Origin: an uncultured Candidatus Saccharibacteria bacterium
GTDB lineage: Bacteria; Patescibacteriota; Saccharimonadia; Saccharimonadales; 2-12-FULL-41-12
NCBI GenBank assembly: GCA_947085855.1
Contig: CAMTYB010000001.1
Coordinates: forward strand, 737,421-801,420
Direction: 5' to 3'
Length of the DNA stretch: 64,000 bases
Shown here: positions 1 to 64,000 of the stretch, in pieces
Layout of the letters: every line of letters begins with the position of its first letter
How positions within the stretch are numbered: position 1 is the first letter of the stretch
Notes under the pieces: model-generated
The model's input: only the letters and a program-made list of their open reading frames with translations
Database searches by the model: none
What the model was told of the DNA's origin: nothing
Translations under genes and position numbers: made by a program

Positions 1-182
1 TGCGAATAATTTATCCAGATAATCTGCATGAATCTCCCAATGACGGTCAGTGGCGAGAGTTTGATCCTGAGCGTAAATTTAGTGGTGCCGATCTAATGGC
101 TAGCGTTGAGGCTTACCCTCGTTATGAACCATCTGTTGCTCGGCAGCTTGGTCAGATTGTAGATCTAAAGAACACAGCCTAG
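1..182 (+). CDS. 3' end of an unidentified CDS entering from upstream
   Basis: Frame 3 is open from the window edge to TAG at 180-182 (...RIIYPDNLHESPNDGQWREFDPERKF...QIVDLKNTA*). It is not on the ORF track because it has no in-window start. No family recognised. Confidence 0.35.
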   Translation, partial: RIIYPDNLHESPNDGQWREFDPERKFSGADLMASVEAYPRYEPSVARQLGQIVDLKNTA

Positions 183-185
183 GTA

Positions 186-875
186 TTAGTCGAAGCTGCG
201 TGACAAGGTTTCCAGCTTTTGGCTGTTGAATTTGTGCAAGCGTGCCGGTCTGTGGGCGCCTTCACGGATATATTCATCGGTTGGATGAATCAGTTCCAGG
301 CTGAGGAATTTCTTGCGGAAGTTACGCTTATCGAGCGGTCGCCCGAGCACAGCTTCGTAGGCTGTTTGCAGCTGTGACAGAGTGAATAATTCAGGTATGA
401 GTGCAAAAATGGCGTTGGTATAACTTAGTTTAGAAATGAGGCGATCGTGGGCGTACTTGATAATCGAGGCATGGTCGTAGGCCAGCTCAGGTAGATTTTT
501 GACGCTAAAGAAGCCGGGCTTTTGGGTCTTTTGAGTCTCCTCTGGAATGACATTTCGACCAAGACCCATGTAGGTAATAGAGACTGCGTGGCCACGAGGG
601 TCACGAGCTATGGTGTCAAAAGTGTATAGCTGTTCAACGAGCTGCAAAGAGCTTGTTTTGACACCGGCCTTATCGGAAAGAACACGGTCCATGGCTTCTT
701 GAGTGGTCTCGCCAATGGCGTTGTAACCGCCAGGTAGTGCCCATTTGTCCTTAAACGGCTCTTTGGCTCGTTGGATAAGTAGGACTTGAAGATCGCCGTC
801 GACTATCTGAAAGATGACGCTGTCTACGGTTAGGATTGGTGGCAAATAACCATCATCGTACATACTGTCCATCAT
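186..875 (-). CDS. nrtR: NrtR-like Nudix-related transcriptional regulator of NAD metabolism
   Basis: 229 aa. The Nudix box is degenerate (GGYNAIGETTQEAMDRVLSDKAG keeps GX5EX7R but loses the REUXEE glutamates). The C-terminal winged-helix segment FTLSQLQTAYEAVLGRPLDKRNFRKKF is typical of NrtR. It lies 25 nt downstream of nadE on the same strand, with GAGGAA upstream of the ATG. Confidence 0.75.
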   Translation of the reverse strand: MMDSMYDDGYLPPILTVDSVIFQIVDGDLQVLLIQRAKEPFKDKWALPGGYNAIGETTQEAMDRVLSDKAGVKTSSLQLVEQLYTFDTIARDPRGHAVSITYMGLGRNVIPEETQKTQKPGFFSVKNLPELAYDHASIIKYAHDRLISKLSYTNAIFALIPELFTLSQLQTAYEAVLGRPLDKRNFRKKFLSLELIHPTDEYIREGAHRPARLHKFNSQKLETLSRSFD

Positions 876-899
876 ACACTATTCCTCGGTCGTGCGTCC

Positions 900-2867
900 T
901 TAGCGCCACCAGTTAGCGCTGGTGTTTGGCGCCATGCGTAGGTCGCCACGAGGGCTTAAGGCTATGGTGCCAATCTTGGTGCCATTCGGCATAGCCTCGC
1001 GCTTCCATTGGCTGTTAGTATGGCGCGCCAAGAAGGCCTGCAGCCAGTGGCTGACGGTCGCGTGGTCGTATTTACCGGCAAAGGCATGGGCTGCCAAAAA
1101 GCCCAGTTTCTGTGGTCGGCTGCCGTAGCGCATGTGGTGGTAGGTAAAGAAGTCGCGCAGTTCGTCGGGGCCAATGATGCTATCAGTCGTCTGATCAAGT
1201 GCGCCGTTACCGGTCAATTCTGGAGAGACCGGTGTGTCGAGGATGTCATCGAGCACAGCCTTAACTTCGGGTGTGGCTTTGCGGTCGGCATACCAGCGGA
1301 CGAGGTGGCGTACAAGAGTTTTTGGCACCCCAGCGTTGGGATTAAACATGCTCATGTGGTCGCCGTTGTAGGTGCTCCAGCCCTGCATGATTTCACTCAT
1401 GTCACCCGTGCCCTGCACCATGCCGCCAATTTTGTTGGCGTAATTCATCTGAATGGCCGTACGAATACGAGCCTGCGTGTTCTCGAAGGTAATATCTTCG
1501 GTTACCCCGTCGTGCTCAATAGTCTCAAGCAGCAGCTCAGTTAGCGGGCCGATCGGCTTGATCAGATGGGTCGTACCGAGTGCGTTCGCCAAAATAGTTG
1601 CATTATCTTGAGTACGTTCACTACTGGCCGGGCCGGGCATAGTAATGGTGTTAATAAAACTGTTAGTTTTGCCGAGGCGCTTGGCTGTTTCAGCGGCAAT
1701 CAGTATGCCGAGCGTAGAATCAAGTCCGCCAGATAAACCAAGTACGATACCCTTACTGCCAACGTCTTTAAGACGTTCAGCAAACGCTTCGGCTAGCTCG
1801 CCCATGATCTGGTCGCAACGTTGGTCCAGAGTTTCTGGATTGGCCGGTACAAACGGTAATGGGTCGATAAATTGCATAACGGCTTCATCGTCTGGGCGCT
1901 TGACGTGGACAGGAATGGTTCGGAAATTGTACTCAGCCTGGATCTCCTCGGCTTCGTCGGCAAAGGTCTTATTCTGTAAACGGTCATGCTGGATGTGTTG
2001 ACGGTCTATATCCGCCACCAACTTATCAGTCGTTTTGTCGTGCGGAGTTCGTTCTTCGAGTTTGTGTCCAAGTTCAAAAATCATCTGGTGGCCACCGTAT
2101 ATGACGTCAGCATTGGACTCGCCTTTGCCAGCAGAAGTGTAAACGTATGCGCACAATAATCGACCGGCCAGGTCGCTGATCTTTTGCTGTCGAAATTCTT
2201 TCTTACCAATCAGTTCGTTGCTGGCAGACAAATTGACAATTACTTCAGCGCCGGCCAACGCGGCGTAACTGCTGGGCGGAATTCCTGCCCAGGCATCTTC
2301 ACAGATTTCGATGCCGACTTTTGTGCCATTAATATCAAACAGTAAATCAGTTCCGAACGGCACCTCGGCATCGCCAATGGCCATAACCTGATCAGTTACA
2401 TTCCGGCCGCTACTAAACCAACGCTTTTCATAGAACTCGCCGTAATTTGGTAGGCGTGTTTTTGGCACCACGCCTTGTATAGTGCCCTCGGCCAAAACTG
2501 CCGCACAGTTGTAGAGCTTGCCGGCGTGAACCAGCGGGGCACCGACTATGAGCGCGGGACCTTCGACAGTTGCTTCGGCTAAATCATACAGGGCGGCTTG
2601 GGTCGTTTCGAGGATATGCTCGTTATGAAATAAGTCAGCCGTAGAGTAACCGGTCAGATTCAGTTCCGGTAGAACCAAAAGTTCGGCCTCATTTTCTATA
2701 GCAGAGGCATAGGCTTCTTTAGTGGCGGCCACGTTGGCGACAGGGTCGGCAATAGTAACTTCCGGGGAAGCGGTCATAACCCGAAGGTAGTCTTTGGTTG
2801 GCTTTTCGAAATAGGCTGGGAAGTCGTGTCGCTCGATGCGTGGTGCTTCAGCGTAAAGAGTTTCCAT
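900..2867 (-). CDS. nadE: glutamine-dependent NAD+ synthetase (CN-hydrolase + NAD synthase domains)
   Basis: The track ORF is 900..3011, but its first 48 codons are Cys-rich and overlap nadD. The ATG at 2865-2867 (METLYAEAPRIE...) is preceded by AGGAG. The C-terminal domain carries the PP-loop GLSGGLDST. Confidence 0.9.
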   Translation of the reverse strand: METLYAEAPRIERHDFPAYFEKPTKDYLRVMTASPEVTIADPVANVAATKEAYASAIENEAELLVLPELNLTGYSTADLFHNEHILETTQAALYDLAEATVEGPALIVGAPLVHAGKLYNCAAVLAEGTIQGVVPKTRLPNYGEFYEKRWFSSGRNVTDQVMAIGDAEVPFGTDLLFDINGTKVGIEICEDAWAGIPPSSYAALAGAEVIVNLSASNELIGKKEFRQQKISDLAGRLLCAYVYTSAGKGESNADVIYGGHQMIFELGHKLEERTPHDKTTDKLVADIDRQHIQHDRLQNKTFADEAEEIQAEYNFRTIPVHVKRPDDEAVMQFIDPLPFVPANPETLDQRCDQIMGELAEAFAERLKDVGSKGIVLGLSGGLDSTLGILIAAETAKRLGKTNSFINTITMPGPASSERTQDNATILANALGTTHLIKPIGPLTELLLETIEHDGVTEDITFENTQARIRTAIQMNYANKIGGMVQGTGDMSEIMQGWSTYNGDHMSMFNPNAGVPKTLVRHLVRWYADRKATPEVKAVLDDILDTPVSPELTGNGALDQTTDSIIGPDELRDFFTYHHMRYGSRPQKLGFLAAHAFAGKYDHATVSHWLQAFLARHTNSQWKREAMPNGTKIGTIALSPRGDLRMAPNTSANWWR

Positions 2868-2885
2868 GGCAGTTCTCCTAGGGTT

Positions 2886-2916
2886 ATTAGTTAGTGTATT
2901 CTTGACATTAACTAAT
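2886..2916. promoter_or_regulatory. 31-bp imperfect palindrome, candidate NrtR operator 1 (overlaps a TTGACA -35-like hexamer at 2902-2907)
   Basis: ATTAGTTAGTGT-N7-ACATTAACTAAT, with 11 of 12 arm positions complementary. It lies in the divergent nadE/nadD control region. Confidence 0.45.
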
Positions 2917-2937
2917 TTAGAATGTACCATACACGTA

Positions 2938-2964
2938 TAGTTAGTGTCAATAGAACACAAACAT
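2938..2964. promoter_or_regulatory. second copy of the TAGTTAGTGT half-site with a weaker inverted partner, candidate operator 2
   Basis: TAGTTAGTGT (2938-2947) is identical to 2888-2897 and lies exactly 50 bp away. After a 7-nt spacer comes ACACAAACAT, which matches the first site's right arm at 6 of 10 positions. Confidence 0.35.
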
Positions 2965-2985
2965 ACGTCTGATAGGAGAGCTACT

Positions 2986-3573
2986 ATGCAACTCGCACAA
3001 CACGAAACCATTATCTTTGGCGGTAGTTTTAATCCCCCTACCCTTGCCCACCGCGATATAACGGAAGTGCTGCTACAAACCTATCCAGATGCCGATGTCT
3101 GGCTCATGCCATCAGGGGAACGACACGATAAGGCCGGCTTCTTGCCGAGTGATCAGCGCCTCGAAATGCTGGAAATTGTCCGCCAAACCTTATCCGAGCC
3201 AGAACGAGTAGCAGTCTGCGATTTGGAACTGAAAGACACTGGTGTAACGGAGACATATAGAACAGTCGGTCGGCTCGCAACAGCTGAACCGACCAGATCA
3301 TTCCGCTATGTTTTTGGCGGCGATGCCTATCTAGGAATGCCAGCCTGGCGCCACGGCGAGGAATTACAGGCTGAGTTGCCAATGATTGTCGTACCGCGTG
3401 ATGGGGGTACAATAGGGGTTGGAACTAATTGTGACATTCTAAAGATAAATCTAGATGAAGGCATTTCATCTTCAGAGGTGCGCCGTCGACTCAACGAAGG
3501 GCTGCCAATTGATCAGTTGGTGTGCCGAGGTATCCAGAATTACATAGCACAGCGTCACCCCTTGCTATACTAG
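2986..3573 (+). CDS. nadD: nicotinate-nucleotide adenylyltransferase
   Basis: The track ORF starts at 2944, but the ATG at 2986 is preceded by AGGAGA. IIFGGSFNPPTLAHRD is the nucleotidyltransferase (T/H)xxH motif, and ISSSEVR is present near the C-terminus. Confidence 0.85.
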   Translation: MQLAQHETIIFGGSFNPPTLAHRDITEVLLQTYPDADVWLMPSGERHDKAGFLPSDQRLEMLEIVRQTLSEPERVAVCDLELKDTGVTETYRTVGRLATAEPTRSFRYVFGGDAYLGMPAWRHGEELQAELPMIVVPRDGGTIGVGTNCDILKINLDEGISSSEVRRRLNEGLPIDQLVCRGIQNYIAQRHPLLY

Positions 3574-3577
3574 TGCT

Positions 3578-3982
3578 ATGGAAAAGAGCTATATAGATAA
3601 GTTGGCGTACATACTAATCAAAGATAGGAAAATACTAACTACTCGCAGTATTGGCAAAGACGTTTGGTATATACCTGGTGGTAAACGTGAAGGTAACGAA
3701 ACCGACGTCGAAGCACTGACACGAGAAGTTGAAGAAGAGCTTTCTGTTGAGCTAAAACCAAAAACAATCAAACACTATGGAACATTTGAGGCTCAGGCTC
3801 ATGGAAAGCCTGAAGGAACAGTTGTTCGCATGACTTGCTATGAGGCTGAATTTGATGGCAATCTAAGGCCGGCAGCCGAGATCGAGGAAATGAGTTTTGT
3901 GAATTACGATTGGAAAGCAAAAAGTTCACCAGTTGATGTCCTTATCTTTGATGACTTGAAATCAAAAGGCTTGATTGATTAG
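3578..3982 (+). CDS. Nudix hydrolase
   Basis: 134 aa with an intact Nudix box, GGKREGNETDVEALTREVEEELSV. Confidence 0.8.
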   Translation: MEKSYIDKLAYILIKDRKILTTRSIGKDVWYIPGGKREGNETDVEALTREVEEELSVELKPKTIKHYGTFEAQAHGKPEGTVVRMTCYEAEFDGNLRPAAEIEEMSFVNYDWKAKSSPVDVLIFDDLKSKGLID

Positions 3983-4037
3983 TGTTAATTGCTGCCTGAA
4001 CTTCTCATAATGCCGTGTGGCATAATAAACAGTTGTT

Positions 4038-4841
4038 ATGAGCACAGACTTATCGTTTTTTGATACACACGCCCACATACATTTCCCAGATTATGGTCTC
4101 GATTCAGAAGAAGTCTGGCAAGCGGCCGTAAACGAAGGTGTTACTGGCATGATAGCGGTCGGTTGTCGCCTCGAGGACAGTAAAGGGGCCGTAGAATTCG
4201 CCAGGGGCCGTGAGGGCGTTTGGGCGGCTGTAGGCATTCATCCGCACGAGGCGCACGAGTTTTTGGCTCAAAAGGGCTCAAAACAGGCTCTGGAAGCACT
4301 TTTTGACAACATTCAGCGCGATAAAGTGGTGGCCGTCGGTGAAATTGGACTCGATTATTACTATGAGCACTCAAATAAGGCTGAACAAGCCGAGTTATTG
4401 GAGTTTCAACTGGGGTTAGCCGAGAAGTATGACTTGCCGGTAATTTGCCATGTTCGCGACGCTTTTGACGACTTTTGGCCGATTTTTGATAGATTTTCTA
4501 TAAAAAGGGCTATTATTCATAGCTTTACGGGTGTATTATCTGATGTGGAGCAGATTCTGCAACGTGACTTATATGTGGGGCTAAACGGCATTATGACGTT
4601 TACAAAGCAAGCTGAGCAGCTTGAGGCTGCAAAGGCTGTTCCTCTCAAGAAATTGGTGCTCGAAACAGATGCACCATACTTGACTCCTAAGCCATTCCGT
4701 GGTAAGATATGTAAACCTGAACATGTGAAGTTTACGGCCGCGTTTTTGGCCGAGCTCAGGGGAGAGTCAATTAAGCAGCTTGCAGATCAAACCACATTGA
4801 ATGCCCGTCAGCTATTTGACATAACAATAAGAGACAGATAA
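4038..4841 (+). CDS. tatD: TatD-family metal-dependent hydrolase/DNase
   Basis: 267 aa. FDTHAHIHF at the N-terminus, GEIGLDYYY, and the HSFTG and ETDAPYLTP motifs. Confidence 0.88.
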   Translation: MSTDLSFFDTHAHIHFPDYGLDSEEVWQAAVNEGVTGMIAVGCRLEDSKGAVEFARGREGVWAAVGIHPHEAHEFLAQKGSKQALEALFDNIQRDKVVAVGEIGLDYYYEHSNKAEQAELLEFQLGLAEKYDLPVICHVRDAFDDFWPIFDRFSIKRAIIHSFTGVLSDVEQILQRDLYVGLNGIMTFTKQAEQLEAAKAVPLKKLVLETDAPYLTPKPFRGKICKPEHVKFTAAFLAELRGESIKQLADQTTLNARQLFDITIRDR

Positions 4842-5221
4842 TGAGTATTTTGACTAACCTATCACTAACCGGAAACGGCGAAACCGAGCCAAAGCGCTGG
4901 GGTAGCTATGAAGCTTTGCCAACACCAGCTCAACAGCGGGTGCGTATTGTCATGACCGCCACTCGAGCTGTTGCCAACTGCTCAGTTGTTCAAGCCTCTA
5001 ACAGTGACCGTAGTCAAAGCCAGGCTGCTCAAGTTATTGATGAAGTTCTTTCTCCCGAAATTCCGATAGCTAATAACTTTGCCACACCAGCTTCTGCACT
5101 CAATAGCGTGCCAACAGCTCATGGTGACGTGAAGTTTACCGAAGCCCAGACTATGGGCAACGCTGCTCGCCAGATTATCAGTCAACATCATGCTGACCAG
5201 ACAGGAGTAAACAATGCTTAG
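4841..5221 (+). CDS. hypothetical protein
   Basis: 126 aa. Its start overlaps the tatD stop (TAATG). No recognisable motif. Confidence 0.45.
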   Translation: MSILTNLSLTGNGETEPKRWGSYEALPTPAQQRVRIVMTATRAVANCSVVQASNSDRSQSQAAQVIDEVLSPEIPIANNFATPASALNSVPTAHGDVKFTEAQTMGNAARQIISQHHADQTGVNNA

Positions 5222-5582
5222 TCGAGTCCTTAAAGTTGCTGGCGTTCAAAGCCAAGAAAATCGCGACAATAAGCTGTATCGTGACCTATTGCGCCACGAA
5301 GCTCAAATCGGTGGCAAGCTGTTTGGCCCGATTCCTAAGAATGGTCGTCGTGAATTCTTCTGCCTCGATGAATATACCTGGATTTGGTACGAAGAATGGC
5401 AAGGCAAAAAGGGTGAACGAAAGAGTCGTACTACTCGCTATAACGTTCGACCTGACAGCATTGTGAAGATCCAAGATGGCAAAAGCCATAAACTGATCTC
5501 TAAAGATGAAGCAGCTCGTTTCTTTGATGCTGTCCAAGCCTACGAGCGCAATGTAAAGCGCAAACTGTACAAAGTTGCCTAA
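5214..5582 (+). CDS. hypothetical protein (basic, Trp-rich)
   Basis: 122 aa. It overlaps the previous ORF by 8 nt, and its composition looks coding. Confidence 0.5.
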   Translation: MLSRVLKVAGVQSQENRDNKLYRDLLRHEAQIGGKLFGPIPKNGRREFFCLDEYTWIWYEEWQGKKGERKSRTTRYNVRPDSIVKIQDGKSHKLISKDEAARFFDAVQAYERNVKRKLYKVA

Positions 5583-5595
5583 CAAAGGCTACTCG

Positions 5596-6729
5596 ATGAC
5601 TTCATACTTTGACTTTGCGGCGGCTACGCCACTCGATGACAGCGTTCTCACGGCCATGCAGCCGTTTTTTAATACTCAGTTCTATAACCCCTCAGCGTTG
5701 TACACGCCAGCTGTCGAGGTCTCCAAAGCAGTAGCTGCTGCCCGTGCCGACATTGCGGCTTTGCTTGGTGCTAAGCCAATTGAAATCGTCTTCACCTCGG
5801 GCGGTACGGAAGCTAATAACCTGGCCATTCACGGTGTCATGCAACAATACCCAGAAGCCAATTTGGTAATTTCGGCTATTGAGCATGACTCTGTGCGTAT
5901 GCCGGCTCAAGCACATACAGTGCGAGAAATATCGGTTAGCGAACAAGGCTTGGTTGATCCTGAGTTGGTTGTGGAAGCAATTGATGACCAGACGGTTTTG
6001 GTAAGTATTATGTACGCCAACAATGAGGTTGGTACGGTGCAGCCAATTCGTCAGATTGCTGCTGAGCTCGCCAAGCTACGAACCCAGCGTCAAAAGCAAG
6101 GCAACAAACTACCGCTTTTGTTCCATGTTGATGCCGCTCAAGCCAGCAATTACCTGGACTTGCATGTCCACCGACTGGGCGTTGATTTGATGACAATTAA
6201 TGGTGGTAAAGTTTACGGCCCAAAGCAGACGGGCCTGCTGTTTGTGCGTAGCGGTGTGACTATACGGCCACTCATCGCTGGTGGCGGTCAAGAACGAGGT
6301 CTACGTAGCGGTACCGAAAATATTCCGGGCATTATAGGTCTGGCTGCTGCACTTAAGTTGGCAGTGGAGAAGCGTCACGAAGAAACGAAGCGTCTGCAGA
6401 CTTTGCAGCAGTATTTTATCGCTGAGCTACAGAAGGCCTTACCTCATGTAATCATCAACGGCTCGCTCAAACAACGCTTGCCAAATAATGTGCATATTAC
6501 CGTGCCAGGTACCGATAATGAACGGGTGCTGATGGCGCTTGATATGCACGGTATTTACGCTGCCGCTGGCTCTGCGTGCAGCGCTAGTAATGACGAGCCG
6601 TCGCATGTACTGCAAGCGATTGGATATGACACAAGTCACATCCAAAGTTCATTGCGGTTTAGCATGGGCCGGAGCACTACTCAAGAAAATATCGACCATC
6701 TCCTACGGACGCTTCCAGAAGTCCTGTAA
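5596..6729 (+). CDS. cysteine desulfurase (class V aminotransferase, NifS/IscS-like)
   Basis: SGGTEANN, HVDAAQ, the PLP-lysine region INGGKVYGPKQTG and the catalytic-Cys loop GSACSAS are all present. I chose the start at MTSYFDF (5596); the track start at 5575 is also possible. Confidence 0.85.
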   Translation: MTSYFDFAAATPLDDSVLTAMQPFFNTQFYNPSALYTPAVEVSKAVAAARADIAALLGAKPIEIVFTSGGTEANNLAIHGVMQQYPEANLVISAIEHDSVRMPAQAHTVREISVSEQGLVDPELVVEAIDDQTVLVSIMYANNEVGTVQPIRQIAAELAKLRTQRQKQGNKLPLLFHVDAAQASNYLDLHVHRLGVDLMTINGGKVYGPKQTGLLFVRSGVTIRPLIAGGGQERGLRSGTENIPGIIGLAAALKLAVEKRHEETKRLQTLQQYFIAELQKALPHVIINGSLKQRLPNNVHITVPGTDNERVLMALDMHGIYAAAGSACSASNDEPSHVLQAIGYDTSHIQSSLRFSMGRSTTQENIDHLLRTLPEVL

Positions 6730-6793
6730 CGTCTGACTTGCCAGATTAAGTTATCAGAGGCATAATATGTCTTAAGCGTAAGCAAAAACAAAA

Positions 6794-7636
6794 ATGAATC
6801 TAAAAGCTCGCCTCAAAGTATTGATAATTACGCCGCGCGTAGTCGCTTCGGCGTTGTTAGCGATGCTTATACTTCTTAGCTTGAATAGTCCACTAGAAGC
6901 CCAAACTGTCTTGCAGGGCTATGCCTCTGACGAGACATTGCAAAAGGGCATGTTGGTGACAGCCAAGAAGTCAGATCAGGCTAAAGTGGAGGCCGTTACC
7001 GATAAGACAGTAACCGACCTCAAGGGTGTCGTGGCCGATTCTAATGATTCACCGGTAACGCTGAGCGACGGTGAAAAAAAGGTGTTTGTAGCCACGCAGG
7101 GCACCTATGAGGTGCTGGTTAGCAATGAAAATGGCTCAATCAAGCCAGGCGATCTAATAAGTGTGTCGTCGCTTGCCGGTATTGCTATGAAGGCTAATGA
7201 AACTCAGGGCGTGGTGCTCGGCCGGGCGGTTGGTGAATTTGCTGGTGCGAGCGATAGTATCGGTAAGACGACGGCCAAAGACGGGCGGACGGTGGCCTTT
7301 GGGCGCATCCAAGTTGATATTGGCATTGGCAAAAATCCGATTCAGAAAAATCCAGAAAGCAACAAAGTGCCACAAGCACTACAGAAGCTGGCTGATTCGG
7401 TAGCCGAGAAACCAGTTGATGCCCTGAGAATCTATCTGGGTTTGGCGGTTATTTTGGTAACGACTATTGTGGCTGGCACCACACTCTTTAGCGGTGTCCG
7501 GAGTGCAATTATTTCGCTCGGACGTAACCCCTTATCCAAAAATGTAATTTTGAGAGGCATGATTCAGGTGGTCTTGGTGAGCCTAATCGTTTTCATTACA
7601 GGGCTATTTGGGGTATATTTACTTATAAAGCTTTAA
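6794..7636 (+). CDS. secreted/membrane protein with a signal peptide, a ~200-aa ectodomain and a C-terminal two-helix hairpin
   Basis: 280 aa. The N-terminal hydrophobic segment ends in ...SPLEA/QT. The C-terminus reads ...IYLGLAVILVTTIVAGTTLFSGVRSAIISLGRNPLSKNVILRGMIQVVLVSLIVFITGLFGVYLLIKL. It lies 40 nt upstream of the b-like gene. Confidence 0.6.
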   Translation: MNLKARLKVLIITPRVVASALLAMLILLSLNSPLEAQTVLQGYASDETLQKGMLVTAKKSDQAKVEAVTDKTVTDLKGVVADSNDSPVTLSDGEKKVFVATQGTYEVLVSNENGSIKPGDLISVSSLAGIAMKANETQGVVLGRAVGEFAGASDSIGKTTAKDGRTVAFGRIQVDIGIGKNPIQKNPESNKVPQALQKLADSVAEKPVDALRIYLGLAVILVTTIVAGTTLFSGVRSAIISLGRNPLSKNVILRGMIQVVLVSLIVFITGLFGVYLLIKL

Positions 7637-7676
7637 GCATAAACGCGTGCTATGCAAAGGTGGGAAGACGTAAAAC

Positions 7677-8309
7677 ATGGATGATGGGTGGATACAAACC
7701 GGGCTGATTGTTGGAGCACTCCTCTCAACCACGGCGGCGTTTATTTGGGTAGCTCTGCGAGTTTCGTCTGGTTCTGGTCACGGTCAAGGTGATAAAGAGC
7801 CGCCTGACTTTACTGAAGCGGCTAAGCAAGACGTAGAACGTATTTTTAATGATGATTTCCGCGAAGAACTCCGTAATCGCGGCCGGCTTCACTTCGAGAA
7901 AATCATTGGTGAAAATGCCATGTTCTTACAGCAGGACTTGCGCTTAACTACCTCTCAAATCAACGAATACATGAAGGCAGAGATTACCAAATCACTGCAC
8001 GATGCCTTTGCTAAATATGAGGCTTCGATTGACGATGCCAAGCAGATAGCTCTTGATTCTATTCAGAAGACCCAAGTTGCCGTCGAGCAGCAACGAGAAA
8101 TCATGCACGAGCAACTCGTCAAAGAAATTGGCATTGAGAAAGAGCGTACTATCACTCGCTTCAATAACAATATGGCTGACATCGTTAACCATTACGTTTT
8201 AGCGGCTATTGGTAATCAAATTAGCCTTGATGATCAGTTAGAGTACATTTTGGGTGAGCTTGAGCGCAACAAACAGGCAATTATAGAAGACATTAATTTT
8301 GGAGCTTAG
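7677..8309 (+). CDS. F-type ATP synthase subunit b-like stator protein
   Basis: 210 aa with a single N-terminal TM helix followed by a long charged coiled coil. The call rests mainly on its position directly upstream of delta-alpha-gamma-beta-epsilon. Confidence 0.55.
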   Translation: MDDGWIQTGLIVGALLSTTAAFIWVALRVSSGSGHGQGDKEPPDFTEAAKQDVERIFNDDFREELRNRGRLHFEKIIGENAMFLQQDLRLTTSQINEYMKAEITKSLHDAFAKYEASIDDAKQIALDSIQKTQVAVEQQREIMHEQLVKEIGIEKERTITRFNNNMADIVNHYVLAAIGNQISLDDQLEYILGELERNKQAIIEDINFGA

Positions 8310-8320
8310 AGGAAGTATAC

Positions 8321-8881
8321 GTGACTGATGCTGCAGCTGTTGAACAGATTTCACTACCCGAGCAACTCGTAAGTTCGGTTGATTTGGCACGTATACTACG
8401 CGAACTCGAAAGTGTTGATGAATCTCTTCGCCAAAACAAGCTTCGTAAACCGGGCTCGCCCACCAAGTTGGCTCGTTCCAGTACGACACTCGAAGAACTT
8501 GCCAGCACCAACAAAGTAACTTTGACCGATGAAAAACAGCGCGAACAACTCATAATTATCTTGAAGGGCTTCATGAAGCACGCGCCCAGACTTCACATGA
8601 GCGTTGCGGCCGAACCGACAGCCAACTTCAAAAAGGATGTCATCATTTGGCTGCGTAAGAATATTCATCCGCTCACCCTGCTTGAAATTGGCTTACAACC
8701 AAATCTTGCAGCCGGCTGCGTGATACGTACCAATAACAAAGTTTTTGACATGAGTCTACGTAATCGACTGCACGAAGAACGTCCTCGTCTCTTTGAAGAA
8801 ATAAGCCAAGTTGATGAGTCTGCTGTCCCACAGCCTCAGGTACCGGCACCTACACCGCCAGCCGAGGAGGCCCGGCAATGA
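8321..8881 (+). CDS. F-type ATP synthase delta (OSCP)-like subunit
   Basis: 186 aa with a GTG start preceded by AGAGGAAG. The C-terminal half (...[22 protein letters not shown]) resembles the OSCP C-terminus. Its stop overlaps the atpA start. Confidence 0.55.
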
Positions 8882-10304
8882 GCAGCAACCAGCATTTTCA
8901 GCGTCTCATTGATGGCGGTCAGCCAGTCGGCGAAGTTATTGCAGTTGAGGGTAAGTACCTCGTGCGGATCAAAGGGCTACATCCTGTTAATATGCACGCC
9001 TTAATTATGTTTGAAGACGGCAGTAAGGGCTTTGTAACAGAGATAACGCCTGAGTATGTCACTATTTTGCACCTCGGGCAAAAACCGCTCGCAACTGGTA
9101 TGGTGGCGGTTGTTCAGCATCATGAATTGGTCTGTAAAGTCGGCAAGGACTATCTGGGTCGGGTTATATCTGTACTCGGCGAGCCTTTAGACGGTAAAGG
9201 ACCGATTGCTCCAGATGACACTGCCCCAGTGTTTAATAGTGCGCCACCACTCGCAGCACGTAAACTACTTGATACGCAGCTAGAGAGCGGCGTGGTCAGT
9301 ATCGATGCCTTGTTCCCGGTCGTTCGAGGTCAGCGTATTGCCGTGCTTGGCGATAGTAAATCTGGCAAAAGCAGTATTGCCACCCAGCTGACCATTAACC
9401 AAAAGAATACCGACCAAGTTGTGGTTTATTGCATGATCGCCAAACGTCGTAGCGACATCGATGCTCTGCTGAGCAAGCTAGAGGCCACCGATTCACTGAG
9501 CAGTGCCATTGTTATTGTGTCGACCATGTTTGAGTCTCTGATTGCTAGCTACATAGCGCCTTATGTGGCATGCGCCATGGCAGAACATTTTTGGCAAAAG
9601 CTTAATCAAGATGCCATCATCATTTATGACGATTTAACGACCCACGCTCAGGCTTATCGAGAAATTTCTCTACTCACTGGCACCAGCCCAGGTCGTGATT
9701 CGTACCCGGGTGATATGTTCTATGCGCACTCCAGCTTGTTGGAGCGGGCCGGTCGGCTGGATAGTACTGGTAAGCACCTGACTAGTATCCCAATTGTTCT
9801 AGCAGCCTCTGGTGATATTACAGCCTTTTTACCAACCAACATTATGTCCATTACCGATGGTCAATGGATTCTTGATATGGATCTTTTTCGTAGCGGTGTG
9901 CGCCCAGCAGTCAATACGGGCTTAAGTGTGACGCGTGTGGGAGGTGTCGGTCATAATAAGCGTCAAAAAACACTGGCGGCTAGTACGCTCAAAATGCTGG
10001 CTGCCTACCGCGAAGCTCTAGAGTTTTCGCACTTTGGGTCAGAATTAGCGCTTGAGTCAAAGATAGCGCTCCGTAAGGGCGAGGATATTTTTAAAATTCT
10101 CAACCAAGGTCCATCAGAAATATATTCTTTGTATGCTCAGCAACTAATGCTCGATATTGTCTTGAATGCCGAAGAAGGTGTGCAGCTCGATATTGACACC
10201 CTCAAGACGCACGTTCATGAATACGCCGCCACGATTCAGAAAGACGAAGATTACGACAAGGCACGCGACGAACTGAAGGGCAAAGCAGCCGTGGAGCTTA
10301 AGAA

Positions 10305-10308
<4 letters not shown>
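8878..10308 (+). CDS. atpA: F1 ATP synthase alpha subunit (short, 476 aa)
   Basis: Walker A variant [11 protein letters not shown], and [42 protein letters not shown] aligning with the canonical alpha signature. Confidence 0.9.
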
Positions 10309-12886
<2,578 letters not shown>

Positions 12887-12890
<4 letters not shown>

Positions 12891-13912
12891 TCGATGACGA
12901 TGTAATCAAAGGCAAAGCTTTGACCGGCTGGAGCCGCATTGGATGTGCAGATACTAAAGTTGGTGCTCGTACGATTAAGGTAGTAATCAACACCACCGCC
13001 AGCTGAACCGATAGGAGTTACTACTACATGCGGTGTGCCGTTGAAACGTTGGTTAAAGGTCACTGTCACAAAGCAACCTGGGCCGGTGCCACCACCAGTA
13101 TTAATTGCTACGGTACCGGCAGTATCGGTACCACTTATTGAGCTTGTACCACCGATACCAAGGGCGGCGCCATCAGATTTGCCAGGTGTGCCCCCGCCAG
13201 CATCGATGTGTCGAGAGAGCTGTAAATCACCACTTACTTGCAGTGTCTGAATATTTAAACGAGCAGCTGTTAACGTGCCGCCAAAACTACCTGATCCGGC
13301 CACGGTAAGATTATTCTGAATACTAACTTGTCCTTGCAACGTGGAGCTACCAGAAACTTGGAGTTGGCTAGCTTGTGCTTGGCCCATCAGTGTCGTGCCG
13401 GTTACCGTTAGACCAGGAACAGTGAGCGGTGAACCAGCTTTAATTTCACCCGCAACTTCTAGGCCGCCACGGACCAGTACGCGACCAGCAAAAATGGCAT
13501 TAGATTCGACGCTTAGGACTTGTTTTGGGTCACCAACTTTGACATCAGTTTGACGCAGCTGCTCGAGGGCTTCTTCGCTCAATGGTTCAGTCTGAATTTG
13601 CTGAGTTTGATTATTGGCCTGCCGACTACGGATGTAGCTGACAGCAGTCACTACAATGGCGAGCGTTAAAAGTAGACTAAAAGCTAACAGGTAAATGTTG
13701 ATACGACCGGAAAGGCTTTTAATACGTGAAAACGACCGACTCTTCTTTGGTGGCTTATCGTCCGGTTTTGGTGGAGTGTTAGGGTTGCTTGAGTCTGGCG
13801 TACTCGAGCCAGGAGCAGTTTCAATAACGGTGGTTTGGGCCTCTAGAGAATCATTCTCCAGCTGTTGCTCTGGCGTTGTTGCGGTCTCAGATTCTTTATT
13901 TTGAGTATCCAT
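12887..13912 (-). CDS. membrane-anchored surface protein with beta-helix-like G/T/S/V repeats and a compact C-terminal domain
   Basis: 341 aa. It has a Pro/Ser/Thr-rich N-terminus, one TM helix (INIYLLAFSLLLTLAIVVTAV) and repetitive LxVxG stretches. The C-terminus reads VTVTFNQRFNGTPHVVVTP...FAFDYIVID. Confidence 0.6.
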
Positions 13913-14056
13913 TTTTATTATCTGTAACTCCTCAGGAGTCCCTCATATGCTTAACCATTAGCATACTATAAATGTGCCCAAAAACATAAGCTCATTGTGT
14001 TTTAGCGAACAGTAAGACACAATAAGTTGAGTAACCTGATGTTGTGGTGGTGTGCC

Positions 14057-14725
14057 ATGAAATATAGTCAGAAATTGAATTACCGACGTCGAAAACGTTA
14101 TCTGCGCCTTGCATGGTCGCTCACAGTTCTTGTACTGATAGCACTGGTTGCTGGTCTTATATATCTGTATTATCAAAGCGCAAAAGAAGACCAGAATAAT
14201 AATGCTACCTCTGGGCAGACTACTAAGTATTTGGCTCCTTCCGTCCGGGTCTTTGACACGCCGTACTTTCATTTTCAAACCAATGATACATGGGCCGAAA
14301 TTCCTGCCGAAACCACTGCCAACAAGTTTGTATATCGAAGCATCCGAGCTGGCTTGGTAGAACACGAACTCGTAATCTACGTCGATCAAATCCCGAGCAA
14401 TCTTGTAGGGAATCGGGTGCTGCCGGTGTCTCAAGACAGCGGTCATAAACTGTCACCGATTACTGTTTCAGAGCACTGCATAAAGGCAGCCGGTGGCTCA
14501 AAAGCAATGCCGGTTGAGGTGGTGGTTGAGCAAGTGAAAATGCCCTGCAAATCTGACACAACCAATTACGCGGTCTTACTGGGTCGGATTAATGGATCGA
14601 CAGTCATGGACTTAACGCGGCCTGATGGTTCGAAGAAGAATTACACGATTACATACGCTGATCTCAGGTCGTTGTATGATCCGACTGAGTTAATCCAGAT
14701 TATAGACGGCTTCCAGACTCGTTGA
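14057..14725 (+). CDS. membrane-anchored hypothetical protein
   Basis: The start is taken at MKYSQKLNYRRRKRYLRLAWSLTVLVLIALVAG (the track start is 14027). It has an N-terminal basic patch and a TM helix, with the rest predicted to be extracytoplasmic. Confidence 0.5.
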   Translation: MKYSQKLNYRRRKRYLRLAWSLTVLVLIALVAGLIYLYYQSAKEDQNNNATSGQTTKYLAPSVRVFDTPYFHFQTNDTWAEIPAETTANKFVYRSIRAGLVEHELVIYVDQIPSNLVGNRVLPVSQDSGHKLSPITVSEHCIKAAGGSKAMPVEVVVEQVKMPCKSDTTNYAVLLGRINGSTVMDLTRPDGSKKNYTITYADLRSLYDPTELIQIIDGFQTR

Positions 14726-14746
14726 ACCGTTGCGTAGCTACATGCG

Positions 14747-14755
14747 TGTTATAAT
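14747..14755 (+). promoter_or_regulatory. extended -10 box TGTTATAAT, 12 nt upstream of the ATG at 14768
   Basis: It matches TGnTATAAT exactly. There is no SD between the box and the start codon. Confidence 0.45.
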
Positions 14756-14767
14756 TTAGGTGTCATT

Positions 14768-15544
14768 ATGAAAAATAAAAAGTGGTCAAAAGGGTGGTAT
14801 ATATTCGCAGCTGGACTGCTGCTATTGCCGATGAGCGTATCGGCCCAATCTTCTTCGCCAAATTATCGTATTGAAGAAGGCTACTTTGGTACAGGCGGTA
14901 GTATCGAATCAAGTTCTCCGAACTATCAGGCGCGTCAGTCGACAGGTTCTATTGGGGTGGGTGATGCTGCCAGTTCCAATGTTCGGACGGTAGCCGGTTT
15001 TACGACGCCATCCGAGCCGTTTTTGGAGATGGCTATAGAGGGTCCAGATGTTGATTTTGGAAGCCTAAGCCCGAGTACTCCATCGTATGCAGCTTCGCAA
15101 GGCGGTGCCTGTAATTGTACCTTCTACGTTCGCAGCTACATGTCGTACTCATATTCAGTTATCACCGCCTCGCAACCACCGACGAGCGAAAACAATGATT
15201 CTATTGATGCTAAGGCCACGCAAGCTGCTGCTTCCACGAACCCAAATGTGGAAGAATTTGGCATCAATTTGGTAGCAAATACTGTGCCGGGCACCATGGG
15301 AGCTGTACCAGTCAATGAGCCGGATAATAGCTTTGCCGATGGTGAGGCGGCTACCGGTTACCAGACGACTAATCAGTACAAATATGCGTCGGGTGATGTG
15401 ATTGCTCGCTCGCCGGCAACACCCGGAAACCAAGGTGTAGGCAAAACGAATTACACGATTTCCTACATTATTAAGCCATCTAATATTACGCCTGCCGGTC
15501 AGTACGCCATGCGCCACATACTGATTGCAGTACCTTCATTTTAG
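14768..15544 (+). CDS. secreted surface protein, WxL-like family member 1
   Basis: 258 aa with a signal peptide (...LLLLPMSVSA/QS) and a duplicated SSSPNY motif. The C-terminus ...AGQYAMRHILIAVPSF* is shared with the next two ORFs. Confidence 0.65.
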   Translation: MKNKKWSKGWYIFAAGLLLLPMSVSAQSSSPNYRIEEGYFGTGGSIESSSPNYQARQSTGSIGVGDAASSNVRTVAGFTTPSEPFLEMAIEGPDVDFGSLSPSTPSYAASQGGACNCTFYVRSYMSYSYSVITASQPPTSENNDSIDAKATQAAASTNPNVEEFGINLVANTVPGTMGAVPVNEPDNSFADGEAATGYQTTNQYKYASGDVIARSPATPGNQGVGKTNYTISYIIKPSNITPAGQYAMRHILIAVPSF

Positions 15545-15632
15545 ATAGGCGTCTGTGGATAACGTTTGTGGCTATACGTGTGTTTATGGTATAAAAGCAG
15601 CATAACATCAAAAACAAAAGGAGAAACACAGG

Positions 15633-16994
15633 TTGCGCACACTAAAAAGCAGCCTTCAGCAGAGAATCAGTAACTCGACCAATGTCCTTATTGCGGTCGT
15701 TTTTGCACTGTCTGGCTTTATGCCGATAATTCTAACGAGTCATGCTGATGCCGCCCAATTGACCAGTCGCAAGGTAACTATTACCGATTCTACACCGAGT
15801 GCTACCGGTGTTGCCTATCGTTTTGATTTTACAATTCCATCAACGACCGCTATCCAATCAATTCGTTTTGAATTCTGTACCACACCGCTTGGCACCTGTA
15901 CGAAACCGACAGGTATGAACATCAACTACACGGCAACTTCTCTAAACGGTACTCAGACGTTCTCTGAAGCTACAGCATTCACAGAATATACGGGCGCCGA
16001 TGCAGGCGCTTGTGATGATCATAATAACGGTACACCTGCCAACTCCACAGAGTATTGCGTTACTCGTACTGATGTCGACGCCGAAACTGCCATTGCTAAA
16101 TCAATCCAAATTGACAGTATTACCAACCCTTCAATTCCTTCCGGTAATAACACCTCCGTTTATGCTCGTGTCTCAGTTTATAGCGACGCAGCTTTTGCCA
16201 CAGAAGTTCACCAGGGCGTAGTGGCGGCTTCAATCGTCAACCAGCTGACCGTAACTGGTCGTGTCCAGGAGCGATTAGTCTTCTGTATGTTCGCGCTCGA
16301 TGATACCGACTCATTACCGACTGACTGTGCTGATACCGAAGCTTCGGAGAGCACCAGCGTTGACTTAGGTGTGGTCGATAACATTACAATTGCTCGTTCA
16401 CCGGTAGACAATAGTCCGCCGACTTCCATTGGCAATGATCGTTTTGGAGCAGCTATGGTGAATACGAATGCCTCTAATGGTGTGGCCATTACGTATTACG
16501 CAGCATCAGCTGGCTCTGGGACCAATGAGTTGCGCGCCTTTCGCGTACCGGGAGCAACCTGTGACGTGAGCGGTACGAGCTTAGTTGATCAGTGTTTTAT
16601 TGCTGCTAGCGACTCCACTGGTGAAACGTTTACTGCGGGCACCGAGCGCTTTGGTGTACATATTGCGTGTGTAAACTACACGCAAGGCACCACTTCTAGT
16701 TTAGGTGAAAACAGTGGCGGTACGCCAACCTCTGGCTCTGGTAGTAGCGGTTCGTATAATACGGTTTACAGTAATGTGGATGATAGTATTACCGACGCTG
16801 GTGATTGCGAGAACTCTGATGCCGGCCATAAGTATGGCTGGCGTGACTCCAGTACTGCTCAGGCACTCATAAGCTCAGTCAATGTGGTCGACGACGAAAT
16901 TGTTAAGCTACGCTACGGTGCTACCGCGAGTGCTACGACTCCAACCGGTACGTACACGGTTTCCAGTATCTATATTGCAACACCTACCTTCTAG
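15633..16994 (+). CDS. secreted surface protein, WxL-like family member 2
   Basis: 453 aa with a TTG start preceded by AAAGGAGAA. The signal peptide ends ...SHADA/AQ. The N-terminal region is paralogous to 17040..18080 (AAQLTSRKVTITDSTPSATGVAYRFDFT vs AAQVTARSVTLGSSLPSAVTTHAFDFT). The C-terminus is ...TGTYTVSSIYIATPTF*. Confidence 0.7.
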   Translation: MRTLKSSLQQRISNSTNVLIAVVFALSGFMPIILTSHADAAQLTSRKVTITDSTPSATGVAYRFDFTIPSTTAIQSIRFEFCTTPLGTCTKPTGMNINYTATSLNGTQTFSEATAFTEYTGADAGACDDHNNGTPANSTEYCVTRTDVDAETAIAKSIQIDSITNPSIPSGNNTSVYARVSVYSDAAFATEVHQGVVAASIVNQLTVTGRVQERLVFCMFALDDTDSLPTDCADTEASESTSVDLGVVDNITIARSPVDNSPPTSIGNDRFGAAMVNTNASNGVAITYYAASAGSGTNELRAFRVPGATCDVSGTSLVDQCFIAASDSTGETFTAGTERFGVHIACVNYTQGTTSSLGENSGGTPTSGSGSSGSYNTVYSNVDDSITDAGDCENSDAGHKYGWRDSSTAQALISSVNVVDDEIVKLRYGATASATTPTGTYTVSSIYIATPTF

Positions 16995-17039
16995 ACATTG
17001 ATGCTGGCCCTTCACTCGTAAAATAGTTAGAATAATCAT

Positions 17040-18080
17040 ATGCAGACAATGAGTTCTCGGGTGGTTCAGTTTGTTATCGGACTGACACTCATAGTCGCCA
17101 CTATTATGCCAGTAGGGCACGCTTCGGCTGCCCAAGTTACAGCTCGGTCTGTTACGCTCGGTTCTTCATTGCCGAGTGCCGTTACGACGCATGCGTTTGA
17201 CTTCACGCTTGCTAGTTCAGGTACCTTGGGTTCAATAGTATTTGAGTACTGCTCCAACACACCGTTTATTGAAGACTCATGCTTTGCGCCAGTTGACTTC
17301 TCGGCAACGGACGCAACGCTACAGGACCAAACCGGCGAGACCGGCTTCACAAAGGGTGCGGCTTCTACGGTCAATCGCATTGTTTTGACACGTCCGCCGG
17401 TGGCGAGCGGAGCTATACCGGTAACATATACGTTCAGCGACATCATTAATCAGTCGGCTACCAACAGTCCTTCATATGTGAGGATTTCTACGTATGCCAG
17501 CGATGATGCGAGTGGTTCGCCAATTGATGAAGGGGCGGTCGCATATTCTACTGCGTCGGCTATAGCTATTGGGGGTTATGTTCCGCCATACATCACGTTT
17601 TGCGTGGGCGTAACGGTGGCGCTTAATTGTACGGATACTGTTGGCTCGCAGCTTAATTTTGGTGAGTTATCCTCGACTACGCCACGTTTTTTGACGTCAC
17701 AATTTGCGGTTGCTACCAATGATCCGGCCGGCTACACCACGTTTGTGGCAGGGCCAACCATGACCTCAGGCAACAATGTAATCCCTGGGCTAGGTAGCCC
17801 GCAATTTAGTCAACCGGGTAATAGCCAGTTTGGGATGAATGTGCGTGCTAATTCAAATCCGGTGGTGGGGGCTGATCCGGCTGGAGTCGGTACAGGTGCT
17901 ATTTCATCTAACTTCAACAATCCTAATCAGTTCTATTTTGGCAATCAAGTTATTGCCGCTTCGCCACTGCCAACCGAATTTAATGCCTTTACTGTCAGTT
18001 ATCTCGTAAATATCAATCGCGATCAACAACCAGGTATTTACGTGACGACCTTAACCTATATTGCGAGCGCAGCTTTCTGA
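17040..18080 (+). CDS. secreted surface protein, WxL-like family member 3
   Basis: 346 aa with a signal peptide (...PVGHASA/AQ). It is a paralogue of the previous ORF, and its C-terminus is ...PGIYVTTLTYIASAAF*. Confidence 0.7.
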   Translation: MQTMSSRVVQFVIGLTLIVATIMPVGHASAAQVTARSVTLGSSLPSAVTTHAFDFTLASSGTLGSIVFEYCSNTPFIEDSCFAPVDFSATDATLQDQTGETGFTKGAASTVNRIVLTRPPVASGAIPVTYTFSDIINQSATNSPSYVRISTYASDDASGSPIDEGAVAYSTASAIAIGGYVPPYITFCVGVTVALNCTDTVGSQLNFGELSSTTPRFLTSQFAVATNDPAGYTTFVAGPTMTSGNNVIPGLGSPQFSQPGNSQFGMNVRANSNPVVGADPAGVGTGAISSNFNNPNQFYFGNQVIAASPLPTEFNAFTVSYLVNINRDQQPGIYVTTLTYIASAAF

Positions 18081-18166
18081 TGAACCGGTATTCTATGAGC
18101 CCTGTGAGGAAATTGACATGAGTGGTGTTTACGCTTATAATTCGGGCAAATAGTGTGAATAAAAAC

Positions 18167-19171
18167 ATGAGGGCGAACGTAGTGTCACTATCTAAAAAAA
18201 CGTCGTGGTTTGCAATGGTGCTCCTGCTGGCATTTAGTTGGCTGGCAACACCGTTGATAGTTCAGGCGCAGGGCAACCAGCAGTCCGGTAGCGGCCTGCA
18301 GCTTTCGCCGACACGCAAGGACATGATTGCTCAGCCAGGCGAAAAAGAAACATTTTCTATCTTGCTCAAGAACATCACAGCTGTCGACCTGACGGCGCAG
18401 GCTGTGCTGAATGACTTTGAATCAGATAATGACAGTGGAACGCCGCAAATTATTATTGATCAAACCAAGCGCACCCCGTATACCCTTGAAAAGATGCTTA
18501 AGGGTTACACGACCGTTGATTTGAAGCCGGGTGAAACCAAAGAGGTAAAATTGACGCTCGATGTGCCGGCCGGCACCACACCAGGGGCGTATTTTGGGGC
18601 GGTACGCTATTCGGCTGTGCCAAAAGGCCAAACAGCTCAGTCTGATCGACAAGTTGCTCTTACCGCCAGTGTTGCTCACCTAGTATTTGTAGAAGTTCCA
18701 GGTGAAATTAATGAGCAAATCCAGATTGAAAGTCTAAAAGCTACCTATGACAATAAGCCAGGCACATTTTTCTTCAAGAAGCCTGACAATGTTGCTTTAC
18801 AAGTTAAGAACTTAGGCACCGGTCTGTCTCGGCCGTTTGGTAAAGTCAACGTTAATGGTCCATTTGGAAAAGAAGTTCATACCTACGACGTTAACAATAC
18901 AGATCCACGAGGTCTTATTTTGCCAACGTCATCACGTACATTTAACAATGAGCTCAAGAACGTAAAGTGGCCCGGTAAGTACACGCTAACTGGTTCAGTG
19001 GCGTATGGTAGCGGCGGCGAAGTTGTCACCTACAAGAGTTCATTTGTCTATATGCCATGGTGGTGTTTGCTTGTCCTGATAGTGCTCATCGTACTCATTG
19101 TGAGTGGTGGCTACTGGATTTACCGATCACGCTTTGGCAAGCGCAAAAAGTCAAAAATACATCGTCGGTAA
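18167..19171 (+). CDS. cell-surface protein with DUF916/DUF3324-like (CscA-like) architecture and a C-terminal TM anchor
   Basis: The start is taken at MRANVVSLSKK (the track start is 18122). It has a signal peptide and two Ig-like-looking modules (...PGEKETFSILLKNIT..., ...LKPGETKEVKLTLDVPAGTTPGAYFGAV..., ...ILPTSSRTF...WPGKYTLTGSV...). These are followed by the TM helix WWCLLVLIVLIVLIV and a basic tail. Confidence 0.55.
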   Translation: MRANVVSLSKKTSWFAMVLLLAFSWLATPLIVQAQGNQQSGSGLQLSPTRKDMIAQPGEKETFSILLKNITAVDLTAQAVLNDFESDNDSGTPQIIIDQTKRTPYTLEKMLKGYTTVDLKPGETKEVKLTLDVPAGTTPGAYFGAVRYSAVPKGQTAQSDRQVALTASVAHLVFVEVPGEINEQIQIESLKATYDNKPGTFFFKKPDNVALQVKNLGTGLSRPFGKVNVNGPFGKEVHTYDVNNTDPRGLILPTSSRTFNNELKNVKWPGKYTLTGSVAYGSGGEVVTYKSSFVYMPWWCLLVLIVLIVLIVSGGYWIYRSRFGKRKKSKIHRR

Positions 19172-19175
19172 CGTT

Positions 19176-20042
19176 ATGCGTCGATATGTCCTGAGTCTGT
19201 TACTGACAGTTGGACTAGTGTTATTGTTCGCTGTAGTTCCTACGTATGCTGCCCAAGAAGATGGCTCGATTGGCCTCGAAGGCCGTATTAACTCGGCACC
19301 ACCAACTACTGGCGCCACCATAACGTTTCCTCGAGATGGAGTGACTATCAACGAGCCAACTGTAACTGTCACCGGGTTATGCCCAAATGGTTTGTTGGTT
19401 AAAATTTTCAAAAACAATGTTTTTGCCGGTGCCGTTGAGTGTGCAAATGGTAGCTTTTCGATTCAAATCGACCTCTTTAGTGGTCGTAATGAGCTGGTTG
19501 CTCGCGTCTTCGATAGTCTTGACCAGCCCGGTCCAGACTCTAATGTGGTAGTAGTAACGGTACCGTTTACCGGTGTTGCGCCACCTAACAGGCTCTTTTT
19601 GACCAGTAGCTTCGCTAAGCGCGGTGCCAACCCGGGCGAGACCCTGACCTGGCCAATTATTTTGGCTGGCGGCAACGGGCCGTATGCTATCAGTGTTGAT
19701 TGGGGTGATGGCAAAACCCCGGATTTAATAAGCCAGGCCTTTCCGGGAACATTTACGATTTCACATATCTACGATACCGCGGGTATTTACAATGTCATTA
19801 TTCGAGCTACCGATAAAGATGGTAACTTAGCATTTTTGCAGGTAGTCGGTGTTTCTAACGGTGACCCGGGACAAAGCAATACCAGTCAGGACGACAAGGG
19901 AACTACGATTACGCGTACCAAAATTTTGTGGCAACCGGCTGCAATCGCCATACCGCTGATCGCATCTTCCTTCTGGCTCGGTCGACGGTACGAAATTAAG
20001 GTTCTGCGTAAACGACTTGAGCGCAACGAAGACGTCAGTTAA
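19176..20042 (+). CDS. secreted PKD-domain protein with a C-terminal TM anchor
   Basis: The start is taken at MRRYVLSLLLTVG (the track start is 19104). The PKD signature VDWGDGKTPDLISQAFPGTFTISHIYDTAGIYNVIIRATDKDGN is present, along with a C-terminal hydrophobic helix followed by RRYEIKVLRKR. Confidence 0.7.
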   Translation: MRRYVLSLLLTVGLVLLFAVVPTYAAQEDGSIGLEGRINSAPPTTGATITFPRDGVTINEPTVTVTGLCPNGLLVKIFKNNVFAGAVECANGSFSIQIDLFSGRNELVARVFDSLDQPGPDSNVVVVTVPFTGVAPPNRLFLTSSFAKRGANPGETLTWPIILAGGNGPYAISVDWGDGKTPDLISQAFPGTFTISHIYDTAGIYNVIIRATDKDGNLAFLQVVGVSNGDPGQSNTSQDDKGTTITRTKILWQPAAIAIPLIASSFWLGRRYEIKVLRKRLERNEDVS

Positions 20043-20053
20043 GCTATAAGGCC

Positions 20054-21127
20054 ATGGTTACGGTAGAGAAAACAGTATTCGTCGGCATGAGCGGCGGCGT
20101 TGATAGTTCAGTAACTGCTGCATTATTGCAGCAGGCTGGCTATGCAGTGGTTGGCGTTTATATGAAGAACTGGACCCAAGATGTGGCTGGTTTTGCTTGT
20201 CCGTGGAAAGAAGACTTCCAAGACGCTAAGCGTGTTGCTGTTCGACTAGGGATTGATTTAAGAGTCTTTGACTTTGAGCAAGAGTATCGTGACAAGGTCG
20301 TTCAATACATGATTGATGAGTACAAGGCTGGTCGCACGCCCAACCCTGATATCATGTGTAATCAAGAGATTAAGTTTAAGCTTTTTCTTGATACAGCCCT
20401 AGAACAAGGTGCTGACATGATTGCGACTGGTCACTATGCGCGGGTCAAACACGACGTAGCTGGCGCTCAACTACTAACAGCCTCCAATGCCACTAAGGAC
20501 CAGACCTACTTTTTGTATCGAATCTCAGAGTCGGCTTTGCAGAAAACCTTATTTCCGATTGGTGATTTTACTACCAAAGAAGAGGTGAGGGGATTGGCAG
20601 CAAAATTTTCACTGCCAACTGCCAACAAAAAGGACAGCCAAGGCATTTGCTTTGTTGGTAAGGTCGGGATAAAAGATTTTCTGAAGGAGTATGTCGAGAC
20701 CACGTCGGGTCCAATTGTCGACAGCCACGGAACTGTCATTGGTGAGCATGATGGCGCCATTTTCTACACCATCGGCCAACGTCACGGTCTGGACGTCGGT
20801 GGTGGGCTGCCCTACTACGTGACGCACAAAGATATGAAGACAAATACTGTCTATGTTACAACCGACCTAGAAGATAAAGCATTGTGGGCAAAACAAATTA
20901 CTATCAGGGATGGGCACTGGATTAATCAGGCACCGCAAGCCGATCAGGCTTACAAAGTCAGGTTGCGCTACCGCGGGCCACTGATTGATTGTCAGGTAGA
21001 GCAGACAGCGAAAGCGGTGCTTATTCACCTGAAAGATGAGCAGCGGGCAATTGCAGCTGGCCAATCGGCCGTATTGTATGATGGCGAACGAGTTGTTGGC
21101 GGCGGCCTGATTTCTGAGGTTATGTAA
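20054..21127 (+). CDS. mnmA: tRNA-specific 2-thiouridylase
   Basis: 357 aa with the PP-loop VGMSGGVDSSV and the catalytic-Cys context ...DSQGICFVG. Confidence 0.9.
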   Translation: MVTVEKTVFVGMSGGVDSSVTAALLQQAGYAVVGVYMKNWTQDVAGFACPWKEDFQDAKRVAVRLGIDLRVFDFEQEYRDKVVQYMIDEYKAGRTPNPDIMCNQEIKFKLFLDTALEQGADMIATGHYARVKHDVAGAQLLTASNATKDQTYFLYRISESALQKTLFPIGDFTTKEEVRGLAAKFSLPTANKKDSQGICFVGKVGIKDFLKEYVETTSGPIVDSHGTVIGEHDGAIFYTIGQRHGLDVGGGLPYYVTHKDMKTNTVYVTTDLEDKALWAKQITIRDGHWINQAPQADQAYKVRLRYRGPLIDCQVEQTAKAVLIHLKDEQRAIAAGQSAVLYDGERVVGGGLISEVM

Positions 21128-21176
21128 GACTGGTTTTAGCCCGCTTCCTCTGATGATCTGGTAAACTATATCAGAT

Positions 21177-23057
21177 ATGGACGCACAAACGATTCGCCAA
21201 CACTACATTGATTTCTTCAAAGCTAATGGCCATGCCCACATTCCACGGGCGCTGTTGGTGCCACAAAATGACCCGACCACACTCTTTACTGGCAGTGGCA
21301 TGCAGCCATTACTGCCGTACTTGTTGGGCAGTGAACACCCCGACGGTACGCGGTTAGTCGATAGTCAGACATGCTTGCGGGCGCAGGATATCGAAGAAGT
21401 TGGCGATACCAGCCATACGACCTTTTTTGAAATGCTCGGCAACTGGTCGCTTGGCGATTATTTTAAAGAACAGCAGATTCGCTGGTTCTTTAAATTCCTG
21501 GTAGATACAGTCGGCCTCGATCCACACAAGCTTTACGTCACCTGTTTTATTGGCGACGAGGAACAGGGTATCCCGCGCGATGATGAAGCAGCCAAAATCT
21601 GGCAAGAAGTCTTTAAAGAAAAGGGCATTGATGCCGAAATTGTCTCAATTGGCTCACAGGCAGATGGTGATAAAAAAGGTATGGGCACTGGTCGCATTTT
21701 CTTTTATGACGATGGCGAAAACTGGTGGAGTCGCGGTGGCGGTTTGGCTACAACCCCAGTGGGTGATCCATGTGGTCCGGACAGCGAAGTCTTTTATGAT
21801 TTCGGCGAAGATAGGCACGACAAAAGCTACGGGCTGGCGCATCCAGCCAGCGATGGTGGGCGCTTTATGGAGATCGGCAACCAGGTCTTTATGCAGTACA
21901 AGCGAACCGACACAGGCTTTGAACCGCTCGCTAACAAGAATGTTGACTTTGGTGGTGGCTTGGAACGAATTGCAGCGGCAGCTATTGATAGTCCTGACGT
22001 GTACAAGATTAGTCTGCTCTGGCCAATTATTGAAGAACTTGAAAAGCTGTCAGGCAAAACCTACGACTCCCATACCAACGCCATGCGCGTTATTGCTGAT
22101 CATTTAAGAGGCGCTACCTTCTTGGCAGTTGACGGAGTTCTGCCAAGTAACAAAGAGCAGGGTTACGTGGCTCGTCGTTTGGTGCGTCGCTCTATTCGAT
22201 TTGCTTTGGAATTGGGGATTGATCAAAATTTTCTCGAAACAATTATACCGGTGATTGCCGATATATATCACGATGACTATCCAGAAGTTGCCGAGCAGCG
22301 CCAGGCTGTACTTGAAGCGTTGGTTAAAGAAGAAAAAGTTTTCCGCCAAACGTTGCGCAAAGGCTTGCGCGAATTTGAAAAACTGGCTCGCAATGGCCAG
22401 ATTACCGGCGCAGATGTTTTTCAGTTATACGATACGTATGGTTTTCCGGTCGAATTAACTACTGAAGAGGCCTTTAAGCAAGATGTAAAACTTGATGATG
22501 GTTGGCGACAAGCATTTGATGCCAAAATGGAAGAACAACGCAAGCGCTCGCAAACTGCGGGCAAAGGCGTCTTTAAAGGTGGTCTAGCCGATCATTCTGA
22601 TGAAACAGTCAAATTGCACACAGCCACACACTTGGTTTATGAAGCTCTACGCCGAGTGCTCGGTGATCATGTGGTGCAGCGTGGCTCGAACATTACGCCC
22701 GAACGAACGCGCTTTGACTTTTCGCATGCTGAAAAAGTCAGCCAAGAGCAGCTGGATGAGGTTGAGGCCATAGTCAATGAGCAGATTGAAAAAGACCTCG
22801 CTGTAAGCTGGAAAGAATTGCCGACCGACGAAGCCTTTAAGCAAGGTGCCAAAGGTGCTTTTGGTGATAAATACGGCGACAAAGTTAAAGTGTATATCAT
22901 GACTGAAGAAGGCAAAGAGCCGTACAGTATTGAGATTTGCGGTGGCCCACACGTCGAGCATACTGGTGTGTTGGCCGAAGGTGGAAAGCGCTTTAAGATC
23001 ACTAAAGAAGAGGCCTCAAGTGCCGGTGTTCGGCGTATCAAGGGCGTTTTACAGTAG
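21177..23057 (+). CDS. alaS: alanine--tRNA ligase, short form (626 aa; catalytic, tRNA-binding and editing domains but no C-Ala domain)
   Basis: The N-terminus IRQHYIDFFKANGHAHIPRALLVPQNDPTLLFTGSGMQP is AlaRS-like. The editing-domain motifs HTATHLV and CGGPHV are present. The ORF ends about 25 aa after the CGGPHV motif. Confidence 0.88.
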   Translation: MDAQTIRQHYIDFFKANGHAHIPRALLVPQNDPTTLFTGSGMQPLLPYLLGSEHPDGTRLVDSQTCLRAQDIEEVGDTSHTTFFEMLGNWSLGDYFKEQQIRWFFKFLVDTVGLDPHKLYVTCFIGDEEQGIPRDDEAAKIWQEVFKEKGIDAEIVSIGSQADGDKKGMGTGRIFFYDDGENWWSRGGGLATTPVGDPCGPDSEVFYDFGEDRHDKSYGLAHPASDGGRFMEIGNQVFMQYKRTDTGFEPLANKNVDFGGGLERIAAAAIDSPDVYKISLLWPIIEELEKLSGKTYDSHTNAMRVIADHLRGATFLAVDGVLPSNKEQGYVARRLVRRSIRFALELGIDQNFLETIIPVIADIYHDDYPEVAEQRQAVLEALVKEEKVFRQTLRKGLREFEKLARNGQITGADVFQLYDTYGFPVELTTEEAFKQDVKLDDGWRQAFDAKMEEQRKRSQTAGKGVFKGGLADHSDETVKLHTATHLVYEALRRVLGDHVVQRGSNITPERTRFDFSHAEKVSQEQLDEVEAIVNEQIEKDLAVSWKELPTDEAFKQGAKGAFGDKYGDKVKVYIMTEEGKEPYSIEICGGPHVEHTGVLAEGGKRFKITKEEASSAGVRRIKGVLQ

Positions 23058-23086
23058 TAGATTCACCTAGATTGCGCCTCAAAAAG

Positions 23087-23095
23087 TGTTACAAT
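23087..23095 (+). promoter_or_regulatory. extended -10-like box TGTTACAAT, 11 nt upstream of the ATG at 23107
   Basis: A TGnTAnAAT match with no SD before the start. Confidence 0.4.
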
Positions 23096-23106
23096 AGAAG
23101 CTAGTT

Positions 23107-24405
23107 ATGCTTAGTAAAGTTAAGGCTGTCAAAGATCAGCTAATTGCGCAACGGGAGAATAGCCGTGCAGCACCAGAGCAACACATCGTTGCTCTTGATG
23201 TTGGTACCGAATTTGTAAAGGCTCTGATTGCTCGTATACATGGCTCAAAAGTAGAAATTGTCGGTGTTGGCCGAGCTCATCAGCAATTATCTGACATGCA
23301 GGCTGGTGCTATTGCCGACATTGGCAGTGTTGTTCAGAATTGTAATGATGCCCTCGCTCAAGCCGAGCAGCAAGCCGGTGTTAGTGTGCGTACAGCTATC
23401 CTTGGAATCGCTGGCGAGCTGGTCAAGGGTACTACTATTACAGTGCCATGTCGTCGTAAAGACCCTGAGCTCGAGATTGATATCTATGAAATGGAGCAAA
23501 TGATCAGCTTGGCCCAAGAACGGGCCAGCACCAAGGCCAAAGAAAATCTGGCCCTCGAACTTGGCCAACACCAGCCTGAGGTTCGCATGGTCAACAGCGC
23601 CTTAGTAGCAATTACAATCGATGGCTACCAAGTGACCAACCCAATCGGCTTTAAGGGTCGTGATGTCAAAATCCAGCTTTATACCGCCTTTGCGCCAATG
23701 ATTCACATTGCGGCATTGGAACGAGTTGCTAAAGAGCTCGATCTTGACCTGTTGGCTGTTGCAGCCGAGCCATTTGCGGTGGCTCGTTCGGTTATTGGTG
23801 ACAATCCGAACGCTACTATGAGCGCTGTCTTGATGGACGTCGGTGGCGGCACGACCGACATTGCTGTTGTGAACGACGGTGGTGTGCAGGGTACAAAGAT
23901 GTTTGGTATCGGTGGTCGGGCCTATACACGAGCGATTGAACGTGATCTCGGGGTTGATTTTGAGACAGCCGAGCAACTCAAAGTGGGCGATACCGACAAA
24001 GAGCCGACGGCTGCCCAAAAAACGGCAATTAATGGCGCCCTCGATAAAACGTGCGATGTTTGGGTAGCAGGTGTAGAGCTGGCACTCAGCGAATTTACCG
24101 AACTTGATAACATTCCGCACCGAATCATGTTGTGTGGCGGCGGTGCTAGTTTAAAGAACTTAACTCAGGCGCTCAAAGAAACCAATTGGTATGCCGAAGT
24201 GCCCTTTACGCGTAAACCAACTGTAGCGTTCATTACTCCTAATCAGATAGCTGACATCAAAGATTCAACTGGGGACGTCACAGACCATACATTCGTTACG
24301 GCTATGGGCTTATTGAGAGTCGGTGCTGACACCTTACAGCAACAAAATAGTCAACCAGAAGGTGGGACAATCCGCGAAAGACTTGATAGGATATTACGAG
24401 TATGA
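23107..24405 (+). CDS. FtsA-like actin-fold ATPase
   Basis: 432 aa with the phosphate-1 motif VALDVGTEFVKAL, the phosphate-2 motif VLMDVGGGTTDIAVV and ...MLCGGGASL. The overall layout is FtsA/PilM-like. Confidence 0.7.
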   Translation: MLSKVKAVKDQLIAQRENSRAAPEQHIVALDVGTEFVKALIARIHGSKVEIVGVGRAHQQLSDMQAGAIADIGSVVQNCNDALAQAEQQAGVSVRTAILGIAGELVKGTTITVPCRRKDPELEIDIYEMEQMISLAQERASTKAKENLALELGQHQPEVRMVNSALVAITIDGYQVTNPIGFKGRDVKIQLYTAFAPMIHIAALERVAKELDLDLLAVAAEPFAVARSVIGDNPNATMSAVLMDVGGGTTDIAVVNDGGVQGTKMFGIGGRAYTRAIERDLGVDFETAEQLKVGDTDKEPTAAQKTAINGALDKTCDVWVAGVELALSEFTELDNIPHRIMLCGGGASLKNLTQALKETNWYAEVPFTRKPTVAFITPNQIADIKDSTGDVTDHTFVTAMGLLRVGADTLQQQNSQPEGGTIRERLDRILRV

Positions 24406-26105
24406 GCGCAGCACCAAACGGTTCCAAAAAGAAAACAATCTACATAGACGTCGACGAAGAAATAACGGGCATTATCGATAAAGTTCGATCTTCCAGCGAG
24501 TCAATTGTTGCCTTGGTATTGCCAAAGAGAGCTACTCAGCTGCAGTCAGTCGTTAATATGAAGCTGCTTAAGCGAACAGTCGACCAAACCGATAAAAAAG
24601 TTGTCCTTATCACCTCTGAAGCCAAGCTGTTGCCACTGGCTGGCGCAGCCGGACTATTTGTGGCGCCAAACCTACAATCTAGACCATATGTACCAGCCTT
24701 GCCAGGCGAAGCACCCCAGGGTCCTGTTATTGATGACGACGAAAGTTCGGCGTCAGATGACGGCAAGCCAGTTGATCCAGCAACTCCTGTAGGCGAAGCG
24801 GCCGGTCTGAGTTCAGATGAAACGGATCCAATTGAAATTGACAATCGACCACCTGAACCGGAGTCAGCAGCCACCAAAGGTGCCGGCAAAAAAGGTAAAG
24901 GTGCCAAAGATAAGAGCAAAAAAGTGCCCAACTTTCAAAAGTTTCGCTGGCGCTTGTTTGCCGGTATTGCTGCCGGAGTAGCACTCCTCCTGTTTATTAT
25001 CTGGGCAATTGCGTTTGCGCCAAAAGCTAAAGTAACTCTCCGTACCGAGAGTAAGGAAGTAAACGTTACAGCTAACTTTACTGCCGATCTACAAGCCGAT
25101 TCAGTCGACACCTCTGACAAGACTTTGCCAGCCACCAAGAAAGAAGTTAAAAAGACTGAAAGTGAAAAAGTAGCAGCAACCGGACAAAGAGATGTTGGCA
25201 CTAAAGCCAGCGGCAATGTGTCATTGCGCAACTGTACGGACAAAGCTGTCACCATACCAGCTGGAACAGGCGTCAGTAACGGCAGCCTTACCTTTGTTAC
25301 TCAGGCAGCTGTGCGCTTGGATGAGGGTGAATTCTCGAGCCCAAGCAGTGGTGGTCAATGTCGTTCGACTGGTGATCACGTTGGTACGGCTAGTGTAGTC
25401 GCTCAAAATAATGGCGAACAATATAACCTGAGCTCTCGAGCATATACGATTGCTGGTTTCTCTGGAGTGATTGCCCAAGGTGATCAGATGAGCGGCGGAA
25501 CCACCAAAATGGTGAAAATTGTGTCACAAACCGATGTTGATAATGCCAAAAAGCGGATTACCGACAAGCAGAACAGCGTTGTATCAGAGCTAAAAGAAGC
25601 GCTCGAAAAAGAGGGTTACGTTGGCTTAGTCGATAGCTTCAGTGCTGGCAATCCTAACCTGTCAGCCACACCGGCAGTTAACACCGAAGCCAGCGATGTT
25701 GTAGTATCGGGAGATATTACCTACAGTATGATTGGCGTTAAAGAAGATGACCTGAAGAAAATCGTTGAAGAGCAGGCCAAAGGTGACATCGACACTTCTA
25801 AACAAAAAGTACTTGATTACGGCTTCGACGAAGCTACCTTTGAGCTCGGTAGGAAAACTGCCAATACTACAGCTGTAACTGTTAAGACTACGATTGTGGT
25901 TGGTCCAGAAATCGATCAGACTGCGCTCAAACAAGAGTTAGCCGGCAAGAAGAAGGGTGATGCTGAAGAGCTTCTAAAGAGTCGACCGGGTGTAACAGAG
26001 GTCAAAGTCGAAACGAGTCCGTTCTGGTCGGGCAAGGTCCCGGGCAAAGAATCCCGCGTTATCTTTATAATTGAACAGGCCGATGGCAAGCAAATTACCC
26101 CTTAA
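24402..26105 (+). CDS. bitopic membrane protein of unknown function, translationally coupled to the ftsA-like gene
   Basis: 567 aa, joined by an ATGA overlap. It has a ~100-aa folded cytosolic N-domain, a Pro/Asp/Glu/Gly-rich linker, the TM helix LFAGIAAGVALLLFIIWAIAFA and a ~360-aa ectodomain. Confidence 0.6.
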   Translation: MSAAPNGSKKKTIYIDVDEEITGIIDKVRSSSESIVALVLPKRATQLQSVVNMKLLKRTVDQTDKKVVLITSEAKLLPLAGAAGLFVAPNLQSRPYVPALPGEAPQGPVIDDDESSASDDGKPVDPATPVGEAAGLSSDETDPIEIDNRPPEPESAATKGAGKKGKGAKDKSKKVPNFQKFRWRLFAGIAAGVALLLFIIWAIAFAPKAKVTLRTESKEVNVTANFTADLQADSVDTSDKTLPATKKEVKKTESEKVAATGQRDVGTKASGNVSLRNCTDKAVTIPAGTGVSNGSLTFVTQAAVRLDEGEFSSPSSGGQCRSTGDHVGTASVVAQNNGEQYNLSSRAYTIAGFSGVIAQGDQMSGGTTKMVKIVSQTDVDNAKKRITDKQNSVVSELKEALEKEGYVGLVDSFSAGNPNLSATPAVNTEASDVVVSGDITYSMIGVKEDDLKKIVEEQAKGDIDTSKQKVLDYGFDEATFELGRKTANTTAVTVKTTIVVGPEIDQTALKQELAGKKKGDAEELLKSRPGVTEVKVETSPFWSGKVPGKESRVIFIIEQADGKQITP

Positions 26106-26511
26106 CGGCTACATTCTAGGTCTCGATGTTGGTGGTAAGAGGATAGGTACGGCGCTGGCTAGTGTTATTGCCCGCTTGCCTCAACCAGGGGTAACTCTTG
26201 ACGCTACCGATGACCCGATTGGCAAAATCAAGGCCATGGTAAACCATGAAGATATCCAGTTGGTTGTCGTTGGTTTACCTCGCAATTTAGAAGGCCTGGA
26301 AACTGCCCAAAGTCAGCAAATTCGTCAATTTACCGATGAATTACGGAAAGCAATCAGTGTTCCTATCGAATTTGCCGATGAATCATTGAGCTCAGTTAGA
26401 GCAGATACGCTGAGCCATGACACATCCTTCAAGAATGTCAGTCGTGACTCCTTGGCAGCTTGTTTCATCTTGGAAGAATTTTTTGAAAACACTACAATAG
26501 AGACAGAGTAA
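26083..26511 (+). CDS. ruvX: Holliday-junction resolvase-like nuclease RuvX/YqgF
   Basis: ILGLDVGGKRIGTALAS and VVGLPRNLEG...ETAQS. I prefer the ATG at 26083 over the TTG at 26071. Confidence 0.8.
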   Translation: MASKLPLNGYILGLDVGGKRIGTALASVIARLPQPGVTLDATDDPIGKIKAMVNHEDIQLVVVGLPRNLEGLETAQSQQIRQFTDELRKAISVPIEFADESLSSVRADTLSHDTSFKNVSRDSLAACFILEEFFENTTIETE

Positions 26512-26520
26512 AGGAGCTTT

Positions 26521-27570
26521 ATGAACGTTCACCGCAATCGATCCCGCCAATCACGCATAAAGGTATATATTGTTGCCGGCATTGCTATTCTGATAGTCCT
26601 TCTTGTTGTAGGAGTGGGTTTTATCCGTAAAACCTACCTCGATAATCTCAAGCCGGTCAGTAACCTCCAGCAGGCACATGTGGTCACGATCGCACCCGGC
26701 AGCACTTCTTCGGAAATTGCCGATAATCTGTATGCTAAGAAGGCAATCAGGAGTGATTGGGCCTTTGAATGGTATATTCGAAACCACCAGTTGCGAGATC
26801 AGCTCAAGGCAGGCACGTACGTGGTGTACGAGTCTCAATCTGTTCAAGAAATAGTCAAAACCCTGGTAAGCGGCAAAGAGGCGACTGACTTGGTGACGAT
26901 TCTCCCAGGTAAACGACTTGGTCAGATACGCGATGCGCTTATCAAGGCTGATTTTAAAGCCGAAGAGGTTGACGCTGCCCTTGAACCGACCCAGTATGCA
27001 GAGCACCCGGCTCTAACAGATAAGCCAGCTGACGCAAACCTTGAGGGTTACCTCTATCCCGAAAGTTTCCAAAAAACCGCTCAAACGACGCCTCAAGAGG
27101 TTATAAAGCAATCTTTAGACCAGATGCAGCTCCGGTTAACGCCAGAAATCCGTCAAGCCTACTCAAAACAGGGCCTAACAGTGCATCAGGCGGTCATTTT
27201 GGCCTCGATCGTGGAACAGGAGGTTAGTAATGCTCCCGACAGGGCTCAGGTGGCACAAGTGTTCCTAAAGCGCTACAAAGATAACATGTCACTCGGATCT
27301 GACCCCACGGCCTTCTATGGGGCGATTATGGACGGTCAACCTGCCTCTGTGCTCTATGATTCACCGTATAACACTCGTATGCACGCTGGATTACCTCCTG
27401 GACCCATCGGTAACGCCTCGGAGAGCTCTCTGAAAGCGGTTGCATTTCCGGCTCAAACAGATTGGGTGTACTTCGTGGCTGGTGATGATGGCAAGACCCA
27501 CTTCTCAAAAACCCTTCAAGAGCACGAGGATTTGACCAGACGCTACTGTACCAAGCTCTGTGGCCAATAG
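26521..27570 (+). CDS. mltG: endolytic murein transglycosylase MltG (YceG-like)
   Basis: 349 aa with an N-terminal TM helix. It carries LASIVEQE around the catalytic Glu, and the motifs YNTRMHAGLPPGPIGN. Confidence 0.85.
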   Translation: MNVHRNRSRQSRIKVYIVAGIAILIVLLVVGVGFIRKTYLDNLKPVSNLQQAHVVTIAPGSTSSEIADNLYAKKAIRSDWAFEWYIRNHQLRDQLKAGTYVVYESQSVQEIVKTLVSGKEATDLVTILPGKRLGQIRDALIKADFKAEEVDAALEPTQYAEHPALTDKPADANLEGYLYPESFQKTAQTTPQEVIKQSLDQMQLRLTPEIRQAYSKQGLTVHQAVILASIVEQEVSNAPDRAQVAQVFLKRYKDNMSLGSDPTAFYGAIMDGQPASVLYDSPYNTRMHAGLPPGPIGNASESSLKAVAFPAQTDWVYFVAGDDGKTHFSKTLQEHEDLTRRYCTKLCGQ

Positions 27571-27586
27571 CTTAACAGAGGTCAAA

Positions 27587-27620
27587 GCATAAAAACTACT
27601 TGATTTTATGCCACTTTTTT
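27587..27620 (+). terminator. AT-rich hairpin with a T-run downstream of mltG
   Basis: GCATAAAA (27587-94) pairs with TTTTATGC (27604-11) around a 9-nt loop, followed by CAC and TTTTTT (27615-20). Confidence 0.45.
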
Positions 27621-27806
27621 GATAAAATAGAGCCTGCAGTAATGAAAGATTGTTACTAATTTTTTACTACTGTTCCTTTTGCACTTAACATCACGAATTA
27701 CGCAATGTGTTTCTCGAGTCTTTCGCGAGACGCTAACAGAGCATGTTGTTTTAATATTAACTAATGCCAAGTGCAGAGGATAGGCATCCCAAGACAGTAA
27801 CTATTA

Positions 27807-29009
27807 TTGTCTGGTGCCGGGAGAACGCATATTCGTAATCTCATTGCCATTGCAGGTTCCCGTCCTAAACCTCGTCCTGCCAGCACCTCAACAGGTCTGA
27901 TCAGCCGATCGTATCGGCGCCTCAATAAAAAGACTAAAAAGCGACTCGTTCGCTTTTCTCTTGTTTTCGCTAATGTAGCTCTTGTTGCATTAGTTGGCTT
28001 TGCTGTAGTTGGTTTTCCTGCTGATGAGAGTAATCAGAGTGGTCTTGAGTCAGCTCGAGCCCAGTCAGTTATTGCGGATGATGAAGCAAACAAAGCACAG
28101 CCACTCGATAAGCTTGCTGCCACAGATGTAGCAGTTCATATTTCTCGTCTGGTACGGATGGAAGAATCGACCGCTGTTACTAACAAGGCCGATACAGCGA
28201 CGGTTCAGTTGGCCGTATCTTCATCTGACGACCAGGTTATATCCAAGCCGCAAATTGTCTCAACTGGCCTTAAGTCCAAGAAAGACATTCGTGTTCACAC
28301 GGTAGCGGCTGGCGAATCGGTTACCTCGATTGCTAATAAGTACGGCCTTACCCCTGATACCGTTCGATTTTCAAACGGTTTGAGCGGTGATGACGTAGCA
28401 GCTGGACGCCAGCTGACCATTAGCCCGGTTAACGGCATTACGTACACTGTCAAAGATGGTGACACGCCCGATTCTTTGGCAGCTCGCTACAATGTTGCCA
28501 AAGTCCAGCTGATTGCCTTTAATGACGCCGAAATTACTGGTAGCTTCCGAGTTGGTGAGACGATCGTTATTCCTGACGCTATTCAGCCAAATGACGTGCG
28601 TACTGCCTCATATGGCCGTGGGGTCGGAGGCTATACGAATGCCGCTGGTGGCTTTGCCTTTGGCGGTGCTGCCATTTACGGTGGTAATGGCTACGACTTT
28701 GGTTGGTGTACCTGGCACGCGGCTAATCGTCGAATTCAAGTTGGCAAACCATTGCCGACAAACCTCGGTAACGCTATCTCTTGGTTAAGTGCCGCTCGTC
28801 GTGCTGGATTGTCGACCGGTAATACTCCGCAGGAACACGCGGTCGTGTACCATAAGAATATTGGCGGATTGGGTCACGTTGCTTTTGTAGAAAAAGTTAA
28901 TGCTGATGGATCGGCCTTGGTGTCTGACATGAACTATCCAACGTGGGGCAGGGTGACTACCCGAACTGTTCAACCGAGTGAATTTGGCAATTATGCCTTT
29001 ATATATTAA
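27807..29009 (+). CDS. peptidoglycan hydrolase with an N-terminal TM anchor, 2x LysM and a C-terminal CHAP domain
   Basis: LysM repeats HTVAAGESVTSIANKYGLTPDTVRFSNGL... and YTVKDGDTPDSLAARYNVAKVQLIAFND.... The CHAP Cys is at GWCTWHAANRR and the His at GHVAFVEKV. There is no in-frame ATG near the 5' end (TTG at 27807), so the start is uncertain. Confidence 0.78.
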   Translation: MSGAGRTHIRNLIAIAGSRPKPRPASTSTGLISRSYRRLNKKTKKRLVRFSLVFANVALVALVGFAVVGFPADESNQSGLESARAQSVIADDEANKAQPLDKLAATDVAVHISRLVRMEESTAVTNKADTATVQLAVSSSDDQVISKPQIVSTGLKSKKDIRVHTVAAGESVTSIANKYGLTPDTVRFSNGLSGDDVAAGRQLTISPVNGITYTVKDGDTPDSLAARYNVAKVQLIAFNDAEITGSFRVGETIVIPDAIQPNDVRTASYGRGVGGYTNAAGGFAFGGAAIYGGNGYDFGWCTWHAANRRIQVGKPLPTNLGNAISWLSAARRAGLSTGNTPQEHAVVYHKNIGGLGHVAFVEKVNADGSALVSDMNYPTWGRVTTRTVQPSEFGNYAFIY

Positions 29010-29041
29010 AATAAGTAATACGAATCCATACACTAAGTTAA

Positions 29042-30355
<1,314 letters not shown>

Positions 30356-30416
30356 ATTTCTTATCTCGCCAGGTTACATAAAAAATTAATAAGGCGATGC
30401 TACACTAAAGGGACAT

Positions 30417-31868
30417 ATGGCGCAGACATTCTTTTTTTATGATCTAGAAACCAGTGGAGTTAACCCACGTTCATCACGCATCATGCAGTTTGCTGGGCAG
30501 CGTACGGACGCTGATCTGAATCCGATTGGCGAGCCTTACAACATCCTGGTCAAGTTAAGTGCGGACATTTTGCCGGACCCATACGCAGTATTGCTAACTG
30601 GTATTACGCCGCAGCAAACCCTACAGGATGGCATCACCGAAGCCGAGTTTTGCGAGTTGTTTATGAAAGAGATTGTCCAGCCGGATACGATATTTGTTGG
30701 CTTTAATACGGTGCGCTTTGATGATGAGTTTATGCGATTTTTACTATATCGCAATTTCTACGACCCGTATGCGTGGCAATGGAAAGATGGTTGTAGTCGA
30801 TGGGATTTACTCGATGTCGTACGCATGACCAGAGCCTTGCGCCCAAGCGATATTGTATGGCCAGTTGATCCCGAAACTAAGGCACCAACCAATCGCCTCG
30901 AGCTATTAACGGCCCAAAATAACTTATTACACGAGGCAGCACATGATGCCCTCAGTGATGTCCATGCTACCATAGCGGTCGCCAAACTATTGCGGACCAA
31001 GCAGGCAAAGCTATTCGACTACTTACTATCAATAAGACAAAAGCAAAAAGTTAGCGAATTCTTAAAAAATAATAAAACGTTTGTTTATTCTAGTGGGCGC
31101 TTTTCAAGTGATTATGAAAAAACAACTATTGTTAGTACACTCGGACCACATCCAACCAGCCAATCTGTTTTAGTCTATAACGTGCGACATGACCCAACGC
31201 CATTTCTAAATATGTCAGTCGAACAGCTGGCTGAGGCATGGCGCTATACCAAAGATAAAACGGTGCTGCGTCTACCGGTCAAGGCCCTACAGTTTAACCG
31301 AGTACCGGCAATTGCACCGCTGGGTGTCCTTGATGATGCGAGTAAAGAGCGGTTACAGGTTGACATGGATGAAATCAATCGGCACAACAAACTATTGGCT
31401 GCTCATCCTGATTTTTATGACAAGGTTGCTGCTACCATTGAGCACATCAATGCTGCTAGAGATACTAAAGAAGTCAAAGCTGTTGCCGGTCGAGCCAAAC
31501 CTGTTGACGAGCAGCTATATGACGCCTTTATCCCAGACGGAGACCGCCTTGTAAGCGAAAAGATTCATACTGCTAAGCCTGATGAGATACGTACGTTCAA
31601 GGATTCTTTTCAAGATAAACGACTCAAGCAACTGGCGCCACTTTATATGGCCCGGAATTTTCCGCAGACGCTCAATGATGATGAGCGGGTTGCGTGGGAA
31701 AAGCACTGTCAGCAGGTCTTGGTATCAGGTGGTGCTCAGAGTCGCTTGGCCCAATTCTTCAATCAGCTACAAGAAGTTAGTCAAACCAAAACTGATAGCA
31801 AGAGCCATTTTTTGATTGAAGAGCTTCGTTTGTACGGCGAAAGCCTGGTACCTGAACTCGAGGGCTAA
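30417..31868 (+). CDS. sbcB: exodeoxyribonuclease I
   Basis: 483 aa with the DEDDh motif I FFFYDLETSGVNP...RIMQFAGQRTD and, later, HDALSDV. Confidence 0.85.
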   Translation: MAQTFFFYDLETSGVNPRSSRIMQFAGQRTDADLNPIGEPYNILVKLSADILPDPYAVLLTGITPQQTLQDGITEAEFCELFMKEIVQPDTIFVGFNTVRFDDEFMRFLLYRNFYDPYAWQWKDGCSRWDLLDVVRMTRALRPSDIVWPVDPETKAPTNRLELLTAQNNLLHEAAHDALSDVHATIAVAKLLRTKQAKLFDYLLSIRQKQKVSEFLKNNKTFVYSSGRFSSDYEKTTIVSTLGPHPTSQSVLVYNVRHDPTPFLNMSVEQLAEAWRYTKDKTVLRLPVKALQFNRVPAIAPLGVLDDASKERLQVDMDEINRHNKLLAAHPDFYDKVAATIEHINAARDTKEVKAVAGRAKPVDEQLYDAFIPDGDRLVSEKIHTAKPDEIRTFKDSFQDKRLKQLAPLYMARNFPQTLNDDERVAWEKHCQQVLVSGGAQSRLAQFFNQLQEVSQTKTDSKSHFLIEELRLYGESLVPELEG

Positions 31869-31871
31869 GTC

Positions 31872-32045
31872 TTAGATGCTGTGAGCTTCAATGCGGGTTT
31901 GGTGTCTGTGTTTAGCAAGATGCTGTTTTAGTTTTCGAACGCCTTTAGCGGTGATTGGAGTCAGCAGCAAAAGAATGCCGATGGCTGTAAATGATAGATG
32001 AATGTCGGTGCCCGGTACTTGGCCTAGGACTATAAACTCAAGCAT
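31872..32045 (-). CDS. possible small membrane protein (57 aa, below the ORF-track cut-off)
   Basis: My own translation: MLEFIVLGQVPGTDIHLSFTAIGILLLLTPITAKGVRKLKQHLAKHRHQTRIEAHSI*. It has one hydrophobic helix and a basic tail, with a weak GAGAGAAG upstream. Confidence 0.3.
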   Translation of the reverse strand: MLEFIVLGQVPGTDIHLSFTAIGILLLLTPITAKGVRKLKQHLAKHRHQTRIEAHSI

Positions 32046-32140
32046 ATTGCTTCTCTCACAAATTTATGTACTGGTTGTCTTCTATAGGTAATTGTAAATA
32101 ATTTTGCCGAAAAAGCAAGTTTATTTTTATAAAGCTTATG

Positions 32141-32593
32141 CTATCTGTTATGGCGTCGTGAAAATATGGCACGCTTGAGTCGCGTAAAGCGATTTTGGTT
32201 TGTAAGCAAGATAAGCAGGCTGAAGCTAATAAATCCAAAACAAATAATTCGGATAGCAGGATGGTCGTAAACAACATTGAGGGTAATAGCAGCAACAATG
32301 ACCAGGCTAAATAGAATATCGATGGCACGTGACAAAAGGGGGTTGGTCTGGAAAATTTTGGCTGTGGCTTGTTGCCATGATGTAGCGGCCAATTCAATGA
32401 GGCGGCGAGCCCACTCATGATTTATGGCTAGTAAGCCGAGGCCAGCTAAAAAGACGGGGATGCCACCCGGGCCGGGTAGTAGACCAGTGATAGGCGAGAT
32501 AATGATTAAAATTCCCCCGGCGATATCGATGGCAATTCGTTGGTAAAGTGGGCGTTGATTATTTGCTCTAGACATGCGTCTAGTATAGAGCAT
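32141..32593 (-). CDS. PGPGW-motif small membrane protein
   Basis: 150 aa. ...ITGLLPGPGGIPVFLAGLGLLAINHEWARRL... plus two further TM helices. Confidence 0.6.
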   Translation of the reverse strand: MLYTRRMSRANNQRPLYQRIAIDIAGGILIIISPITGLLPGPGGIPVFLAGLGLLAINHEWARRLIELAATSWQQATAKIFQTNPLLSRAIDILFSLVIVAAITLNVVYDHPAIRIICFGFISFSLLILLTNQNRFTRLKRAIFSRRHNR

Positions 32594-32623
32594 GCAAACT
32601 AGCGTATAATAGATAGGTTATTT

Positions 32624-35443
32624 TTGGAGCAATACGTGGAGTACATTTCGATTCGCGGAGCACGCGAACATAATTTAAAAAACGTCTCGGTTGATATCCC
32701 GCGTAACAAGCTGGTTGTCATAACTGGCCTCAGTGGTTCAGGCAAGTCTAGCCTGGCCTTTGATACTATTTATGCCGAAGGTCAGCGACGGTATGTTGAG
32801 TCGCTCAGCGCTTACGCGCGTCAATTCTTGGGTCTTATGGAAAAGCCAGACGTTGACCAGATTGACGGCTTGAGTCCGGCAATTTCAATTGATCAGAAGT
32901 CTACCAGTCGAAACCCGCGCAGTACGGTGGCAACGGTTACTGAAATCTATGATTATTTGCGCTTATTGTACGCTCGGATTGGGGTGCCGCACTGCCCAGT
33001 TTGCAACAAGCCAGTTAAGCGCCAAACATCGAACGCTATTGTTGACCAAGTAATTTCTCATAATGCCGGTGCTCGACTATTGGTTTTGGCGCCAATTGTA
33101 GCCGACAAAAAAGGTCAGTTTGAGCACATTCCCGAGCAGTACCAACGACTTGGGTTTGTCCGTGCCCGGGTGGACGGTGTGATTTATGCCCTTGATGAAT
33201 GGCCTGAGCTCGATAAAAAATACAAGCACACCATCGAAATTGTGACTGATCGCTTGGTCAATGATGAAGCAAGTCGGGGTCGCTTGGTGCAGAGTATCGA
33301 GCAATCGCTCGAGATTGCCGACGGGCGCTTACTGGTCGTCAATGCCGATACCAAAGAAGAGCACGTTTACAGCTTGATGTACGCTTGTATTGATCATCCT
33401 GAAGTCAGCATTCCGGAACTTGAACCGCGAACCTTCAGCTTTAACAGTCCGCACGGTGCCTGTCCAACCTGTACCGGCCTGGGTAGTCGCCTCGAAGTTG
33501 ATCCGGAATTGGTAATTCCAAATGGTCGACTAACTATTGCCGAAGGTGCTATCCGACCGTTCAACCGAGTAAATGCCGATGCGTGGTACATGAAGAAAAT
33601 GCAGGCCGTGGCTGATCGCTACAAGTTTTCGCTACACGTGCCAACTGGCGAGCTCAAAGAAGAGGATCTCGATAAATTGCTGTACGGTACTGGTGAAGAA
33701 ACCTATCAAATTAAACTTGGTACCGGCCGATCATTCGATACTGCCTACGAAGGTGTAATCCCGAATCTTGAGCGACGACATAAAGAAACCGATAGTGACT
33801 TTATGCGTCGAGACATCGAGCGGTTTATGCAAGAGCGACCGTGTCATGCCTGTCATGGTCGTCGTTTGCGACCAGAAGTTCTGGCTATCACGGTTCACAA
33901 GAAATCAATTATGGACATCTGTGAGCTGGCAATTGATGACGCCAATGCCTTCTTTAGGGATATGCAACTTACCGATGCCGAACAGTATATTGCGAAGCAG
34001 ATCTTCAAAGAAATTCAGGCTCGCTTAAGTTTCTTGCAAGACGTTGGTTTGAACTATCTGAATTTGCTCCGCAGCGCAGCCTCATTGAGTGGCGGTGAAG
34101 CTCAGCGAATTCGCTTGGCTACGCAAATCGGAAGTGGCTTGCAGGGCGTTCTGTACGTGCTTGACGAGCCAAGCATTGGCTTGCACCAACGCGATAATGA
34201 GCGGCTCATCAAGACGTTGCAGCGGCTCAAGGGTCTGGGCAACAGTGTGCTCGTAGTTGAGCATGATGAAGATACCATTCGTGTGGCTGATCATGTCTTG
34301 GATGTAGGTCCGGGTGCTGGCGTCCATGGAGGTGAGATAATAGCCCAAGGCACGCCAGAAGAAATTGCCAAAGACCAGAACAGTATTACCGGTCAGTATT
34401 TGAGTGGCAAGAAAACAATCGCAGTACCAAAGAAGCGCCGGGCAGGGAATGGCAACAAGCTAACGGTCGTCAACGCTCGCGAAAACAATCTCAAAAACGT
34501 GACCGTCGATTTCCCCCTCGGTAAGCTGATCGTCATCAGTGGTGTTTCGGGCTCAGGTAAGTCCAGTTTAGTAAACGACATCTTGGCAAAAGAATTGTCA
34601 GCTCGATTGATGCGGGCTCAGACTGTGCCGGGTCGTCACGATAGTATTGAAGGCATTAAGAATCTCGATAAAGTTATCGTGATTGATCAATCGGCCATTG
34701 GCCGCACGCCGCGCAGTAACCCGGCTACGTATACTGGCTTGTTTACGCCAATCCGTGAGTTGTTTGCCGGCTTACCCGAGGCTAAGCTGCGTGGTTACAA
34801 CGCCGGGCGATTTAGCTTTAACGTCCGTGGTGGACGCTGCGAGAACTGTTCTGGTGATGGCATCATCAAGATTGAAATGCACTTCTTGCCAGACGTCTAT
34901 GTAACCTGCGAAGTCTGTAAGGGCAAGCGTTATAACCGCGAAGCGCTCGAAATTTTATACAAAGGCAAAAGCATTAGTGGCGTCTTGGCCATGACAACCG
35001 AAGAGGCACTAGAATTCTTTGCCAACATTCCGTCCATTGCGCGTAAGCTACAAACCTTAGTGGACGTTGGTCTCAACTATATTGCGCTTGGACAATCGGC
35101 TACAACGTTATCTGGCGGTGAAGCCCAGCGTATTAAGCTGGCAACTGAATTATCGCGTCGTCCGACTGGCCGCACCCTCTATATCTTGGATGAGCCAACG
35201 ACCGGTTTGCACATGGCTGATGTTGATAAGTTGCTGCACGTGTTGCACGCTCTGGTAGACACCGGTAACAGTATGATCGTAATCGAACATAACCTGGATG
35301 TTATTAAATCGGCCGATCACATTATCGATATGGGTCCCGAGGGTGGCGATAATGGCGGGCAGGTGATTGCCGAAGGCACGCCAGAACACGTTGTTAAGTC
35401 TTCGGACAGCCACACGGCTACATTCCTCAAGAAACTTATTTGA
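32624..35443 (+). CDS. uvrA: excinuclease ABC subunit A
   Basis: 939 aa with [11 protein letters not shown] near the N-terminus, two ABC modules ([10 protein letters not shown] and [10 protein letters not shown]; LSGGEAQRI twice) and zinc-finger Cys clusters. The start is TTG at 32624 or GTG at 32636. Confidence 0.95.
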
Positions 35444-35481
35444 CGTTTGTCTGACTAGCTCTTGCTGCTCACATTTAAAAC

Positions 35482-35498
35482 GGCACACGGCGTGTGCC
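35482..35498. terminator. GC-rich hairpin GGCACAC-GGC-GTGTGCC between convergent uvrA and dedA
   Basis: A perfect 7-bp stem. The flanking TTAAAAC on the + strand reads as GTTTTAA after the hairpin on the - strand. Confidence 0.45.
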
Positions 35499-35535
35499 AT
35501 TGCGTATTATGTGACACCTTATATTTTCTGTTCTT

Positions 35536-35552
35536 AGCACACGGAGTGTGCT
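35536..35552. terminator. second, near-identical hairpin AGCACAC-GGA-GTGTGCT
   Basis: A perfect 7-bp stem followed by GTTT on the + strand. It shares the core GCACACGGnGTGTGC with the hairpin 54 nt upstream. Confidence 0.45.
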
Positions 35553-35588
35553 GTTTCGAAAGTAGCCGGCATAACGAAGGCAAGAAAG

Positions 35589-36239
35589 CTAGTTGGTTTT
35601 TTTGGATCGCTTGAATAGATTATTAACGCGGGCGGCAATTAGGGCGCGTGATTTTGGATCGCGGTAAATGTGGTACAAGGTTGGTCCAAAGCTCAGCACC
35701 ATGACGAGTGCAATGACTGGCAAGACGTATTTGTCGATGTCCGGGATGTATTTGCCAAAAAAGTAGCCCAGGATGGTGACACCAGCGCCCCAGAGCGCAC
35801 TGCCGGCGATGTTATAGAATACAAAGCGCCGTCTATCCATCTTTCCAATACCAGCAACAACTGGAGCGAAGGTGCGGACAATAGGAATAAAACGAGCGAG
35901 TAGAATGGTTTTGCCGCCGTGCTTTTCGTAGAAACGCTCGGCTTGCATGACGTATTCTTTACGAAAGAGGATACCGTCGCCTTTACGGAATAGTTTTGGT
36001 CCGGTCCGTTCGCCAATTATATAGCCGACTTGGCCACCGGCGATAGCGCTAATCATGATGACGATAACGGCCGTAACAACCGAAAATTGGCCTTGGGCGG
36101 CGAGGGTACCAGCCAAAAAGAGGAGCGTGTCTCCCGGGAAAAAGAAGCCAAACAAAAGTCCGGATTCGGCAAAGACAATAAAGGCGATTAACGCCAAGCC
36201 GCCGGTACTAATAATGGTTTCTGGATCTAGAATGCTCAT
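35589..36239 (-). CDS. DedA-family membrane protein
   Basis: 216 aa and multi-TM. The region ...GKTILLARFIPIVRTFAPVVAGIGKM... is typical of the DedA/SNARE-associated family. Confidence 0.82.
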   Translation of the reverse strand: MSILDPETIISTGGLALIAFIVFAESGLLFGFFFPGDTLLFLAGTLAAQGQFSVVTAVIVIMISAIAGGQVGYIIGERTGPKLFRKGDGILFRKEYVMQAERFYEKHGGKTILLARFIPIVRTFAPVVAGIGKMDRRRFVFYNIAGSALWGAGVTILGYFFGKYIPDIDKYVLPVIALVMVLSFGPTLYHIYRDPKSRALIAARVNNLFKRSKKTN

Positions 36240-36285
36240 TTGTGCTTGATCAAGTATAGCATTAAATAAATGTGGGAACGGCTCA

Positions 36286-36294
36286 TGTTATAAT
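36286..36294 (+). promoter_or_regulatory. extended -10 box TGTTATAAT upstream of the bL25 gene
   Basis: An exact TGnTATAAT. It is followed by a 44-nt leader with a GGAGG SD before the ATG at 36339. Confidence 0.45.
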
Positions 36295-36338
36295 AAGCGG
36301 ACATATTCAGCTAATGCACATATCTAACTGGAGGGAAC

Positions 36339-37082
36339 ATGAGCACTGATACGATTACATTGGCAGCCCAAAAACGAGACATACTTGGTAAGCAAGTTCG
36401 CGCACTTCGTGCTGGCGGTCAATTGCCAGCCGTTATTCATCACCATGGTAAAGAATCGATCCATATTACTGTCGACGAAAAAGATTTGCGCAAAGTCTAT
36501 TCTGCAGCCGGTCGGCACCACCCGGTAGACCTAACAGTTGATGGCAAAAAATTTACGACGCTCATCAAAGAAGTAACCCAAAAACCTGCTTCAGCCAAGA
36601 TTTATCATTCAGTTTTCCAGGCTATCAAAGCCAACGAGCTTGTTAAGGCCGAAATTCCATTAAAATTTGTTGGTGAAGAGATTCCAGCTGAAAAAGCTAA
36701 CTTGATGGTGTTGCATAACCTAGAAATTGTCGACGTTGAGGCCTTGCCACGTGACTTGGTTGATGTCATCGAGGTTGACGTCACTGTCCTAGCTGAAGTT
36801 GGCGACAAGATAACTGTAGCTGATCTGAAAGTGCCATCAGCAATGACTATAAAGACCGACCCAGAGCAAGTGATTGCATCTGTCGAAATGCCAAAAGATC
36901 AAATTGCCGAAGCTGACGCTGCGGCCGAAGAACTAGCTGCCGATGCGGCCGAATCAGGTGACGCCGAAGCAGGCGGAGAAGAAGCCGGTGAAGCCTCAGG
37001 CGACAGTGGCGACTCAAATGCTGCGAGCGATGGTGAATCCAAAGAGACTTCCGACTCCGACTCCAAAGATAGTAAATCCTAG
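36339..37082 (+). CDS. rplY: ribosomal protein bL25 (Ctc form) with an acidic Ser/Asp/Glu/Ala-rich tail
   Basis: The N-terminus LAAQKRDILGKQVRALRAGGQLPAVIHHHG is bL25-like. The C-terminal ~60 aa are low-complexity and acidic. Confidence 0.85.
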   Translation: MSTDTITLAAQKRDILGKQVRALRAGGQLPAVIHHHGKESIHITVDEKDLRKVYSAAGRHHPVDLTVDGKKFTTLIKEVTQKPASAKIYHSVFQAIKANELVKAEIPLKFVGEEIPAEKANLMVLHNLEIVDVEALPRDLVDVIEVDVTVLAEVGDKITVADLKVPSAMTIKTDPEQVIASVEMPKDQIAEADAAAEELAADAAESGDAEAGGEEAGEASGDSGDSNAASDGESKETSDSDSKDSKS

Positions 37083-38878
37083 TCCTCTAGGAATCCGCCA
37101 GACTGGTGACCCCATAGCTCGGCATAAATACCTTTGTGTTTGAGCAGCTCGTTGTGCGTACCTTCTTCAACGATGGTACCTTTGTCGAGTACGATAATGC
37201 GGTCCATCTTTTGAATGGTACTCAAACGGTGAGCAATGACGATGGCAGTCTTGCCTTTCATGAGCCTCCAAAGTGCGTCTTGGATGAGCTTTTCGGACTC
37301 ACTGTCGAGTGCGCTGGTTGCTTCGTCTAGCAAGAGGATCGGTGAGTCTTTGAGCATAGCGCGAGCAATGGCAATACGCTGACGTTGACCGCCGGACAAT
37401 TTAATACCTCTTTCGCCAACCAGCGTTTCGTAGCCAAGCGGTAGCATAGAGATAAACTCATGAGCATGAGCATTCTTGGCAGCGACCTCGATCTCTTCCT
37501 GTGTTGCCTGTGGCTTGCCGTAAGCGATGTTCTCGGCAATAGTACGATGGAACATAACGGGATCTTGGGGCACGTAGGCTATTTGGTCGCGCAGATCAAC
37601 TTGAGTGAGATCACGAATATCTACACCATCAATTTTGATGGAACCTTCATCGATGTCCGAAAATCGCAATAACAATTTCGTTATGCTCGACTTGCCACCA
37701 CCTGAGCGCCCAACCAAACCGACATGTTGGCCAGCAGGAACTTGTAGCGAGAAGTGATCGAACAACTTGTTAGCATTTTTGTCATACCGGAAGTGAACGT
37801 CTTCAATCGCAATTTCGCCCTTAGAATCAGTGATCTTAGAAGATCGCTCTGGGTCTAAAATTGTTGGCTCGGTGAGCAGGAGTTCGGTGTACTGGGCGGC
37901 ATCACTGATGGCAGTTTCAAGTCGTCTGTATATGCCATTAAATTCCCACATGAAAAGGGTAACGCGAGCATAGTAAGTAAACACGACAATCACAGCTGCC
38001 CAGGTGATAGTACTATTAATTGCCAAGTGTAGTGCCAAGATGAGACCAGAGGCATTTATAAAGACATAAAGCGGGGATATGATAGTGTCGACTCGTAAGT
38101 TTTGGAAATCCCAGGACTGTTTGGTTTTGCCTGCAAGGTCATTCACAAAACGCATGTGGCGTGCTTGTTCTCGATGCTCACTGGCATGAGCTCGAACGGC
38201 ATCAATGTTGCCATAGACGTCAGCAATATGACCGGAAGCTATCGTTGAAGCAGTTTCGCGTAGTGTGACGAGGGTCCGTCGCTTGCGGATAAGTGGCACA
38301 ATAATAGAAATAGCAATTATGATTGATACAATCAAAAACAGACTCAGCCATATCGAATAAGACGACAGCACAATGAGTGCAAATATGGCAGGGATTATAT
38401 TTGGTGTCACATTGTAGAGGAGAGTATCACCGACGTCTACGAATCGATTGGCGTAGGAAAGTGTCCGCTTGGTCAGCGAACCGGCGAAATTATCATGAAA
38501 GAACGATAAATCACGTTCAAGCAGCTGCGATAGTCCCTTGCGGTAGAGCTCGGTCATAGCGTGAATTTCTGTCTTGATAAATATGTGGACACCAAGTCGC
38601 CACATACCTTCACCCAACGCCCATGAACCAATAAATATACATAGCATTGGGATAAAATCCGTGAACTCTTTGACGCCAGGAGCGGTGCCAATTTCAATAA
38701 GCTTAGAGAGTGACCACGCTGGGATAAAGAAAACAAAAATACTACCAGCTGCTGGCAATAGTAAACCGGGCACACTTGTTCGCCAGTTGTGAGCAAGTTG
38801 TTGCCAGTAGTGTTTGATTACTAAATTGTAAGCCTGTTTGTATCGGGCGTTTTCGTCATGATTCATAGCGTGCACCAT
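37079..38878 (-). CDS. ABC exporter, fused permease + ATPase (MsbA-like)
   Basis: 599 aa with six N-terminal TM helices. Walker A GRSGGGKSS, signature LSGGQRQRIAIARA and Walker B ILLLDEATSALD. Confidence 0.9.
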   Translation of the reverse strand: MVHAMNHDENARYKQAYNLVIKHYWQQLAHNWRTSVPGLLLPAAGSIFVFFIPAWSLSKLIEIGTAPGVKEFTDFIPMLCIFIGSWALGEGMWRLGVHIFIKTEIHAMTELYRKGLSQLLERDLSFFHDNFAGSLTKRTLSYANRFVDVGDTLLYNVTPNIIPAIFALIVLSSYSIWLSLFLIVSIIIAISIIVPLIRKRRTLVTLRETASTIASGHIADVYGNIDAVRAHASEHREQARHMRFVNDLAGKTKQSWDFQNLRVDTIISPLYVFINASGLILALHLAINSTITWAAVIVVFTYYARVTLFMWEFNGIYRRLETAISDAAQYTELLLTEPTILDPERSSKITDSKGEIAIEDVHFRYDKNANKLFDHFSLQVPAGQHVGLVGRSGGGKSSITKLLLRFSDIDEGSIKIDGVDIRDLTQVDLRDQIAYVPQDPVMFHRTIAENIAYGKPQATQEEIEVAAKNAHAHEFISMLPLGYETLVGERGIKLSGGQRQRIAIARAMLKDSPILLLDEATSALDSESEKLIQDALWRLMKGKTAIVIAHRLSTIQKMDRIIVLDKGTIVEEGTHNELLKHKGIYAELWGHQSGGFLED

Positions 38879-39092
38879 CCTTGGTAGTGCAAATTCTGGG
38901 TATTGTTAATTTTAAGTTTTGTCGTGAGAGAGGCGCTGCGGCTAAAGAGTTGAGGTCTGAGCCGGCATATTTTTTGACACATGGAGTGTAGAGATTTTTG
39001 TAATAATCATTGCTGGCCCTTTCCTTTAATTTTTGTAAACTTAGTGATCATTATAACATATTTGTCAATGACTGGCAAAAGCGAGTTGAAAA

Positions 39093-39101
39093 TGGTATAT
39101 T
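39093..39101 (+). promoter_or_regulatory. extended -10-like box TGGTATATT, 8 nt upstream of the GTG start at 39110
   Basis: A TGnTATAtT match. There is no SD, so a leaderless transcript is plausible. Confidence 0.4.
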
Positions 39102-39109
39102 AATAACCT

Positions 39110-39991
39110 GTGAATAAGGTAATTCTCTACTATAAATTTGTGCCCGTTGCCGACCCAGCTATGACCATGCGCTGGCAGCGCGAGCTATGTCAGCGCCTCA
39201 ACCTCAAAGGGCGTATTATAGTCAGCGAGCACGGTATTAATGGCACGCTTGGTGGCGACATTAAATCGCTGCGCCAGTACAAGGCCGAGATGAATCGCTC
39301 AATTATCTTTAAGGGCATCACTTATAAATGGAGTGATGGTACTGGTGAAGAGTTTCCACGACTGAGCATCAAAGTTAAACCCGAGCTCGTAGCCTTTGAC
39401 CGAGCTGATGAAATCGAAGTTGATACCAAGGGTGTTAAGGGTGGTGGCAAGCACCTCAAACCTGAGCAAGTCCATAAGCTTGTCGAAGAACGCGGCAAAG
39501 ACGTTATATTTTTTGATGGACGCAATGCTTATGAAGCTGAAGTCGGTCGTTTTAAAGATGCCGTTGTGCCCGATACTAAAACCACCCGAGATTTCATCGC
39601 TGAATTAGAGAGTGATAAGTACGCAGATATTAAAGATAAACCAATTGTGACGTACTGCACGGGCGGTGTTCGTTGTGAAGTACTGAGTGTACTCATGAAA
39701 AATCGTGGCTTCAAAGAGGTCTATCAAATCGATGGCGGCATCGTGAAGTATGGTGAAAAATATGGCGATGATGGTCTGTGGGAAGGTTCGTTGCACATTT
39801 TTGACGATCGCATGAGCCACACCTTTTCAGATAAATCTAAAGTTATCGGCACCTGCACGCATTGCCAGGGCAAAACGAGCAACTACGAGAATTGTGACAA
39901 TGTTTCTTGTAACCGACTGGTTTTGATTTGTGAGGATTGCAAGCATAACAAAACGCGCTGCCAGGATTGTCTAGCAGTCGCGATGGCGTAG
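39110..39991 (+). CDS. trhO: rhodanese-domain protein of the UPF0176/TrhO (YceA) family
   Basis: 293 aa. ILYYKF... at the N-terminus, the rhodanese active-site loop YCTGGVRCE and a C-terminal Cys-rich zinc-ribbon-like tail. Confidence 0.8.
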   Translation: MNKVILYYKFVPVADPAMTMRWQRELCQRLNLKGRIIVSEHGINGTLGGDIKSLRQYKAEMNRSIIFKGITYKWSDGTGEEFPRLSIKVKPELVAFDRADEIEVDTKGVKGGGKHLKPEQVHKLVEERGKDVIFFDGRNAYEAEVGRFKDAVVPDTKTTRDFIAELESDKYADIKDKPIVTYCTGGVRCEVLSVLMKNRGFKEVYQIDGGIVKYGEKYGDDGLWEGSLHIFDDRMSHTFSDKSKVIGTCTHCQGKTSNYENCDNVSCNRLVLICEDCKHNKTRCQDCLAVAMA

Positions 39992-40002
39992 GGCGGGACT
40001 CT

Positions 40003-41454
40003 ATGGCGAGCGAAAAACTGCAAGCCAAACTCAAAGATCTGCCCACTTCACCTGGCGTCTATTTTCACAAAGACAAAAATGGCGAGATTATTTACGTTGG
40101 CAAGGCTGCTAACTTGCGCAACCGCGTCCGGCATTATTTTCAAAACAGTCGCACCCGGGATCCCAAGACCGATGCCTTGGTGGCAGAAATTGCCGATACC
40201 GACTGGACTACACTCGAGACTGAACTCGATGCCCTATTTGTCGAAGCCGAAATGGTTCGACGCTACATGCCGCGGTACAATATTTTGCTACGCGACGACA
40301 AAAGCTTTACCTACGTCCGTATAGATATCAAGAACCAGCACCCAACCGTGACCTACACACGACGGCCTTTGGATGACGGTGCCGAATATTTTGGCCCGTA
40401 CCTGAGCAAATATGGCATTGCCTTGGCGCTGAAACATCTGCGCAAAATTTTTCCATATTCTACACACCCTGCAACCAACATTCCAAAGCGAGCCTGCTTG
40501 CAGGCGCAGCTTGGTCTTTGCCCCGGTCTGGAAGCCGATATGACAAGCCTAGAAGATTATCGACGCAATCTGCGGCAGCTGATTTTATATCTGCGTGGCA
40601 AGCGCAAGAAGCTCGTCACTGATATTGACAAGGCTATGCGGCAAGCTGCCAAAGCGCAGCGCTTCGAAGAGGCAGCGCATTTACGTAACCAGTTGCACGC
40701 GCTGCGCAGCCTGGAACGACAAGTTATTTTTGGTGACCGTGAATTGATGGACTTGAGCAAAGACGAAGGACTGGTTACATTAGCGAACTTGCTCGAGCTG
40801 GCCGAGCCACCGCGGCGGATCGAAGGCTTTGACATTAGCCATATGAGTGGTACCGACAATGCGGCCAGCATGGTCGTGTTTGTGAGTGGCGTGCCGGACA
40901 AAGGCCAATACCGTAAATTCAAGATGCGGTTGCCTGGCAATAATGACTTTGGGCACATGACCGAAGCGATTACACGGCGTCTGAGCCCACGTAACGTGAA
41001 ACAGTGGGGTCTACCAAATTTATTCTTGATCGATGGCGGCAAAGGCCAGGTGAATGCAGCGTATCAAGCTATGCGCGCTGCCGAACACGATGTGCCTATG
41101 ATTGGCTTAGCTAAGCGCTACGAAGAAATCATTGTGCCAAAGCCCGGGGCCGAATCGAAAAAAATGGAATTTGAGACAATCCGCTTGCCACATAGTAATG
41201 ATGGGCTGAAGCTACTCATGAGGATTCGTGATGAAAGTCACCGTTTTGCAGTTAGTTATCACAGTGTCCTCAAACGCAATCGACAGACGGTTAATTTGTT
41301 AGAAGCGATTCCCGGGATTGGTCCTCAAACGCGTCGCCAACTGCAGCGTCACTTTGGCAGTACGAAGGCAGTGTTCGAAGCGAGCGAAGTTGATCTGGCG
41401 GCAATTGTCGGTTCTAGTAAGGCACGTTTGATTATCGCTAACCGACCTTCGTAG
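40003..41454 (+). CDS. uvrC: excinuclease ABC subunit C (compact, 483 aa)
   Basis: GIY-YIG motif (PGVYFHKDKNGEIIYVGKAANLRNRV), UVR motif (FEEAAHLRNQLHAL), the endonuclease domain and a C-terminal HhH (IPGIGPQTRRQL). The start is taken at MASEKLQAKL (40003). Confidence 0.88.
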   Translation: MASEKLQAKLKDLPTSPGVYFHKDKNGEIIYVGKAANLRNRVRHYFQNSRTRDPKTDALVAEIADTDWTTLETELDALFVEAEMVRRYMPRYNILLRDDKSFTYVRIDIKNQHPTVTYTRRPLDDGAEYFGPYLSKYGIALALKHLRKIFPYSTHPATNIPKRACLQAQLGLCPGLEADMTSLEDYRRNLRQLILYLRGKRKKLVTDIDKAMRQAAKAQRFEEAAHLRNQLHALRSLERQVIFGDRELMDLSKDEGLVTLANLLELAEPPRRIEGFDISHMSGTDNAASMVVFVSGVPDKGQYRKFKMRLPGNNDFGHMTEAITRRLSPRNVKQWGLPNLFLIDGGKGQVNAAYQAMRAAEHDVPMIGLAKRYEEIIVPKPGAESKKMEFETIRLPHSNDGLKLLMRIRDESHRFAVSYHSVLKRNRQTVNLLEAIPGIGPQTRRQLQRHFGSTKAVFEASEVDLAAIVGSSKARLIIANRPS

Positions 41455-41470
41455 GCTATAGTAGAGCTAT

Positions 41471-42178
41471 ATGAATATGGCGTTTTTCATCAAATTTGGT
41501 GGCCTGGTTGTATTAGCTTTGTTGCTGCTGTACATTGGCAGTTTAGTAAACTTGTACCTACAGCTCGGGCGCTACCAGCGCTATTGGAATACCAAAAATG
41601 AAGTGGCGGCACCGGATGACGCTATCTTGTATGTAGCCCTCGGTGATTCTGCTGCGCAGGGTATTGGCGCAACCAGTCCTTCTAAGGGCTATGTTGGCTT
41701 GATCGGCGACGAACTAGCCAAGCGTCATAATCGCCCGGTTAAAATTGTGAACCTTAGCAAGAGTGGCGGCAAAGTCCGTGACGTCCTCGACACGCAGTTG
41801 CCAGCCATGAAGCAATATGCACCCAATAAAGACACGCGGATCACCATTGAGATTGGGGCCAACGATACTATTAATTTTGATGACCAGCGCTTTGCCAAAG
41901 AAGTCGATGAACTCATGACTCAACTGCCAAAACAAACGGTTATCAGCGATATCCCGTACTTTGGACATAGTCGCTATCGTGGCAAACAAGCAAATGTCGA
42001 AAAGGCTAATAAAATATTGTACGCGATTGCCAAGCAGCACGGTTTTACGTTGGTACCGCTGCACGAACAGACCAAACAAAACGGCAAGCTCAACACGTTT
42101 GCGGCCGACTGGTTTCATCCATCAAATACGGGTTACCGAGAGAACTGGCTACCGGTCTTTATGGAGGGGCTGAAGTAG
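41471..42178 (+). CDS. SGNH/GDSL-family hydrolase with an N-terminal membrane anchor
   Basis: Block I is YVALGDSAAQG, block III is IEIGANDT, and block V is DWFHPSNTGY. Confidence 0.75.
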   Translation: MNMAFFIKFGGLVVLALLLLYIGSLVNLYLQLGRYQRYWNTKNEVAAPDDAILYVALGDSAAQGIGATSPSKGYVGLIGDELAKRHNRPVKIVNLSKSGGKVRDVLDTQLPAMKQYAPNKDTRITIEIGANDTINFDDQRFAKEVDELMTQLPKQTVISDIPYFGHSRYRGKQANVEKANKILYAIAKQHGFTLVPLHEQTKQNGKLNTFAADWFHPSNTGYRENWLPVFMEGLK

Positions 42179-43437
42179 TGGCCGGTTTACCGAGCAGCTT
42201 TTTTATAGGTAATCGGCGTGAATTACGCAAACGCGTAGCGGCCGAAAATAAAGACACATCACTGACTGTAATTACCGGCAACAGCTTGTTGCAGGCCAGT
42301 GCTGATATAACGCACCCATTTGTACAAGACAGTAATTTCTTTTATCTGACCGGTCTGCAAGAACCGGGTTTGGTGTTAGTTATGGATGGGGCAGATGAAT
42401 ATATTATTCTCCCTGAACATGATGCGATTCGCGATACCTTTGATGGAGCACTAGAAACTGATGGACTGGCTACAACATCGGGTATCAAGACCTTTGAATC
42501 TGCTGCGGCTGGCTGGCAGCGACTCGAAAAGTCTCTTAAAAAGCATGCCGCGCCAATCGGCATTTTGCAGCCAATTGACCCATATATTCCACACTTCATG
42601 ATGTTCACAAGCCCCAGTCGGCAGTATCTGCTGAATCATTTACAAGAACTACAGAGTGATGTGAGCTATCTGGACGTACGCGCGATACTTGCAGCTATGC
42701 GCATGATCAAGCAGCCGGCAGAGATCAAGCAAATCCAAGCGGCCATTGGCTATACAATCGCTGCGTTTGGCGACATTGAATCGATGTTAGACACCGCAAA
42801 CAGTGAAACCGATATCTTGCTGGCGTTAACTCAGTATAAGATCATGCATCAACTTGACTACGGCTATGAACCAATTATTGCCAGTGGCAAGAACGCGGTG
42901 ACGCTGCACTATAGTGACAACAATGCGCCCCTACACAAGAAGGACGTCCTCTTGTTTGATATTGGCCTCAAGCAGCACGGTTACAGTGCTGATATTAGCC
43001 GAACTGTATCGCTCGGTGTGCCGAGTAAGCGGCAGCAGCAGGTATACGAAGCGGTTGCCAAAGTCCAAGACGAGGCTTTTCGGCTACTTAAGCCCGGCTT
43101 GGTGCTGAAAGATTATGAAAATCTGATGGAAACCTATATGGGTGAACAGTTGATTGAGCTGGGCTTAATCACAAAGATTGATAAAGAATCCGTGCGCACC
43201 TATTATCCGCACCGAACCTCGCATTTCTTGGGTGTCGACCTGCATGACGTTGGAAATTACGAGGCACCATTAGAGCCGGGAACGGTGTTGACGGTCGAGC
43301 CCGGTATTTACATCCCAGAGGAAGGAATTGGGGTTCGGATTGAGGACAACATTGTCCTCACCAAAGCTGGTTACGATAATCTAACCGAACAGTTGCCGCG
43401 TACCTTGACGTCACTTACAATGAGGTCCAATGGCTAA
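42178..43437 (+). CDS. Xaa-Pro aminopeptidase (M24B)
   Basis: 419 aa with a GTG start. The metal-ligand contexts are LFDIGLKQHGYSADISRT, TSHFLGVDLHD and VEPGIYIPEEGIGVRIEDN. Confidence 0.85.
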   Translation: MAGLPSSFFIGNRRELRKRVAAENKDTSLTVITGNSLLQASADITHPFVQDSNFFYLTGLQEPGLVLVMDGADEYIILPEHDAIRDTFDGALETDGLATTSGIKTFESAAAGWQRLEKSLKKHAAPIGILQPIDPYIPHFMMFTSPSRQYLLNHLQELQSDVSYLDVRAILAAMRMIKQPAEIKQIQAAIGYTIAAFGDIESMLDTANSETDILLALTQYKIMHQLDYGYEPIIASGKNAVTLHYSDNNAPLHKKDVLLFDIGLKQHGYSADISRTVSLGVPSKRQQQVYEAVAKVQDEAFRLLKPGLVLKDYENLMETYMGEQLIELGLITKIDKESVRTYYPHRTSHFLGVDLHDVGNYEAPLEPGTVLTVEPGIYIPEEGIGVRIEDNIVLTKAGYDNLTEQLPRTLTSLTMRSNG

Positions 43438-43810
43438 GACCAAAAACCTCTCGTTTGTAAATCTGTTTCTATTTCGCTGGTTTGTATCGTCGCTCGGGCT
43501 ATGGATTGCGGCGGGCTTACTGGGCGGCGGAATTGACTACCAAAGTCGTTTTCGTGTGATTGTGATCTCTGGTTTGATCTTGGCATTGGTGAATACGATC
43601 GTAAAGCCAATTGTGGTGCTCATTACGTTGCCAGCCATCTTGTTTAGTCTGGGCTTATTCATGATTGTCATTAACGGCTTTATGGTATTGGTAGCCAGTA
43701 AGCTATACGAACCATTACATGTAACGAATTTTTGGGCGGCTATGCTTGCAGGTATGATCATTGGACTGGTAAACTATCTAGTACTGACTATTCTGGAGGA
43801 CAAACAGTAA
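43430..43810 (+). CDS. DUF360 / phage-holin-4-like small membrane protein
   Basis: 126 aa with 4 TM helices. The pattern ...LVNTIVKPIVVLITLPAILFSLGLFMIVINGFMVLVASK... is typical of the YvlD/DUF360 family. Confidence 0.6.
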   Translation: MAKTKNLSFVNLFLFRWFVSSLGLWIAAGLLGGGIDYQSRFRVIVISGLILALVNTIVKPIVVLITLPAILFSLGLFMIVINGFMVLVASKLYEPLHVTNFWAAMLAGMIIGLVNYLVLTILEDKQ

Positions 43811-43811
43811 A

Positions 43812-44027
43812 ATGAGCATTTTTGGCTACATAGCGATCGTTTCAATGGTCATTATGACAATTTTGATTTTGTTACAAACCCGTGGTGCTGGTCTTGGCGC
43901 CGGACTCGGTGGTGGTGGGGAAGTTAATACGGTGCGTCGAGGTTCTGACAAGACGATTCACCAGATCACAATCTTGATGGCAACAGTTTTTGCCGTCTCG
44001 CTTTTGTTGATCGTGCTTGATCGATAA
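43812..44027 (+). CDS. secG: preprotein translocase subunit SecG
   Basis: 71 aa with two TM helices flanking LLQTRGAGLGAGLGGGGE. Confidence 0.7.
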   Translation: MSIFGYIAIVSMVIMTILILLQTRGAGLGAGLGGGGEVNTVRRGSDKTIHQITILMATVFAVSLLLIVLDR

Positions 44028-44041
44028 CACGCAACACCCCC

Positions 44042-45826
44042 ATGATTAATCGCACTACCAAGTTACGCTGGCGCCGGGTAATCCGTCGTCGCAAGCGCCA
44101 AGTCGAAGAAATTAGTATGTCTACGGAGCAGAACTTTGAGCGGCACCTCATCCGTCGTCTTGTTCGCTTACCGCAGGTACGTCGCTTTGTATTTGGCTGG
44201 ATCGGCCTGATGGCCGTCCTTAGCATTGGCGTAGTTTTGCAGACGCGTGCCCTCGATGAGACGTACAAAACTGTTCAGCCCAAGCCAGGCGGCATTTACA
44301 ACGAAGGTGTCATCGGTTCGTTTTCTAACGCCAACCCGCTCTTTAGTTCGAACTCGGTTGATAGTTCGGTGTCACGATTGATATTTGCCGGTCTCTTAAA
44401 ATACAATAGCCAAAACCAATTGGTTAATGACATGGCCGAACAGATGTCAGTCGATCCAACCGAAAAAATCTACACCGTTAAACTTCGTTCAGACGTGCAG
44501 TGGCACGATGGTAAGCCAGTCACGGCTCAAGATGTGGCGTTTACCTATAAAATGATCCAAAATCCTGACACCAAATCATACCTGTATCCGAGTTGGCAAA
44601 ATATCCGAGTTGAGGCAGTTGATAATCGGACAGTTGTTTTCACCTTACCCAACAGCTTTAGCTCGTTTGCTCATTCGCTAACCAACGGCATTATTCCGGA
44701 ACACGTACTTGGTTCGGTCAAGCCAATCCAGATGCGCTCCAATACCTTTAATAATGTAACCCCGATTGGCAGCGGTCCCTTTACATTTAGCGATGTGGAA
44801 GTAGTTGGTCAGACAGCGGAAAATCGCCAAGAACGAATTGCCGCTAAAGCCTTTGACCGTTATCATAGCGGCAAACCGAAACTGGACGCTATTAACATTC
44901 GGACCTACACCAACGAAAAAGCCTTAGTGAAGGCGTACGAAGACAAGCAAATCAATGCTATGGCTGGCCTGGAGTCTATGCCGGATTCTCTCAAGAACAA
45001 GAGCGAGAACCAAGAATACAACGTGCCGCTAACCGGGCAAGTTCTCGTGTTCTTCCGGACCTCACAGGATGTGCTAAAAGACGTAACGGTTCGAAAAGCC
45101 TTGGTGCTGGCTGCCGACAAAAAGCAGATCCTGAATCAAGTCCCATATCCGCTCAACGCTATTGATGAGCCGCTACTCAAATCGCACACAGGCTATAACA
45201 AAGCCTTTCAGCAAGTGACCAACAATCCCGAAGAAGCCAAGCGCATGCTGGATCAAGCGGGCTGGATGGCTGATCCGACTACAGGCATGAGATCTAAAGA
45301 TGGCGTGAAGCTTAGTTTTCGTCTATATTCACAGGCTACAGCCGAATACGCGAGCGTAACCGGTACCTTGCAGAAGCAATGGCGAGCAGTTGGGGCTGAT
45401 GTGCAGGTAGAGTTGCAGCCAGACCAGGATCTGCAAAGTACCCTGGCAGTTCACAGTTATGACGCACTCTTATACGGCATTTCAGTCGGATCAGACCCGG
45501 ATGTGTTTGCCTTTTGGCATAGTTCACAAACCGACCCGCGCTCAACGACGCGTCTGAACTTTAGTGAGTATCGTTCGAATGAAGCTGACTTGGCGCTGGC
45601 CGCTGGTCGAACAAGATCAGATGCCCAGCTGCGTTCAGTAAAGTATCAGCCTTTCTTGGAAGCCTGGCGCAAAGACGCTCCAGCGCTCGCGCTGTATCAG
45701 CCGAGATTCTTGTATGTTGCACGATCTCCATTCGCCGGCTTTAACTCAGATGAAGCTAACACTGCCGCTGACCGATTTGCCAATGTTGAGAACTGGACAA
45801 TTCGAGAAGGTTTGCAGACCAAATGA
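44042..45826 (+). CDS. ABC transporter substrate-binding protein, family 5 (peptide/nickel type), membrane-anchored
   Basis: 594 aa. YTVKLRSDVQWHDGKPVTAQDVAFTYKMIQNP is typical of SBP_bac_5. No permease or ATPase genes are adjacent. Confidence 0.8.
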   Translation: MINRTTKLRWRRVIRRRKRQVEEISMSTEQNFERHLIRRLVRLPQVRRFVFGWIGLMAVLSIGVVLQTRALDETYKTVQPKPGGIYNEGVIGSFSNANPLFSSNSVDSSVSRLIFAGLLKYNSQNQLVNDMAEQMSVDPTEKIYTVKLRSDVQWHDGKPVTAQDVAFTYKMIQNPDTKSYLYPSWQNIRVEAVDNRTVVFTLPNSFSSFAHSLTNGIIPEHVLGSVKPIQMRSNTFNNVTPIGSGPFTFSDVEVVGQTAENRQERIAAKAFDRYHSGKPKLDAINIRTYTNEKALVKAYEDKQINAMAGLESMPDSLKNKSENQEYNVPLTGQVLVFFRTSQDVLKDVTVRKALVLAADKKQILNQVPYPLNAIDEPLLKSHTGYNKAFQQVTNNPEEAKRMLDQAGWMADPTTGMRSKDGVKLSFRLYSQATAEYASVTGTLQKQWRAVGADVQVELQPDQDLQSTLAVHSYDALLYGISVGSDPDVFAFWHSSQTDPRSTTRLNFSEYRSNEADLALAAGRTRSDAQLRSVKYQPFLEAWRKDAPALALYQPRFLYVARSPFAGFNSDEANTAADRFANVENWTIREGLQTK

Positions 45827-45943
45827 TCGCGACTACACTCTGTAATGTGCTACTATAGTTGGGAATATACTCATGCTTGCCAGGGTCAGACAATCCGTCA
45901 GGGCAGAGCTGTGTCGTTAGTAACAAAGGGATCTTAGTTATTC

Positions 45944-47581
45944 ATGAATAAAGTCGCGCATTACCTCCAAGAACACTTAATGGGTGAAGTCATGACCGAC
46001 CTCGATGTGCGTCAATACTTCTCTACCGACACGAGTGTTTTTGAGCAGCTACCGGCCATCGTGGTCTATCCGCGCAACGAGAACGACATTCGGAAGACCG
46101 CTCGCTTTACCTGGCAATTAGCCGAACGTGAACGCATCATCCCGATGACTGCACGGGGTGCCGGTACTGACCAATCCGGTGGTGCCATCGGCAAGGGCGT
46201 TATATTGGCTTTTCCGGCACATATGAATAAAATCCTCGAGCTAGATACTCGCTCTGGTGCGGTCACTGTTGAGCCTGGCCTGAACTATGGTAAATTGCAG
46301 CAAACGCTGCACACGCACGGCCGCTTTTTGCCGCCATTCCCGTCTTCGGTAGAGTACTCGACCATCGGCGGTGCTGTGGCCAACAACGCCTCTGGCGAGA
46401 AGACGGTTAAATACGGTCCAACCAAGAATTTTGTCGATGGCCTGCGCGTTGTGCTGGCTAACGGCGAAGCCATTGAAACCAAACGACTCAATAAGCGTGA
46501 GCTGAGCAAGAAGATGGGCCTAGCTACTTTTGAAGGTGAAGTGTACCGAGCACTCGATGCCTTGATCGAAGAAAACCACGACCTCGTCAAAAGTATGTCG
46601 CTCGACTTGAGCAAGAATACGGCGGGCTACGATCTCAGCTCGGTCAAGCAGAAGAACGGTTCGTTTGACCTGACGCCACTCTTTGTTGGCTCTCAGGGAA
46701 CACTCGGTATTATTAGCGAGGCAACCATTGCCACTGAGCCGTATAACCCAAACACGACCTTGATTGCAGCGTTTGTTAAAGATTTGCGCCAAGTGACTGA
46801 AATTGTCACCGAGTTGCGTAAATTCTCAAAGATCCCCTGTGCCATTGAATTAGTCGACAAGCACCTGCTTGATTTTGTGTACAAAACCAACCCAAATCAG
46901 CTACGTGGTATCATTGAGCCACCGTTCCCAGCCTTGGTCATGCTGATCGAGTTTGATGACCCAACGGCAAAGACCCAGAAGAAGTTGGCCAAAAAAGTCA
47001 CCAAACTACTCAAAGAGTTTGATCTGAAGAGTGTAGTTGAAACGGATGCCCATAAAAAAGAGGAGCTCTGGAAGATTCGCCATAGTGCGGCCTCGATCAT
47101 CTCGTCTAACCAGGGTATGGCTCGAGCCGTCCCGATTATTGAAGACGGCATTGTGCCGATCGATCGCTTTGATGAGTATCTAGAGAATGTCTACGCACTA
47201 TTTGAACGCAACCACCTACAAGTGGCAATCTGGGGACATGCTGGCAATGCCAATGTGCACATGGAGCCATTTCTCGATTTGAGCCAGCTTGGCGACCGCC
47301 AGACGGCCTTCCGGGTGATCGACGACTACTACAATATGGTCATCGACTTAGGTGGCAGCACGAGCGGTGAGCACAACGACGGTCGTTTGCGGGCACCATA
47401 TTTGTCAAAACTCTACGGAGAAGAAATTTACGAAATCTTCCGTAAAGTGAAGGCCATTTTTGATCCGTACGGCACGCTTAATCCAGGGGTAAAACTAGAT
47501 GTTACCATCGAGGATAACCGAGCCATGCTTCGTAAAGAGTACTCTATTAGCCATTTGGCCGATCACATGCCCCGCACTTAG
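45944..47581 (+). CDS. FAD-linked oxidase (PCMH-type FAD-binding domain, GlcD/D-lactate dehydrogenase-like)
   Basis: 545 aa. RGAGTDQSGGAIG lies in the FAD_binding_4 region, and the C-terminal oxidase domain ends ...GEHNDGRLR...FDPYGTLNPG. Confidence 0.82.
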   Translation: MNKVAHYLQEHLMGEVMTDLDVRQYFSTDTSVFEQLPAIVVYPRNENDIRKTARFTWQLAERERIIPMTARGAGTDQSGGAIGKGVILAFPAHMNKILELDTRSGAVTVEPGLNYGKLQQTLHTHGRFLPPFPSSVEYSTIGGAVANNASGEKTVKYGPTKNFVDGLRVVLANGEAIETKRLNKRELSKKMGLATFEGEVYRALDALIEENHDLVKSMSLDLSKNTAGYDLSSVKQKNGSFDLTPLFVGSQGTLGIISEATIATEPYNPNTTLIAAFVKDLRQVTEIVTELRKFSKIPCAIELVDKHLLDFVYKTNPNQLRGIIEPPFPALVMLIEFDDPTAKTQKKLAKKVTKLLKEFDLKSVVETDAHKKEELWKIRHSAASIISSNQGMARAVPIIEDGIVPIDRFDEYLENVYALFERNHLQVAIWGHAGNANVHMEPFLDLSQLGDRQTAFRVIDDYYNMVIDLGGSTSGEHNDGRLRAPYLSKLYGEEIYEIFRKVKAIFDPYGTLNPGVKLDVTIEDNRAMLRKEYSISHLADHMPRT

Positions 47582-47603
47582 CTAAATAGCTATAGTTAAC
47601 ATT

Positions 47604-48323
47604 TTGTTAATATTGCGTTGCTATCATAAAGACGTGACAAGGTATAACTATAAAAAAGAATACGTTTGGAATGAGGATATCTCATATATTGCTGGCCTTA
47701 TTGCATCCGACGGCTGTCTTTATAATGATGGTCGGCATATAAACTTTACGTCAAAGGATATTGAATTAGTAAAAGCGCTAATAGAGATTCTTCACTTGAA
47801 GTCGAAAATATCTTTAAAACAAAGCGGTTTTGGTACTTGGGCGTATTTTGTACAGTTTAGCGATGTCTCCCTGTATGATTTTTTGGCAAGTGCCGGTATT
47901 GGGCCAGCAAAGAGCAAGACCATACATGAAGTACTAGTGCCCACGGAATACTTTGGGGACTTTTTGCGCGGCTACTTCGATGGCGATGGTACAGTGTATG
48001 CTACTACAGATCGTCGTTATCCCAATGCATTCTTGTTCTATATTGCTTATGCATCAGCGAGCAGGGTATTTCTTGAATGGATACAGAGTATGAATGTTCT
48101 TGCCGGTGCCGGGAAAGGTAGTATTAAGCGTTCGACAAGAGTTTTTGTATTAAGCTACAGTAAGCAAGATGCCGGTAAGTTGTGGGAAATTATGTATGAT
48201 TCTCGATCACGGTATTTTTTGCAAAGAAAAAGAGAAAAATTAAGAGGTTTCTTGGACAGGCATACTTATGGTAGTATAGATTCCTATGCGCGAGTGGCGG
48301 AATTGGTAGACGCGTCAGATTGA
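47604..48323 (+). CDS. free-standing double-motif LAGLIDADG homing endonuclease-like protein
   Basis: 239 aa. Motif 1 is YIAGLIASDGCL and motif 2, about 95 aa later, is FLRGYFDGDGTV. There is no in-frame ATG near the 5' end (TTG at 47604, TTG at 47613, GTG at 47634). The last 36 nt overlap tRNA-Leu. Confidence 0.72.
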   Translation: MLILRCYHKDVTRYNYKKEYVWNEDISYIAGLIASDGCLYNDGRHINFTSKDIELVKALIEILHLKSKISLKQSGFGTWAYFVQFSDVSLYDFLASAGIGPAKSKTIHEVLVPTEYFGDFLRGYFDGDGTVYATTDRRYPNAFLFYIAYASASRVFLEWIQSMNVLAGAGKGSIKRSTRVFVLSYSKQDAGKLWEIMYDSRSRYFLQRKREKLRGFLDRHTYGSIDSYARVAELVDASD

Positions 48324-48374
48324 GGTTCTGGTGGCCGCAAGGCTGTGGAGGTTCAAGTCCTCTCTCGCGCACCA
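48288..48374 (+). tRNA. tRNA-Leu(GAG), CCA encoded
   Basis: Hand-folded. Acceptor GCGCGAG/CTCGCGC; D-arm TGGCGGAATTGGTAGACGC; anticodon stem TCAGA/TCTGG with loop TTGAGGT; a long variable arm; T-arm GGAGG-TTCAAGT-CCTCT; then ACCA. Confidence 0.9.
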
Positions 48375-48516
48375 TTGAAGTCAAGGCTGAACTGGAACTT
48401 TGGTTTCGCTTCCGTCCTTCTGTGAGCACCAGGAATGATCTCGTTTACACGTACGACGCTTGACATCGTTTCTCTAGTGCTTGCGATTTGATAGAAGTAA
48501 GGTATCATTGCTAAAT

Positions 48517-49284
48517 ATGAGTAAACCAGGTTATGAAACCTTAGCGGATAGCATGAACCAATTGCTATACGATCGGATTGCCTCCGCTAACCCTATTGAA
48601 GTACTGAGCACGCGCAACGACAAACTATTGCAAGTGGTTGAAGCCTCTGACGGCGAGCGGTTTGTCACAAGGAGCTATACTCCGGAAGCGGTCGAAGAGA
48701 TTGAATATAATTATGGACTTGATTTTCAAACGTCTTGGCAAGGTCTGAATGAGGCGCTTACGGCTGTCGACATCGAGATTGTGCCAAGCCGGCTGGTAGA
48801 AGTAAAAGGCGGTGAATATCCGTTCGTTATCGTGAGTGAATACCTAGAAGGCGCAAAACCGTTGGCCGATGCTTCGACTGACACCAAGAAAGATGTTGCC
48901 ACTGGACTTAGTAAACTCCTGGTTACTGATTGTGATTATGTGCCGTCACGCGAGATGGTACGAGAAGATATGTTTTTAGTCGTCGAGCGTGACGATCATG
49001 AGAAAGCGTTGCTTGCTGATGTTGATCCGCTTGTTGCATCGGCATACAAAATACAAGAGACTGATCAAAATTGTGAATTCTACATAGACAAGCTCGCAGA
49101 GCTAGCATGGGATAGATGGTGTATCACTCTCGATGAGCGTAAAGCGGTTGCAGCTGCTATGGTTATGACGCTGGGCGATTTTGCCCGCGATAGGTTTGAC
49201 CTAGAGAGTGGCACAAGCCGGGCTTTCATGGACCTTCACGAGATGAGCAACGGCGTAGATAGTCGCAAGATGTGGGCGTCTTGA
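48517..49284 (+). CDS. hypothetical protein with weak protein-kinase-fold-like features
   Basis: The start is taken at MSKPGYETL (the track start is 48481). It has a hinge-like FVIVSEYLEGAKPL and a later ...LLADVDPLV. Canonical catalytic-loop motifs are not seen. Confidence 0.5.
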   Translation: MSKPGYETLADSMNQLLYDRIASANPIEVLSTRNDKLLQVVEASDGERFVTRSYTPEAVEEIEYNYGLDFQTSWQGLNEALTAVDIEIVPSRLVEVKGGEYPFVIVSEYLEGAKPLADASTDTKKDVATGLSKLLVTDCDYVPSREMVREDMFLVVERDDHEKALLADVDPLVASAYKIQETDQNCEFYIDKLAELAWDRWCITLDERKAVAAAMVMTLGDFARDRFDLESGTSRAFMDLHEMSNGVDSRKMWAS

Positions 49285-49398
49285 AGGGGTTACTAGCACG
49301 TATATTCAAGCGAACCATACCTAGAAGGAAATAAACCACTGTTAAAGTCAAAGAATTGGCATTTCAGTAATACAATTTTTACAACAAGCCGGCATTAG

Positions 49399-49414
49399 AT
49401 ATCATATATGATAT
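49399..49414. repeat. perfect 16-bp palindrome ATATCATATATGATAT in an AT-rich intergenic region
   Basis: The sequence is self-complementary on inspection. It lies in the 338-nt non-coding gap upstream of the kinase gene. Confidence 0.6.
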
Positions 49415-49571
49415 AACTTCAGGTAATTTTAACTAATGCTTACATTCTATTAGGAAAAATACCGAATTGTTGTTGAAAAGCAAAATTGATGGGCTTACCA
49501 TGGATTATAGAGACCTTAACTAACCACCAGCAGTAAGATCTAAGATATAAATTAAAAAATTGCCGCAAAGA

Positions 49572-49603
49572 GTTAAGAAGAAATAAAGACTTCTTAACTT
49601 TTA
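49572..49603 (+). terminator. terminator-like hairpin 20 nt upstream of the kinase start codon
   Basis: GTTAAGAAG (49572-80) pairs perfectly with CTTCTTAAC (49590-98) around a 9-nt loop, followed by TTTTAAG. Confidence 0.45.
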
Positions 49604-49622
49604 AGACAAAAGGGAAATAAAA

Positions 49623-50627
49623 GTGGCTAACGCAGCGCCAATCGAACAACTTGCTCGAAACTTAGAGGGTCAATACTTCACCAACAAGCCTATCCTGGAT
49701 GTGGGAGCAGAAATTGATAATCGATTTCTGGTACGAAACGAAATAGGTAAGGGCGGCCAGGCGGTCGTCTATGGTGCATTCGACGATGTTACTGAGCAAG
49801 AAGTAGCCCTTAAAATTCCCGTGCTTGAGTCAGAAGATTCTCTCGGCAGAGCAGTTCGTGAAGCAGTCGTCACTAAGGTTCTATCGGAAAAAACCGAAGA
49901 CGTTGTGCCGTTTGTGGCGAGCGGTGTAAGCGAAAATGACTACAAACACCCGTTGCTTTATTTGGCAACCAAGCAGATGCCAAATGATACACTCGGTAGC
50001 CAGATAGCGAAGCATAATCGACGCAAAGAAGCCATGCCTATTGATGCTGTCCTGAGGGCAGTCCTGCCAGCTTGTAGGGCTCTTAAAGTAATGCATGAAG
50101 AAGAACATCTAGTGCATCGCGATATCAAAATTGGCAATGTTCTAATCGACGAGCATGGCAATGGTCGATTAGCCGACTTCGGTATTGTGGCGGCCGAAAG
50201 ATTTGAGCCTGAGTTTTTTGAAGATCAGCACATTTCACCAGATGTCGTGCTGGGTTCACTGACGGCAACCGAGTCTCTGGTAGGTGTTTTACAGAATATG
50301 CCGCCAGAAGTTATATTTAGCGAACAAGGCTTTACCGAAGAGTCGGACACTTTCTTGACAGGAGTGATGTTGCATCACACTTTGACTGGATCTTCGCATA
50401 TGCCTCGAACCAGTAATACTCCGACTATGCATCGGTACAATATGGAGCACTATGCGCCACCGATCGCAGCAGATTTTGGTGGTCATGTGCCGAGAGACCT
50501 CGCGCAGCTCGCAATCGCCTGTTTGGACCGTCAGCCCCAGCACAGACCAACTATGAGTGAAGTGGTCGTAAAACTCGAAGATGAAGCTCTTCAAGTCGAA
50601 GCTTCAGCAAATCTGGTTGCCGCCTAG
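49623..50627 (+). CDS. Hanks-type Ser/Thr protein kinase (soluble, 334 aa)
   Basis: GTG start. G-loop GKGGQAVVYGA, VALKIP, catalytic loop HRDIKIGNVLI, ADFG and PPE. Confidence 0.85.
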   Translation: MANAAPIEQLARNLEGQYFTNKPILDVGAEIDNRFLVRNEIGKGGQAVVYGAFDDVTEQEVALKIPVLESEDSLGRAVREAVVTKVLSEKTEDVVPFVASGVSENDYKHPLLYLATKQMPNDTLGSQIAKHNRRKEAMPIDAVLRAVLPACRALKVMHEEEHLVHRDIKIGNVLIDEHGNGRLADFGIVAAERFEPEFFEDQHISPDVVLGSLTATESLVGVLQNMPPEVIFSEQGFTEESDTFLTGVMLHHTLTGSSHMPRTSNTPTMHRYNMEHYAPPIAADFGGHVPRDLAQLAIACLDRQPQHRPTMSEVVVKLEDEALQVEASANLVAA

Positions 50628-50643
50628 ATTATTTCTCCACATC

Positions 50644-50652
50644 TGTTATAAT
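50644..50652 (+). promoter_or_regulatory. extended -10 box TGTTATAAT upstream of the tRNA cluster
   Basis: An exact TGnTATAAT, 22 nt upstream of the tRNA-Val 5' end. Confidence 0.5.
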
Positions 50653-50674
50653 ATCGTGGTTGTATTGAATACTT

Positions 50675-50751
50675 GGGTGATTAGCTCAGTTGGCTAGAGC
50701 ACCTCGTTTACACCGAGGGGGTCGGGGGTTCGAATCCCTCATCACCCACCA
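50675..50751 (+). tRNA. tRNA-Val(TAC), CCA encoded
   Basis: Hand-folded. GGGTGAT/ATCACCC acceptor; GCTC-AGTTGGCTA-GAGC; CCTCG-TTTACAC-CGAGG; GGGGG-TTCGAAT-CCCTC; then ACCA. Confidence 0.92.
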
Positions 50752-50777
50752 TACAGTACCTTATAATTACTAGGTGT

Positions 50778-50853
50778 GGCTCTTTAGCTCAGTTGGTAGA
50801 GCAGAGGCCTGAAGAGCCTTGTGTCCCCAGTTCGAGTCTGGGAGGAGCCACCA
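50778..50853 (+). tRNA. tRNA-Phe(GAA), CCA encoded
   Basis: Hand-folded. GGCTCTT/AGGAGCC acceptor with one GU pair; anticodon arm GAGGC-CTGAAGA-GCCTT; T-arm CCCAG-TTCGAGT-CTGGG; then ACCA. Confidence 0.92.
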
Positions 50854-50876
50854 AATACAACACCAACCATCACTAT

Positions 50877-50952
50877 GCGGGTGTAGCTCAGTTGATAGAG
50901 CGCTTCCTTGCCAAGGAAGAGGCCAGGAGTTTGAGTCTCCTCACCCGCACCA
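50877..50952 (+). tRNA. tRNA-Gly(GCC), CCA encoded; integration target (attL)
   Basis: Hand-folded. GCGGGTG/CACCCGC acceptor; anticodon arm CTTCC-TTGCCAA-GGAAG; T-arm AGGAG-TTTGAGT-CTCCT; then ACCA. Its last 18 nt recur at 57484-57501 and 58341-58358. Confidence 0.92.
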
Positions 50953-52495
50953 TACGAGCATTATCGGACACTTCGGTGTCCTTTTTGTTTGTCGCCAATC
51001 TGATAAGAGGACTAATTTCAGGGGTGTAAACATTTTTATTGTTGTCCAAGTAAAATCCACCTGGAAAAATGATTTGTTTACACTTTTGGACATCCTCAGG
51101 TGTTAGCGAGAAGAAGCTCTCTTTCAGGTTAATGGCGAAGTTGAATGCGAAGTCTAGAAAACGCTGCCTATCAGTATCAGATTTTTCATTCAGTGTCGCT
51201 TGCTCTTCTTCGAGGCTTGTTATTTGAGATTTCATCTTTTCAATATTAGACATAATCTCTTGCTTAATTGGCTTATTCGATGGATCAATGGCAGCCAACG
51301 CACGATTATCTATATCCTGACGAAGAGAGTTAATCTGCTTGCCGACACGAGCACTGTCCTGCTTGGCTTGGGCATTCTTTCTATTCCAGACATTATCTAG
51401 GGCTTCTGACAGGTTTCTTATGCCCGCTTCAGACACGGGGTTATCAATAAATAGTTGAGCAACTTTTGAGTGCAATTCGTCTCGGGTAATCAAGAGGCCA
51501 CAGGAACGACATTTATACCTAGCATAAATAACATTATGATTTTTACCGTTATCGTGGTCGAACCCGACCAACTTACCTTTGTTTTTTAGTTCTAAGCAGG
51601 TGTTGTGTTGAGTAATAGTGTTTAGTGGAAAATTTGGGTTGCCGTTCTTTCGAGGTCCGGTTTGATTTTTCTTCTTATCCGTAAATATTCTTACCAATTC
51701 ATAATGCTGATCCAGAGTGATTAGGGGATCGTGTAAGCCGTCTTCATTGCGTACTTTGACCTGTTGGTTAATCTCGACAGTGCCAGCATAGAATGGATCA
51801 GTAGCTATATTACGAAATTTGTCCATTTTTAATGGTGCTCGTTCTGAGGTGTAATCGCTTTTGTTTAATTCAATCAATCCATTAGTAGGAGTAACTGCAT
51901 GTTCCGCTATGCGTACTAGTACATTACGTAGAGCAGTACCTCTGACTGGATGTATCTCTGGCACCCCCGTTCGTGCCCCTTTCATATAGCCAGCTTTGGG
52001 ATGAAATGTATATCTTCCATCTTTGAGAGCAGTTGTATGGCCGGAAATGGATTTATGTATACGCTCCTCGTTGCTACCTTCAGCCTTGTATGCCTCAAGC
52101 ATTAGAAGCAGTGTATTGGCAGCGTTGTCTGTATTGAGAGTTGGCTGTGAAGCAAAGACAACCTTCACACCATGATTGTTAAATTGAACCAGGAAATACC
52201 CTATCTCAAGTATTGAACGCATAAAACGGTCAAGCTCATCGATGATTACATACTTAATTTGTTTATTCTGTTTACAAAGCTCCAACATTTCCTCTAAGTC
52301 TTTACGCTTCACATTGGTGCCAGCTTTACTACTGACACTTCCTGACCACACACGTATAATTTCTACACCAAGTTTCTCGGCGGCAGCATAAACAGAAGTT
52401 TCCTGACGAGACAGACTGTTATTCTCTTCTTGTTCTACACTCGATACCCTGCAGTTTGCTATTGCTAGTATTTTCTTAGACGTCATTTTTGCCAC
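50888..52495 (-). CDS. large serine recombinase (integrase)
   Basis: 535 aa. The N-terminal resolvase catalytic domain reads AIANCRVSSVEQEENNSLSRQ. It also has a recombinase domain, the zinc ribbon YKCRSCG and a long coiled coil. The last ~22 codons read antisense through tRNA-Gly. Confidence 0.88.
   Translation of the reverse strand: MAKMTSKKILAIANCRVSSVEQEENNSLSRQETSVYAAAEKLGVEIIRVWSGSVSSKAGTNVKRKDLEEMLELCKQNKQIKYVIIDELDRFMRSILEIGYFLVQFNNHGVKVVFASQPTLNTDNAANTLLLMLEAYKAEGSNEERIHKSISGHTTALKDGRYTFHPKAGYMKGARTGVPEIHPVRGTALRNVLVRIAEHAVTPTNGLIELNKSDYTSERAPLKMDKFRNIATDPFYAGTVEINQQVKVRNEDGLHDPLITLDQHYELVRIFTDKKKNQTGPRKNGNPNFPLNTITQHNTCLELKNKGKLVGFDHDNGKNHNVIYARYKCRSCGLLITRDELHSKVAQLFIDNPVSEAGIRNLSEALDNVWNRKNAQAKQDSARVGKQINSLRQDIDNRALAAIDPSNKPIKQEIMSNIEKMKSQITSLEEEQATLNEKSDTDRQRFLDFAFNFAINLKESFFSLTPEDVQKCKQIIFPGGFYLDNNKNVYTPEISPLIRLATNKKDTEVSDNARMVRVRRLKLLASSLARKRSIN
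50966..50986 (+). terminator. rho-independent terminator of the tRNA operon, supplied by the island side of attL
   Basis: GGACAC-TTCG-GTGTCC followed by TTTTT. Confidence 0.6.
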
Positions 52496-52709
52496 CTTGA
52501 TTTCTGTTTAATTCTATTACTGGACAATTGCTATTATATATGTCATAGATAAGTTCTGCCAAATCAAAAGCATCCCTTTTTCTTTGCTGTAAAGGAGTTG
52601 GTTCTGCGGTGTTTTTATCTTCGTCTTGATTTTTTTGTGTTGACTTGTGAGGAGGTGGAGCTGAAAAAGCAAGCTTTGACCCAACAGACACCTCTAATGG
52701 ATGAGACAT
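52476..52709 (-). CDS. small hypothetical protein upstream of and overlapping the integrase start
   Basis: 77 aa, overlapping the recombinase ORF by 20 nt. No motif recognised. It could be an accessory or directionality factor, or it could be non-coding. Confidence 0.35.
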   Translation of the reverse strand: MSHPLEVSVGSKLAFSAPPPHKSTQKNQDEDKNTAEPTPLQQRKRDAFDLAELIYDIYNSNCPVIELNRNQGGKNDV

Positions 52710-53086
52710 ATAGTCCCTTTCATTAGTGCCAGTCGGGGCATGATCCGACTTTAGCGTTTTAGGTTTCTGTGGGGAATTATTAGTTTGTTCGTATTAGCCG
52801 AACAGTTAGGCTACTATGCCAAAAGCTCACTCACTACTTATGACCTAATTATACGCTTATGCTTGCAAATTGTCAAGTTTTTGATGATAAAATATGCCGT
52901 TGGTACCGTGCAGTCTCCGAAAAAAGTATGTGAGCTGTTGCTAGTAATGTATGAGATCTAAAAGATGAACGAGAATACCCTCTGTAACCTCTCTGGAGAC
53001 GCCTAGAGCGTGTTTGGGCATTAAGTTGAGTAAATGTCCATTCTGTATAATTAGTAATAGAAATCAAAAAAATAAAGAGGAGCTTT

Positions 53087-53320
53087 ATGACTACGAAAAA
53101 TGCGATAGGCAGACCATTGAAAGTAGATGCTAAAGTCATAACAAAGTTGATGGCTGCACTACAAACCAACTCTAATATTAAAGACGCATGTAGCTATGCA
53201 GGTATTAGCCGTCAGACTTATTACTTTTACCAAAATAATGAATCTGTGTCCGCCGAAAAAATGAAAATAGCCAGAAATAATAGGAACAAATTGATGATGA
53301 GTTTTCTGACAGTTTGGTAG
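53087..53320 (+). CDS. small helix-turn-helix protein (resolvase-type HTH)
   Basis: 77 aa with a strong SD (AAAGAGGAG). GRPLKVDAKVITKLMAALQTNSNIKDACSYAGISRQTYYFY resembles GRP...HTH_7-type DNA-binding domains. Confidence 0.6.
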   Translation: MTTKNAIGRPLKVDAKVITKLMAALQTNSNIKDACSYAGISRQTYYFYQNNESVSAEKMKIARNNRNKLMMSFLTVW

Positions 53321-53418
53321 CTAAACCAGTTTCGTTTGCTATGTTTTTAAGAAAAATGGTGTCAGATAAAGTAATAATTAATCGACACCCTGTTTCGTAT
53401 CTGTTTTTATGACATAAT

Positions 53419-56343
53419 ATGAGCATGAACAATGGGTTAAGGCTGTTTAAGACTGTATTTTCAACATATCCTAAGAGGCAAACTTTTTTTATTGCTATTA
53501 TTCTTGCGACTATTGCATTGTTTTACTTTATCTTCAAGCTTGATGCACATAGTATTGGCATAAGACTTCCGGTTGTCTTGGCTGGATTTATATCTGGAGA
53601 ACACGAACTGGAGTTTATCACTGATGTATCAACATTTTTCGGACTTGTCTTGGGTATTGCCATTCCATTTGGTATTGAAATTGTTCAGACAGTCTCAAAA
53701 AATTTCTCAAATTCTAAGGTTTTAAGGTCACGCTTCAGAGACGAGTGGCAGATGATTGTGCTTGTACCTTTCTATATCGCAACACTATTGGTTGCGGTTT
53801 CCTCTCGCATGTTCATTAATGACACCCATCCTGACCTTGAGCGTGCCGTGTCGTTCAGCCTTCTCATATGTTTGTTTATCGGCATACTAATATTTGCAAA
53901 ATATATAAATAGACTTTATTTGTACACTCTTGACCATCGTCAGTTAAAGAGCGAGATAGAATCAGATCTAGGCAGCACGGTCGGTATTAATAAGTCTAAA
54001 TTCTCTGATTACATAGAAGGATTTGGCGATATTGCAGTTACTGAGGTTAAAAACAATGATAGTAAAGCAGTACTTACGGAATCGCTACCATTCTTAGAGA
54101 ATATTATTGAGCAAATTGTACCTAAGGGCGACCTAGAAAATGCAGAGAAGTTTTTGCTTAATGATGAATTTTGGGAGATGTATAAGCGTGGTAAAGTTGC
54201 AAAAACCGAATCCGAAAAGGCAGAAGAAGATACTGAGCTAGAAGATCCAAAATTTGTTGATTGGACTGAAGAAGCAAAGATGCGGCTATATTTTGACCCC
54301 GAAAAATACGTGTCATCTTACTCAAATGTGATTCAGCAAATAGAAAGAATATATCGTGAAGCAATAAAAAACAAAGATGATGAGCTGGCACGTAATGCCG
54401 CCTATTCGTTTACCAGAATACTCAAATATTTAACTTCAGAGCCTCAACGAGATTTATATGTAGAAATGCTCCTTAAAAAGATGGCGTTTTTATTGAGAGA
54501 CGCAGTCAAGTTCGATACTGTCTCTAAATATGCACTCGCAACTGATTGGTATACTTCGGTCGTCTTTGATAGTTTTGGCGACACTGAATTCGATATTAGC
54601 TACTTGGGCACTGTGAATAAATACCTTTATATGAATCTTAAGTTCTTTGTTAATGAGGATCACAAAGATTTGTTTGAGTCATTTATTGGGCATTTAGTCG
54701 ATGGTAGCATGGGCTTCCAATCATTCGATCGAATATGGGACTTGAGCAATCTACCACTAAGAACGAATAATCAATACACAACCGATTATGACGAAATACA
54801 TAACATGACTACGGAAATTGAAAATGCGAGAAGCCAGATCGAAAAGACAGAAGATTTAGATGAATGGATTAAAAGATTAGACTCACTTCTTAAATTGGTT
54901 CTTAAGTCGTTATCGAAAAAATCAGATAAAGCTGAAGCAAAGAAGATCTATGAGAAAGCAAAATCTGACACGGTCGAGTTATATAAAAGTAATAATATGA
55001 TTGGACAGATTTTTTCATTGAATATGTACTGCTTCTTTAAGAGGAAGTATGACTTCGTGAAGAAGGTCATTGATTACAAACAGCCGGAGGACTCTGATGC
55101 AAGCTGGGGTGGAAGCGATATACAGCCTAATACCCCGAATGACATAGTAGCTTTCTTCTACCGTAAGGGTTATTACGATAGGGATGAGCATTTTTTTGAA
55201 GGACACCACGGTAGTCGAATATATACAAACGAGTATTTTCTAATCTTACTGCTAACAAGCTTGAAACGATCGAGCACAGCAGAGGTGTCTGTCACAGGCA
55301 TTAAAAGTGCCTACAGATTAAGTGATATTACATTCACCCATGACTATTTAGTTTCAGTAGCCAACGAACGACTGAAGACTAATAATGACATGCTAGAAAC
55401 ATTTAATATTTCAGTTGAAGATATAGACGATATACTTTTGCCTGCATTGGAATCAATCAAATCGCAGGCGGAAGCAGCTATGGAGGCACTAGAACAATCA
55501 AATACGATTGAACCTGACAAGGTTAAGGAATTTAAGGACGAGGTACTTAAAACATATAAGGAAGGGGCTGTAGTAAGACAACTCTTTGAGCATTTTGGAC
55601 AGATTACTGCCGATGATACTTACATTGAGGGTAATGAGCCACCTCGTTTTGGGATTTATAAAGTAGATCAAAAAGCCCCATTCTTTAAGGAATGGAATGT
55701 TTCATACGGCAGACAGGGTGAGTCATACGGTTCGAGTCTAGCCCCTGCCGAGAACTTACACATGTATAACGAACTTAGAGAGAGTGTATCTAAAACATTC
55801 GATGATGTAACACAAGCTCTTGAGTTATGTGACCCGAAAAGTACTGTTCTACTAATGCCAAGTAAGATTCTGTATAGGTACGAGGAAGACTCTGCATTCA
55901 TACCGAAATGGCAGTCCAAGAGATCTCTGGGCGAAATAGAAGATATGCACGGTTATAGCGGTTACTATGAGTATGGCAAGGAAGCAATTCCTGTATTCGA
56001 AATAGGCTACCCATCAAAAGAGCGGGATGAATTTATGGTGATCGACTTTTCAAAGTCTGGGAAAATTAAGAACCTCAATCCATCTGGCAAGGAAACTCAA
56101 GAGGGAGATGTCTTGGAAAACCTATCAGTCAGTGTCCAGGCATTTATGGATAATGATGAGCTAATGAATATGTACTTAGATGAGCCACCAAAATGGCTTG
56201 CTGATATATCTACGGATCGTGAGAAGCGGAAGGTATATCTTATGAAGCGGGTAGCGATCAGAGTATTTACTCGATACGTAATCACTAAACCAAAAGACAG
56301 GAAGATCTACCTGATCCAACTGCAGTCCGAGAAAAAAGTCTAG
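53419..56343 (+). CDS. 974-aa protein of unknown function, with an N-terminal multi-TM module and a large soluble region
   Basis: The ORF is long and uninterrupted in an AT-rich context. About 5 hydrophobic helices lie within residues ~22-162, and the remaining ~800 aa are K/E/D-rich and helical-looking. I could find no P-loop, nuclease, protease or kinase motif. The extended -10 TGACATAAT (53410-18) abuts the first ATG, so the ATG at 53425 is an alternative start. Confidence 0.7.
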   Translation: MSMNNGLRLFKTVFSTYPKRQTFFIAIILATIALFYFIFKLDAHSIGIRLPVVLAGFISGEHELEFITDVSTFFGLVLGIAIPFGIEIVQTVSKNFSNSKVLRSRFRDEWQMIVLVPFYIATLLVAVSSRMFINDTHPDLERAVSFSLLICLFIGILIFAKYINRLYLYTLDHRQLKSEIESDLGSTVGINKSKFSDYIEGFGDIAVTEVKNNDSKAVLTESLPFLENIIEQIVPKGDLENAEKFLLNDEFWEMYKRGKVAKTESEKAEEDTELEDPKFVDWTEEAKMRLYFDPEKYVSSYSNVIQQIERIYREAIKNKDDELARNAAYSFTRILKYLTSEPQRDLYVEMLLKKMAFLLRDAVKFDTVSKYALATDWYTSVVFDSFGDTEFDISYLGTVNKYLYMNLKFFVNEDHKDLFESFIGHLVDGSMGFQSFDRIWDLSNLPLRTNNQYTTDYDEIHNMTTEIENARSQIEKTEDLDEWIKRLDSLLKLVLKSLSKKSDKAEAKKIYEKAKSDTVELYKSNNMIGQIFSLNMYCFFKRKYDFVKKVIDYKQPEDSDASWGGSDIQPNTPNDIVAFFYRKGYYDRDEHFFEGHHGSRIYTNEYFLILLLTSLKRSSTAEVSVTGIKSAYRLSDITFTHDYLVSVANERLKTNNDMLETFNISVEDIDDILLPALESIKSQAEAAMEALEQSNTIEPDKVKEFKDEVLKTYKEGAVVRQLFEHFGQITADDTYIEGNEPPRFGIYKVDQKAPFFKEWNVSYGRQGESYGSSLAPAENLHMYNELRESVSKTFDDVTQALELCDPKSTVLLMPSKILYRYEEDSAFIPKWQSKRSLGEIEDMHGYSGYYEYGKEAIPVFEIGYPSKERDEFMVIDFSKSGKIKNLNPSGKETQEGDVLENLSVSVQAFMDNDELMNMYLDEPPKWLADISTDREKRKVYLMKRVAIRVFTRYVITKPKDRKIYLIQLQSEKKV

Positions 56344-56345
56344 TA

Positions 56346-57221
56346 ATGAGTACCACGAAAGTCGAAGAAATAAATTCAATGTTTTTCGGAGACGAAAGGA
56401 CACACCGCTATCTATTAGACGTGTATCGAGAGTGTGTCGAGAAATTTATAGTAGCAAATGTGCTGGTTGAAGTCTGGGCACGAACAAAGGCAGGACATGA
56501 GCATATTAAGGGCAGGAACTGCAATACATGTGCTGTGTTCTTTCAGATTTATTATTCTTGCGTTGATTCGACATTCTTGCACCTGCGTTTGTTATTCTCT
56601 AAAAAAGAACCAGCCCTTGCGAGTTCTTTCTTGGAATCAGTCAAAGCTCTAGAAATGAAGGATTTTAAGAAATATTATGACGCTAAGTATGATCATAAAA
56701 TAAATAAAGATGAGCAAAAAGTTATTGAGCCACTATTTGTTCTGGCAGAAGATAATACTCAAAAAATATCCGACTTGTATTTGAAGCGTATCGAACCGTA
56801 CCAGGCATTTGCGTTCCATCAACCTAAAGACGGTAAGTATTATAAAGTTACTACAAGTGAGCGAGCCGATGAAGGTATGAGGTTTGTCACACATACCCTT
56901 GAGAAGAAATTCAAAAGAGACCTACAGCCTGCAAAAGAAATGCTAGAGTTGATTGCAGATGTCATCCATCTTTATTTGAGACTATCCAGTAAGTACTATC
57001 ATGTCCTAAAAATTTATCCTAAAAATTACGTTAATGAGATGGTATCAATACTAGGCGTAGAGAGTGTTGGCGAGACAACGATTTCTGAAATGATTAATAA
57101 TGCCACAATTGCCACAGAGAAACTCATACATCTACTTGAATGTAGCGGTGGCTTGGATAGTCATAATGGGTTACTTGTTGCAAAATTACAATCTGCACTA
57201 AGAAGCGATAGCAATTGCTAG
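56346..57221 (+). CDS. 291-aa soluble all-alpha-looking protein of unknown function, coupled to the 974-aa gene
   Basis: Only 2 nt separate the upstream stop (TAG at 56341-43) from its ATG (56346). It has no TM segment and no recognised motif. Confidence 0.7.
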   Translation: MSTTKVEEINSMFFGDERTHRYLLDVYRECVEKFIVANVLVEVWARTKAGHEHIKGRNCNTCAVFFQIYYSCVDSTFLHLRLLFSKKEPALASSFLESVKALEMKDFKKYYDAKYDHKINKDEQKVIEPLFVLAEDNTQKISDLYLKRIEPYQAFAFHQPKDGKYYKVTTSERADEGMRFVTHTLEKKFKRDLQPAKEMLELIADVIHLYLRLSSKYYHVLKIYPKNYVNEMVSILGVESVGETTISEMINNATIATEKLIHLLECSGGLDSHNGLLVAKLQSALRSDSNC

Positions 57222-57355
57222 TGCCTAGTGTAAGTACCAGCACTCACCTTATACCAGAGAACTCACGATATTGAACGTTTAACAGCGACCTCCATCGGTT
57301 GTATTCATCCCGTATAGAGTGAAAACTTTTTTCCATATCCTGCACCATGAAAAGA

Positions 57356-57379
57356 GTCGATCTTCGGATCGGCTTTTTT
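57356..57379 (+). terminator. rho-independent terminator of the cargo operon
   Basis: GTCGATC-TTCG-GATCGGC (one GU pair) followed by TTTTTT. It is preceded by an A-run, so it may act bidirectionally. Confidence 0.6.
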
Positions 57380-57419
57380 CATGCATGGTCACGGGCGCAA
57401 ACTCCATGCCCGTCAGGGC

Positions 57420-57501
57420 AGAGTTTGATAATTGGAAGCTCTCGCAGAAGCTCGCTTCGAGAAAGCTGAACAATTTCCGCCCTGTCTCCTCACCCGCACC
57501 A
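57420..57501 (+). repeat. 82-bp direct repeat R1 (attR of the island); its last 18 nt equal the tRNA-Gly 3' end
   Basis: AGAGTTTGATAATTGGAAGCTCTCGCAGAAGCTCGCTTCGAGAAAGCTGAACAATTTCCGCCCTGTCTCCTCACCCGCACCA. It is identical to R2 at 76 of 82 positions. Confidence 0.85.
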
Positions 57502-57517
57502 ACCATAAGCACTATGA

Positions 57518-57541
57518 AAAGAGACCTCAAGGTCTCTTTTT
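57518..57541 (+). terminator. rho-independent terminator immediately after R1
   Basis: AAAGAGACC-TCAA-GGTCTCTTT followed by TT. Confidence 0.55.
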
Positions 57542-57591
57542 GATACCTGAGGATAATAAGTCTATTATAGGTTTATAAACAGAGGAGTATC

Positions 57592-58191
57592 ATGCGAAAA
57601 ATTATTGTCCAAGAATTTGTCACAATTGATGGCGTAATGCAAGCACCAGGCGGTCCGGAGGAAGACCCGACAGCCAAATTTGAATTTGGAGGTTGGCAAG
57701 CCCCATTTATGGACGACGATGCAGCGGAATTAGTAACTGGTCCAGCACTCAAGGCTGATGTTGAATATTTACTAGGGGGATACACATTTGACATATGGTC
57801 CGGCTATTGGCCCAAGCACGGTCAAATTTGGCCATTTATAAATGACAATATGAAGTATGTTTTATCGGCTACAAAGACCGAAACGAACTGGCAAAACACC
57901 ACTTTCCTGCGAAACGTGGAAGATATTACAAAGTTGAAGAACTCAAATGGTCCTGACCTCCACGTTTGGGGCAGTAGTAAGTTGGTGCAATTACTCCTTG
58001 CAAACGATCTTGTAGACGAACTCTGTCTTATGACCTATCCGATTATTCTTGGTCAAGGAAAAAAGCTTTTCAGCGATAATGCAGTTCCAAGAACATTCAC
58101 GCTCATTGAAAATCATGTCGGTAGCAAAGGTGTCATTGTCGCTCGCTACGCACGCGCGGGTGCAATTGAAACTGGCATAGTCGGCGAATAA
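57592..58191 (+). CDS. dihydrofolate reductase-like protein (RibD C-terminal domain family)
   Basis: 199 aa. MRKIIVQEFVTIDGVMQAPGG... and ...LHVWGSSKLVQLLLANDLVDELCLMTYPIILGQGKKLF are typical of the RibD_C/YwjB-like family. Confidence 0.8.
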   Translation: MRKIIVQEFVTIDGVMQAPGGPEEDPTAKFEFGGWQAPFMDDDAAELVTGPALKADVEYLLGGYTFDIWSGYWPKHGQIWPFINDNMKYVLSATKTETNWQNTTFLRNVEDITKLKNSNGPDLHVWGSSKLVQLLLANDLVDELCLMTYPIILGQGKKLFSDNAVPRTFTLIENHVGSKGVIVARYARAGAIETGIVGE

Positions 58192-58276
58192 CTTCAATAG
58201 ATTATTCTATTCTTGATTATGCTACTGACTGGGATGGTAGGTGCACCTAGCAACTTACCATCCACTAGCGCATCAA

Positions 58277-58358
58277 AGAGTTTGACAATTGGAAGCTCTA
58301 GCAGAAGCTTGCTTCGAGAAAGCTGAACAATTTCTGACTTGTCTCCTCACCCGCACCA
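58277..58358 (+). repeat. 82-bp direct repeat R2 (outermost attR); probably carries the original tRNA-Gly 3' end
   Basis: AGAGTTTGACAATTGGAAGCTCTAGCAGAAGCTTGCTTCGAGAAAGCTGAACAATTTCTGACTTGTCTCCTCACCCGCACCA. Confidence 0.85.
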
Positions 58359-58395
58359 ATTACAGAAACGGTGTACTTCTGTTAAAATAACAGAT

Positions 58396-58468
58396 GATGC
58401 GGTGACCGAGAACAGGTGGTAGCTTGCAAAGCTACATACGGCAGCTTCGTGTCTGCCCCGCATCTCCA
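58396..58468 (+). tRNA. tRNA-Cys(GCA)-like gene with atypical D- and T-loops (could be a pseudo-tRNA)
   Basis: Hand-folded. Acceptor GATGCGG/CCGCATC with discriminator T followed by CCA, as expected for Cys. The anticodon arm is GTAGC-TTGCAAA-GCTAC. The D-loop has no GG, and the T-arm GGCAG-CTTCGTGT-CTGCC has an 8-nt loop lacking A58. Confidence 0.5.
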
Positions 58469-58473
58469 AAATT

Positions 58474-59454
58474 ATGACAGCACAAGACTACATACAAACC
58501 AAACTTAAAGAACTGAAACAGCCAGTTGGATTAAAGAAGCCCGATAATACGGATGAGCTGGTAGAAGCTATTTTTAAGGCTTTGATGTCCAAGAAGTTTC
58601 GTAAGTATTCTGCTAACGAAGACCTGCAAAAAAGTGTCAGAACTGCCATTAGAATTAACGTTGAGAAGAACGAGCCAATCAACGTAACTTTTCTGCACGG
58701 TGCATACAAGCTGTGGCGATTAGAAGAAGCTCCTGAAACCGATTGGGCGGAACTCTTTTCACTTATGTACTATTCAGCTTGGGTAAAGCCAATATGCGAG
58801 ATTTACGAGCCAGGCGTATGGTTTGACTTCTTCGTAGACGACTACATCATCAACCGCCTAGACAACATACCGATGTCAGACGTTCAAGCTTACATAGATA
58901 GTTACCAATCACTTATAGATTTCCTAAAACCGTACCAGCCGAGCAACCTCAAAATGACAATAACAACCGTCGGTGGTCAGTTCCCGTCAGAAGATGCCTT
59001 TGATAAGTCGTTAGAAGCAAACCTTGAAAAGTTAACAACAGAAACCCCTGGCGGTTTGCCCGAACTTAATGACGCTCAACGAGCTATGGTTGAATTAAAT
59101 ACTAAAGCGACAGACGAACAGCTAAAAGACCCTAAATGGCGAGAGAAGGTCTTTCACTTGCACAATGCCTATATGGCTACGAAAGCCGAACCTGGTTATC
59201 ACAAAGGAAGACCAGAAAAGATTATGGCGTTCACGCAACCACTACCATCTGGCACTACCATTTCAGTAGGCACAACTAAGAGTTCAATTATGAAGTTCTG
59301 GGTAGGTGTTGGTGTATTACGGCGGAAAGAGGATAGCTATAGCCAAGTCATACTTTCGCCGAGCCAACTTGAAAAGTCGCAGTTTAATCTTGAGGACGTT
59401 CAGATCGACAACTTAAACGGTAAAAACTTTAAGAAAGTGAGGGTTATGAAGTGA
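58474..59454 (+). CDS. hypothetical enzyme-like protein (326 aa)
   Basis: The ATG lies 5 nt after the tRNA-Cys-like CCA and has no SD. The segment EPINVTFLHGAYKL...PETDWAELFSL...ICEIYEPGVWFDFFVDDYIINRLDNIPMSDVQAYIDSY loosely recalls the PvcA/Dit1-family pattern. That comparison is from memory only. Confidence 0.55.
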   Translation: MTAQDYIQTKLKELKQPVGLKKPDNTDELVEAIFKALMSKKFRKYSANEDLQKSVRTAIRINVEKNEPINVTFLHGAYKLWRLEEAPETDWAELFSLMYYSAWVKPICEIYEPGVWFDFFVDDYIINRLDNIPMSDVQAYIDSYQSLIDFLKPYQPSNLKMTITTVGGQFPSEDAFDKSLEANLEKLTTETPGGLPELNDAQRAMVELNTKATDEQLKDPKWREKVFHLHNAYMATKAEPGYHKGRPEKIMAFTQPLPSGTTISVGTTKSSIMKFWVGVGVLRRKEDSYSQVILSPSQLEKSQFNLEDVQIDNLNGKNFKKVRVMK

Positions 59455-59834
59455 AAACAATTCTAGTAGACGCAATAAACGGTTTTGTACTTGAAGACGG
59501 CAGTATTCTTGCGCCGATGCACGAATTACTGGAAAGCTACCCAAACAATAAGATAGTTCTAACAGGTGCTAATGATGAACAGTTCGCACACTTCAGGTTA
59601 GACCAAGTACCTTACGAGGTATTTACCCTAAAGCACAATCCTGAAAAGACTGACCCACGATACTTTAAGGTTCTCCTTGAAAAATACAGTCTTACCGCAC
59701 AAGATGTAGTCTACTTTGAACATAATGCAGAAGCAGCTAAAACTGCTGAATCTGTCGGCATCACCACGTACTTCTACGACCACACAAAAGAAGATATGGT
59801 CGCACTTAAACAGTTCTTGGACGAGAATCTATAA
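59451..59834 (+). CDS. small HAD-like protein with a degenerate motif I
   Basis: 127 aa, overlapping the upstream gene by 4 nt. ILVDAINGF stands in place of the DxDxT motif, and VYFEHNAEAAKTAESVGI resembles the HAD motif III region. Confidence 0.45.
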   Translation: MKTILVDAINGFVLEDGSILAPMHELLESYPNNKIVLTGANDEQFAHFRLDQVPYEVFTLKHNPEKTDPRYFKVLLEKYSLTAQDVVYFEHNAEAAKTAESVGITTYFYDHTKEDMVALKQFLDENL

Positions 59835-60163
59835 TGCAGTTTGTAATAGTTGGCTTAGACGGAACAGACGCAGAAGCACCTGCCCGTAGGCAAGCCGTAA
59901 GACAAGACCACATTGCAATGGGCGACAAGCTACTTGAATCAGGAAATCTTTGGTATGGCGCAGCCCTACTTAATGATGACGGTTCAATGAAAGGCTCAAT
60001 GTATGTCGTTAGTTTCCCGTCCGAAAAAGAGTTGCAAGAGTATCTTGATAAAGAGCCTTATGTTGTAGGACAAGTTTGGAAAGACATTCAGATTCACAAA
60101 TCCAATACTCGTGACCCTTGGCAGTTTAACCGCCCAGAAGAGTGGTTTAAGGAACAAGAATAG
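59834..60163 (+). CDS. YciI-like protein
   Basis: 109 aa. MQFVIVGLDG...RQDHIAMGDKLLESGNLWYGAALL...EPYVVGQVWKDIQIH fits the YciI family pattern. Confidence 0.65.
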   Translation: MQFVIVGLDGTDAEAPARRQAVRQDHIAMGDKLLESGNLWYGAALLNDDGSMKGSMYVVSFPSEKELQEYLDKEPYVVGQVWKDIQIHKSNTRDPWQFNRPEEWFKEQE

Positions 60164-60165
60164 AA

Positions 60166-61080
60166 ATGGCAAAAATAGTCGTTACCAATAATCAAGATTT
60201 CACAGCCGAGCAAAAGCAACGACTAGATAGTCTGGGAGATGTTACATACTACGACAACCTACCTGAAAGCAGTGATGAGTACTTAGAACGTGTAAAAGGT
60301 GCTGACATTATTTGTTCGGGTACTGCTGGCTTGCAGGACGCATACGCACAACTGAAAGACGTGTATGTGACGGTGGCTTTTGTAAGCGTAGCATTCGTTG
60401 ATTTAGAAGTATTGAAAGCTAATAACGTAACTATTTCTAACGCACCAGGCGCTAACCGCCACGCAGTTTCCGAATGGATTATGGCAATGACTATTTTCCT
60501 AATGCGTAACCTTGCAGACGCACTAAACCGTACAGAAACATATCGCAAAGACGGCAACTTACCGCCGATTACGCCAGGATTAGCTGGCAATAAAATGACG
60601 ATACTTGGACAAGGCAATGTTGGTATGCGAGTTGGTGAACTTGCGACTGCATTTGGTATGCAAGTTACCTACTTCAAGCGTGGTGATGACCTGTACGCTG
60701 CAGTAAAAGACGCAGACGTAGTTGTCGATACTCTAAGCAGCAACCCTTCTACGGGAAAGTTGCTGGGCAGTAAGTTCTTTGCAGCAATTAAACAAGGCAG
60801 CTACTTTGTGAGTGTTACCCGTTCTGAAATCACTGACGAAGACGCATTGCTTAATGCGCTAGACGTGGGCAAACTGGCAGGTGCTGCAAGTGATTGTGGA
60901 GGTATCTTAGTTGGCGACACAGATGACCCACTCTACCAGAAATTGTTAAATCACCCCAAGGTATTGGTAACTCCTCACGTTTCTTATAACTCTGAAATGA
61001 GCAGGAAAATGGGAGCGGACACAATGATTGATAACGTTGAAGCCTGGATTAACGGTCAACCTCAAAACGTCCTCAACTAG
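60166..61080 (+). CDS. D-isomer-specific 2-hydroxyacid dehydrogenase family protein
   Basis: 304 aa with the NAD-binding motif MTILGQGNVGMRVGELATAFGMQV and the catalytic His context LVTPHVSYNS. Confidence 0.82.
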   Translation: MAKIVVTNNQDFTAEQKQRLDSLGDVTYYDNLPESSDEYLERVKGADIICSGTAGLQDAYAQLKDVYVTVAFVSVAFVDLEVLKANNVTISNAPGANRHAVSEWIMAMTIFLMRNLADALNRTETYRKDGNLPPITPGLAGNKMTILGQGNVGMRVGELATAFGMQVTYFKRGDDLYAAVKDADVVVDTLSSNPSTGKLLGSKFFAAIKQGSYFVSVTRSEITDEDALLNALDVGKLAGAASDCGGILVGDTDDPLYQKLLNHPKVLVTPHVSYNSEMSRKMGADTMIDNVEAWINGQPQNVLN

Positions 61081-61135
61081 TAGCATTGACAAGAGTAAAG
61101 TGGTGTAGCTGTTTTACCTCATATAAACTGTTAGA

Positions 61136-61258
61136 ATGACAGGTAATATGAGAGTTTCAGAGCATTATTCAATAGGTTTAGAGCAACCTTCCCTAGACTT
61201 TGTTGAAGTAAGGCTTGATACAGACATTGCGCAGCTCCATCATGCTCCATTTTTATGA
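61136..61258 (+). pseudogene. possible 5' gene fragment (40 codons)
   Basis: My own translation: MTGNMRVSEHYSIGLEQPSLDFVEVRLDTDIAQLHHAPFL*. It looks like the start of a real protein but stops early. It is too short to appear on the ORF track. Confidence 0.25.
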
Positions 61259-61350
61259 CAGCATCAACAGAAGTGCTATTCTTTGCTATTCCTAAGAAGT
61301 AGCGTTTTACGTTCATAGCTAATGCTCCACCAATCTACTCCATACGCCGA

Positions 61351-61373
61351 GCACCTCTAGAACGGTGCTTTTT
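61351..61373 (+). terminator. rho-independent terminator
   Basis: GCACC-TCTAGAAC-GGTGC followed by TTTTT. Confidence 0.5.
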
Positions 61374-61387
61374 GCTATACTGATGAT

Positions 61388-61669
61388 ATGTCATTTCAAG
61401 CTTACTTAGATAATATAGAAACAAGTACGGGCAAAACGCCTAATGACTTTATTGCTCTTGCAAAGGAAAAAGGATTTACTGCAGAAACTAAGGCAGGAGA
61501 AATAGTAGCTTGGCTCAAAGAAGATTTTGGGCTAGGGCACGGACACGCTATGGCTCTCGTGAAAGTTATTAAGACCGGTCCAAAAATCAGCGGTAAACAC
61601 GTTAATAGTGGTGGAAGTCATAGCGATGCTAGCAATACGCTGCGTTTAGACGGCTTGAAAAACCGTTAG
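61388..61669 (+). CDS. DUF4287-like small protein
   Basis: 93 aa. MSFQAYLDNIETSTGKTPNDFIALAKEKGF...WLKEDFGLGHGHAMAL fits the DUF4287 pattern. Confidence 0.65.
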   Translation: MSFQAYLDNIETSTGKTPNDFIALAKEKGFTAETKAGEIVAWLKEDFGLGHGHAMALVKVIKTGPKISGKHVNSGGSHSDASNTLRLDGLKNR

Positions 61670-61682
61670 TAAATATAAATAC

Positions 61683-62222
61683 ATGAGAAAAATATTCCTA
61701 TTCATGATGGTCACCCTAGATGGCTACTACGAAGGTAAAGACCACGACATAGCTTGGCATAATACTGACCAAGAGTTCACGAAGTTTGCCAATGAGCAGC
61801 TGGATGAAATTGACACCATGATTTTTGGTCGTAAAACCTATGAAATGATGGCCGATTTTTGGCCTACACCACATGCTCAGGCGGAAGCACATGACACTGC
61901 AGTCCGAATGAATAGCTTGCACAAAGTTGTCTTCTCTCATGAAACATTTAGCACAGACTGGAAAAACACCGAGGTTTCTACCGATCTTGCAGGAAAAGTC
62001 AGAGAGTTTAAAGAACAAGGCGGCAAAGACATAGCCGTAATGGGTAGCTCACACCTTGGCAAGGCAATGCTCGAAGCAGGATTGCTGGACGAAGTTAGAC
62101 TTATGATCAACCCAGTTTTTATTGGCCAAGGGTCAACGCTTTTTGACGGACTTAATAAAAAGCTAACGTTAGCCAGCACTCGAACATTCAAAAATGGCAA
62201 CGTTCTCCTGGTCTACAGGTAA
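61683..62222 (+). CDS. dihydrofolate reductase-like protein (RibD C-terminal domain family), second copy in the window
   Basis: 179 aa. MRKIFLFMMVTLDGYYEG..., MIFGRKTYEMM and ...AVMGSSHLGKAMLEAGLLDEVRLMINPVFIGQGSTLF. Confidence 0.8.
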   Translation: MRKIFLFMMVTLDGYYEGKDHDIAWHNTDQEFTKFANEQLDEIDTMIFGRKTYEMMADFWPTPHAQAEAHDTAVRMNSLHKVVFSHETFSTDWKNTEVSTDLAGKVREFKEQGGKDIAVMGSSHLGKAMLEAGLLDEVRLMINPVFIGQGSTLFDGLNKKLTLASTRTFKNGNVLLVYR

Positions 62223-62268
62223 CCTCGAGTCAGGCAATCTGCTATAGTAAAATTCTAAGGAGAACTCA

Positions 62269-62931
62269 ATGAATACACTCATCGTCGGTGGCACATCAGG
62301 ACTAGGTTTAGAAATCGCAAAAGGACTGCGCGTGCAAGAAGGCGACGTATACGTTACCGGAAGACGTGAACTTGAAGAAGCAGGTTTACATTACGAGCAG
62401 TTTGATCTATCGGAACCTAATTTACCTCAAAGAATTGGTGAGCTGGTAGCGAAACTGCCAGAGATTAATACGTTGGTGTATGCTGCAGGCTATTTCCAGG
62501 AAGGTACAGTTACCGACTTGAGTGAAAAGCAAATTGAAGAAATGATTGATGTCGGTGGCCGAGGCCTCATTTACTTCACACGTGCGATATTGGAGAAGCA
62601 GAGTAAGCTGGACGAACTAGTAACTATTACATCTACCTCGCAATGGACTCCACGAAAGCTTGAGCCGATTTACAACTTTGCCAAAGCTGGCGCTGCGCAT
62701 TTCAGTAATGCAATGGCGGAAGACGGTCGTGTTGCAAAAGTCTTAGTAGCTGGACCAGCCGGCATGAACACCGCATTCTGGGAAGGCATCGAAAGAGATG
62801 ACTTGGACAAAATGCTTGATCCGTCTTGGGTAGCAGGCGAAGTCCTGAAGCTACGAGAAGACGATTACAAATATCGCTTTGCCAAAATTATGCGCCAACC
62901 TGCCCGTGTTGAAGTGGTAGAAACAAGATAA
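62269..62931 (+). CDS. short-chain dehydrogenase/reductase
   Basis: 220 aa with the cofactor motif IVGGTSGLGLEIA and the catalytic YNFAKAG (YxxxK). Confidence 0.8.
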   Translation: MNTLIVGGTSGLGLEIAKGLRVQEGDVYVTGRRELEEAGLHYEQFDLSEPNLPQRIGELVAKLPEINTLVYAAGYFQEGTVTDLSEKQIEEMIDVGGRGLIYFTRAILEKQSKLDELVTITSTSQWTPRKLEPIYNFAKAGAAHFSNAMAEDGRVAKVLVAGPAGMNTAFWEGIERDDLDKMLDPSWVAGEVLKLREDDYKYRFAKIMRQPARVEVVETR

Positions 62932-62940
62932 CGTAAATAC

Positions 62941-63354
62941 ATGAACTACCGCCCACACCACACCGCAATATCAGTCCGCAATCTAGATAAGTCACTTGAG
63001 TTCTACAAAGCCCTTGGCTATGAGCAAGTCCATCGCTATGACGAAGAAGATGGTTCAATGTCCATTGTGCACCTAAAACTAGGCAACTCATTTATAGAAG
63101 TCTTTTGGTACAAAAAAAATGAAGACCTACCCAAACTAGAATACACGTACGCAAATGCTCCCGACGAACTAGGCGTTAAGCACATTGCTCTATGGGCTGA
63201 CGACATTGAAGCTGCGCTCGAAGATATGAAAGCCAAAGGTTTTGCTAACGAAGATACGAAGATAACTGTTGGCAGAACCAAGGTGAGCTACTTCTTCATC
63301 CAAGACCCAGACGGTGTTTGGGTCGAATTTGTTAAGGACGACAGATACAGTTAG
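62941..63354 (+). CDS. VOC/glyoxalase-family protein
   Basis: 137 aa. HTAISVRNLDKSLEFYKALGY, KHIALWADD and DPDGVWVEF. Confidence 0.8.
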   Translation: MNYRPHHTAISVRNLDKSLEFYKALGYEQVHRYDEEDGSMSIVHLKLGNSFIEVFWYKKNEDLPKLEYTYANAPDELGVKHIALWADDIEAALEDMKAKGFANEDTKITVGRTKVSYFFIQDPDGVWVEFVKDDRYS

Positions 63355-63389
63355 GTGCTAGGTAAAATGAAAAGAATTAAAGAATCAGT

Positions 63390-63839
63390 ATGAGAACAAT
63401 TCAGAGAGACATAGTCGGTGCTTTTATTTTTTCGGCCGATAACAAGCTCTTGCTTGGCAAAAGTATTGATGGTGGAGTGTATCCCGATTCGTGGATTGTG
63501 CCTGGTGGCGGCGTAGAGCCTGGAGAAACCAGGGCAGACGCTATTAAGCGAGAAGTTCTAGAAGAAACAGGAATTGATATCAGCGATGCAGTCGTAGAAG
63601 AAATGAAGGACACGTTGCATGGTGAGAGCGAAAAAGTACTGCGCGATACTAACGAAAAAGTTTTGGTTGAGATGAAGTTTTATAACTTCAAAGTTAGCTT
63701 AGCTAAAAATTCAACAGATATTATCCTTGCCCATGACGACGACTTTGTTCAGTCAAGATGGTTTAGCAGCAGTGAGTTGAAAAAAATTAAACTCTCCCCA
63801 CCAACTATGGCTAGTTTGAAAAAACTAGGATTGATCTAA
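63390..63839 (+). CDS. Nudix hydrolase
   Basis: 149 aa with an intact Nudix box, PGGGVEPGETRADAIKREVLEETGI. Confidence 0.8.
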   Translation: MRTIQRDIVGAFIFSADNKLLLGKSIDGGVYPDSWIVPGGGVEPGETRADAIKREVLEETGIDISDAVVEEMKDTLHGESEKVLRDTNEKVLVEMKFYNFKVSLAKNSTDIILAHDDDFVQSRWFSSSELKKIKLSPPTMASLKKLGLI

Positions 63840-63940
63840 GAGAAAACAAACTTACCGTTAGAAGTAGTCAGCTCCGAACCTCTATTGCTATATCCCTCCC
63901 ATAGGCGGACAATACGATTAGTAACACAAGGGGAATGGAA

Positions 63941-64000
63941 ATGTTTGGAATAACAATTTTAGAGTTCACGTTCGATGTTATCTGGTTATGGTTAGGGATC
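63941..64000 (+). CDS. possible 5' end of a membrane-protein CDS running off the window
   Basis: The ATG is preceded by AAGGGGAA. MFGITILEFTFDVIWLWLGI... is open to the window edge. Confidence 0.3.
   Translation, partial: MFGITILEFTFDVIWLWLGI

What the first reader, a model, noticed from the sequence alone, without database searches (positions are those of the whole stretch)
50877..57501. Serine-recombinase island inserted in the 3' end of tRNA-Gly(GCC) with an exact 18-bp att core
**att sites.**
- GTCTCCTCACCCGCACCA runs from the 3' strand of the T-stem through the encoded CCA. It occurs in the intact tRNA-Gly (50935-50952) and again at 57484-57501.
- The intervening 6.5 kb starts with a 535-aa large serine recombinase abutting the tRNA.

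**Other island genes.**
- A 77-aa ORF overlaps the integrase start.
- A divergently placed 77-aa resolvase-type HTH protein (53087..53320) is a candidate regulator or directionality factor.

**Notable features.**
- The island supplies the terminator for the tRNA operon (50966-86).
- An 18-bp identity is long for serine-recombinase att cores, which are often only 2-16 bp. The long identity may exist simply to rebuild the tRNA.
Basis: partly seen in the sequence, partly recalled or inferred. Interest (0 to 1): 0.55.

Follow-up and report, generated by a model that had tools for sequence, protein, structure and literature searches.

The report
Integrase gene split by its own insertion

Summary
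The 18-mer GTCTCCTCACCCGCACCA is real but occurs three times (50935, 57484, 58341), and it is not the att core.

**What the island is**
- It is a large-serine-recombinase (LSR) island at the 3' end of tRNA-Gly(GCC). Its limits are 50953-57347 (6,395 bp, GC 0.39 against 0.46 for the window).
- The shared core is only GCACCA(T), at 50947-53 and 57342-48.
- attP lies inside the recombinase ORF. Joining 50953 to 57347 gives a 548-aa protein whose last 34 aa are encoded by a "tail exon" (57244-57347) at the far end of the island.
- In the integrated state those residues are replaced by 21 aa read antisense through the tRNA.

**Support**
- Six database homologues carry the tail as one continuous ORF.
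- Two related elements assembled as closed circles (5.4 and 5.1 kb) with uninterrupted genes.
- In 39 further loci with a tail hit the tail exon lies 3.2-11.2 kb upstream of the gene; where the automatic junction comparison registered (about 35), the junctions share mostly 6-9 bp.
- In 57 of 77 loci the gene abuts a tRNA, 41 of them tRNA-Gly(GCC).
- In relatives with the identical tRNA-Gly, the sequence found after 57348 follows the tRNA directly.

**The 18-mer copies**
Copies 2 and 3 end ~150-nt tRNA-3'-mimic units, which occur after several tRNAs in Saccharibacteria. Their origin is unresolved.

**Precedents**
Streptococcal rumA ICEs, phage Mx8 and archaeal SSV-type integrases. This is a new variant of a known kind.

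The parts
50877..50952 (+). tRNA-Gly(GCC), intact, with encoded CCA. It is the integration target (the B arm of attL).
   Evidence: ARAGORN; Rfam tRNA 70.4 bits.
50947..50953 (+). attL core GCACCA(T): the last two acceptor-stem bases, the discriminator and CCA, plus one T.
   Evidence: Identical 7-mer at 57342-57348. The core TGGTGC is shared by both junctions in about 35 loci.
50966..50986 (+). Intrinsic terminator for the tRNA operon, supplied by the island. It lies inside the recombinase coding sequence on the other strand (codons KKDTEVS).
   Evidence: Terminator scan. The hairpin plus A/T-run is kept with different stem sequences in the P' arms of 30 loci.
50888..52495 (-). Large serine recombinase, integrated-state ORF (535 aa). 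Residues 1-514 are island-encoded (50953-52495); the last 21 aa are read antisense from tRNA-Gly.
   Evidence: phrog_95 integrase E=5.4e-41. Foldseek to SPbeta, Bxb1 and phiC31 integrases, E about 1e-9 to 1e-12.
52476..52709 (-). 77-aa ORF overlapping the recombinase start. Conserved C-terminal motif (..QQRKRDAxDLAELIYxIYN..CP). Candidate accessory or directionality factor; function not shown.
   Evidence: tblastn hits in 9 related loci at the same position, including the circle L020. Syntenic small ORFs.
52848..52876 (-). Promoter-like site TTGACA-17-TATAAT (12/12) upstream of the orf77-recombinase pair.
   Evidence: This is a consensus match only.
53087..53320 (+). 77-aa HTH protein, divergent from the recombinase operon. 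Candidate regulator.
   Evidence: Up to 83% identical in 9 related loci, including the circle L020. phrog_4102 TerS-like HTH, E=4.9e-10. Pfam HTH hits are sub-threshold.
53419..56343 (+). Cargo: 974-aa protein with a hydrophobic N-terminal region; function unknown.
   Evidence: No Pfam, PADLOC or PHROG hit. Only 6 homologous clusters in 5.8 billion proteins.
56346..57221 (+). Cargo: 291-aa protein; function unknown.
   Evidence: No family hit. It travels with the 974-aa gene on the 6,441-bp contig, whose 974-aa homologue is 99% identical.
57244..57347 (-). Tail exon: the last 34 codons plus stop of the recombinase as read in the excised, circular form (MVQDMEKSFHSIRDEYNRWRSLLNVQYREFSGIR*). It is the P arm of attR.
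   Evidence: The same tail is continuous in P0018, P0020, P0059, P0071, P0081 and P0093. It is found in about 40 loci. Median dN/dS is about 0.29, and 35 of 36 copies have no stop.
57342..57348 (+). attR core GCACCA(T).
   Evidence: It aligns with the GCACCA of the intact tRNA-Gly in L016, L018 and L011.
57349..57501 (+). Unit U1, not part of the island. It consists of a spacer and terminator hairpin (57356-57381), a degenerate antisense copy of the tRNA-Gly 3' part (57384-57412), a sense copy of the variable-loop/T-stem 5' strand (57413-57428), hairpin P3 (57429-57483), and copy 2 of the 18-mer (57484-57501).
   Evidence: It is collinear with the sequence directly after tRNA-Gly in L016, L018 and L011.
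57502..58358 (+). Cassette E2, with no recombinase. It holds a terminator, a 199-aa RibD_C-family gene (57592-58191) and a partial unit (58277-58358) ending in copy 3 of the 18-mer.
   Evidence: The same cassette, 86% identical, lies downstream of a tRNA-Gly in another genome (L102), bounded by ..GCACCA on both sides.

Best explanation
**What it is (shown).** Window 50953-57347 is a 6.4-kb integrative element of a large family found almost only in Saccharibacteria. It is driven by a divergent large serine recombinase (LSR). The element's attachment site attP lies inside the recombinase ORF, 34 codons before its stop.

**What integration does (shown).** The element is inserted at GCACCA, the extreme 3' end of tRNA-Gly(GCC). 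The tRNA stays intact, and a terminator embedded in the recombinase coding sequence ends up behind it. The recombinase gene is split. The body (514 codons) stays next to the tRNA and now ends in 21 tRNA-antisense codons. The 34-codon tail exon ends up 6.4 kb away at the other end of the element.

**What excision does (inferred for this copy).** Excision to a circle rejoins the two parts into a 548-aa gene. This is seen directly as closed circles in two relatives.

**Function (inferred, not shown).**
- The two protein forms probably differ in activity, so the integration state feeds back on recombination.
- The likeliest version is that full-length protein made from the circle performs attP x attB integration.
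- The truncated form would then be less active, or would need the conserved small ORFs for excision.

**The 18-bp repeat.** It is unrelated to this element's recombination. Copies 2 and 3 are the 3' ends of tRNA-Gly-mimic units, each made of a terminator, an antisense copy, a sense copy with a hairpin in the T-loop, and the tRNA 3' end. The first unit was already downstream of the tRNA when the element inserted. The second closes a recombinase-less RibD_C cassette. The origin of these units is unresolved. At least some serve as secondary insertion sites for this family.
For: 1. **Conserved far-end block.** Window 57226-57347 is conserved at the far end of the islands in L005 (90%) and L002 (74%) and ends in (T)GCACCA in all three. 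Homology stops there.
2. **Junction ORF.** Joining 50953 to 57347 gives one ORF of 548 aa. The same operation in L002 and L005 gives tails of the same length that are similar at protein level. Joining at the 18-mer gives an unrelated tail.
3. **Continuous homologues.** P0018, P0020, P0059, P0071, P0081 and P0093 carry this tail as one continuous ORF. Others end in tRNA-antisense tails.
4. **Closed circles.** L020 (5,409 bp) and L116 (5,116 bp) each have an exact 30-bp terminal overlap, an uninterrupted recombinase and TGGTGC inside the ORF. In L020 another ORF reads across the join.
5. **Survey of 80 genome loci.**
   - The protein match stops at residue 517 in nearly all.
   - 57 of 77 have an antisense tRNA abutting the gene, 41 of them tRNA-Gly(GCC).
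   - The tail exon lies on the same strand 3.2-11.2 kb upstream in 39 loci.
   - The junction pairs share mostly 6-9 bp, with TGGTGC common to them.
6. **Selection on the tail.** 35 of 36 tail exons have no stop, and median dN/dS is about 0.29.
7. **Empty-site architecture.** In L016, L018 and L011, which have the identical tRNA-Gly, the tRNA is followed directly by a segment collinear with window 57348-57501. The tRNA's GCACCA aligns with 57342-57347.
8. **LSR identity.**
   - PF00239 matches the N-terminal domain.
   - R16, S18, D89, R90 and R93 are invariant.
   - phrog_95 integrase matches residues 3-446 at E=5.4e-41.
   - Foldseek hits SPbeta, Bxb1 and phiC31 integrases and 4kis.
9. **Composition.** GC is 0.387 against 0.464 for the window.
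10. **Units are independent of the island.** They occur after tRNA-Leu, Phe, Lys and Met genes that have no recombinase next to them.
11. **Units as targets.** In L033 and L050 the recombinase abuts a unit-like pseudo-tRNA end rather than the tRNA.
Against: - No read-level or contig-level circle or empty site was obtained for this exact element. The exact 545-aa circular-form protein is not in the 15-billion-protein collection.
- The near-identical 6,441-bp contig has no DNA on hand.
- The 7-mer core is common on its own (16 copies in the window, about 9 expected). The boundary therefore rests on homology, not on the repeat.
- A 30-bp terminal overlap could also arise from head-to-tail tandem copies rather than a free circle.
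- The tail exons were found by protein similarity, which biases dN/dS downward.
- The structure model is only moderately confident (mean pLDDT 65.8, pTM 0.31). Pfam does not detect the Recombinase or zinc-ribbon domains even at E<=10.
- Nothing here shows that the two protein forms differ in activity.
- The origin of the tRNA-mimic units is not explained.
Confidence: 0.82

Rival explanations
1. The island is 50953-57501, the 18-bp repeat is the att core, and the long identity exists to rebuild the tRNA.
For: The exact 18-mer occurs at 50935 and 57484, with 0 expected by chance. In 6 of 57 related loci a second copy of about 18 nt of the tRNA end also lies beyond the island.
Against: - There is a third copy, and copies 2 and 3 share an 83-nt repeat.
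- Joining at the 18-mer gives a non-conserved tail.
- 51 of 57 related islands have no such copy. Where one exists, it lies 120-190 nt beyond the tail-exon junction.
- The circles L020 and L116 have the tail fused directly at TGGTGC.
- The segment 57348-57501 follows the tRNA directly in island-free relatives.
Confidence: 0.04
2. The element is a fixed relic. It integrated once, the split killed the recombinase (a 'suicidal' integration as in SSV-type archaeal integrases), and the copy in this window can no longer move. The circles seen elsewhere are free plasmid-like relatives, not excision products.
For: - No circle or empty site was found for this copy.
- No strain-level relatives with the same flanks exist in the collections.
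- Archaeal precedent: split integrases may be unable to excise (PMC8371274).
Against: - All element ORFs are intact, and so is the tail exon.
- The tail exon is kept under purifying selection in 35 of 36 integrated copies, although it is not part of the gene in that state.
- An element whose 974-aa cargo protein is 99% identical occurs in a different sample, on a contig that ends at the core.
- Cargo differs completely between related islands at the same tRNA, which implies repeated turnover.
Confidence: 0.1
3. The whole stretch 50953-58358 is one composite array that moves through the outer 18-bp repeats, using another recombinase supplied in trans. The serine recombinase would be a passenger.
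For: There are three direct 18-mers. E2 has no recombinase, yet it occurs as a discrete cassette in another genome.
Against: - No other recombinase lies in 50953-58358.
- E2 in L102 is bounded by GCACCA, not by the 18-mer.
- Units occur on their own after several tRNAs, with no cargo.
- The serine recombinase's own junctions are precisely defined.
Confidence: 0.04

Closest known systems
Phage and element large serine integrases (phiC31, Bxb1, A118/LI, SPbeta SprA, TP901-1)
   Same: - N-terminal serine-recombinase catalytic domain with the R/S/D-R-x-x-R residues.
- Predicted recombinase domain and a Cys/His zinc ribbon carrying a long coiled coil.
- Short identity between attP and attB.
   Different: - attP is inside the enzyme's own ORF.
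- Pfam Recombinase and Zn_ribbon_recom models do not match.
- The target is the CCA end of a tRNA gene.
- The carriers are 3-11-kb elements in which no phage or conjugation genes were seen.
Streptococcal ICEs integrated in rumA, whose serine integrase gene contains the att site (Ambroset et al. 2016, PMC4701971)
   Same: It is a serine integrase. The att site lies within the integrase gene, so the excised element encodes an integrase of different length and C-terminus.
   Different: - Those are large conjugative elements in Firmicutes that insert in a protein-coding gene.
- Here the elements are minimal, the host is a CPR bacterium and the target is a tRNA 3' end.
- Here the excised-form tail is a conserved 34-aa segment traceable across the family.
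Myxophage Mx8 IntP/IntX
   Same: attP lies within the int coding sequence. Integration creates a new 3' end of int and changes the enzyme's properties (PMC6070905, PMC4701971).
   Different: It is a tyrosine integrase in a 49-kb phage. A 112-residue C-terminus is replaced by 13 residues.
Archaeal SSV-type 'suicidal' integrases
   Same: The att site lies inside the integrase gene, the gene is partitioned on integration into a tRNA gene, and the partition has been proposed as a directionality control (PMC8371274).
   Different: They are tyrosine recombinases, described in that review as exclusive to Archaea. The split there removes a larger part of the protein.
tRNA-gene genomic islands of tyrosine integrases (Islander-type)
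   Same: They insert at the 3' part of a tRNA gene, the element restores the gene, and a displaced fragment marks the far end (PMC4383910 abstract).
   Different: Here only 6-9 bp are duplicated, the enzyme is a serine recombinase, and the longer displaced-looking fragments (the 18-mers) belong to other modules.

Membership tests
Large serine recombinase (LSR / serine integrase) | N-terminal resolvase-type catalytic domain with the nucleophilic Ser and the Arg/Asp/Arg cluster | tested here: met
   PF00239 E=4.8e-17, residues 12-161. R16, S18, D89, R90 and R93 are invariant in 13 family members. PDB sequence hits to TP901-1 integrase and resolvase catalytic domains.
Large serine recombinase (LSR / serine integrase) | C-terminal recombinase domain (PF07508-type) | tested here: inconclusive
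   No Pfam hit even at E<=10. However, the phrog_95 integrase profile aligns to residues 3-446 at E=5.4e-41. Foldseek aligns about 330 columns to the 4kis C-terminal domain (E=1.8e-6) and about 500 columns to SPbeta, Bxb1 and phiC31 integrases. The model has pLDDT 65.8.
Large serine recombinase (LSR / serine integrase) | Zinc-ribbon domain with an inserted coiled coil | tested here: inconclusive
   C300, C329 and C332 are invariant, and most members have CxxC at 297-300. Beta strands are predicted at 309-337, followed by two long helices at 356-437. There is no Pfam Zn_ribbon_recom hit.
Large serine recombinase (LSR / serine integrase) | Short att sites that share little beyond a central crossover dinucleotide | tested here: met
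   Junction pairs share mostly 6-9 bp, with TGGTGC common to them. The attP consensus has a dyad-symmetry peak at TGGTG|C, 0.41 against about 0.25 background. The crossover dinucleotide itself was not determined.
Large serine recombinase (LSR / serine integrase) | Excision requires a recombination directionality factor | not testable with these tools
   The candidates are the two conserved 77-aa ORFs. There is no functional evidence.
Integrases whose att site lies inside their own gene (Mx8 IntP, SSV-type, rumA-ICE serine integrases) | attP located within the integrase coding sequence | tested here: met
   The ORF is continuous across the core in the circles L020 and L116 and in six database proteins. 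The reconstructed junction ORF is continuous in the window, L002 and L005.
Integrases whose att site lies inside their own gene (Mx8 IntP, SSV-type, rumA-ICE serine integrases) | Integration changes the encoded C-terminus | tested here: met
   The 548-aa form ends ...MVQDMEKSFHSIRDEYNRWRSLLNVQYREFSGIR. The 535-aa integrated form ends ...MVRVRRLKLLASSLARKRSIN.
Integrases whose att site lies inside their own gene (Mx8 IntP, SSV-type, rumA-ICE serine integrases) | The two forms differ in activity or specificity | not testable with these tools
   This is inferred only from conservation of the tail and from the Mx8 precedent.
tRNA-gene-targeting integrative element | Inserted in a tRNA gene, with the gene regenerated and a direct repeat at the far end | tested here: met
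   The tRNA-Gly is intact. GCACCAT is repeated at 50947 and 57342. 57 of 77 family loci abut a tRNA.
tRNA-gene-targeting integrative element | An empty site exists in relatives | tested here: inconclusive
   Empty-site architecture is seen in L016, L018 and L011, which have the identical tRNA-Gly. No strain-level empty site could be found, because the flanking genes are unique or are themselves mobile.

The most novel reading that the evidence does not exclude
The split gene acts as a built-in directionality switch for a serine integrase. Only the circle encodes the full-length enzyme, whose 34-aa tail would be required for attP x attB integration. The integrated copy makes a tail-less form that cannot re-integrate or super-integrate, and that excises only with the conserved small ORFs. 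Tandem neighbours restore full-length enzyme by read-through into the next element's tail exon. In addition, the tRNA-3'-mimic units would be maintained as extra landing pads for this family.
Probability: 0.25. Interest if true: 0.75.

Novelty: new variant of a known kind. Interest (0 to 1): 0.6.

Why it matters
- Mobile elements of Saccharibacteria and other CPR bacteria are barely described. My literature searches found nothing on this family.
- This is a very widespread family: more than 700 protein clusters, and 125 of 291 candidate stretches in species-representative genomes encode a relative.
- The elements are compact and have a precisely definable attP and attB at a conserved tRNA end. 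That makes them a natural candidate for a site-specific integration tool in organisms that are very hard to manipulate genetically.
- They move accessory genes into very small genomes. One relative carries a CBASS-type nucleotidyltransferase.
- Putting attP inside the integrase ORF yields two enzyme forms tied to the integration state. For serine integrases this has so far only been noted in passing (rumA ICEs), and it bears on how directionality can be controlled without, or in addition to, an RDF.

Tried and rejected
1. **Genome scan with the upstream kinase** (49623..50627) as anchor for empty sites: no relatives found. The kinase is a cluster of one.
2. **Empty-site search through close relatives of the downstream genes.**
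   - The RibD_C cassette and the 326-aa gene with its tRNA-Cys-like leader turn out to be mobile cassettes in unrelated contexts.
   - They therefore cannot serve as flanks.
3. **Exact look-up of the predicted circular-form protein:** absent from the collection.
4. **The 6,441-bp contig,** whose 974-aa cargo protein is 99% identical: gene layout only, no DNA.
5. **Rfam on the window region and on five loci with units:** only tRNAs.
6. **PADLOC, Pfam and PHROGs on the cargo:** nothing. A homologue search for the 974-aa protein found 6 clusters, with no names or domains.
7. **Search for second copies of the tRNA end within 10 kb in L002, L004 and L005:** none. This first showed that the 18-mer is not a family feature.
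8. **Ideas for the units that did not fit**
   - A T-box-like element was rejected because the order of elements is wrong.
   - A target-site duplication was rejected because the copy length varies from 16 to 29 nt.
   - An attR scar of this LSR family was rejected because integration duplicates only 6-9 bp.
9. **Crossover dinucleotide:** dyad symmetry points to G|C in TGGTGC. Both arms are coding, so I do not claim it.
10. **Window 529-542:** a 14-mer resembling the T-loop region is a chance match inside a coding region.

Full report
**1. Observation**

- ARAGORN and Rfam place tRNA-Gly(GCC) at 50877-50952, last in a Val-Phe-Gly cluster.
- The 18-mer GTCTCCTCACCCGCACCA is exact at 50935 and 57484, as reported. 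It is also exact at 58341, and none is expected by chance.
- Copies 2 and 3 end an 83-nt direct repeat that is 93% identical.
- The ORFs are as described. The 535-aa ORF carries a Resolvase catalytic domain.
- That ORF runs antisense through the terminator hairpin at 50966-50981 and 65 nt into the tRNA.
- The host is a Saccharibacteria genome. The recombinase has 721 homologous clusters, and those with names are from Saccharimonadales.
- The homologues are typically 516-520 aa and cover only 96% of the query. This was the first hint that the last ~20 aa are not native.

**2. The true right end**

- Relatives of the recombinase (73-87% identical) in L002 and L004 also abut tRNA-Gly(GCC) antisense, with entirely different cargo. 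They have no second copy of their tRNA end within 10 kb.
- blastn then showed that window 57226-57347 is conserved at the far end of the islands in L005 (90%) and L002 (74%).
- In the alignment this block ends in (T)GCACCA in all three, and homology stops there.
- GCACCAT occurs at 50947-50953 and 57342-57348.
- The 7-mer alone is common, with 16 copies in the window. The boundary therefore rests on homology, not on the repeat.

**3. attP lies inside the recombinase gene**

- Joining the minus strand at 50953|57347 gives one ORF of 548 aa ending ...SDNARMVQDMEKSFHSIRDEYNRWRSLLNVQYREFSGIR.
- The same operation in L002 and L005 gives tails of equal length and similar sequence. Joining at the 18-mer gives an unrelated tail.
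- Six database homologues carry this tail as a continuous ORF: P0018, P0020, P0059, P0071, P0081 and P0093. Others end in tRNA-Gly-antisense residues (...MVRVRxL...).
- Two of the continuous genes lie on contigs with exact 30-bp terminal overlaps, the signature of a closed circle in a k=31 assembly.
  - L020 is 5,409 bp, and a 309-aa ORF reads across the join.
  - L116 is 5,116 bp.
  - In both, TGGTGC lies inside the uninterrupted ORF.
- A head-to-tail tandem would give the same assembly. That arrangement would also contain an attP-type junction.

**4. Family survey**

- A scan of species-representative genomes with alignment A2 returned 80 loci, nearly all Saccharibacteria MAGs. The protein match stops at residue 517 in nearly all of them.
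- 57 of 77 loci have an antisense tRNA abutting the gene. 41 are tRNA-Gly(GCC); the rest are Gly(UCC), Glu, Val, Lys, Arg or Ala.
- Several of the loci scored as having no tRNA read into tRNA-like ends or into neighbouring elements.
- The tail exon lies on the same strand 3.2-11.2 kb upstream in 39 loci. The two junctions share mostly 6-9 bp, with TGGTGC common to them.
- 35 of 36 tail exons have no stop. Median dN/dS is about 0.29, a rough figure biased by how the exons were found.
- A segment that is not part of the gene in the integrated state is thus kept as coding sequence. This argues that the elements regularly pass through the joined form.
- Three IMG/VR contigs show the same layout.

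**5. Empty-site evidence**

- Thirteen metagenome contigs carry the identical 3' part of the tRNA-Gly gene (the 27-nt search pattern and the tRNA sequence upstream of it).
- In L016, L018 and L011 the tRNA is followed directly by a segment collinear with window 57348-57501. The tRNA's GCACCA aligns with 57342-57347, while upstream the tRNA sequence replaces the tail exon. This is the attB-to-attR relation expected for the short core.
- L013 has a recombinase of this family at the same tRNA.
- A strain-level empty site could not be obtained.
  - The upstream kinase has no relatives.
  - The downstream genes are themselves cassettes found elsewhere.
- An element whose 974-aa cargo protein is 99% identical lies on a 6,441-bp contig from another sample.

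**6. What the enzyme is**

- Pfam sees only the catalytic domain, and so does a PDB sequence search.
- The phage integrase profile phrog_95 aligns to residues 3-446 at E=5.4e-41.
- The AlphaFold model has mean pLDDT 65.8. It shows a catalytic domain, a long helix E, a helical domain, beta strands with Cys/His ligands, two long helices at 356-437, and a C-terminal helix at 511-537 that is the tail.
- Foldseek's best hits are full-length SPbeta, Bxb1 and phiC31 integrases (E about 1e-9 to 1e-12, about 500 columns) and the LI integrase C-terminal domain 4kis.
- R16, S18, D89, R90, R93, C300, C329 and C332 are invariant.
- I file it as a divergent large serine recombinase. The recombinase and zinc-ribbon domains are supported by profile and fold, not by Pfam.

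**7. Other parts of the element**

- The 77-aa ORF overlapping the recombinase start and the divergent 77-aa HTH protein are each conserved in 9 related loci, including the circle L020.
- The HTH protein matches terminase-small-subunit-like HTH families, not a resolvase HTH.
- A 12/12 consensus promoter lies upstream of the small-ORF-recombinase pair.
- The terminator behind the tRNA lies inside the recombinase coding sequence. Across the family it is kept as a hairpin plus A/T-run with different stem sequences.
- The cargo (974 aa and 291 aa) has no recognisable family and very few relatives.
- Cargo in relatives varies: a UvrD-like helicase set, metabolic genes, DUF6602, and a CD-NTase.

**8. 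The 18-mer copies**

- Copy 2 ends a ~150-nt unit, U1 (57349-57501). It consists of a spacer and terminator, a degenerate antisense copy of the tRNA 3' part beginning TGGT, a sense copy of the variable-loop/T-stem 5' strand, a hairpin inserted at the T-loop, and then the exact tRNA 3' end.
- Copy 3 ends a partial unit that closes a recombinase-less RibD_C cassette. That cassette recurs in another genome, bounded by GCACCA.
- Units of the same design lie beyond the tail-exon junction in L031, L060 and L067 (tRNA-Gly alleles, each matching the resident tRNA), L081 (tRNA-Arg) and L096 (tRNA-Lys).
- They also follow tRNA-Leu, Phe, Lys and Met genes that have no recombinase next to them.
- Rfam has no match.
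- In L033 and L050 the recombinase abuts a unit-like end rather than the tRNA, so units can be used as insertion sites.
- Their origin is unresolved. I considered scars of another element class, extension of the terminator palindrome, a tRNA-like RNA, and landing pads.

**9. Comparison and novelty**

- An att site inside the integrase gene is known for three groups.
  - Tyrosine integrases of Mx8 (PMC6070905).
  - Archaeal SSV-type elements (PMC8371274).
  - Serine integrases of streptococcal ICEs in rumA, where it was noted in passing (PMC4701971).
- I found no paper on such elements in Saccharibacteria.
- The present case is therefore a new variant of a known kind. It is a deep-branching LSR family in CPR bacteria on minimal elements. 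It targets the CCA end of tRNA genes and has a conserved 34-aa excised-form tail.
- Whether the two protein forms differ in activity is inferred, not shown.

Noticed in passing
Related loci L062:14389-14504, L031:3421-3536 and 9277-9389, L096:348-462, L030:6458-6563, L043:7965-8073, and others: A conserved structured module of about 90 nt (GTGAGAAATGCCAGTGGCATTTCGCAAGGGAATCTTC...TGAAGTTnCGGGnCCGCGGAACGTGG). nhmmer finds 13 copies in about 100 loci. RNAalifold predicts 34 pairs, 25 of them with compensatory changes. There is no Rfam match. It sits either in the T-loop of a 3' tRNA-mimic unit or inside a 5' partial copy of tRNA-Gly about 50 nt upstream of the real gene. It is not present in the window.
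   Followed up: partly
L011, L039, L054, L062 (two), L063, L081; window 57349-57501: A second copy of a tRNA's last 16 nt or more (at most 1 mismatch) lies 82-192 nt downstream of tRNA-Leu, Phe, Lys, Met and Gly genes. Each is preceded by a terminator and a degenerate antisense copy of the tRNA 3' part. This is a general feature of Saccharibacteria and is unexplained.
   Followed up: partly
window 58378-59438: A tRNA-Cys(GCA)-like sequence (58396-58468) is called by ARAGORN only at a lowered threshold. Together with the 326-aa gene it forms a cassette found at 86.5% identity in unrelated contexts, after tRNA-Asn, in L106-L112. There is a compensatory change in the acceptor stem (GATGCGG/CCGCATC to GATGCGA/TCGCATC).
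   Followed up: partly
window 57502-58358; L102:9906-10697: The RibD_C (dihydrofolate-reductase-like) cassette is 86% identical to a cassette downstream of tRNA-Gly in another Saccharibacteria genome. There it is bounded by ...GCACCA on both sides, in a tandem array of cassettes.
   Followed up: partly
L116 (5,116-bp circular contig): A related element, assembled as a circle, carries a CD-NTase (SMODS / DncV-like / AGS_C) and a 172-aa gene. This is a CBASS-like defence cargo on a 5-kb integrative element.
   Followed up: no
L005:11570-18821: A second, different LSR (549 aa, with the Pfam Recombinase domain) occupies the tRNA-Gly site. It pushes the element of the family studied here to second place. 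The junction between the two elements keeps only GCACCA of the tRNA end.
   Followed up: partly
Proteins P0041 and P0043: Two family members end in a third, mutually similar tail (...VRSLD[KN]RWN...). It is neither the tRNA-antisense tail nor the usual excised-form tail. It may reflect another tail type or another target.
   Followed up: no
L021 (P0071), L022: In tandem arrays the inner element's recombinase reads into the neighbouring element's tail exon, so it is full-length although the element is integrated.
   Followed up: partly
Logan contig of 6,441 bp, sample ERR12037361 (no DNA held): A contig with the island's gene order, a 99%-identical 974-aa cargo protein (its 291-aa protein shares a >=90% cluster) and about the island's size. 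The recombinase gene is cut at the contig end after 512 codons, which is at the att core. This is compatible with a circle, or with a branch point in the assembly graph at the att site.
   Followed up: partly

Follow-up and report, generated by a model that had tools for sequence, protein, structure and literature searches.

Two tRNA-Gly-derived direct repeats beside a serine-integrase element in a Candidatus Saccharibacteria genome as probable units of the chromosome-side tRNA flank

In the tycheposon study, these small cargo-carrying elements of Prochlorococcus are said to accumulate at tRNA genes. Mobilisation in cis is the defining property of a CIME in the literature on ICESt1 and ICESt3. 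Tandem arrays of islands at one tRNA gene are known, with 125 tandems among 3919 islands (PMC4383910). For tycheposons, tandem repeat junctions and subpopulations with the element lost are described, and a minority of them encode large serine recombinases (excerpt of bioRxiv 10.1101/2020.12.28.424599). The integrases of Mx8 and SSV extend across attP (PMC4383910); an altered C-terminus of Mx8 IntP is listed there under Tojo et al. 1996, and SSV-type integrases carry the att site inside their own ORF (excerpt of PMC7253208). Targeting of tRNA genes was stated in 2014 as not known for serine integrases (PMC4383910).

The locus compared here with these systems lies in a 64,000-nt stretch of a Candidatus Saccharibacteria genome (the window; all coordinates are window positions). 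It comprises the following features, where R1 and R2 denote the two copies of a direct repeat (R):

50877-50952, plus strand: functional tRNA-Gly(GCC) gene, called by ARAGORN and by the Rfam tRNA model (70.4 bits), T-loop TTTGAGT; its final 18 nt recur in R1 and R2
50888-52486, minus strand: large-serine-recombinase-type integrase gene (int; 532 aa), its 3' end running antisense through the tRNA terminator into tRNA-Gly
50947-50953, no strand: attL core GCACCAT, formed by the CCA end of the tRNA and the T after it, where crossover of the integrase element takes place, from the sequence
50954-57348, no strand: integrated serine-integrase element of ~6.4 kb, boundaries from blastn, tblastn with the integrase tail, and core comparison
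57226-57348, minus strand: true attR P arm; antisense 57348 to 57247 encodes the integrase tail of the excised form (MVQDMEKSFHSIRDEYNRWRSLLNVQYREFSGIR*), with the core GCACCAT at 57342-57348
57349-57385, plus strand: chromosome-side tRNA trailer GAAAAGAG and terminator (term1) with hairpin TCGATCTTCGGATCG and T-run, the symmetry continuing into the flanks (bidirectional)
57386-57419, plus strand: inverted, degenerate tRNA-Gly T-arm remnant (TGGTCACGGGCGCAAACTCC...), from comparison with the tRNA reverse complement; 5' strand of the R1 composite helix
57420-57502, plus strand: R1, consisting of T-stem 5' half and T-loop start (AGAGTTTGA), 55-nt hairpin insert, 18-nt tRNA-Gly 3' end, and A
57503-57591, plus strand: tRNA-type trailer CCATAAGCACTATGAAAAGAG, terminator hairpin GAGACCTCAAGGTCTC with T-run (term2), and promoter-like site, from the sequence
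57592-58191, plus strand: RibD_C-family gene (199 aa; Pfam PF01872, 6e-15), the sole gene between R1 and R2
58277-58359, plus strand: R2, the second 83-nt copy, 36 nt upstream of the tRNA-Cys-like gene
58396-58469, plus strand: tRNA-Cys-like element, GCA anticodon, U73, cloverleaf fold z = -3.1

As in Islander-type displaced tDNA and the ICE/CIME tandem arrays of Streptococcus thermophilus, direct repeats of a tRNA 3' end are stacked downstream in tRNA orientation and enclose a segment without integrase. Unlike in those arrays, the integrase element next to it does not end at the repeat, and only 18 nt of the repeat are of tRNA origin, following a T-arm interrupted by a hairpin. The enclosed segment holds the RibD_C gene alone, with no recombination or transfer genes of its own, as in a CIME; unlike a CIME, it has no att arm of the type used by the resident integrase (a tail-coding P arm is missing near R2, and R carries GCACCAA where the core is GCACCAT), and cis-mobilisation is without sequence support. 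An earlier reading made from the sequence only had proposed mobilisation in trans as one of two options; because no sequence evidence was found for action of this integrase on R1 or R2, that proposal is unsupported and the CIME analogy is only architectural.

As in Mx8 IntP and SSV-type integrases, the integrase ORF of the window crosses attP, and integration alters its C-terminus. Unlike these tyrosine recombinases, the enzyme is of the large-serine type with a tRNA gene as target, the part exchanged is a tail of 33 aa, and the integrated gene ends in codons antisense to the tRNA and terminator. With tycheposons the window shares small cargo-carrying elements, whereas phylum and integrase family differ, the cassette carries neither integrase nor replication gene, and neither composites with an interrupted T-arm nor anything equivalent to the 86-nt module treated below is described in the excerpt of the tycheposon study. 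As in integron cassette arrays, units of one to three genes in one orientation are separated by structured, imperfectly palindromic repeats of 80-200 nt, both in the window and in the related loci L112, L067, and L140. In contrast to integrons, the window contains no IntI tyrosine integrase, attI, or Pc (the one recombinase present is of the serine type and has an attL and attR of its own), the repeats derive from tRNA and are tied to tRNA genes, and the cassette has its own promoter-like site; the resemblance is architectural only.

The integrase, identical to P0001, consists of an N-terminal catalytic domain (Pfam Resolvase, 4.8e-17, residues 12-161) and a long C-terminal DNA-binding region with a Cys-rich motif; C297, C326, and C329 are invariant. 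It matched the PHROG 95 integrase (1e-40, residues 3-443) and serine-recombinase catalytic domains in the PDB, including that of TP901-1 integrase, and the Pfam Recombinase and Zn_ribbon_recom models gave no match on it. Joining the attR block to attL lengthened the int ORF by a tail that matched P0018 and P0020. By tblastn with this tail, the tail-coding segment was located upstream of int in most of 62 GTDB loci; tRNA-Gly(GCC) lay antisense near int in 41 of the 62, and in nearly all cases the int 3' end was overlapped. A 5.4-kb contig (L187), regarded as circular because its ends overlap by 30 nt, carries int with the full tail and no tRNA. These comparisons show an integrase gene that spans attP: the excised form takes its conserved 33-aa tail from the far end of the element (57247-57348), and integration swaps this tail for residues read antisense from the tRNA.

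The core GCACCAT was found only at 50947 and 57342 when the 50-59 kb stretch was searched, and to either side of the core the flanking sequences differ, a pattern typical of an attL and attR pair. The attR block (about 121 nt), at the distal end of the element, had 72-87% blastn identity to L065, L002, L066, L003, L001, and L059; in these six relatives it always terminates in ...TGCACCA, beyond which the flanks diverge. With its boundary at attR 57348, the element thus stops 72 bp short of R1. Besides int, it contains small ORFs, one of them for an HTH protein (53087-53320), a 974-aa ORF (53419-56343), and a 291-aa ORF (56346-57221), and its G+C content is 36-41% versus 45-51% upstream of the tRNA cluster. 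After removal of the element, the predicted empty site reads ...GCACCA joined to TGAAAAGAG, and the reconstructed attP context is GCTCGT ATGGTGC AGGATATGG. The neighbouring ~6.4 kb are thus shown, at the level of sequence, to be a serine-integrase element that has integrated into tRNA-Gly at its CCA end, with the core GCACCAT. The sequence-only reading had taken R1 as the attR of this island and the first 64 nt of the repeat as an attP arm. Neither assignment held: the far boundary lies at 57342-57348, the real attR (57226-57348) shares its 7-bp core with attL, and the P arm of this integrase family is the tail-coding block.

R1 and R2 form the single direct-repeat family recovered by the repeat search, with 77 of 83 nt identical (93%) and a start-to-start distance of 857; the 82-nt repeats described earlier (76/82 identical) are real and each extend by one shared A. 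All six differences (repeat positions 10, 24, 34, 59, 61, and 63) lie outside the tRNA-matching part. The last 18 nt matching the tRNA, GTCTCCTCACCCGCACCA, are identical to the 3' part of tRNA-Gly(GCC) (50935-50952) in tRNA orientation (18/18 at 57484-57501 and at 58341-58358, both plus strand), exactly as had been noticed before. Both repeat boundaries are sharp, the one on the 3' side falling at the CCA end of the mature tRNA, and R1 and R2 have unrelated sequences directly next to them. The echo of the T-arm formerly seen in the first 9 nt was recovered as well: AGAGTTTGA matches GGAGTTTGA of tRNA-Gly at 8 of 9 positions, which alone could be due to chance, and the order of T-stem 5' half, insert, and tRNA 3' end recurs repeatedly in relatives, which backs the echo. 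Searches for the 64-nt arm in other genomes, suggested along with the sequence-only reading, gave 0 exact matches in metagenome contigs and, by blastn in 66 loci, the arm itself only. Rfam held no family for R, the 86-nt module, or the tRNA-Cys-like element. Exact-protein look-ups for strain variants returned nothing or the same arrangement only, and neither an excision product nor a population with a single R was seen.

Folded alone, neither R1 nor R2 outperformed shuffled sequences, whichever strand was used (z = +0.5 to +1.3), and R was rejected as a stand-alone structured RNA. Together with its upstream partner (57386-57501), R1 folded at -40.7 kcal/mol (z = -2.8), the remnant at 57386-57419 pairing with GAGUUUG and CGCCCUG of R1. 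R2 with its own upstream sequence reached z = -0.4, the upstream pairing partner being missing. Three of the six R1/R2 differences fall within CCGCCCTG, a segment paired in R1. As judged from these predicted folds, R2 is a structurally orphaned copy of the distal 83 nt that has lost its pairing partner.

For comparison with other tRNA genes, a trailer composite (type B) was defined in this analysis as a leftover tRNA 3' half, its T-loop holding a structured insert, behind a Saccharibacteria tRNA gene. In 36 composites, covering 15 anticodons, an intact tRNA on the same strand ended at a distance of 55-97 nt (median 80) before the insert. The insert of R1 starts 81 nt after the attR CCA, behind its cognate tRNA end, the terminator, and the inverted remnant; the order of attR, terminator, inverted remnant, and interrupted 3' half also occurs in L034, L021, L032, and L022, and in L021 the term1 hairpin likewise follows a tRNA-Gly 3'-end copy. 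Term1 additionally gave a minus-strand terminator-like match at 57371-57358. At R1, the cognate 3' end with CCA is followed by a second trailer and terminator (...CACCCGCACCA, ACCATAAGCACTATGAAAAGAG, hairpin, T-run; cf. L099, L067, and L140). The motif GCACTA after R1 was considered as a third att core and rejected; it belongs to a common tRNA trailer motif (ACCATAAGCAC...) present also in L099, L082, and L098. R2 lacks the type B position because neither terminator nor inverted partner precedes it.

The usual insert of such composites is an 86-nt covarying module that interrupts the T-loop; R1 and R2 carry the 55-nt hairpin instead. No match to the module was obtained at R1 or R2 by cmsearch (filters off, E <= 10) or in the window by nhmmer, and the R insert was rejected as a copy of it. 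The R insert is weakly similar to short-insert composites in L034, L032, and L112. Because a module match is absent, the identification of R1 as a composite draws on position, layout, and this weak similarity. In relatives with the same tRNA variant (L005, L010, and L190), composites were absent behind tRNA-Gly, and L190, the closest of them, has no R-like composite. Once the element is removed, R1 shows the standard geometry and would be a resident, chromosome-side trailer composite of tRNA-Gly.

At least 100 copies of the module itself were found; they sit in tRNA remnants, within the T-loop or the anticodon loop or close to the D-stem, and viral contigs gave 0 matches. It was rejected as a clean tRNA intron: its deletion with offsets of 0-2 nt yielded an ARAGORN tRNA in 0/112 cases, and the T-loop was 1-2 nt short. 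No protein family was linked to module or composites in more than 8 of 80 loci, and no recombinase was enriched. The module is a widespread, strongly covarying, and previously undescribed insert of predicted structure around Saccharibacteria tRNA genes, absent from Rfam.

The segment between R1 and R2 consists of a terminator and one RibD_C gene, as originally described and as confirmed by sequence and Pfam. The trailer with hairpin and T-run was read directly from the sequence at 57515-57545, the promoter-like site at 57540-57568 has a 10/12 match, and the trailer after R1 has a homologue in the sequence that follows an attR in L099 (AACCATAAGTACAATGGAAGAGATC). In L038 a homologue of the RibD_C gene comes directly after the attR/tRNA-Gly site, and in L099 one is the final gene ahead of an attR; the closest homologue, in L052, is not syntenic. 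Because the gene stands directly behind the tRNA-Gly site in L038 too, it could be resident rather than imported.

The tRNA-Cys-like element remained uncalled by ARAGORN and by Rfam, even at E <= 10. The next ORF (58474-59454) begins 4 nt past its CCA; element and ORF are kept in L014 and L044, and the acceptor and T stems covary. In L044, the Cys-like gene and the downstream ORF lie 75 nt behind the attR of the integrase element, a layout that supports the ancestral order tRNA-Gly then tRNA-Cys put forward before. This comparison shows R2 at the place where tRNA-Gly once abutted the tRNA-Cys-like gene.

Several relatives carry 2-3 integrase-less elements in tandem at this tRNA. Cassettes between tandem composites were found in L112, L067, and L140, and those of L067 and L140 finish in a short core of tRNA-end sequence, behind which a terminator stands. 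The sequences support accretion of insertions at tRNA-Gly. The earlier idea of stacked integration at one tRNA-Gly stands as to the displaced, stacked 3' ends and the tandem relatives, and falls as to R1 as attR and the attP-arm origin. With a probability of roughly 0.55, R1 and R2 are units of the chromosome-side flank, each a broken T-arm with a tRNA-Gly 3' end, and the RibD_C cassette entered by recombination at a resident copy. Successive insertions at the 3' region of tRNA-Gly would have pushed older 3' ends downstream, and a RibD_C cassette (trailer, terminator, own promoter, and gene) with one R copy would have recombined into a resident R or tRNA-end copy. For this entry, homologous recombination over 83 nt fits the data as well as site-specific recombination does.

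The alternatives differ in what they take R and the cassette to be. That both repeats formed locally around a resident RibD_C gene and without any mobile cassette, palindromic tRNA-Gly remnants having undergone template switching during replication, unequal crossing-over, or gene conversion, is rather unlikely. The tRNA 3'-half copies alternate between direct and inverted orientation with terminator and T-arm palindromes at the centres, as template switching would leave them, the tRNA-derived parts of the composites match the local tRNA variant, RibD_C adjoins the tRNA-Gly site in L038 as well, and neither a recombinase nor any other protein family is enriched near composites. However, simple unequal crossing-over should duplicate more than 83 nt and the outer flanks of R1 and R2 are unrelated, the L067 and L140 cassettes end as expected for site-specific insertion, and RibD_C is non-syntenic in L052. 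A small mobile or retro-copied unit (a processed, CCA-ending tRNA-like transcript or a MITE-like sequence), with R2 as a secondary insertion, would account for the sharp boundaries and the 3' boundary at the mature CCA end and would fit the multi-copy nature of the related module. It is improbable, however, given two copies in 64 kb and none elsewhere in loci and metagenomes, the poor folding of R alone, and the absence of a reverse transcriptase from the window element; random insertion would also leave unexplained why R2 sits exactly at the ancestral tRNA-Gly end.

Still less probable, and already contradicted for R1, is a pair of attR sites, with R1 as that of the integrase island, R2 as that of an older, integrase-less relative, and the 64-nt arm as a shared attP arm allowing mobilisation in trans. 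Tandem integrase-less relatives at this tRNA elsewhere, an integrase gene between tRNA-Gly and R1, and direct repeats ending in the tRNA 3' end in tRNA orientation speak for it. Against it, the P arm of the family is the tail-coding block ending at 57348, the tail search gave one match only in the window, R1 and R2 carry GCACCAA versus the element core GCACCAT, and a chromosome-type terminator lies between attR and R1. R as the C-terminus of the excised-form integrase was likewise rejected: the ORF stays open through R, but the antisense peptide is unrelated to the conserved tail, and 4 of the 6 R1/R2 differences are non-synonymous in it. It is conceivable, if doubtful, that R1 and R2 are degenerate members of an undescribed, phylum-wide system of tRNA halves with the 86-nt module (selfish tRNA-loop-targeting or functional RNA), the composites serving as secondary or decoy att sites that collect cassettes in an integron-like manner.

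For Saccharibacteria, tRNA-based island mapping can misplace island ends, because resident tRNA-end copies adjoin tRNA genes and the true boundary has a 7-bp core only. The neighbouring element clearly exemplifies tRNA-gene targeting by a serine integrase, and this integrase is of a family often met in a phylum for which few mobile elements are known and genetic tools are lacking. The rewriting of its C-terminus upon integration is a possible built-in switch between integrative and excisive state. The 86-nt module, if mobile or functional, would bear on gene gain and on the protection of single-copy tRNA genes in reduced CPR genomes; if the reading as a phylum-wide system were true, it would mean tRNA-anchored, integron-like gene collecting in ultra-small genomes.

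A single strong direct-repeat family was returned by the repeat search in the 55-60 kb part of the window, namely R1 (57420-57502) and R2 (58277-58359), two 83-nt copies of 93% identity at a spacing of 857 nt, whose six mismatches lie at repeat positions 10, 24, 34, 59, 61 and 63. The final 18 nt of the tRNA-Gly(GCC) gene, GTCTCCTCACCCGCACCA, are repeated exactly at the end of both copies, and their first 9 nt, AGAGTTTGA, match GGAGTTTGA of the tRNA-Gly at 8 of 9 positions. The pair of tRNA-ended repeats with one RibD_C gene between them, as described in the sequence-only reading, is thus real. The 64-nt arm, i.e., the part of the repeats ahead of these 18 nt, had no copy outside this lineage in the loci and metagenomes searched, and exact-protein look-ups turned up no polymorphic population. 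The features concerned are as follows (L-numbers denote loci or contigs of relatives, P-numbers integrase homologues).

50877-50952 (plus): tRNA-Gly(GCC)
50877-50990 (plus): tRNA-Gly and its terminator, overlapped in antisense by the integrase C-terminus, 50888-51010 (minus)
57349-57385: trailer and terminator, after the attR core
57386-57419: inverted, degenerate T-arm remnant of tRNA-Gly, followed by R1
between R1 and R2: tRNA-type trailer with hairpin and T-run; promoter-like site (57540-57568); one RibD_C gene
58396-58469: tRNA-Cys-like element (16221-16294 in L014, 152-225 in L044)
58474-59454: conserved ORF behind this element

The ORF at 50888-52486 (minus) encodes a serine recombinase (Pfam Resolvase), residues 3-443 of which match PHROG 95, the phage large-serine-integrase family, and its homologues belong nearly all to Candidatus Saccharimonadales/Saccharibacteria. 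Of the 62 species-representative loci, 41 have tRNA-Gly(GCC) close to the integrase gene on the opposite strand, almost always overlapping its 3' end; in a few relatives, the overlapped tRNA is Arg, Ala or Leu instead of Gly. The tRNA terminator hairpin and the acceptor 3' strand plus CCA, read in antisense, encode the conserved C-terminus (...NKKD[T/A]E[V/A]S...MVRVxxL*), and the T/A and V/A variants in KKD[T/A]E[V/A]S correspond to compensatory changes of the terminator stem across homologues. Its stop codon comes from the antisense of the T-loop, commonly TTAGAG; as the window has TTTGAG at this place, its ORF continues past the usual stop to ...LKLLASSLARKRSIN* and is 14 residues longer.

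The stretch 57226-57347, upstream of R1, showed 72-87% identity (blastn) to the block at the distal end of the element in L065, L002, L066, L003, L001 and L059, which always ends in ...TGCACCA and beyond which the flanks diverge. Joined in antisense to 50954, this block extends the integrase ORF (...ARMV|QDMEKSFHSIRDEYNRWRSLLNVQYREFSGIR*), and the tail read from it, i.e., the 33-aa C-terminus of the excised form, is carried by the homologues P0018 and P0020. The tail-coding segment is conserved at the amino-acid level and is found upstream of the integrase gene in most GTDB loci. The two ends of the contig encoding P0018 (L187; 5,409 nt) share a direct overlap of 30 nt, and an ORF runs unbroken across their junction, so that the contig corresponds to a circle of about 5.38 kb. 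The integrase encoded there has the full tail, no tRNA is present, and the circle is an excised or plasmid-like form of this element family. The sequence common to attL and attR of the window is GCACCAT only (50947-50953, 57342-57348). Together, the conserved far-end block, the continuity of the tail and this core delimit the element to about 50954-57348 and show that the integrase gene spans attP, so that integration exchanges the 33-aa tail for tRNA-encoded residues. Consequently, R1 is not the attR of the island, as had been proposed, since attR lies upstream of it, and the 64-nt arm is not a shared attP arm, the P arm of the element being the tail-coding block. Mx8 and SSV integrases also extend across attP, and no serine integrases targeting tRNA genes were known as of 2014 (PMC4383910); a minority of tycheposons encode a large serine recombinase, according to a preprint (bioRxiv 10.1101/2020.12.28.424599).

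A second conserved tail type ([LM]VRSLDxRWN...) was observed in P0041, P0043, L001 (2374-2469) and L020 (1573-1659, 2414-2542); it splits from the main tail one codon later, which points to a sub-family whose crossover is shifted or whose P arm differs. Inside the window element, 53087-53320 (plus) encodes a 77-aa protein similar to HTH/terminase-small-subunit-like PHROGs (4.9e-10), which could be the excisionase or directionality factor. Among the cargo of a related integrase element is a gene for a 284-aa reverse transcriptase (RVT_1; L190, 4251-5105).

Trailer composites, i.e., leftover tRNA 3' halves behind a tRNA gene whose T-loop carries a structured insert, were interrupted in L011, L022, L049 and L039 by a conserved element of about 86 nt (5'-UGAGA, hairpin P1, CGCAAGG, long helix P2/P3, GGG, hairpin P4), with compensatory changes in 22 of 34 pairs among the first ten copies. 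Metagenomes were searched with a degenerate pattern, yielding at least 120 stretches, and a covariance model identified 100 copies of this module in 80 of them (L067-L146); it also occurs in L009, L011, L018, L022, L038, L039, L043 and L049. Across 98 distinct sequences, 97.1% of cells were paired and 31 of 34 pairs had double changes, in an alignment that is model-fitted and hence somewhat favours the structure; slid controls reached only 26-46%. That the structure belongs to the tRNA-sense strand follows from a conserved G-U pair. The module matched no Rfam family, and its pattern had no match in viral contigs. It is always located within the loop of a tRNA fragment, in most cases the T-loop; other copies lie at the D-stem/position 26 or, where the fragment is tRNA-Pro-like, in the anticodon loop. 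The fragments flank intact tRNA genes of many identities, and 2-3 copies of the module are often clustered within 1 kb. Two contexts predominate: type B (36 cases, 15 anticodons), consisting of an intact same-strand tRNA, terminator, inverted remnant, T-stem 5' half, module and tRNA 3' end with CCA, with 55-97 nt (median 80) from tRNA end to module; and type A (31 cases), consisting of a tRNA 5' part, module, short inverted T-arm, -10 box and intact tRNA. Removal of the module in silico restored a tRNA in no case. The T-loop of a second, complete tRNA-Gly(GCC) gene in L039 (372-543, plus), which has a TATAAT box of its own, holds the module; this gene is inverted relative to the integrase-linked tRNA-Gly about 11 kb away.

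R1 lies on the chromosome side of attR and has the layout of such a composite. The order attR, terminator, inverted remnant, T-stem 5' half, insert and tRNA 3' end also occurs in L034, L021, L032 and L022, and the 57349-57385 hairpin recurs behind a tRNA-Gly end copy in L021. For the stretch 57386-57501, a three-way junction is predicted (-40.7 kcal/mol, z = -2.8); GAGUUUG and CGCCCUG of R1 are paired there to the sequence upstream of R1. As the insert starts 81 nt past the CCA of attR, i.e., at the type-B position, R1 is best read as a resident trailer composite of tRNA-Gly, displaced 6.4 kb by the integrase element. The R1 insert gave no match to the 86-nt module with cmsearch or nhmmer and is not a copy of it; it is a 55-nt hairpin weakly similar to the short hairpin inserts in tRNA-Gly composites of L034, L032 and L112.

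R2 is a copy of the 83 nt only, and together with its upstream sequence has no pairing partner (predicted fold z = -0.4); three of the six differences lie within the CCGCCCTG segment, predicted to be paired in R1. The tRNA-Cys-like element follows 36 nt after R2, and the conserved ORF another 4 nt further on. In L044, the same element and ORF are found 75 nt behind the attR of the integrase element, which bears out the proposed ancestral order of tRNA-Gly followed by tRNA-Cys; the tRNA end of R2 therefore occupies the position of the ancestral tRNA-Gly end. Neither ARAGORN nor Rfam called the tRNA-Cys-like element, whose anticodon is GCA and which has U73, a D stem of 3 bp and a T-loop that is non-canonical. 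Between genomes, covariation is seen in its acceptor and T stems, and the 326-aa ORF begins 4-8 nt past its CCA; an atypical tRNA-Cys and a tRNA-like leader are both possible identities. RibD_C homologues immediately follow attR in L038 and, in L099, occupy the final gene position ahead of a tail-coding attR; the L099 trailer behind attR resembles that after R1. Another RibD_C paralogue, sharing 26% identity with the one in the cassette, occurs 3.5 kb downstream of it (61683-62222), where its neighbours are small metabolic genes (YCII, a 2-hydroxyacid dehydrogenase). The G+C content there stays at about 43%, below the 45-51% upstream of the tRNA cluster, so the whole stretch past the tRNA-Cys-like element may be variable DNA.

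Cassettes between composites recur elsewhere: tandem composites surround one to three genes in L112 (three module composites and two short ones), L067 (two) and L140 (two, 785 nt apart), and in the latter two loci a short tRNA-end core, with a terminator behind it, closes the cassette. The RibD_C cassette, with one R copy, would have entered via recombination at a resident tRNA-end copy. The composites may have originated from small insertions into the T-loop supplying a replacement 3' end or, alternatively, from template switching at tRNA/terminator palindromes followed by module insertion. In L001, L015, L017, L020, L021, L033, L065 and L190, two to three tail-coding attR segments stand in tandem at tRNA-Gly downstream of one integrase gene, as in CIME-like arrays; as they lack extra integrase fragments, integrase-less relatives of the element pile up at this site. 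The window has one tail segment only. Accretion at tRNA-Gly is a fair description, while its specific reading through attR, attP arm and mobilisation is unsupported, the sequence giving no sign that the resident integrase mobilises the segment. The main gain comes not from the repeats themselves, but from what was found beside them: a serine integrase that targets a tRNA gene and is encoded across attP, and an 86-nt module, widespread and strongly covarying, within tRNA remnants of Saccharibacteria.
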